Shown here piece by piece: positions 1 through 64,000 of a stretch of DNA of 64,000 nt (within the stretch, counting starts at the first letter, position 1; each line of letters begins with the position of its first letter). Under the pieces are notes generated by a model, which had not been told where the DNA came from, searched no databases, and saw only the letters and a program-made list of their open reading frames with translations. The DNA comes from Octopus vulgaris. Taxonomy: Eukaryota. Where the stretch lies: NCBI GenBank assembly GCA_951406725.2, contig OX597841.1, positions 14,446,001 through 14,510,000 of the forward strand. The letters are read 5' to 3'. The position numbers were made by a program, and so were the translations under genes.

Positions 1-27283: not shown

Positions 27284-27320
27284 CCTCCTCCTCCTCCTCC
27301 TCCTCATCATCATCATCATC
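26869..27320. repeat. (ATT)n and (CAT)n arrays
   Basis: Direct inspection. Confidence 0.95.
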
Positions 27321-27595
27321 CTAATGTATGAATATGTCCGCATGTGTGTACACAACAGAAATGTCATTGTTCTTTAGCCACAGGTCAGCTCAGATCCAGC
27401 AAACGAATGACCAACGACCAAAGAGCATTTCAGCCATGACCATCCCCTCTGAATCTGCTGTTTTGCAAATTTAGCATATCCCGGATCACATGACCTAATA
27501 TGACCTTCTAAATTTAAAGCTGTAGGCTTTGGTTTTAACTAGACATAGCTGCCATTTCTAGTGAGTTAAGCAGTGTTTAAATAAATAAATAAATA

Positions 27596-28430
27596 GACGT
27601 AGGAGTGGCTGTGTGGTAAGTAACTTGCTTCCCAACTACATGGTTCCAGGTTCAGTTCCACTGCAAGACACTTTGGGCAAGTATCTTCTGCTATAGCCCC
27701 GGGCCAACCAATGCCTTGTGAGTGGATTTGGTAGATGGAAACTGAAAGAAGCCCATTGTGTATGTGTGTGTATGTATGTATGTGTGTGTGTGTCTGTGCC
27801 TGTGTTTGTCCCTGACTATTGGTTGACAACTGGTGTTACATCACTGTAACTTAGCGGTTTGGCAAAAGAGAATGACAAAAAATAAGTGCTCGGCTTATAA
27901 AGAATAAGTCCTCGGGTTGATTTCTTCGACAAAGACAATGCTCCAGCATGGGCACAATCAAATGCCTGAAACAAGTAACAGTATAAAAGCGTATATATAT
28001 GTATGTATGAATGTGTGTGTGTGTGGTAAGAAGTGTTGCTTCCCAACCACATGGTTCCAGGTTCAGTTCCACTGTGTGGCACCTTGGGCAAGTGTCTTCT
28101 ACTAAAGCCTTGGGCCAACCAAAGCCTTCTGAGTGGATTTGGTAGATGGAAACTGAAAGAAGCCCATTGTGTATGTGTGTGTATGTATGCGTGTGTGTGT
28201 CTGTGTCTGTGTTTGTCTCTGACTATTGGTTGACAACTGGTGTTACATCACTGTAACTTAGCGGTTTGGCAAAAGAGAATGACAAAAAATAAGTGCTCGG
28301 CTTATAAAGAATAAGTCCTCGGGTTGATTTCTTCGACAAAGACAATGCTCCAGCATGGGCACAATCAAATGCCTGAAACAAGTAACAGTATAAAAGCGTA
28401 TATATATGTATGTATGAATGTGTGTGTGTG
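27596..28430 (+). mobile_element. Two tandem diverged SINE-A copies (407-bp period)
   Basis: Identical 3' halves starting near 27810 and 28217. Confidence 0.88.
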
Positions 28431-28579
28431 TGTGTGCGTATATGTCGAACATGTAATTTTGCTGTGAGGCCAGTCACCTTAGAAACGGTTTCCAGGTGAC
28501 TCGACTTACATACACGTTACCATGGCGACGAAATCAATCTGTGGCGATCACGTGTGCGAAGAATGGGAGAATTTCAATC

Positions 28580-30148
28580 TGTGTGCGCGTGTGTGTGTGT
28601 ATATGTGTAATAGCTGTCACGTGTGCATGCGAAGAATGCGTGAGTATACGTATATATGTGCACGTTCGTGTGCTGTATATATATGTGTGTGTGTGTGTGT
28701 TTGTGCATGCGTGTGTGTGTGTGTATATGTGTATATGTGCATGTTCGTGTGTGTGTATATATATATGTGTGTATGTGTGTGTGTGTTTGTGCATGCGTGT
28801 GTGTATGTGTATGTGTTTATGTGCATGTTCGTGTGTGTGTATATATGTGTGTGTGTGTGTGCGTGTGTGTATGTGTGTGTGTGTGTTTGTGCATGCGTGC
28901 GTGTGTATATGTATATATGTGCATGTTCGTGTGTGTATATATATGTGTGTGTGTGTGTGTTTGTGCATGCGTGTGTGTGTGTGTGTATCTGTATATGTGC
29001 ATGTTCGTGTGTGTATATATATGTGTGTATGTGTGTGTGTGTTTGTGCATGCGTGTGTGTGTGTATGTGTATATGTGCATGTTCGTGTGTATATGTATAT
29101 ATGTGTGTGTGTCAATATGATTATGTATCTGTATGTGACGTGGTGGCTGTGTGTGCATGTGTGTGTGTGTTTGTGCATGTGTGTGTGTGTTTATATGTGT
29201 ATATGTGCATGTTCATATATGTGTATATATGTGTGTATGTTTATGTGTGCACGTTCATATATGTGTATATGTGCATGTGTATGTATATGCCTATGAGCAT
29301 ATGTGTGTATGTATGTCAATGTATGTATCTGCATGCATGTATATGTGTGTGTGTGTATATATATATGTGTGTGTTTGAATGTGCATGCATGCATGTGTGT
29401 GTGTGAATACATATATGTATGTGTGCTTGTATGTGTATGTATGTATGTGTGTATGTACGTATGTGAAGGTATGTATGCGCGTGTGTGAATATGTCTATAA
29501 ATGTGTACACGGTTGTATGTGTGTGTGTGTGTGCGCGTGTGTTTGAATGCAGCATGTGTGTATGTGCATGTATGTGTGTGTATGTGTGTATATGTGTGTG
29601 TATATATGTCAATGTGTGTATGCATGTGTGTGTATGTGTATGAATGTGTACGCATTTGTGTGTGTGTGTGCACTTGAATGCATCATGTGTGTGTGTTTGC
29701 GTGTATGCACATGAATGTATGCATGTGTGTGTATCTATGTTAATGCGTGTATGTGTGTGTGTATGTATGAATGTGTACACGTTTGTATGTGTGTGTGTTT
29801 GAATGCAGCATGTGTGTATGTGCATGTATGTGTGTGTATGAGTGTATATGTGTGTGTATGCATGTCAATGTGTGCATGCGTGTGTTTGTGTGTGTATGAA
29901 TGTGTACACATTTGTGTGTGTGTGTGTGTGTGTGTGTGTTTTGAATGCTGCGTGTTTGTGTGTATGTGCATGAATGTGTGTGTGTGTGTGTATGCATGTT
30001 AATGTGTGTATGTATATGTATGAATGTGTACACGTTTGTATGTGTGTGTGTGTGTTTGAATGCAGCATGTGTGTATGTTTGTGTGTAAGTACATGCATGC
30101 ATGTGCGTGTGTGTGTGTGTCTGTGTGTGTGTGTGTGTGTCTGTGTGT
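28580..30148. repeat. Degenerate (TG)n-rich tract
   Basis: Direct inspection. Confidence 0.95.
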
Positions 30149-31121
30149 TGAGGTTTAGCCGCATGGCAGCTGTAACCCACTAGACCCCCCACCCCCCACC
30201 ACCCTCAACACAACAAGGCTTTCTAAACATGACCTTCCTGCCTTTTGTCTCCCTCGTCTCTGCATCACGAACAGTGTTTCCGTTTCCAAAGACAGCTGGA
30301 ATCGATTCGAAGGAAACTTCGCTGCTATTTCCAGCAAAGTCGCCCGACTATGATTAGTGGTATGAGGTCTGTGTAGTACTATGCGAGATTACAACCACCA
30401 CCATCGCTACCACCACCACCACCACCACCACCACCACCAACAGTACCATAACAACTACCACCACCACCACCGCCACCAACACTACTACAACTACTACAAC
30501 CAACAACAATACCACTACCATCACCACTACCACCACCACCAGCGCTACCATCATCATCACCACCACCACCACTACCGCCAGCAGCAGCACCACCACCGCT
30601 ACCACTACCAGTACCACCACAGTCACCATCACCACCTGCACCACTGCCAACAACACCACACCACCACCACCATGACCACCACCATCACCATGACCACCAC
30701 CATGACCACCACTACCATCACCACCACCATCACCACCACCATGACCACCACCACCACCATCACCCCACCACTACCACCAGCAGCACCATCACCGCCTTCA
30801 CCACTACCACCAGCATCACCACCACCACCACCACCACCACCATCATCACCACCACCACTGCCACCGTCACTGCTACAACCACCACCATCATGACGATGAC
30901 GATGACACGTTCTCCACCTCCACCGCCACCACAGTGACCATGCACCACAGACCGTCAGGCTGCCGAAAGACTGTCCGTGCCAATTGCAGTAAATGGTGCA
31001 ATAGCCATCATGTGATCTAACGGAGGGAGAGTGGTGGTGGTCATGGTGGAGGGGGAGGCAAAGAACTCTGCATACTGCTGTCTGTGTGTGATCATCGTAA
31101 AATGAGCTAGAGTATATATAC

Positions 31122-31199
<78 letters not shown>

Positions 31200-31378
31200 G
31201 TATATATACACACACATATATATACATATATCTTGTATTTAACACTGTGACTACACATGGGTGAGTATACATGTCTCTGTCTGTGTCTCTCTGTGTCTGA
31301 ATATACATACATACATACACAGACATACATATATGCACACACACACATACGTATAATATACATATATATACATACATA

Positions 31379-31435
<57 letters not shown>

Positions 31436-31649
31436 ATGTATGTATAGGTATATGTATATATATATATTTATATATATAGATATACATACACACACGTGCA
31501 TACACACCTGCACACCTACACTCACACACACGACACACACATAATATAATATACATATGCATATACATATATATATACACATGCATACACACCCACACGC
31601 AAACACACGCACACTCACACACATAAATATATAAAATTACATACATATG

Positions 31650-31688
<39 letters not shown>

Positions 31689-31919
31689 TTATATTTAGTA
31701 CATCTGTAATTTACTGATATATTTTTAAACTGTGTGGCCTGTACTTTTGTACTATAATAACAATAATAATAATAATGATAATAATGATAATAATAATAAT
31801 AATAATGATAATAATGATAATAATAATAATAATAATCATTATCATTGTTATTATTATTATCATTAATATTATTATTATTACTATCATCATCATTATTATT
31901 ATTATTATTATTTTTATAA

Positions 31920-32280
31920 TTTACTCTTTTACTTGTTTCAGTCATTTGACTGTGGCCATGCTGGAGCACCACATTTTAGTCGGGCAAATCAACCCCAGGA
32001 CTTATTCTTTGGAAGCCTGGTACCTTATTCTATCGGTCTCTTTCGCTGAACCTCTAATTTATGGGGATGTAAACACACCAGCATCGGCTGTCAAGTGATG
32101 TTGGGGGGACAAACATAGACACACAAATATATATATCATCATCATCATTTAGCGTCCACTTTCCATGCTAACATGGGTTGGACGGTTCAACTAGGGTCTG
32201 TGAAGCCAGAAGGCTGCATCAGGCCCAGTCTGATCTGGCAGTGTTTCTACGGCTGGATGCCCTTCCTAACGCCAACCACT

Positions 32281-32320
<40 letters not shown>

Positions 32321-32422
32321 GACTGGCCTGGTGCAACCTTCGGACTCCCCAGACCCCAGTTGAACCGTCCAACCCATGCTAGCATGGAAAGCAGACGTTA
32401 AATGATGATGATGATGATGATG

Positions 32423-32453
<31 letters not shown>

Positions 32454-32620
32454 TACGACAGGCTTCTTTCAGTTTTCGTCTACCAAATCCACTCACAAGG
32501 CTTTGGTCGGCCCGAGGCTATAGTAGAACACACTTGCCCAAGATGCCACACAGTGGGACTGAACCCGGAACCATGTGGTTGGTAAACAAGCTACTTACCA
32601 CACAGCTACCCCTTCGCCTA
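31920..32620 (-). mobile_element. SINE-A carrying two RTE-tail fragments inside its (TA)n
   Basis: SINE 3' half 31920-32130, inserts 32136-32423, SINE 5' half 32455-32620. Confidence 0.85.
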
Positions 32621-33161
32621 TATATTTATTTATTTGATTATTTATGGGTATCCTTATTTTTTATTAAGGAAGCGATAAAATGCTTAGCGTTATTTCCGGC
32701 GATCATTACGTTCCGAGTTCAAATTCAGCTAAAGTCAACCTTACCTTTAATCCTTTTAGGAGTGGGGTGGTGTGTCAATGAAATAAGTACCGGTCATGTA
32801 CTAGGGTTGATGGAACTGACTAGCCCCTACCTCAAAAATGGTGGCCCTGCACCAAATTTGAAACCATTGTTGTTATAATCATTTGACTCATTATATTGAA
32901 TGTTATCGATAATATCAAATGGAAATAGGGGGCGTTGCAGTTCCACAGTGCCTATACATGAGCCACCTCTGCCTAGAGGGCTCCCCCACCGAATCAGGGG
33001 AATCCCATCACGACCCCTTTTTCTAACGTATACTGTGTATAATTTTTATTTTATCATTCCATTATATGTAACCCCCCCGCCACTTAATATGTCTGTTTTT
33101 GCCTTGTCCCCCTCCTTCTTCCCCCTTGTGGCAAATAAAGAAACCATCATCATCATCATCA

Positions 33162-33241
<80 letters not shown>

Positions 33242-33440
33242 ATATATATATATTATCATCATCGTCATCATCATTTAGCGTCCGTTTCCCATGCTAGCAT
33301 GGGTTGGACGGTTTAACTGGGGTCTGTGAAGCCGGAAGGCTTCATCAGGCCCAGTCAGATTTGGCAGTGTTTCTATGGCTGGATGCCCTTCCTAACGCCA
33401 ACCACTCCGCGAGTGTAGTGGGTGTTTTTTACGTGCCACC

Positions 33441-33492
<52 letters not shown>

Positions 33493-34470
33493 TATATGTA
33501 AAAAAATACAAACTGGGACAAGAACGCAAAACATTTAGAAGACGATACAAAAAACCCGGACAGGACATTCGAAGCCTTCAATCTTCAGTCAAGAACCGGA
33601 TCATCCTCGCAATTTCGGCTGATTAATCTTGAGATTGCTCCAATCTGGCCAGCCCCAAGGAAAAACTAAGCTACAAGCATTAGATTTCTTGGAAAAAGGA
33701 TCAAATGTATACGAAACAAGGACAGAAAAACGGACGATGCCACACGAATATAAAATACAAAAATGTATATACACATGCATATACATATATACATATATAC
33801 GCTGAGCTTCTTTCAGTTTCCGTCTACCAAATCCACTCACAAGGCTTTGGTTCGCCTGAGGATAAAGCAGAAGAGACTTGCCCAACGTGCCACATCTAAG
33901 GTGCCACACCCAAGATGCCATGCAGTGGGACTGAACCCGGAACCATATGGTTGGGAAGCAAGCATCTTACCAAACGACCACGACTGCGCCTACGGCTCTG
34001 CTGTCTTTAACATCCTGCCAAGAGAAAAGAAGCAAAAGATCTCATAACCCCAAAACAGTTCCTGAAGGAGTGCTTTCAACTAATTCCAGATAAACAACAT
34101 CTACCAGGACATGTCTTTTCTGCAAAAAATAACTCTTTACTCGAAAGAACGCCCGTAATATGAAACATCACTAAATGTCTTGTACAAACAGGGCTATGCT
34201 GAAGTGAGTCACTGCCTGGCCAATTCCGACCGAAATTTATTTACATATCGAAGCATACATATACACACATATATATGCATGTATGTATGTATGTGTGTGG
34301 GTATAGAGTGTTTGAAACAGTACACAGATAAGAAAAAGGATGCAGTTGGAAATTTGGATAATTCTTTATAAGAACTTTTCATTTGTTTAACTGAATCCTT
34401 CAAGAGAAATTAAAACCAAGATGTTGGTTTTGAATTTTCTTGAAGAGTTCTGAATGCTTCCTTTTACTTT

Positions 34471-34890
<420 letters not shown>

Positions 34891-34892
34891 GT

Positions 34893-35051
34893 AAGCACCC
34901 ACTACACACTCGGAGTGGTTGGCGTTAGGAAGGGCATCCAGCCAGATCAGCCAGATCAGATTGGATCCTGGTGCAGCCATCTGGTTTGCCAGTCCTCAGT
35001 CAAATCGTCCAACCCATGCTAGCATGGAAAGTGGACGTTAAACGATGATAA

Positions 35052-35093
<42 letters not shown>

Positions 35094-35208
35094 ACACTGC
35101 CAGATCAGACTGGGCCTGATGCAGCCTTCTGGCTTCACAGACCCCAGTTGAACAATCCAACCCATGCTAGCATGGAAAACGGACGCTAAATGATGATGAT
35201 GATGATGA

Positions 35209-35210
<2 letters not shown>
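34893..35210 (+). mobile_element. Two short RTE-tail elements ending in (GAT)n, separated by (TA)n
   Basis: GGCGTTAGGAAGGGCATCCAGC...CCAACCCATGCTAGCATGGAAA..GGACG(T/C)TAAA-(GAT)n; same family at 6632-6742, 14808-15260, 33255-33443, 51225-51420. Confidence 0.8.
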
Positions 35211-35247
<37 letters not shown>

Positions 35248-35251
35248 CATA

Positions 35252-35462
35252 TACTCCTTTACTCTTTTATTTCTTTCAGTCATTTGACTGCGGCCATCCT
35301 GGAGCACTGCCTTTAGTGGAGCAGATCGATCCCAGGACTTATTCTTTGTAAGCCTAGTACTTATTCTATTGATCTTTTTTGCCGAACCGCTAAGTTACGG
35401 GGAGGTAAACACACCAGCATCGGCTGTCAAGCGATGTTGGGGGGACAAACACAGACACACAA

Positions 35463-35507
<45 letters not shown>

Positions 35508-35673
35508 TACGATGGGCTTCTTTCAGTTTCCGTCTACCAAATCTACTCACAAGGCTTTGGTCGGCCGCAGGCTAATAGTAGAAGACACTTGCCCAAGGTG
35601 CCACGCAGTGGGACTGAATCCAGAACCATGTGGTTCGTAAGCAAGCTACTTACCACACAGCCACTCCTACGCC
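35252..35673 (-). mobile_element. SINE-A
   Basis: Consensus match. Confidence 0.92.
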
Positions 35674-35701
35674 TATATGTATACATCTATATACATACAT
35701 G

Positions 35702-35748
<47 letters not shown>

Positions 35749-35813
35749 GGTCCCGGGTTGAGTCGGGGTTAACCACAGTAAATAAGGTACTCAATACATA
35801 GCAGAGTAAATTA

Positions 35814-35935
35814 ATTTATTTTATAGAAGGAGCTTCTACAGGACTAGAACTGTTTCATTCAAAAGAAATCATCAGCTTCCTGATGATTTCTTTTGAATGA
35901 AACAGTTCTAGTCCTGTAGAAGCTCCTTCTATAAA

Positions 35936-35941
<6 letters not shown>
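35814..35941. repeat. Perfect 62-bp inverted repeat with 4-nt spacer (Penelope-like inverted LTR fragment)
   Basis: Arms 35814-35875 and 35880-35941 are exact reverse complements; spacer CTTC. Confidence 0.95.
35874..35924 (+). ncRNA. Type I hammerhead ribozyme motif
   Basis: AGCTTC-CTGATGA-T(TTC TTTT GAA)T-GAAA-CAG(TTCTAGTC)CTG-TA^GAAGCT; predicted cleavage after A35918; AATAAA follows. Confidence 0.72.
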
Positions 35942-35985
<44 letters not shown>

Positions 35986-35991
35986 ATATGT

Positions 35992-36039
<48 letters not shown>

Positions 36040-36416
36040 GTCGATAGGGGAATGCCCAGGCACTTACGTGTATCAACTGGAATGGATAAGGTTCCGTCAA
36101 GATATTCTGTGTCCTGATATTACACTCCTATATTTAGACATGTTCCGCCACAAACCTTTACATACACACACACACACACACATAATACCAGCCCCTGCCC
36201 TCGTCTCTCCACCCTCACAGATAATGGCAGTACCCCCCCCCCCCCGGCAGTCAGTTGAGGCCCAGATACTTAACAGATGAACTCTCCCCTACCCAGAGAG
36301 ACAAGTTGTGTGTGCGTGAGTGGGGGGTTTGGCGTGGGGGGGGGGGCGAGTGAGCATGAGAGTGAACTGCTGGTACACTGCAGCAAGCATTGTAGGCAGA
36401 AAATGAGGGGGGGGGG

Positions 36417-36448
<32 letters not shown>

Positions 36449-36466
36449 ATGTGCATGAGTGTGTAC

Positions 36467-36498
<32 letters not shown>

Positions 36499-36499
36499 A

Positions 36500-36630
<131 letters not shown>

Positions 36631-36664
36631 GTATGTATGTATATATATATATACATATACACAC

Positions 36665-36715
<51 letters not shown>

Positions 36716-36892
36716 TATTTATATAACTATACAGCAGATCACACGTATTTATATTATGATGTAAGCCATATGGTAGCTCGGATATGTACACATACAGACA
36801 CACACACACACAAGCACACATACGCATACACAAACCCATACAGTTATATACATACATATACATACATATACATATATATATATATCTATATA

Positions 36893-36928
<36 letters not shown>

Positions 36929-36945
36929 TGTATATATATATACAA

Positions 36946-36979
<34 letters not shown>

Positions 36980-37314
36980 TCATGTATGTGTGTGTGTGTG
37001 TGTATGTGTGAGCATATAAAGATGTGCGTAGTTAGATAACTCCGTCATCTGCACACATTTGCATATATACACACAGACACGTGGCAATGATACTATATAC
37101 GTCCTGTCTTGTCTGACGTAGTCGAGAATATTCTGTGCGTAAATACCAACGTCTGGCATTCCTTGGTGTTGCAGCGCTAGATTCAAAAATTAGATCAGGT
37201 TTTGAAATTCCCCCACATGTCTATAAGAGGTTCTGAGGAAGTTTGGCTATGGTTTTTAGCAGGTCTGGTGACGCAAAACAGATTCTCATTTCCTCAGCAT
37301 TGTTGAACCTGTTG

Positions 37315-38345
37315 GAACATCCTAACAACACTATCTCTCCCACTCACTCCACACACATTAACAACACCTCACAACACTATCCTAAGAACACCTCACCACA
37401 TTGTCCTAAGAACACCATCCTAACAACACCTCACAACACCATCCTAACAACACCTCACAACACTATCCTAAGAACACCATCCTAACAACACCTCACAACA
37501 CTATCCTAACAACACCTCACAACACTATCCTAACAACACCATCCTAACAACACCTCACAACACTATCCTAACAACACCATCCTAACAACACCTCACAACA
37601 CTATCCTAACAACACCATCCTAACAACACCTCACAACACTATCCTAACATCACCTCACAACACTATCCTAACAACACTATCCTAACAACACCATCCTAAC
37701 AACACCTCACAACACTATCCTAACATCACCTCACGACACTATCCTACATACACCTCACAACACTATCCTAACAACACCATCCTAACAACACCATCCTAAC
37801 AACACCTCACAACACTATCCTAACAACACCATCCTAACAACACCTCACAACACTATCCTAACATCACCTCACGACACTATCCTACCAACACCTCACAACA
37901 ATATCCTAACAACACCATCTTAACAACACCTCACAACACTATCCTAACAACACCATCCTAACAACACCTCACAACACTATCATAAGAACACCATCCTAAC
38001 ATCACCTCACAACACTATCCTAACAACACCTCACAACACTATCCTAACATCACCTCACGACACTATCCTACCAACACCTCACAACACTATCCTAACAACA
38101 CCTCACAACACTATCCTAAGAACACCATCCAAACAACACCTCACAACACTATCCTAACAACACCATCCAAACAACACCTCACAAAGCTACTACAACACTA
38201 TCGCCCCCACTCCCTCTACCCACGCCTACAACACCCCACAACACCTTCCTAAAAAGACTATCTCTCCCTCTCACACCACACACATCTGCAACACTCCACA
38301 AAACCTCACAACAGTACTACAACACCATCCTAACAACACTCTCCC
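37315..38345. repeat. A/C-rich minisatellite of mixed CACTATCCTAACAA and CACCTCACAA units
   Basis: About 1 kb, almost G-free on the plus strand. Confidence 0.95.
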
Positions 38346-38382
38346 ACTCACTTCACAAACATGGCGCTGATATGGTCATGAA

Positions 38383-38615
38383 GGCGGCGATTTGGCAGAA
38401 TCGTTAGCGCGCCGGGCGAAATGCTTAGCAGTATTTCGTCTGCCGTTACGTTCTGAGTTCAAATTCCGCCGAGGTCGACTTTGCCTTTCAATCTTTCGGG
38501 GTCGATTAAATAAGTACCAGTTACGCACTGGGGTCGATATAATCGACTTAATAACTATGTCTGTCCTTGTTTGTCCCCTCTGTGTTTAGCCCCTTGTGGG
38601 CAATAAAGAAATAGG
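38383..38615 (+). mobile_element. SINE-B, full length
   Basis: GGCGGCGATTTGGCAGAATCGTTAGC head; flanks TATGGTCATG / TATGTTCATG. Confidence 0.93.
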
Positions 38616-38894
38616 TATGTTCATGTGATGCAGATAGATGAGGACAGCTTTGTAAAGAACTATATGTACCCAGGCCTACCCCCCATTATTTTAGGAGTGG
38701 GTAGCCACAAGACACACACCAGACATTCCATTCATTTCCCAGCTCAAACAGGCAAGCCCTGTACTATGCTTAGGTCAAGGCATAGAATGCAACCCCTAAT
38801 ATCAGCAGCGGGGCCCACCAGCATATACTGGTTTACCCCCACTGCGTCATGCTGGTTCCGTACCCTTTTGAACAAGGGTGGAAAGGCGGCGACT

Positions 38895-39231
38895 AGATGT
38901 GTTTGAGATGAGATGTTTGAGGGCTACGGTTGGTGCGACATGGATGGACAGGATGAGGAATGAGGAGGTGTGAAGGCAAGAAGGAACGAGAGAAAAACTA
39001 ACTACCAGAATGGGTAGATGTATGTTGAGGTGGGATGGCCATATGGAGAGGATGGATGAGGAGCAGATGGTAAGGATGGTGATGAAGATTGAAATGGTAG
39101 GTAGCAGAACCAGAGGCAGACCCCGGTTTGTGTGGATGGGTGGAGTGAGGAAAGCTTTGGTGGTTCAAGTTGTTGGAGCGGGTGAGGCAAGAGAGTTTAT
39201 AAATGATAGGAAAGCTTGGAGAGTGTTGTGA
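38895..39231 (+). mobile_element. Decayed RTE-clade LINE RT C-terminal fragment
   Basis: EMRCLR...DRMRNEEV, LRWDGHMERM, GSRTRGRPRFVW, DRKAWR. Confidence 0.82.
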
Positions 39232-39569
39232 GGTGTTGTTAGGATGGTGTTCTTCGGACAGTGCTGTGAGGTGTTGTGAGGTGTTGTTAGATGAGGGGAT
39301 TTGATGCTTGATGCAAAGAAATGCTGATCACTGATTGTGAAGGGAACATGTGGAAGACAAAGAATGAAATATGTTATGGAGACAATAGCAAATACCCTTC
39401 CTTACTTGTACAACTAATTGTTCTATGGTTGAGCTGTTGTTTTCTGGCAGTTGTGGTTATCTAATCTGAAGTTAACCCTGACCCATCAGACCTCTAATCA
39501 AAGACATTCCGACCATGACTCTCCCACCATTTACCCAGTCGTCTTGTATTAAACATAACATTCTATTCA

Positions 39570-39973
39570 ATATGGAGCCAAGGCTCTGTGATTAAGTAGC
39601 TCACTCGACAACCACATGGTTCTGGGTTCAGTCCCACTGCATAGCACCTTGGGCAAATGTCTTCTATGATAGCCTTAGGCTGATCAAAGCCTTGTGAGTG
39701 AACTTGGTAGAGAAACACAATAGAATTCCATATATATATATATATGTATATATATATATGTATATATATATATGTATATATATGTTTGTATATATAGGCG
39801 CAGGAGAGGCTGTGTGGTAAGTAGCTTGCTTCCCAACCACATGGTTCTCGGTTCAATCCCACTGCGTGGCACCTTGGGCAAGTGTCTTCTATTATAGCCT
39901 CAGGCTGACCAAAGCCTTGTGAGTGGATTCGGTAGACGGAAACTGAAAGAAGCCTGTTGTATATAAATATATA

Positions 39974-40009
<36 letters not shown>

Positions 40010-40025
40010 TGTATGTATGTATGTA

Positions 40026-40069
<44 letters not shown>

Positions 40070-40618
40070 TATATGTGTCTGTGGTTGTGTCCCCCTGCCC
40101 CACAACATCACTTGACAACCAATGCTGGTGCATTTACGTCCCTGTAACTTAGCGGTTCGGCAAAAGAGTCGGATAGAATAAGTACTAGGCTTACAAAGAA
40201 TAAGTCCAGGGGTCGATTTGCTCGACTAAAGGCACTGCTCCAGACTGAAACAAGTAAAAGAAAAAAAGAATATATAAATATATATATATAGTGCATAGGG
40301 TACAAAATATGAAGGCAATTTGGCTTCTATTTCTAGCAGATGAAGACAACTTAGATGAAGTCTTCTTTACTGGCTTGGCATTGATGGTGGAGATGGTAGT
40401 GGTGATAGTAATGGTGGTAGTGGGAGGGTGTAGGCGATGGTGGATGGTGTTGCTAAAGTCGAAACATTTAATTAAATAAAGTTGCAGGTGAGAACAGGTA
40501 CATTTAACCTAATGACTCAGAGAAATTATTTAGGGACACCATCAGCACACAGAGATAGCAGTAAAGTATATTTTTTACTGATTACTGCTATCTCTGTGTG
40601 CTGATGATGTCCCTAAAT

Positions 40619-40650
<32 letters not shown>

Positions 40651-40845
40651 GTATGCATGTATATATACAGACGCAGAAGCGGCTGTGTGGTAAGTAGCTT
40701 GCTTACCAACCATATCGTACCGGGTTCAGTCCCACCGTGTGGCATCTTGGACAAGAGTCTTCTACTATAGCCTTGGGCTGACCAAGGCCTTGCGAGTGGA
40801 TTTGGTAGATGGAAACTGAAAGAAGCTTGCCATATATATATACAT

Positions 40846-40903
<58 letters not shown>

Positions 40904-42655
40904 TATATATATGCATGTATGTATATATTTTGTGTGTTACTGTTTGTCCCCCCTACCATCGCTTGACAACCAATTTTGGTGTGTGTTTATGTCCCCGTAA
41001 CTTAGCGATTCGGTAAAAGAGGCAAATAAAATAAGTACTAGGCTTACAAAGAATAAGCCCTGGGGTTGATTTGTACAACTGAAGGTGGTACTCCAGCATG
41101 ACCGCAGTCAAATGCCTAAAACAAGGAAAAGAATAAAAGGATATATATAACGGAAACTGAAAGAAGCCCATCATATATATATATGTGTGTGTGTCTGTGT
41201 GTATATATATATATATATATATATCATCATCATCATATATATATATATGTGTGTGTGTGTGTGTATATATATATATCATCATCAACATTTAACGATGATG
41301 ATGATGATGATGGTGATATATATAAATATACACACACACACACATATATATATATATGATGGGCTTCTTTCAGTTTCCGTCTACCAAATCCACTCACAAG
41401 GCTTCGGTCGGCCTGAGGCCATAGTAGAAGACACTCGCCTGAGCTGCCACGCAGTGGGACTGAACCCGGAACCATGTGGTTGGGAAGCAAGCTTCCTACC
41501 ACACAGCCACCTATGTATAATTAGATAAAGAGGAGGGGGGTTAGGGTTAGGGGTGACCAGGACAGAATTGGCGTTGAGTACAGTCTAGTCCAGTCTGGTC
41601 CAGAAACAAGTGGACATTAAAGGTGGTGGTGGTGGCGGGGAGGGGGGGAGGCAGAGTGGGAGGGAACGTACCGGAAGGTCACTCTGGTCAGCCGTCAGGA
41701 CATTTAATTAAGTCCGATCATCGCCGTTCGTCTTTAATTTATATATTTGTTTGCTTGCTGGGAAGTGTTAAATGGCAATGGCCATATTACTCCGGGAGGC
41801 GGTGGAATTTACTGGAAAGAGAAACATTAGCGGGGGAACCACTTTAAGACGCACATGTGTGTTTGTGTGTGTGTGTGTGTGTCTGTGTGTGTGTGTGTGT
41901 CTGTGTGTGTCTGTGTTTATGGTATCAACTGAAAAGTTATGTAACTATCAGGTTGATCAAAATATACATGCATCTTATCTATCTATCTATATACATATAG
42001 GCGCAGGAGTGGCTGTGTGGTAAGTAGCTTGCTTACCAACCACACGGTTCCGGGTTCAGTCCCACTGCGTGACACCTTGGCCAAGTGTCTTCTACTATAG
42101 CGTCGGGCCGACCAAAGCCTTGTGAGTGGATTTGGTTGACGGAAACTGAAAGAAGCCCGTCGTATATATGTATATATATAAGGCGCAGTAGTGGCTGTGT
42201 GGTAAGTAGCTTGTTTACCAACCACATTGTTCTGGGTTCAGTCCCACTGCGTGGCACCTTGGGCAAGTGTCTTCTACTATAGCCTCGGGCCGACCAAAGC
42301 CTTGTGAGTGGATTTGGTAGAGGAAACTGAAAGAAGCCTGTCGTATATATGTATATATATATATGTATGTGTGTCTGTCTTTGTTCTCCTAACATTGCTT
42401 GACAACCGATGCTGGTGTGCATAGCGGTTCGGCAAAAGAGACCGATAGAATAAGTACTGGGCTTACAAAGAATAAGTCCTGGAGTTGATTTGCTCGACTA
42501 CAGGCGGTGCTCCAGCATGGCCGCAGTCAAATGACTGAAACAAGTAAAAGAGTAAAAGAGTATATGTGTGTGTTTGTTTGTGCGTCTGTGTTTGTCCCCA
42601 CAACATCGCTTGACAACCCATGCTGGTGTGTTTGCATCCCCATAACTTAGCGGTT
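39570..42655. mobile_element. Cluster of SINE-A copies and half-copies (39570-39720, 39797-40265, 40668-41140, 41355-41515 minus, 41999-42170, 42181-42560, 42565-42655)
   Basis: Consensus matches; tandem 5' halves at ~42.0-42.3 kb. Confidence 0.85.
40527..40619. repeat. 38-bp inverted repeat (one mismatch), 17-nt loop
   Basis: Arms 40527-40564 and 40582-40619; right arm contains CTGATGA. Confidence 0.92.
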
Positions 42656-42775
42656 AAACTAGGGACCATGGGGACAAGTGGGGGAGCTTCTATGTTGTCA
42701 CTTGACCTTACACAATGTAACAGCCAAATCTCCCTTCAACAAACTCCCTACACTCTTTAACTCCTTTAGCATATA

Positions 42776-43002
42776 TCTATTTCTTTACTACCCACAAGGG
42801 GCTAAACACGGAGAGGACAAACAAGGACAGACAAATGGATTAAGTCGATTATATCGACCCCAGTGCGTAACTGGTACTTATTTAATCGACCCCGAAAGGA
42901 TGAAAGGCAAAGTAGACCTTGGCGGAATTTGAACTCAGAACGTAGCGGCAGACGAAATACCACTAAGCATTTCGCCCAGTGTGCTAACGGTTCTGCTAGC
43001 TC
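42776..43002 (-). mobile_element. SINE-B
   Basis: Consensus match. Confidence 0.9.
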
Positions 43003-43418
43003 CAGGACATATCAGACCCAAATATTCTACATTTTTTTATGTCCAAGTTGGCCAGATCCAGCCTCTCACACCTACCCTACAATGTCATTCTAAAACAGAA
43101 AACCATCCCATTACTGAAATCTGAAAGCTTTGAGATAATACAGGATTAACAGAAAACTTTGAGATAATACAGGATTAACAGAAAAGCATTAGATTTAACA
43201 AAATAATCTGAATGCTTAAAGGCTTAATCCAGTCATGTCCACATCAGATATTCAACTCTCATTTATGTTCTGACCAGCTGGATCTGTCCTCTCACACTTA
43301 CCCTACAATGTCATTCTGAAAATAAACAATGACATCACTGAAATCTCAAAGCTATGAGATAATCCAGGATTAACACAAAACAATGTGAATAAATAAGCAA
43401 CAGAGGACAAAGGTCACG

Positions 43419-44008
43419 ATCCAGTGTCAAGTTGATCACAGAACTTGAGGCGATCCAAAGAAGCTACACAAAGAAGATAGCCTCTGTGCAGCATATAAGC
43501 AACTGGGAAAGACTCAAGAGATTAAAACTCTATTCCCTAGGAGCGTAGGCGAGAAAGATATGCCATAATATACATCTGGAAGATCCTGGAAGGACTTGTC
43601 CCAAACTTCGGCATCGAGAGTTACACAAATGCCAGAACTGGGCGCCACTTCGTGGTGCCAAGGACTCCAAATTTGCCATCAAGATGTAGGACAAGATACT
43701 GTGATAGCCTGGGCTTCCGAGGCCCACAGCTCTTCAATATCCTCCCGAAGAACCTGAGAGACCTGCATGGGGTGGATACAGATGTCTTTAAAATGGAGCT
43801 GGTTCTCTTCCTGTCAGGTGTCCCGGATGAACCAACTTCACGGCAGGAGAGGGCAGATGAGGGCAGCTGCATCAAACTCTCTCATGCACCAAATAGCAGT
43901 TGCTAAAAAGCATTCGTGAAGTAAAAATCATGTAGCAACATCAAATAGCGGTGCCCCAGCATGGCCACAGCTCGTGAGCTGAAACTAGATAAGATAAAAT
44001 AAAATAAA
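43419..44008 (+). mobile_element. CR1-type LINE 3' fragment (second family) with SINE-A-like tail
   Basis: ELEAIQRSYTKKI...WERLKRLKLYSL/ERRRERY...IWKILEGLVPN...GPQLFNILP...FLSGVPDEP; ends GCGGTGCCCCAGCATGGCCACAGCTCGTGAGCTGAAAC plus A-rich tail. Confidence 0.9.
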
Positions 44009-44521
44009 GGGATCTGAGAACCAAAGACTTAACGATGACGACGATGATGATGTTGATGATTAAGGTAATAACGATAATTACAGACGTAAAGAAACTACTT
44101 GAGCCGAGCACTCCAGAGAAATCAACTCCCCTCTTGTGAGATAAAATATCGCAGGACATGTTGGTTCACGACAAAAACAGACGAAACCCTTGAACCTCCC
44201 CAGTCTGTCTGTGCGTCAGCGAGTGGTTGGAGAAAGATCGGCTGTTTATCTTTTTTATCTCTCGGTTGTTTACAGCCCATTGGGCTATGGGCCATGCTGG
44301 GGCAATGCTTTGGAGGGTCTTAGTTGAACAAATTGACACCCCCCCCTACTTACGTTCTATTTTACGATGTCTGGTACTTGTTCTATCACTTTCCTTTGCC
44401 GAATTGCTAAGTCAAGGGGACGTAAACAAACCAAGCAGGGATGGGTGACAAACACAAACACCAAGGCACACATAAACAGTATATATACATATATATATAT
44501 GTATATCTATATATATATATA

Positions 44522-44686
44522 GGCGTAGGAGTGGCTGTGTGGTAAGTGGCTTGCTTACCAACCACATGGTTCTGGGTTCAGTCCCACTGCGTGTCACCTT
44601 GGCCAAGTGTCTTCTACTAGAGCCTCAGGCCGACCAAAGCATTGTGAGTAGATTTGGTTGACGGAAACTGAAAGAAGCCCATCGTA

Positions 44687-44719
<33 letters not shown>

Positions 44720-44930
44720 GTGCATGTGTGTGTGTGTGTTTGTTTCCCCAACATCGCTTGACAGCCGATGCTGGTGTGTTTACGTCCCCGTAACTTAGCG
44801 GTTCGGCAAAAGAGACCAATAGATTAAGTACTAGGCTTGCAAAGAATAAATCTTGGGGTCGATTTGATCGACTAAAGGCGGTGCTCCAGCATGGCTGCAG
44901 TCAAATGACTGAAACAAGTAGAAGAGAGAG
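44522..44930 (+). mobile_element. SINE-A
   Basis: Full consensus match. Confidence 0.93.
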
Positions 44931-45272
44931 TATACACAGAGTATATCTATCTATTTATAAATAAGTTCAGCAAACGATTCAGATTCAAATGAATATGGTA
45001 CTTAATTTTGTGAACTTAATTTTGGTCTGTTTGGTATCCCACTTCATGTTCCTGAAATTCATATCTACATCTTTATCTGTATATTTACCTTCCCTAAGAT
45101 GTTACTAATTGATCTGAGAACTTTATATTATTGGAAAACCTATATTAAATTAGCTGAAGATTACTCGACATATTATATCTGCTGTAATATTTGCAGCTTT
45201 TAATAAAATGTTGTAGTATGAAACAATTGTACCAAATTACCGGATTCATTCTTGTTGCTTATTAATTATATA

Positions 45273-45484
45273 CTCTTTACTCTTTTACTTGTTTCAGTCA
45301 TTTGACTGCGGCCATGCTGGAGCACCGCCTTTAGTCGAGCAAATCGACCCCGGGACTTATTCTTTGTAAGCCCAGTACTTATTCTATCGGTCTCTTTTGC
45401 CGAACCGCTAAGTGACGGGGACGTAAACACACCAGCATCGGTTGTCAAGCAATGCTAGGGGGACAAACACAGACACACACACAC

Positions 45485-45521
<37 letters not shown>

Positions 45522-45686
45522 TACGACAGGTTTCTTTCAGTTTCCGTCTACCAAATCCACTCACAAGGCATTGGTCGACCTGAGGCTATAGCAGAAGACA
45601 CTTACCCAAGATGCCATGCAGTGGGACTGAACCCGGAACCATGTGGTTGGTTAGCAAGCTACTTACCACACAGCCACTCCTGCGCC
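45273..45686 (-). mobile_element. SINE-A
   Basis: Full consensus match. Confidence 0.95.
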
Positions 45687-46134
45687 TATATATATATATA
45701 GATAGATAGATACATACATACATAAGACAAGGGCAAGAAGAGAGGGTGCACATATGAGAGAAAGAAAAAGGGGGAAAAACTGCATGTATATTTGTGTGTG
45801 AGAGAGGTGGAGAGAGAAAGAGATAGACAAAGAGATAGATAAAGAGAGAGAGAGAGAGGGAGGAGTGAGCTCCAAACTATACATGGGAAAATTTCTCAGG
45901 AAAGCCATCTGCATAGAAAACATATAGTTAAGAGTAAGGGTGTGGGGAGGGGTAGGCTGTAGGTAGGACCTGAGATCCCCCATAACAAATTCTAATTGAT
46001 AAAGGTCACCAATAACGAAGGGGGGAAATGCTCGATATTTGATCCCCCTCTTTCGTTAGCACAAAAATCATCATTAATGATGTTCGTCTTCAATGAAGTC
46101 AATTAGCTTCACCTCTAATTAGGAAAACAAAACA

Positions 46135-46291
46135 GAGGTGTCTGTGTGGTAAGAAGCTTGCTTCTCAACCACATGGTTCCGGGTTCAGTCCCACTACATG
46201 GCACCATGGCCAAGTGTCTTCTACTATAGCCTCAGGCCTTGTGAGTGGATTTGGTAGACGGAAACTGAAAGAAGCCTGTCGTATATATGTG

Positions 46292-46322
<31 letters not shown>

Positions 46323-46522
46323 CTGTGTTTGTCCCCCTAGCATTGCTTGACAACCGATACTGGTGTGTTTGCGTCACTGTAACTTAGCGGTTCGGCAAAA
46401 GAGACCGATAGAATAAGTACTGGGCTTACAAAGAATAAGTCCCGGGGTCGAGTTGCTTGACTAAAGGCGGTGCTCCAGCATGGCCACAGTCAAATGACTG
46501 AAACAAGTAAAAGAGTAAAGAG
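46135..46522 (+). mobile_element. SINE-A
   Basis: Consensus match with a small deletion. Confidence 0.92.
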
Positions 46523-46640
46523 TATATATACACATAACCGAAGAGATGGTGTTGTGGATTTCCACTTCGGCATCTGAAACTCAGAGTTTTATCTTGACTA
46601 TTGAGTATTTGTAACATATTATTTTATAGATATATACATA

Positions 46641-47048
46641 TCTTTATATATAAAAGTGAAGTTGTGTGAGTGTCTGTCTCCTACGATTTAGATTCCTAAC
46701 TAATCTCACATTTTGCGGTGCAGTTTAACCAAAACCGGGTATCTTATAGTCGTGATTCATATCGAGCCCTTCTGGGTATTAGCGCGCGTCCACGATGAGT
46801 CTACGATTTAAAAAAAAATTTACCATAATTTTTTGCCATTTTAATACATTTTTTTTTCGCTATTATATAAGGGAAGTAACTCTCTAAAAATGTCTACGAT
46901 GAGTCAACGATTTAAAAAAAAATTTACCATAATTTTTTTTTCCATTTTTAATGCATTTTTTTTGGCTATAACTCTCTAAAAATGCTTAAGTACAGAAAAA
47001 ATAGTTATTTCCCTTACAAACCCGAGCAACGCCGGGCGATACTGCTAG
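46641..47048 (+). mobile_element. Non-autonomous Helitron
   Basis: 5' TC, 3' CTAG, subterminal hairpin CCCG-AGCAACGC-CGGG, inserted between A and T with no TSD. Confidence 0.9.
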
Positions 47049-47799
47049 TATATATACACATATGCACATATGTATTACTCCCTTTCTTCCAAGCTATTTA
47101 CCATTCTGTCTATTTCTTTATCTCACTCTCTCCATCTATCTGTTTGCCTTGCTCTCTACCTATGTCCCACTTTTTATCGTTCTCTCTCTCTATATATATA
47201 TATATTTGATACATATATACCCTCTCACACATCTACTTCTACCCGCTTCACCATTTATTTCCCCCCTACTCTCTCTCTCTCTCTCTTTATCTCCATCCAT
47301 CGACATATTCATGTACCTATCTATCTACTTATCTGCCGATCGATCTATCTGTCTCTGTCTTCCTCCTCTCCACGCAAACACACTTAAATCACTCCTCATT
47401 CCCCCCCCCTTTCTCCTCCCCACGTGACAGCAGACCTCTTTGATGTATTTATCTCTGTTCTTCTCTTCTTCTTTCCCAGCCCCCCCCCCCCCACCGGCGG
47501 CGGCGTCGGCGCCACCCTCCACTCTACTGCACCAAATACCCATCCTTATCTGACCCTATCACACCATCAACCACCAACCACCACCACCACCGCCACTTTT
47601 CCCCTGCCCCACTTCGACATCACCTACTTAAGAGATAAACCACCCAACGAGCACAAACAAATCACAGCCACAGAGGGAAAAAAAAATAAGAGAGACACCA
47701 CGTCCGCCGCCGCCATCAACAGCTCAACCTACCTTCATGTCCACCACCACCACCACTGTCAACATGGGATGGTCGTAGCTTCATTCTTTTTATCCAGTA

Positions 47800-48157
47800 C
47801 TAGCAGTATCGCCTGGCGTTGCTCGGGTTTGTAAGGGAAATAACAATATAAGCATTTTTAGAGAGTTATAGCCAAAAAATGCAATAAAAAATGATGGTAA
47901 ATTTTTTTTAAATGGTAGACATTTTTTAGAGTTACTTCCCTTACATAATATCGAAAAAATGCATTAAAATGGAAAAAAATGATAGTAAATTTTTTTTTTA
48001 AATCGTAGACGCGCGCTAATACCCAGAAGGGCTTGATATGAATCACGACAATAAGATACCCGGTTTTGGTTAAACTACACCGCAAAATGTGGGAGTAGTT
48101 AGGAATCTAAATTGTAGGAGACAGACACTCACACAACTTCACTTTTATATATAAAGA
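47800..48157 (-). mobile_element. Non-autonomous Helitron, same family, inverted
   Basis: Reverse complement of 46641-47048 with deletions; same TC...CTAG ends and A^T target. Confidence 0.9.
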
Positions 48158-48250
48158 TTCTACACTTGCTGCAGTTATTAGGCTGCGGAGCACACAGCCT
48201 TGAAAAATTGTTTTTAATCTAATGGAATCGACCTAATATCTTTATATTTT

Positions 48251-49400
48251 ATCTTTTACTTGTTTCAGTCATTTGACTGCGGCCATGCTGGAGCACCGCC
48301 TTTAGTCGAGCAAATCGACCCCGGGACTTATTCTTTGTAAGCCCAGTACTTATTCTATCGGTCTCTTTTTGCCGAACCGCTAAGTGACGGGTATGTAAAC
48401 ACACCAGCATCGGTTGTCAAGCAATGCTAGGGGGACAAACACACACACACATATATATACATATATACGACAGGCTTCTTTCAGTTTCCGTCTACCAAAT
48501 CCACTCACAAGGCTTTGGTCGGCCCGGGGCTATAGTAGAAGACACTTGCCCAAGGTGCCACGCAGTGGGACTGAACCCGGAACCATGTGGTCGGTTAGCA
48601 AGCCACTTACCACACAGCCACTCCTGTGCCTAATAGTTTATTTTTGTTTTAAAACCAGGTCTCTTTTTGCGGAACCGCGAAGTTACTGTGACGTAAACAT
48701 AACAACACCGGTTTGTTGAGAAGTTGGGAGTGCGACAAAGACACACTTGCATATGCACATATCTTTTACCTGTCACTGGTTTCAGTCATTTGACCGTGGC
48801 CATGCTGGAGTATTGATTACATCAAAGGGGTCATTTCAAACAAATTAACTCCAGGGACTCTATTTTTTCAAAGCCTAGAACTTATTCTAGTCTCTTGCTA
48901 AACATCTAATTTACGGGGTCGTAAACACATCACTATCAGTTATCCGGGACAAACACAGACATGATACATACGTTGGGCTTCTTTCAGTTTCCATCTACCA
49001 AATCCACTTAAAGCTCTGGTTGGCCTGAGGCCATAGAAGACACCTGCCGAAGGTACCAACGGGACTGAACCTGGAACCATGTGGTTGGGAAGCAAACCAA
49101 TCACTTTTGTTTGTCATTTGACTGTGGCCATGCTGGAGCACCGCCTTTAGTTGAACAAATCAACCCCAGTACTAATTCTATTGGTCTCTTTTTGCCAAAC
49201 TGCTAAGTTATGGGGACTAAAGACACACACACACACATATATATACGACGGGCTTCTTTCAGTTTCCATCTACCAAATCCACACACAAGGCTTTACTCTG
49301 CTTGAGGCTATAGTAGAAGACTCTTGCCCAAGGTGCCATGCAGTGGGATTGAACCTAGAACCATGTGGTTAGGAAGCAAGCTACTTACCACACAGACACA
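48251..49400 (-). mobile_element. SINE-A (48251-48630) plus two or three older degenerate copies
   Basis: Consensus matches. Confidence 0.85.
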
Positions 49401-49463
49401 ATATAGGAACATAAAGGAAAAACTTTAATTATCACTAATTGTGACTGAATAGCAATTTATATA

Positions 49464-49696
49464 CAGGGTTGGCCAGAAGTCACCCAACAGTAAACCAAAT
49501 TCCATAAATACCGTCTGTGATTCTGTATTGACTGGAATGGAAAAATGGTGTCATTCAAGAAGGATTTCAGTTTGAACAATTTTCATGATGTTTCATATTT
49601 AGATGCTTTTATTAAATTCATTCAGTTGTTAAACATAAATAAATCTTGGAATTAAATGGTTTTGATTTACTGTCGGGTGAGTTTTGGCCAACCCTG
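49464..49696. mobile_element. Tc1/mariner-type MITE (233 bp)
   Basis: TA target-site duplication; ~35-bp imperfect TIR CAGGGTTGGCCAGAAGTCACCCAACAGTAAA / TTTACTGTCGGGTGAGTTTTGGCCAACCCTG. Confidence 0.9.
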
Positions 49697-49804
49697 TAAT
49701 GTATAGACATAAATTGCTATTTAGCCCCTTAATCGCAATTCATGATCAATTCATTGAATATTCTTATCTCCTCTAAGCACAAGGCAATTTCTGGGAAGGG
49801 AGCC

Positions 49805-50176
49805 AATTGATTAGATCAACCCCAGCACACAACTGGTACTTAATGTTTTGACCCCGAAAGGATGAAAGGTAAAGTCAACCTTAGCGCAATTTGAACTCGG
49901 AATGTAAAGACAGACGAAATACCAGTGAGCATTTTGCCCAGTATGTTTAACATTTATTTCTTTATTGCCCACAAGGAGCTAAATATAGAGGGGTCAAACA
50001 AAGGGATTAAGTCGACTACACCAACCCCAGTGCATAACTTGGTACTTATTTAATCGACCCCGAAAGGATGAAAGGCAAAGTCGACGTCGGCGGAATTTGA
50101 CCTCAGAACGTAAAGACAGACGAAATACTGCTAAGCATTTCACCTGGCATGCTAACGTTTCTGCCAGCTCACCGCT
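49805..50176 (-). mobile_element. SINE-B tandem pair
   Basis: Two bodies head to tail. Confidence 0.85.
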
Positions 50177-50659
50177 TTCAATATTACAGGTCAAATGACC
50201 CTGCTGAAAATTCCTCTCCCTTATATTTTTTCTTCCTTCTTTTTAATCCTTATTTCCCTCTATATTTGAATTCTCCCCTCCTACTCTGCACATTCTGATT
50301 GAACCTTCCAGGTGTTAACAGGTACCTCTTTACAACAATGCAAACTTCCATTCAATTAAGATATCCCTCACCTGAAGAATAGCCTCTGGTATACACCTCA
50401 CCTAAGATATTTACCACTTCTGAGGTTCCGCTTGCTATGAAAGACACACAGCCTGGATCTCATCTACTTCATTCCTCATTAAAACTGTAGTTTCTGTCCA
50501 GGTAAACTGACTTCCGATTCCTCAAAGATTTCCGAACTAGTGGCAAAGAAAAAAGCCACCTCAGAAAAGGGGTTTGTTTATCCCCCAACGACATGATTAC
50601 TACGATAGATAGGGATGATGGTTTAGCTTTACCAATGACCCAAAGGCTGCATATCCTGT

Positions 50660-51010
50660 AACTTCCACCACTAAGATCAACTGTAAATCAAAAAGCCAAT
50701 GCTATCAGGACATCCCGTGAGAGAGTTGAGAATATTCTGCACAAAGAACTTGGTTCCTGCTCAATGGGTGCCACACATCTTGACACATGATCAACAAACC
50801 ACAGGAAAATCTGACATTGTCTGAAGCAAATCCAGCTGGTTTCCTTGAGGCAGGGATAATCCCTGCAGCAGAAACACCCCTCCTCACCGGCTCCAAAAAA
50901 AGGGCCCTGGTCGTTTCACTTGCCTCAGTTCTTTGGGGTGCAAAAGGCATTATACTTATTTGTTTTTTCTGTTCGAAAGGGCCACACAATCAATGGAGAA
51001 TACTACATTG
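50660..51010 (+). pseudogene. Decayed mariner transposase fragment
   Basis: Across frameshifts: SRERVENILHKELG, WVPHILT (starts 50765; mariner WVPHxL motif), KHPSSPAPKK, ASVLWGAKGI, GHTINGEYY. Confidence 0.8.
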
Positions 51011-52558
51011 GAAAACGAACTTCATTTAGACACCGTTGATGGCCAATCTATGACCATGAACCTTGCAGCTGACCCTCATAATCCTGGGACTGTAACCCTC
51101 GAAGAGGCACTGCAGAAGAAAGACTCTACAGTAATCCTTCACCATATCACTGTTCATCTACCAAGCCCTCAGTACATCAGGGATTTTCCTGGTCAATATA
51201 TGTAAATTCATACCACAGACCTCTGCAGTTGTCCATGCTGGCATCGGCTGGACACAAGTAAGCTGAGGGGCTGCACTAGACTCCAGTCTGATTCAACACG
51301 GTTTCTATGGCTGGATGCCGTTCCTAATGCCAACCACTCCGAGTGTAGCGGGTACTTTTTATGGGCCAGTCAGGCGGTACTGGCAATGCCCTCACTTGGA
51401 TGGTGCTCTTGGCACAAGGATTACATTTGATAGCAATATAAACGTTAAAGGGAGCTTCTATGGCCACTCCTCCATGCTTCAAGGGGACAAACAGCATTTC
51501 AGCAAAGCAGTCTCTTTTGCAGTTAGACGTCCCTCCTGTCACCAATCCTCCTTTTACTGGTTTCAGGGCTCTCACTGCCTTGAAAGAAGGAACCCCAGTA
51601 CTTACCTGGTGCTTATTCTATCAATCTCTTTTCCAGAACTGCCAAGTGTAAACAAACCAACTGCGGTTGTGACGGGCGGGGGACAAAGACAGAAAAGCGA
51701 AGAAAAACACAAAGACATTGTTGAGTTAGGAAATAAATAACAGTTTATTTTTGTCAACAAATAATTAGTAGTTATTACTAATAGCATCAACACCACAACA
51801 TCACATTGCCTATGTGAAATCTCATCAGTTCCCTTGCCCGACCGAGACCGCACCTGTCTCCGCGGCTGTAGAACACACAGTTATCTGACAACTGCTCCGA
51901 ATGTTTTATTCGCGCTCACCTCGCCTGAAGTCCTGCTACGCAACACTGTTGCAGCCCTGCTCTGACCGACCACAAAGGTAAGGACAGAGGGACTGGCCTG
52001 AGAGCTCTAGGCCGAACCACAGTTCCACTGGACCCGGACAGCCCTTCAAAAAACCACCAGAAGCAGAGTTGGGGGGAAGGAAAAAAAAAAAAGAAAAAGA
52101 AAAAAAAAAAAGCTTCCAGCAAAATTCCCTGCCAAAACTCGGCGCCGTTGTTATCACCATGCTAATGACCACCACCGCCTAAACAGAACATCGGGTGTGC
52201 ATGTGTGTGCATTGCATATATAAATATATATATTATATTTACAAACTAGTATTTAGTTTATGTTACAGGGTGTGTGTATATATGATATATATATACTACA
52301 TATATAATATGTAGGGGTAGTAGAGGCGGCTGTGTGCATAATCCCTCCCACCCGCAGGGCTGTTGGTGATGGAAACCACAAGGAAAATCCTGAGCAAGCA
52401 ACAGCACCGGGGTGGGGGATGCTATATTCCATTTCCGGGTCATATCCATCCCCCCCCTGGCTTGAGGAAGGGGAGCAATGACCAGCAGTGCAGGAAGCAG
52501 CCAACCCAGTCCTGGGGTACTTCCAAGACATTGTATTTAAAGTCCTCCTCCGCCCCCA

Positions 52559-52626
52559 TCACATGATCTCCACCACGGAACACTCCTCATCCTCATCTGT
52601 ATCTCTGTAAATCACAACTTTGGAAT
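52559..52626 (-). CDS. Candidate short terminal coding exon of unknown gene (xSKVVIYRDTDEDEECSVVEIM*), followed by non-repeat putative 3' UTR to ~51740
   Basis: Strong acceptor: branch-like GACTAAT, long pyrimidine tract, TTGCAG; phase-1 frame is the longest; minus-strand AATAAA near 51905 and 51745. Confidence 0.45.
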
Positions 52627-55600
52627 CTGCAATTACAAAGAAAAAAGGAAAAGAAAATTAGTCACCAATAAAAAAACAATTAGCATAAGAAATTACAGCA
52701 CTAATCATCAACAGTAATTAAGCAAATTATCAGGGCCTGAGTTTTTGAGAACCCCACCCACCTCAAACTAGTCTTTATCACCATTTCAAGCCAGTTTACC
52801 TTGGTGGCATTTGGGCTAGAAGGGCTGACAGAAGCTAGCTAGGCCAGGAGCCAGACCAGACCTCATAGCCTGTTTTGACATGGGTCTCTGCACATGAATG
52901 CTTTTTTAAGGGGGACTAAGAAGGGGTGGAGTAGTATTGAGGGCGTGTTGGTTTGTGCCGGTTGAGATTTGAGCTTAAATTCTATCCACAAAAATAATTG
53001 GCCAAGATCTAAAGCCATCACCACTACTATTATTATTACTATCCATTATTATTATTATTGAGCGAGAGAGCAGTGCATGCCATCAAAGTGACACTGGGGC
53101 ACACCAGACACATGCATCACAAACCATATGTGTATGACAGTGATCTCGTACCAGAATAAACCATACATGACCTTGCAGGTGGAGCCCAGTTAGAATTTTC
53201 TTCAGGTTGACTACGCCATGCAGCCCAAAATAAAAAAGATCCCTGAATAAGGGTTGTTTAAGGATGCTGAATGAAACACCCATGTTTCCAGAGATGAATT
53301 ATCCAAACCCCAAAGAATTCCTCAATAAGGCTCCCACACTACTTCCTGCTTATGATCAGAGATGCACATATCGTCAGCCACTAAGGGACATAATCAACTG
53401 GTTAAGGTCAAACGACTGACAAGCAAATCTGTGGTATTCAGCAGAATATTTGCTGTAGCCCATCTCTTATACCGTCCCTCCTTAACACTTTATTATTGTT
53501 ATCATTAAAAGATGAAGCTGACAGAACTGTCAGCATCTCAGAGAACCTCACCATCAAATATCTGTTTTTAAAAACAATGACAGGATAACATCTATCACAG
53601 CTGAAGTGACCAGACGTGCTACCTTCTTAAATTTTGGCAGACCAGCTAAGGTCCATTGCATATCCAATACCAGGCACTCCTTTCAGACTATTAGACTTGG
53701 TCATTTACACTGCTGTGTCATTTGAGACCATGTCCCATTTACATGTACCTCCTGTTCCTATCCCTGTCATACACTACCTCTTATATAGCCACTCCTACTG
53801 TTAAGTAGGGCTCTTGTTATTTCTGCAAGACACCCAGAGACCTCACTAGAACAGTGTCACATTGAATAAGGAAAGGAAACCACAAAAATAAAGCAAGCCA
53901 AAACACAGCCAACACACACACACCAGAGCTGGCACCACCCAGCCCATAACCACCAGTATGGGAGAAAAGACAAACACACACACACACACATAGCAACAGC
54001 CATGCATCACCCTCAATTTAATGTCCACTATTCCACCAGGCCAAAGTTTACAAGCAGGTTCTGTGCCAGGATGCCTTCCCTGTTCCCAATCCTCACGGGC
54101 AGACATTCTCACAGAATACGTGGAAATTAACAAAAAAACGATGTTATGACAGTCACACATTTACAATCAATGCAAGATCAAAACAGAGACACAGGCTTCT
54201 TACAGTCTCCGCTTACTAAATCTTATAGTAACCCAGGCACTCAGCTAAGGTCAAGAGTTCAATTCCTGACAGCATCTGTCCTTGAGGAAGATGCTTCATT
54301 TCACATGTGCCAGTAAACTGGCAAAAACGAGTTTGAAAGGGGCCTGCCCTGTCACAACGAATCTCCCTCTGAGCTATATTAAGGGTAGGGAGCAGGCTGT
54401 TCCATCGATCAGATCTACTGGAGCACTAGTCGCCATAACCAACAGAAAGCCCGGTCACTGAATCTACCCCACACCCACAAGGTTTTGGATGACCCTGGAC
54501 CCCAGCAGGGAAGACACTCACTCAACAAGGTTTTCTACACAGCAGAAATGAATTTGGTTGCAGAACAAATTCGTTAACCACAGAACCGGGAGGGGCGGGC
54601 ATCACCTTGAAAGGTTTTAAGACAAATTGGAGTAACTGGGGGACTAGAGGTTGTATCTTTAGGAAATCTATTAACTATTGTGTAGGTCATTGAGTTACAC
54701 AGGGACATAAACAAACCAATACTTGTGAAGGGGAGGGAAAAGGCAACACATATAAAGACATACACATACGTTGTGGAAGGTAGAGTCCTAGGAAGACATC
54801 AAGTATTGAAAACTGATTTCAAATGCTCAACCTGGTAAAGGAGAATGACTAAGGGTAGATGACATACATGAAGCTGTTGTAAGCTTGAAGGCCCAGCAAC
54901 CACAACAGAACTGAATGGCAGGGCCCTGTCAATCTGCTGCCCCCATGCATAGGATTGGCTGGTGTTAGGAAGGGTAACCAGCTACAGAAACCCATGTCAA
55001 AACAAACAATGGACCTTGTTGCAGACCCTAGGCTTCCTTGCCAGCTCCCATGAAACTGACTCGTCCCCAGCATGCAAAACATCCATTAAACAAGGATTAA
55101 AACACTCAAAATAATACAACATACAAGACATTATGTGTGTGATGATTACAAAGATTACTACGGCAAACAAAATACTCTACGAGAAGACGTAATCCAAACT
55201 TGCCCAACACTACTCGAAAATCGCAGCCAAATACAAGCGAAGGGCTCATAAACATAAGATGTCAAACTTCTGAATATCCTAGTGGTCAGTCACTGAAACG
55301 AGGCCATGCTAGAGCATCAACTTCGACCAAGTCCTAGCCAAACAGCAAATAAGTTTTGGAATGTCCAATGTGAAACCTGCAGGACCTGGACAGAGCAGAG
55401 TAAATCAACAAGGGACGGGACACAAAAATATGCAGTCCTAGGTACACTGTGACAATGAAAGAATAGCTGGAACATCTATTATGAGGGTGGCTGGATCAGA
55501 CGGAGTTAGGGTTTATTAATCAACGAAGGACACTGCTGGAATGCATGTCAGATCTGGGGACACGCGCCAGGTACACAGTGGCATGGTCACTGGACCCCTG

Positions 55601-57964
55601 AAATTAGTTGTAGTTGGAACGCCAGAAGAACCTATACACTACAAATAAGGAAAAAAAAACTGAGGTGGCCACAATCGGAGTATAGCGCTCCCCAGTCAGT
55701 CCGAGGCGTGCTCAGGGGTGGGGTGGAATCAAGGCTGAATGATTGAATAGGGGGCGATAATACGTCAACAGGAACGGATCTGAAGTGGTGAAGCCTAGCA
55801 AGAAACAACGCCAAGTCTTATCCCCACTGCTCTCCTCGCCTCCCCATTCACCCAGCATCCGTCTATTGTTCTTAAACAACCCCTTACACTTTACGCAGGA
55901 AGCAAAAGGGGTCACCAGTTTAGTAGTTTCAATATCTGTTGAACCCAGCCGGGGCCATTCACTTAAAGCCTACCGTCCCATTCACACCGCAACGGAAATA
56001 CAACAATGAGAATAAAGAGAAAGAAAGAGAGAGTGATAAAGGAGGGAACCATGGAGACGATAAGAAGTGATAGTCAAAGGGTATATAAAGAGTAAAGACT
56101 GGTCAGGTCAAAGGCTAAGACAGCAGGGGTCAGAGTTGAAAACTGATATTTGTCGGCAAGCAACAGATGTAAGAGAGAGAGAGAGAGAGAGACTCGTACG
56201 CTCACACACGCTACCAATAAGTACAGGCCACACACAAACACAGAGAATTAGGAACACACACACACACACACAGACCATGAGTCATACCAATTTATAACGA
56301 GATATACTAAGAAGATACTGAAAAAAATCTAGCATACAATTTGCACCATCACACGCAGGAGATTGACAAACACACACACATACAAGAGAAAACAAGATTA
56401 AATACACACACACACACAGGAAATTTAACATTTTATATACTTTGTGTGTATTTATATATATATATATAAAACAAGATAAAGCATACATATATATATATAT
56501 ACACACAATTATTTATATTTATATATATATATACATACATACACACATATATACATACACACACATATATATACACAAATACATACATATACACACATAC
56601 ACAAATACATACATATATACACATACACAAATACATACATATATACACATACACAAATACATACATATATATATATATATATATACATACACATATACAT
56701 ACATATATATTATATACAAACACATACACGGACGCTATAAAACATATGCCAATCACTAAATACCATCACACGTACACACAGCAGTTATGGTGTAACGTCT
56801 GACATATATATAGACCACACACGCCATTCATTATATAAGAGAAACTATATATATATATATACATATATATACTTATATATATGCACACAGCTTGTACACG
56901 TACGTGGTGACGTTACCAACATTTGACATTAGCACACACATATACACACATTACTCTCCTACACGCCCATGTGTGTGTGTATGCGTGCTTGTACGCATTA
57001 TATATATAACGAAGATGTCGATTATATACACACACATACATAGAATGGTATACATAAATACATACTCATACATGAACTGCCTGTATGTAGGTGTCTGAGT
57101 GTTTTTGTACACCATATGTATAGGGAGGTCGGTTAGTAGGACGAAGAGGTATGTGATATGAGGGTGGGGAAGATAGACTAGGAGGGGAAGGCCACGGGAG
57201 GAAGTGAAAGAAAAAGGCAAAGAGAGATAGTGAGAGATAAGGACAATGAGAAAGAGTATAGAGAAAGAGAAGGGGGGAAGCGTAGTGAGAGATAGAGATA
57301 CAGATATGAAAGAGAAGGCAAGAGGGAGGGATGAGAGGAACGAAAGAGAGAGATTAGAAAGATGAGCGGGGGAAAGAGAGACGGAGAGAGGAAGCCTAGG
57401 AAGAGAGAGAGGAATGAAGGGAAAAGCTCAATGGGAAGAGAGGAAGGAAAAGCAGTGAGACATGTCAAGAGAGGAGAGACACTAGAGAGAGAAAGGCTAG
57501 AAGAGACGGAGAGAATGAGACGAAGAAGAGAGAATAGAAGATTAGGAGAGAGGTGAAAGGGTGACGAGGTTTAAGGCCATGGAGAGCAGGAAAGAAAGAA
57601 TTAGAGAAGATTTGAGGAGAGACAAGACAATGAGAGCAAGTAAAGATTTAGAAGAGACGAAGAGGAAGAAGGGAACAAAGAAAGGGAGAGGGGGTGGATA
57701 ACGAAATGAGAGAGAGAAGATATGACGGAGTGACAAAGAGATAAGAGAGACGTGAGGGGGTGAACAAAAGATATAGAGTGAAAAAGAGAGGTTAAGATAC
57801 AGAGAGAGAGAGAGAGATAAGATAAAGTATTCAGAGAGACCGGGGGGATGGGGTAAGTGAGATAAGGGAAGGAAATACGAGAGGGAGACGTTGAAGAAGA
57901 GAAAGGAGACGGCGAAAGAGAGAAGGTAAGAATGTCGGCGACAACAAAGAGAAAATGCTGAACT

Positions 57965-58016
57965 CTGATTGGCTGATGATTTCCCGCCACAGGAGCTAGG
58001 CTAGAAGAGGCGGGAG
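57965..58016. promoter_or_regulatory. NF-Y CCAAT box plus two E2F-type sites
   Basis: AGCCAATCAG on minus (57965-57974), TTTCCCGC at 57980-57987, GGCGGGAG at 58009-58016. Confidence 0.45.
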
Positions 58017-59639
58017 ATAGCGAGAGAGACACAGAGAAAGCCATATACAAATAGACTTACACACCTATTTACATAACTATACAATACACACATATATACA
58101 CACACACACCTATCTAAACATATAAAGTAATACACGTTATACAGCGCAACACGTTTATACACTTAAACACGCGCAAGCCCCCATATATAGAGGCTCTATA
58201 CATCGTCACACACACACATCCGCACAGAAGATATCTAACGCACTTTTTCTACACTGATTGGTAGAATTGAACACGCACGCACTCGCATCCATGTAATTTT
58301 AATGACTGCCAGTCCACATGTACCTAAAACACTGGAGGACAATGTGCTACATTCGTAATTGTAGGAACAAGGCACACGCTAAAGTGCATGCGTATATATT
58401 TATACACACACACATACACAAAACAAATGCGTAGTAGAGTTAAGAAAACGATACACGCCCACAAACACACACAGACGAAGCCCTTGTGTGGTTGCTTCGA
58501 ATGTAAGAAATAACAGCCGAAGTCCTAAGTGCGTCTAATTGCACCAAACCGTTCTGAAACAGAACAAGGCTCGCTCTTTGCACGAAACTTGCAAACTTAA
58601 CCATTCATATAATAAAATACACGTGTATAGATATATAAGACCAAAAAGGGTACGGGTGCCGCTATATATATGTATATGTAAATAAAATACAAACTGGGAC
58701 AAGAACGCAAAACACGGACGGGACATTCGAAGCCTTCGATCTTCAGTCAAGAACCGGATCATCCTCGCAATTTCAGCTGATCAATCTTGAGATTGCTCCG
58801 ATCTGGCCAGCCCCAAGGGAAAATCTAGATACATATGTATATACACACGCACAAATGCGTGTAAGCGAGTACTTTCTAGGGGGTGCCCATAAATAAGCAT
58901 GTCTTTCCAAAACAGCCATGCGATGAGGGGATATTTGGCTGTTATTTCTAGCTGGTTGAGTGACCAGACCAAACCAATACGCCCACCGCGTTTTTACACG
59001 TTCTGTCGATAAGGGAAAGACAATTATGTACACGCATTTACACCCGTATTAAATAACACCCACCCCAACACTACAGGATAAGCAAGTATATACCCATATA
59101 TGTACCTAGGCACTATTAGAATACCCCTGTCTACGCTTCACTCACAAGTACGCAGCCACTAATGGCGTACATAAACAGAAATTGCGTAGCAAGCAATTCG
59201 CACGCATATACACACAGTAATAAGATTGTGTGTGTATAGTGACATTTAGCTGACTACAGAAGATATACTACATACACACGAGCACGCTGTGTGTGCGGTC
59301 GACATACCATAAATACGCAGTTGCGAAACGGTATGTATGTATGTATGTATGCGCGTGTGAATATACATATATACACATACACACACTTATCTTTACCTAC
59401 TTACGTCGTCAAGCACAGAATATCCACAGTTGATTGTCGTCTGCTGTACTTTTTTTGCCCCCGAACTGAGCCCAAAGCATCGCAAACAGCCCAGCCTAAG
59501 GGAAAACAAGCATACAACGCCTGGTTTTGATTATAATAACCGTGTCTATTCACCTAACTCAATGCCCGGGTTCTATATATGTGGTCTGTTCCACATGCCA
59601 ACACACGAATGCAGCAACATCCGTCTTCTGTGCTGGCAT

Positions 59640-59702
59640 GGATCGGACGGTTATAACAGGATCGGACGGTTATAACAGGATCGGACGGTTATAACAGGAT
59701 CG
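59640..59702. repeat. Three perfect copies of a 19-bp tandem repeat GGATCGGACGGTTATAACA
   Basis: Direct inspection; inside a decayed RTE-tail element. Confidence 0.93.
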
Positions 59703-60285
59703 ATCCAACGAACTATTGCGGAACAGCAGCATCAAACCCCGACATCTGCTTTGACACAACTATTATGGCTGGATACCCACCTCAGTGCAATCGATTTTGA
59801 AATGTACTGGGTGCTGTTTATTTGCTCTGGCACCGACACCAGTGAGGCTGCCAAGTAACTTGCAAGACAAAAACAAATGAGGATATTTGCAAATGTTTAA
59901 CGTTTCGGACTCTAGTCCCTCATCAAAACAAACGAATGATTAAAGGTAGCCAGAGAATCTGCATTTTAGGTCTTTCCCTGACTATAAGGATCAGAAGCAT
60001 GCATTAAATAAACCGCCAACGTACTTAGTGACGTAGGAAGCGAAAGAAACAAGCTTTGAGGTAATGAGGGCAAAAAACAGGGTCATATCTATGAAATTAC
60101 TTAAACAAAGGAGACAGCTTCATGATTTCAGTTGAGCAAGTAATGACAAGACAAACCCCCGTTTCTACTTAGACAGAAGCATCCAACATACTCGAGTATC
60201 CTCTCCCAACACAACGAGGCAATCGTACCATAAGTAGTTTCCCAAACATTTTCCTCACATACAAAAAATACTCTTAAAAGATGCT

Positions 60286-60860
60286 CTACTTACTTCCATG
60301 CAAGTCGTGCCATTCTGATGACAATTCCCGTAACTTAGACTTCAGGAAATCGTTCTCCTTCTTCACCACTTCCATGCGAGCCTTCATCTCCTTCTCCTCC
60401 CGAAGAGCTCGTTCTATACACAGAAGAGCCTCGTCCACTATCCTTTTCTGAGATGCCTTCGGGTCATCCTTCACAGCATCGATAACAACTCGGAGCTCGC
60501 TCAAAAGCTCACTCATCTGAGCCCTACGCCGCCTTTCCAACTCATTGTGGACAGCCTTTTCGCTGTGAGACATACATTTGCGCCTCTTAGTCTTTTCACT
60601 GAGAAGTCTCTCGTCTGCGGAGCGAGAATTCTTCGTACCCGAACTACCAAACGTGGTCGCAGCCACCGCCACACTGCTGGTGTTGTCGGATGAAGGCGAT
60701 GGCGATGAAGATATCAATGAAAATGACGACGATGACGATGATAAAGACTGTGGAGATGGTGGTGTTATCGGCGGTGTCAGTGGTGAATTCGAGGTGGACA
60801 CCTCAACAAGGATAGCTGGAGTAACTTTCGTAGCTCGGCGTAAAATCCCTGTTTGACGAG
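60286..60860 (-). CDS. Terminal coding exon of a Myc-like (Myc/Max/Mad network) bHLH-leucine-zipper transcription factor; upstream exons not found in window
   Basis: Acceptor TCTTCTATTGCAG at 60861 (phase 1), open frame to TAG. S/P-rich linker, basic region HNELERRRR with the H-E-R E-box residues, HLH, and zipper heptads M-V-L-L ending near the C-terminus as in Myc. Confidence 0.85.
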
Positions 60861-62329
60861 CTGCAATAGAAGAGGTAATACAAAAACGTTATTGCATATT
60901 AATACAAAGGACATTGCATGTAAAAACACTTTATCAGGGATAGGAATTTGGGAAAACCAGTCACCCCAAGTCCCGCAAACACCATCGGAAAGACAAAAAA
61001 GAAAAAAACGTGCAAGAAAGTAAGTTCTACTTCCGGAAGAAGGCGGAGAAGAAGAGATTTAAAATGTTGATAATCACGATATCATTTTCCGTTATTTCAT
61101 TTTTTAAAAAACCTGGTGGATTGGGGTGAGGGTGGGGTCGCATTTTCTCACGACCAGGGAACAGCTATTGAAAAAATACCGCCTGCTACGTCACTTGCAT
61201 CTTCTGCTTGTTTCAGTCAGACTGCGGCCAAACTGGAACACCGGCATCAACCGAATTTGCCCCACTACTTAGAATCATCCCAGCAGTCACTTTTGCAGAA
61301 CTGCGACATTACGGGGACGTCAACATATCAACACCACACTTGTCAAGTGGTGTTGGTGGAATATAGACATAAACGATGGGCTTCTTTCAGTTTCCCTCCA
61401 CCAAATCTACTGGTCCAGAGCTTAGTAGAAAATTTGGGGAAGTTGCCATGCAGAGGGACTGAACCCGGAACCATGTGGTTGGGAAGCAAACTTCTCACGC
61501 CTTTGCCTATACACACACAAAGAAAGATAGGAAGATAGGACACACACACACACACACGAACCGGCTTCTAATGGAACTCGTTCCAACTCTTATTAATATT
61601 GTTAGAACAGAGAAAGCCCCATAGACATAAAATCCTTCAACTCTTTACATGGGACCTACCATCATCCATAAAGTACTATATCATATACATTAAACTGTCC
61701 GTATACCCGAGACATTACACTAGACTCATACTTGGGTACCCCAGAAAGGTTTTCCCTATAACATTCAGGAAAAAGCATTCACCTGTGTTTAATGAAACTC
61801 TGCAGAGATACGTCTGAGGTAGAGTACGATTAATACGAGCAGTAATTCATTTTACTGAAGCACACCTCAAGGCAATGCTGTAGCTTGGCCGTAGCGCACA
61901 ATTTCGTCGAAAGAAAATTTGGATTTCTTCACGAAATTTTGAGGGTAGTAGGGCACGAAACTGTAGCCATGCCATCTACAGCTATACCGATTAATAGTCA
62001 TGCATTATATAAGACGAGCATCGACCACTTATCGATTTTACCCTAAACATGGGCGAACTAACTGGGACCAAGAGATTTCCAAGCAAAAGAAGGCGTGTGC
62101 GGCGACGGAGGGACACAGCCAACACGTACGTCTAGAAGGTACTACATACATATAGACTATGAAGAAATTTATTATATATACACACACAGATACACACATA
62201 CATATATCATAAAACTAGTGTAAGATGAGGTGATCTATGTGAGCTACCGAATACTGCGCAATTGAGTCGAGTGACCACCACTACTGCAACTACTACGTTT
62301 ATTAATGTTTAAAACAGTAAGACCGGCCG

Positions 62330-63240
62330 CGTATACATGTGGATAAGGAACCGGCTGTGCATAGCCGACTGCAGTGTGTGTATATATATAACTGGTTATA
62401 TATATGTGTGTGTGTATAGCTGATTGTATGTGTATGGGTATTTAGCCGGCTGCGTGTAAGTCGATATGTAGCCGGCTGCGTAGCTGTGTGCGTGTGTTAT
62501 GTGAGGGTGAGTGTTATGTGTGGATATTTGGCCGGCTGTACGTATGTGGGTGTATGTTGCTGGTTGTGTATGTACGTGTGGGATAAGTTGCTGACTGCGT
62601 GTACGTGTGGATATTTAGCCGGCTGTGTGTATGCAGATACGTAGCCGACTGTGTATATGTAAATGTAGCTCTGTATGTGTGTGTGTTTGAGGAGATGTGT
62701 TATGTATGGATATTTGACCGGCTGTGGGAATACGTTGCTAGCTGCACATATGTGCGAATACGTTGCCGGTTGTATATATGTGTGGATATTTAGCCGGCTG
62801 TGTAGTATGTACGTGTGTATACGTTGCTGACTGCGTATATATGTGGATATTTAGCCGGCAGTGTGTATGTATGTGTGGATATTTAGCCGGCTGTATGTAT
62901 ACGTTGCTGACTGCGTATATATGGGGATATGTAGCCGGCAGTGTGTATGTAGCTATGTAGCCGGCTGTGTGAATACGTTGCTATCTCTGCATATGTGCGA
63001 ATATATTGCCGGTTGTATATACGTGTGGATATCTAGCCGGCAGTGTGTATGCGTGGCGTGTATGTATATGTGTGTGTATATATAGTCTTTATTCGTCTAT
63101 ATAACCAGCTGTGGTAGAATAGTATTTGTTAAACCGGCTGCGTCATATGTTGAGCTGGCGTGGAGCCGGATGTGGTACGTGTGTGTGTAGATGCGGGTGT
63201 ATATGAACAGCCTTACCAGCCAGGCTCAATGACCGGCTTA
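62330..63240. repeat. Degenerate minisatellite with core GGATATTTAGCCGGCTG
   Basis: Roughly 20 CCGG/CCGA-type cores separated by TG/TA-rich spacers. Confidence 0.85.
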
Positions 63241-63541
63241 CATGTGTGTGTGTGTGTGAGAGAGAGAGGCCATACAAGTCTTCCTCTTGGTTCAGGCATT
63301 GGACTGCGGCGGCCACGCTGGAGCATCACTAAAGAACTTTAATGCAACGAATCGACCCCTAATACCTTTTATTTTTTTAGAAAAAAAAAAGCCTGGCACT
63401 TATTTTATCAGTTCACGTATGTGGAAATGCTGAACTGCTAAGTTACGGGAACAAACCAAGACCGGTTGTCGAGCAATGGCGAGGGACGAACAGACATGTG
63501 TATGCACCTATGTGTATGTGTGTAAATATGTATTATATATA

Positions 63542-63572
<31 letters not shown>

Positions 63573-64000
63573 AATGACTATATTAACACACATATTTCGG
63601 TGTATGGGAGCATATTTGGACAGCCTTGAATGTGTATGCATGTACGTTTATGTATGTATATATATATATATATATTATATATATATACATATATACACAC
63701 ACACACATATACATACATACACATTCATAAATGTAAAGCCGCCTAAGCCAGTGTGTATACATATATTCACATGTGTCTGTATGTATGTATGTTTCCTATT
63801 TGCCAGTAAATTTTGAAGGAAAGGTGGGACCCCGAAAATGACGAAAGGCAAAGTTGACCCCGACGTTGTTTGAACTAAGAACGTCAAACGGCCGGAAGAA
63901 ATGCCGCGAAGCATTTTTATCCGGCAAATCAACGATTTTCCAGCCGCCGCCTTAGTGTATACATCCGTACATTGTGTGTTTGTGTGTGTGTGTATATATT

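Follow-up and report, generated by a model that had tools for sequence, protein, structure and literature searches.

A short perfect hairpin in the octopus genome is a by-product of a Penelope-like element and probably joins two cDNAs that ran off the RNA 5' end

In Adineta vaga, EN+ Penelope-like elements (PLEs) have been described with head-to-head inverted pLTRs, a palindromic junction and a tail on one side only (PMC3846280; overview in PMC8557442), and the layout of the octopus stubs discussed here is thus already on record in these publications. The cause proposed for the Adineta palindromes is self-priming on an antisense template, and the mechanism was left open (PMC3846280); an in vitro system for PLEs has been called for (PMC8557442). 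In vitro work on an anole PLE reports that both strands are cut and extended and that two internal starts bound the tail, the protein being a predicted dimer and uncut RNA being used as template (PMC11167929). Another relevant group is the Hydra clade of C-terminal EN+ PLEs, characterized by DKT, a CxCX5C linker, CxxC/CxH, the lack of CCHH, RWK, (TA)n targets and a length that is generally <3 kb (PMC8557442). Here we show that a short perfect hairpin of Octopus vulgaris is a real but ordinary by-product of this known class of elements.

The hairpin lies in a stretch of 64,000 nucleotides of contig OX597841.1, which we refer to as the window. A first-pass annotation of this DNA had described a perfect 62-bp fold-back, and the inverted repeat is indeed present, with arms at 35814-35875 and 35880-35941 that pair without a mismatch around a 4-nt CTTC loop. 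It is one of two complex perfect inverted repeats in the window with arms of at least 18 bp and loops of at most 20 nt. The other one, at 40540-40606, has 24-bp arms and a 19-nt loop. We number the element from A35874, the base that opens hammerhead stem I (+1; Table 1). The left arm had been taken for the exact antisense of the right one, which is true of the 62 bp but overlooks 67 further element bases on the left side. The inversion had also been placed at the 5' edge of the ribozyme, and the short arm does start at the first base of stem I. The whole unit is embedded in (TA)n on both sides, another feature that had been overlooked; the long arm has a native ATAT that carries it on to about 35742 and blends into the target, and a target-site duplication is unreadable because (TA)n is present on both flanks.

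Table 1. Features of the hairpin locus, in positions of the window
Feature	Position	Strand	Remarks
Long (tailed) arm	35747..35875	-	element +7 to +135; 94-96% match to full-length copy L081
One-sided tail, 67 nt	35747..35813	-	in full-length copies points on to the ORF start
Short (untailed) arm	35874..35941	+	element +1 to +68; last AT-rich word blends into target
Microhomology AG, 2 nt, common to both arms at the joint	35874..35875	.	
Unpaired loop CTTC, 4 nt	35876..35879	+	element +3 to +6, single copy
Type I hammerhead motif	35874..35924	+	predicted cut after 35918; weak stem II, U.U at 10.1-11.1
Predicted 8-bp hairpin	35915..35933	+	overlaps cut site and stem I 3' strand; competitor of the hammerhead fold
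Left (TA)n target flank	35703..35745	.	
Right (TA)n target flank	35940..35973	.	

An abundant, dispersed SINE-like repeat of a type typical of octopus genomes adjoins the stub (35265-35665) and occurs in many other places, and a tandem array of C/A-rich units of 10, 14 and 24 nt runs from 37267 to about 38000. No host gene near the stub was found among the six frames run against Pfam, five of them from the window. About 24 kb from the stub, an open frame on the - strand (60289-60888) carries an HLH domain (Pfam E 4.6e-8) after a serine-rich stretch and resembles a last exon, presumably of a Myc-network gene.

Both arms are recognizable as pLTR pieces of an EN+ PLE, and their identity with the pLTR of a full-length copy bears out the inverted PLE structure that the earlier reading had suggested. 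This complete copy (L081) consists of a pLTR with the motif, the tail, a frame of 722 residues, a microsatellite-rich 3' region and a second pLTR. Its pLTRs recur with a period of 4.8 kb, the hammerhead motif lying at 3095 and 7879 on the same strand, and its ORF starts soon after the tail, ~180 nt after +1. Pfam gave neither an RT nor a GIY-YIG match on this parent ORF. Read by eye, the frame contains the motifs YRDDGL and VY..YIG, and the Atlas feature neighbours of the parent protein carry GIY-YIG or RVT_1 at 0.96-0.97. Furthermore, outward-facing pairs of arms several kb apart enclose pieces of RT/GIY-YIG frames, and family members on the kb scale (L083-L087) have the same inverted, head-to-head, one-tailed layout. 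At one locus (L062, 3402-5724, - strand), a different PLE with Pfam matches to RVT_1 and GIY-YIG is nested between family arms.

The translations of L081-L088 contain DKT, a CxCX5C linker, and CxxC and CxH around a conserved E and N, and they lack CCHH; the N-terminus of the parent has RWR at the place of the RWK in the description of the Hydra clade. Comparison of these by-eye motifs with the clade description fits a Hydra-like parent. The 4.8-kb unit exceeds the size described for this clade, which is a tendency only.

A search of the octopus genome itself (2.8 Gb) with the 195-bp unit returned 80 matches from 40 scored candidates, among them identical units that lie between different flanks on three contigs. 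Exact matches in the genome number 1128 for a 32-mer of the motif and 3351 for a 35-mer of the tail. The exact junction of the hairpin copy is present at 17 loci, the commonest class of joint is a zero-loop palindrome centred on AGCT (359 loci), and other joints contain small duplications or filler bases, the microhomology at the joint varying from copy to copy. All 30 loci inspected, and nearly all of 100 tailed ends, reach (TA)n, and two reach (CA)n. The many junction types exclude a single palindromic master. A MITE-like, self-propagating palindrome would be a uniform unit, which was not found, since there are many junction types, both polarities and several subfamilies. A non-LTR retrozyme was also rejected, the head-to-tail tandem monomers of such units being absent and the head-to-head pair being the only arrangement.

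On the right arm and the spacer, a full type I hammerhead had been claimed, and reading the stems and the core confirms it. The + strand at 35874-35924 holds a 6-bp stem I, CUGAUGA, a 3-bp stem II, GAAA, a 4-bp stem III and a GUA ending at 35918, which amounts to the conserved core bases and the three helices of this type. The core is also present on the - strand, where the 5' strand of stem I is missing, and no second hammerhead motif was found elsewhere in the 64-kb window. To call the core canonical is right for the conserved single-stranded bases and wrong for the G10.1-C11.1 pair, a feature of type I hammerheads (PMC4209133), in place of which the hairpin copy and the other copies inspected have U.U. 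The best Rfam match to the motif was Hammerhead_3 with 13.7 bits (E 1.1), below the gathering score of 48.5; in the Rfam scan of the whole window, no hammerhead was among the matches listed (150 of 203), most of them microsatellite-driven miRNA matches. Subfamilies vary at element positions +11 and +18 to +21, that is, at N7 and in loop II, and the core and stems are constant; variation limited to these sites is what selection on the fold in the source elements would give.

Folding predictions support the suggestion that read-through RNA would form a long duplex in which the ribozyme is sequestered. The whole fold-back is predicted to form a hairpin of -100.6 kcal/mol, and the probability of the hammerhead fold within it is about 5e-50. 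For the free motif, the predicted probability is 0.04 when it stands alone and 0.004-0.006 with the native 3' sequence, because an 8-bp hairpin, also predicted in natural copies without a fold-back, covers the cut site. Animal PLE hammerheads are reported to cleave poorly in vitro (PMC4209133).

The arm ends form a sharp peak at +1. For the first 100 tail matches (this sample and the following one were drawn from the start of contigs C1-C2 with exact patterns, which favours young copies), the 5' end of the tailed arm was mapped against a natural copy, and five rows were corrected by hand (three had internal deletions, and the upstream bases of two are those of a different subfamily). Of these ends, 27 lie at +1, 51 in +1 to +13 and 67 in +1 to +74; three lie in -13 to -1 and eight in -80 to -14, and 22 arms read through. 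An inverted partner is found within 25 nt of 55 of the 100 tailed arms, and the outer end of the partner falls at +60 to +76 in 55 of 57 cases. In a sample not selected for the tail (70 loci from the first 100 matches of the 32-mer), 47 of 79 arms stop at +1, and each of the 39 head-to-head pairs is made up of one long and one short arm. Exceptions occur elsewhere: L082 is a kb-scale pair of two short arms, and L220 has two long arms, one of which continues past the tail towards the ORF. At five further loci (L130, L173, L228, L230 and L067), both arms end at nearly one point upstream of +1, with paired ends at -31/-29, -13/-10, about -74/-74 and -38/-35 and, in L067, arms of ~330 nt. Some upstream-ending pairs have 180-240 nt of other DNA between the arms. 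Such pairs fit two cDNAs that both reach one RNA end. Other origins of the turn were considered and discarded. Ribozyme cleavage does not define it, as the predicted cut (+46) is the end point of only one of the 100 tailed arms; a later deletion that collapsed long inverted elements would not yield the sharp edge at +1 (51 versus 3 ends); and a native hairpin at the 5' edge is ruled out because the bases that natively precede +1 form no palindrome.

Several features of the DNA point to +1 as the start of the element RNA. Among 27 distinct upstream contexts with a TATA-like word, the word begins at -29 in 25, and this position is kept across subfamilies that differ in their last 12 bases, which lends modest support to a start at +1, given that the copies share ancestry. 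Copying of the cap is known to leave an additional G at the 5' ends of full-length copies. A G is present at -1 in 12 of the 19 joints that direct overlap does not explain (p 5e-4), about four of which could be templated by a partner CAGG. Counts for CAGG+N+AGCTT are G 15, T 7 and C 1, compared with G 4, T 3 and C 2 for control A in the same palindromes (p 0.01), and the G count includes background from A-to-G change in old palindromes. The joints of the form CAGGAAG+N+AGCTT (C 9, templated, and G 2, of 11) are too few to use. Among the 32-mer matches, the base at -1 is T in 448, G in 213, C in 43 and, by subtraction, A in 424; native and joint bases are mixed here, and these numbers were therefore not used as a count of stops. 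In one subfamily the base at -1 is C or A, so that it is not always a pyrimidine. From -12 to +2, the element has a pyrimidine tract followed by TAG, which might serve as a splice acceptor just where stem I begins. The family was not found in any run recorded as RNA; contigs of four runs presumed to be RNA fall on the pLTR and the tail-to-ORF joint, but a start, strand or level cannot be read from contigs, and they were left out of the evidence. Transcription most likely starts at +1, as inferred from DNA alone, and the stubs most likely fold back at the ribozyme edge because the RNA of the element begins there.

The two arms of a pair agree at subfamily sites in 33 of 34, 37 of 38, 40 of 40 and 45 of 50 pairs, against shuffled means of 17, 27, 20 and 25, respectively. 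Thus, the arms share subfamily bases far above shuffled pairs, and they therefore come from one source. Rare differences are common to both arms three times and restricted to one arm 23 times. The same concordance would result if only one master was active at any time, or if one arm had converted the other. To our knowledge, PLE RTs carry no RNase H domain, and one RNA could therefore serve twice.

On balance, we think that the hairpin is a promoterless stub, composed of two head-to-head pLTR pieces that probably derive from two cDNAs which ran off the RNA 5' end and annealed. Transcription would begin at +1, where hammerhead stem I opens, with the TATA word 29 nt before it. The GIY-YIG domain would cut both strands of a (TA)n tract, and each free end would prime reverse transcription at an internal site, one near +68 and the other near +135. 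Both sites would be present in the 3' pLTR and also close to where the RNA starts. When the 5' pair is used, the cDNAs would run out of template after 68 and 135 nt, and a C may sometimes be gained opposite the cap. The identical 3' ends of the cDNAs would then join, mostly via AGCT and in the hairpin copy via AG/CT, each joined cDNA templating the second strand of the other. The hammerhead would be a passenger in this process, and the template RNA would be mostly uncut.

Considering the evidence from the joints together with the in vitro results on the anole PLE, the simplest reading is that priming is paired and that the cDNAs run off where the RNA begins. A more general proposal is that PLEs integrate in this manner: a dimer would start two cDNAs at staggered sites on one RNA, one per target strand, and the insertion would be closed by annealing of the cDNA ends. 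The stubs would then be integrated "strong-stop" products that map the capped start to the first base of the hammerhead, and the ribozyme would be the 5' end of an RNA that is normally uncut. We regard this general proposal as evenly poised between right and wrong. If true, it would replace antisense self-priming as the cause of inverted pLTRs and one-sided tails. A search of largely open-access literature returned no model with two cDNAs or with run-off.

Similar structures might arise when a single cDNA, or an antisense template, snaps back, is copied as far as the AT-rich word and is resolved by the endonuclease, in line with the self-priming reading given for the Penelope palindromes of Adineta (PMC3846280). 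Such an origin, which we consider rather unlikely, would account for the agreement between arms at subfamily sites, and the AG-GAAG-CT end could make a small hairpin. The polarity that it predicts is observed in seven of the 17 copies with the exact junction. In the other 10, however, including the hairpin copy, the arm that reaches farther, to +1 in the hairpin copy, lacks the tail; it offers no template for a tail, and the tailed arm is therefore not a fold-back copy of it. Exchange between the arms after insertion could flip the polarity of the loop, which weakens this argument. The zero-loop AGCT joint of 359 loci also argues against snap-back: a single strand could hardly loop there, as it would have to prime from 1 bp on a 2-nt loop, whereas AGCT is self-complementary and would give two identical cDNA ends an intermolecular 4-bp sticky end. 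More doubtful is the possibility that two cDNAs were made as we propose, but that +1 marks a stall, for instance at a stem I bound by protein, or RNA processing, for instance at an intron end, and not a start. In most subfamilies the pyrimidine tract is followed by TAG at -1 to +2, in Penelope of Drosophila virilis the intron ends where helix I begins (PMC4209133), and the start at +1 is read from DNA. Yet the peak lies at +1, with 27 ends compared with four at +3, the arms that stop at +1 have no upstream exon in common, and a stall upon entering stem I would be located at +51; both the TATA word at -29 and the excess of G at -1 favour a start over a stall.

The idea that the lock on the ribozyme is a regulatory design, as the first-pass annotation had envisaged, finds little in its favour. 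It would make the hairpin a functional switch, or a self-propagating palindromic mini-element, in which the ribozyme would be kept silent by the antisense arm and released by editing or by an internal start. The duplex would sequester the whole motif, three copies of the 195-bp unit are identical, and inverted Penelope copies yield siRNAs in transformed Drosophila (PMC3681739). The stub, however, lacks the TATA-bearing upstream sequence, its junctions vary between copies, as expected of independent events, and occur in both polarities and several subfamilies, and in the folding predictions the free motif rarely adopts the hammerhead fold, owing to its own 3' hairpin. Moreover, the same arms flank kb-long copies that bear the ORF, the hairpin copy shows no sign of conservation, and the position of the inversion is explained by cDNA ends and not by selection for silencing. 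We therefore hold a functional switch to be improbable; the lock exists in the folding predictions but is incidental. Some library methods are known to generate perfect palindromes as artefacts, and the fold-back might in principle be a chimera of library preparation or assembly. This can be practically dismissed, as the arms stop at ends defined by the element and have unrelated flanks at many loci, the exact junction is shared by 17 loci, and head-to-head joints are also present in contigs of two of four other public runs (X15 and X16).

The interpretation of the hairpin as a joint of two run-off cDNAs has implications beyond this locus. Short perfect hairpins in the octopus genome can be by-products of insertion and not selected RNA structures. 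By analogy with the inverted Penelope copies of Drosophila, small RNAs are a plausible by-product of the stub if the locus is read through, and stub hairpins could in this way still feed small-RNA or editing pathways. The size of the family makes the question of the PLE mechanism testable: a young and abundant family has recorded hundreds of independent joints, and these make sharp predictions, namely a start at one base, two priming sites and two cDNAs per insertion.

Two better-known processes resemble parts of our proposal. In LINE-1 twin priming, two target-strand primers act on one RNA, and adjacent, non-overlapping parts of the element are inverted without a mirror copy. The octopus proposal likewise involves two primers, two target strands and one RNA, but its outcome is a mirror copy. 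The minus-strand strong-stop DNA of LTR elements is a short cDNA that runs off the end of a capped RNA, as we propose for the stubs; unlike these, it is primed by a tRNA and is transferred instead of being integrated.

Among the described PLEs, those of Adineta vaga share with the octopus stubs an inverted, 5'-truncated terminal copy placed head to head, a one-sided tail, a short overlap at the joint, a TATA in the pLTR and an AT-rich target. In contrast, the octopus stub has no body, its tail measures 67 nt compared with 30-40 nt, and hundreds of octopus joints are piled up at one base. With the described Hydra clade, the octopus family shares DKT, the CxCX5C linker, CxxC/CxH, the lack of CCHH, a hammerhead of canonical type and a (TA)n target, and it differs by having RWR and not RWK, and 4.8 kb with a microsatellite-rich 3' region versus <3 kb. 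Non-LTR retrozymes, which have been described as head-to-tail tandem monomers (bioRxiv 10.64898/2026.07.22.740005), are likewise short, non-coding, PLE-derived units with a type I hammerhead, whereas the octopus unit is a head-to-head pair without a monomer repeat. Poseidon of Anolis (PAc; PMC11167929) would resemble the octopus family in the two fixed end points that bound the tail, in the use of both target strands and in the uncut template, the octopus side of this comparison being our proposal. The results of the PAc account do not describe the joining of two cDNAs or run-off stubs, and the PAc hammerhead overlaps the start codon, whereas the octopus ORF starts ~180 nt after +1 (PMC11167929).
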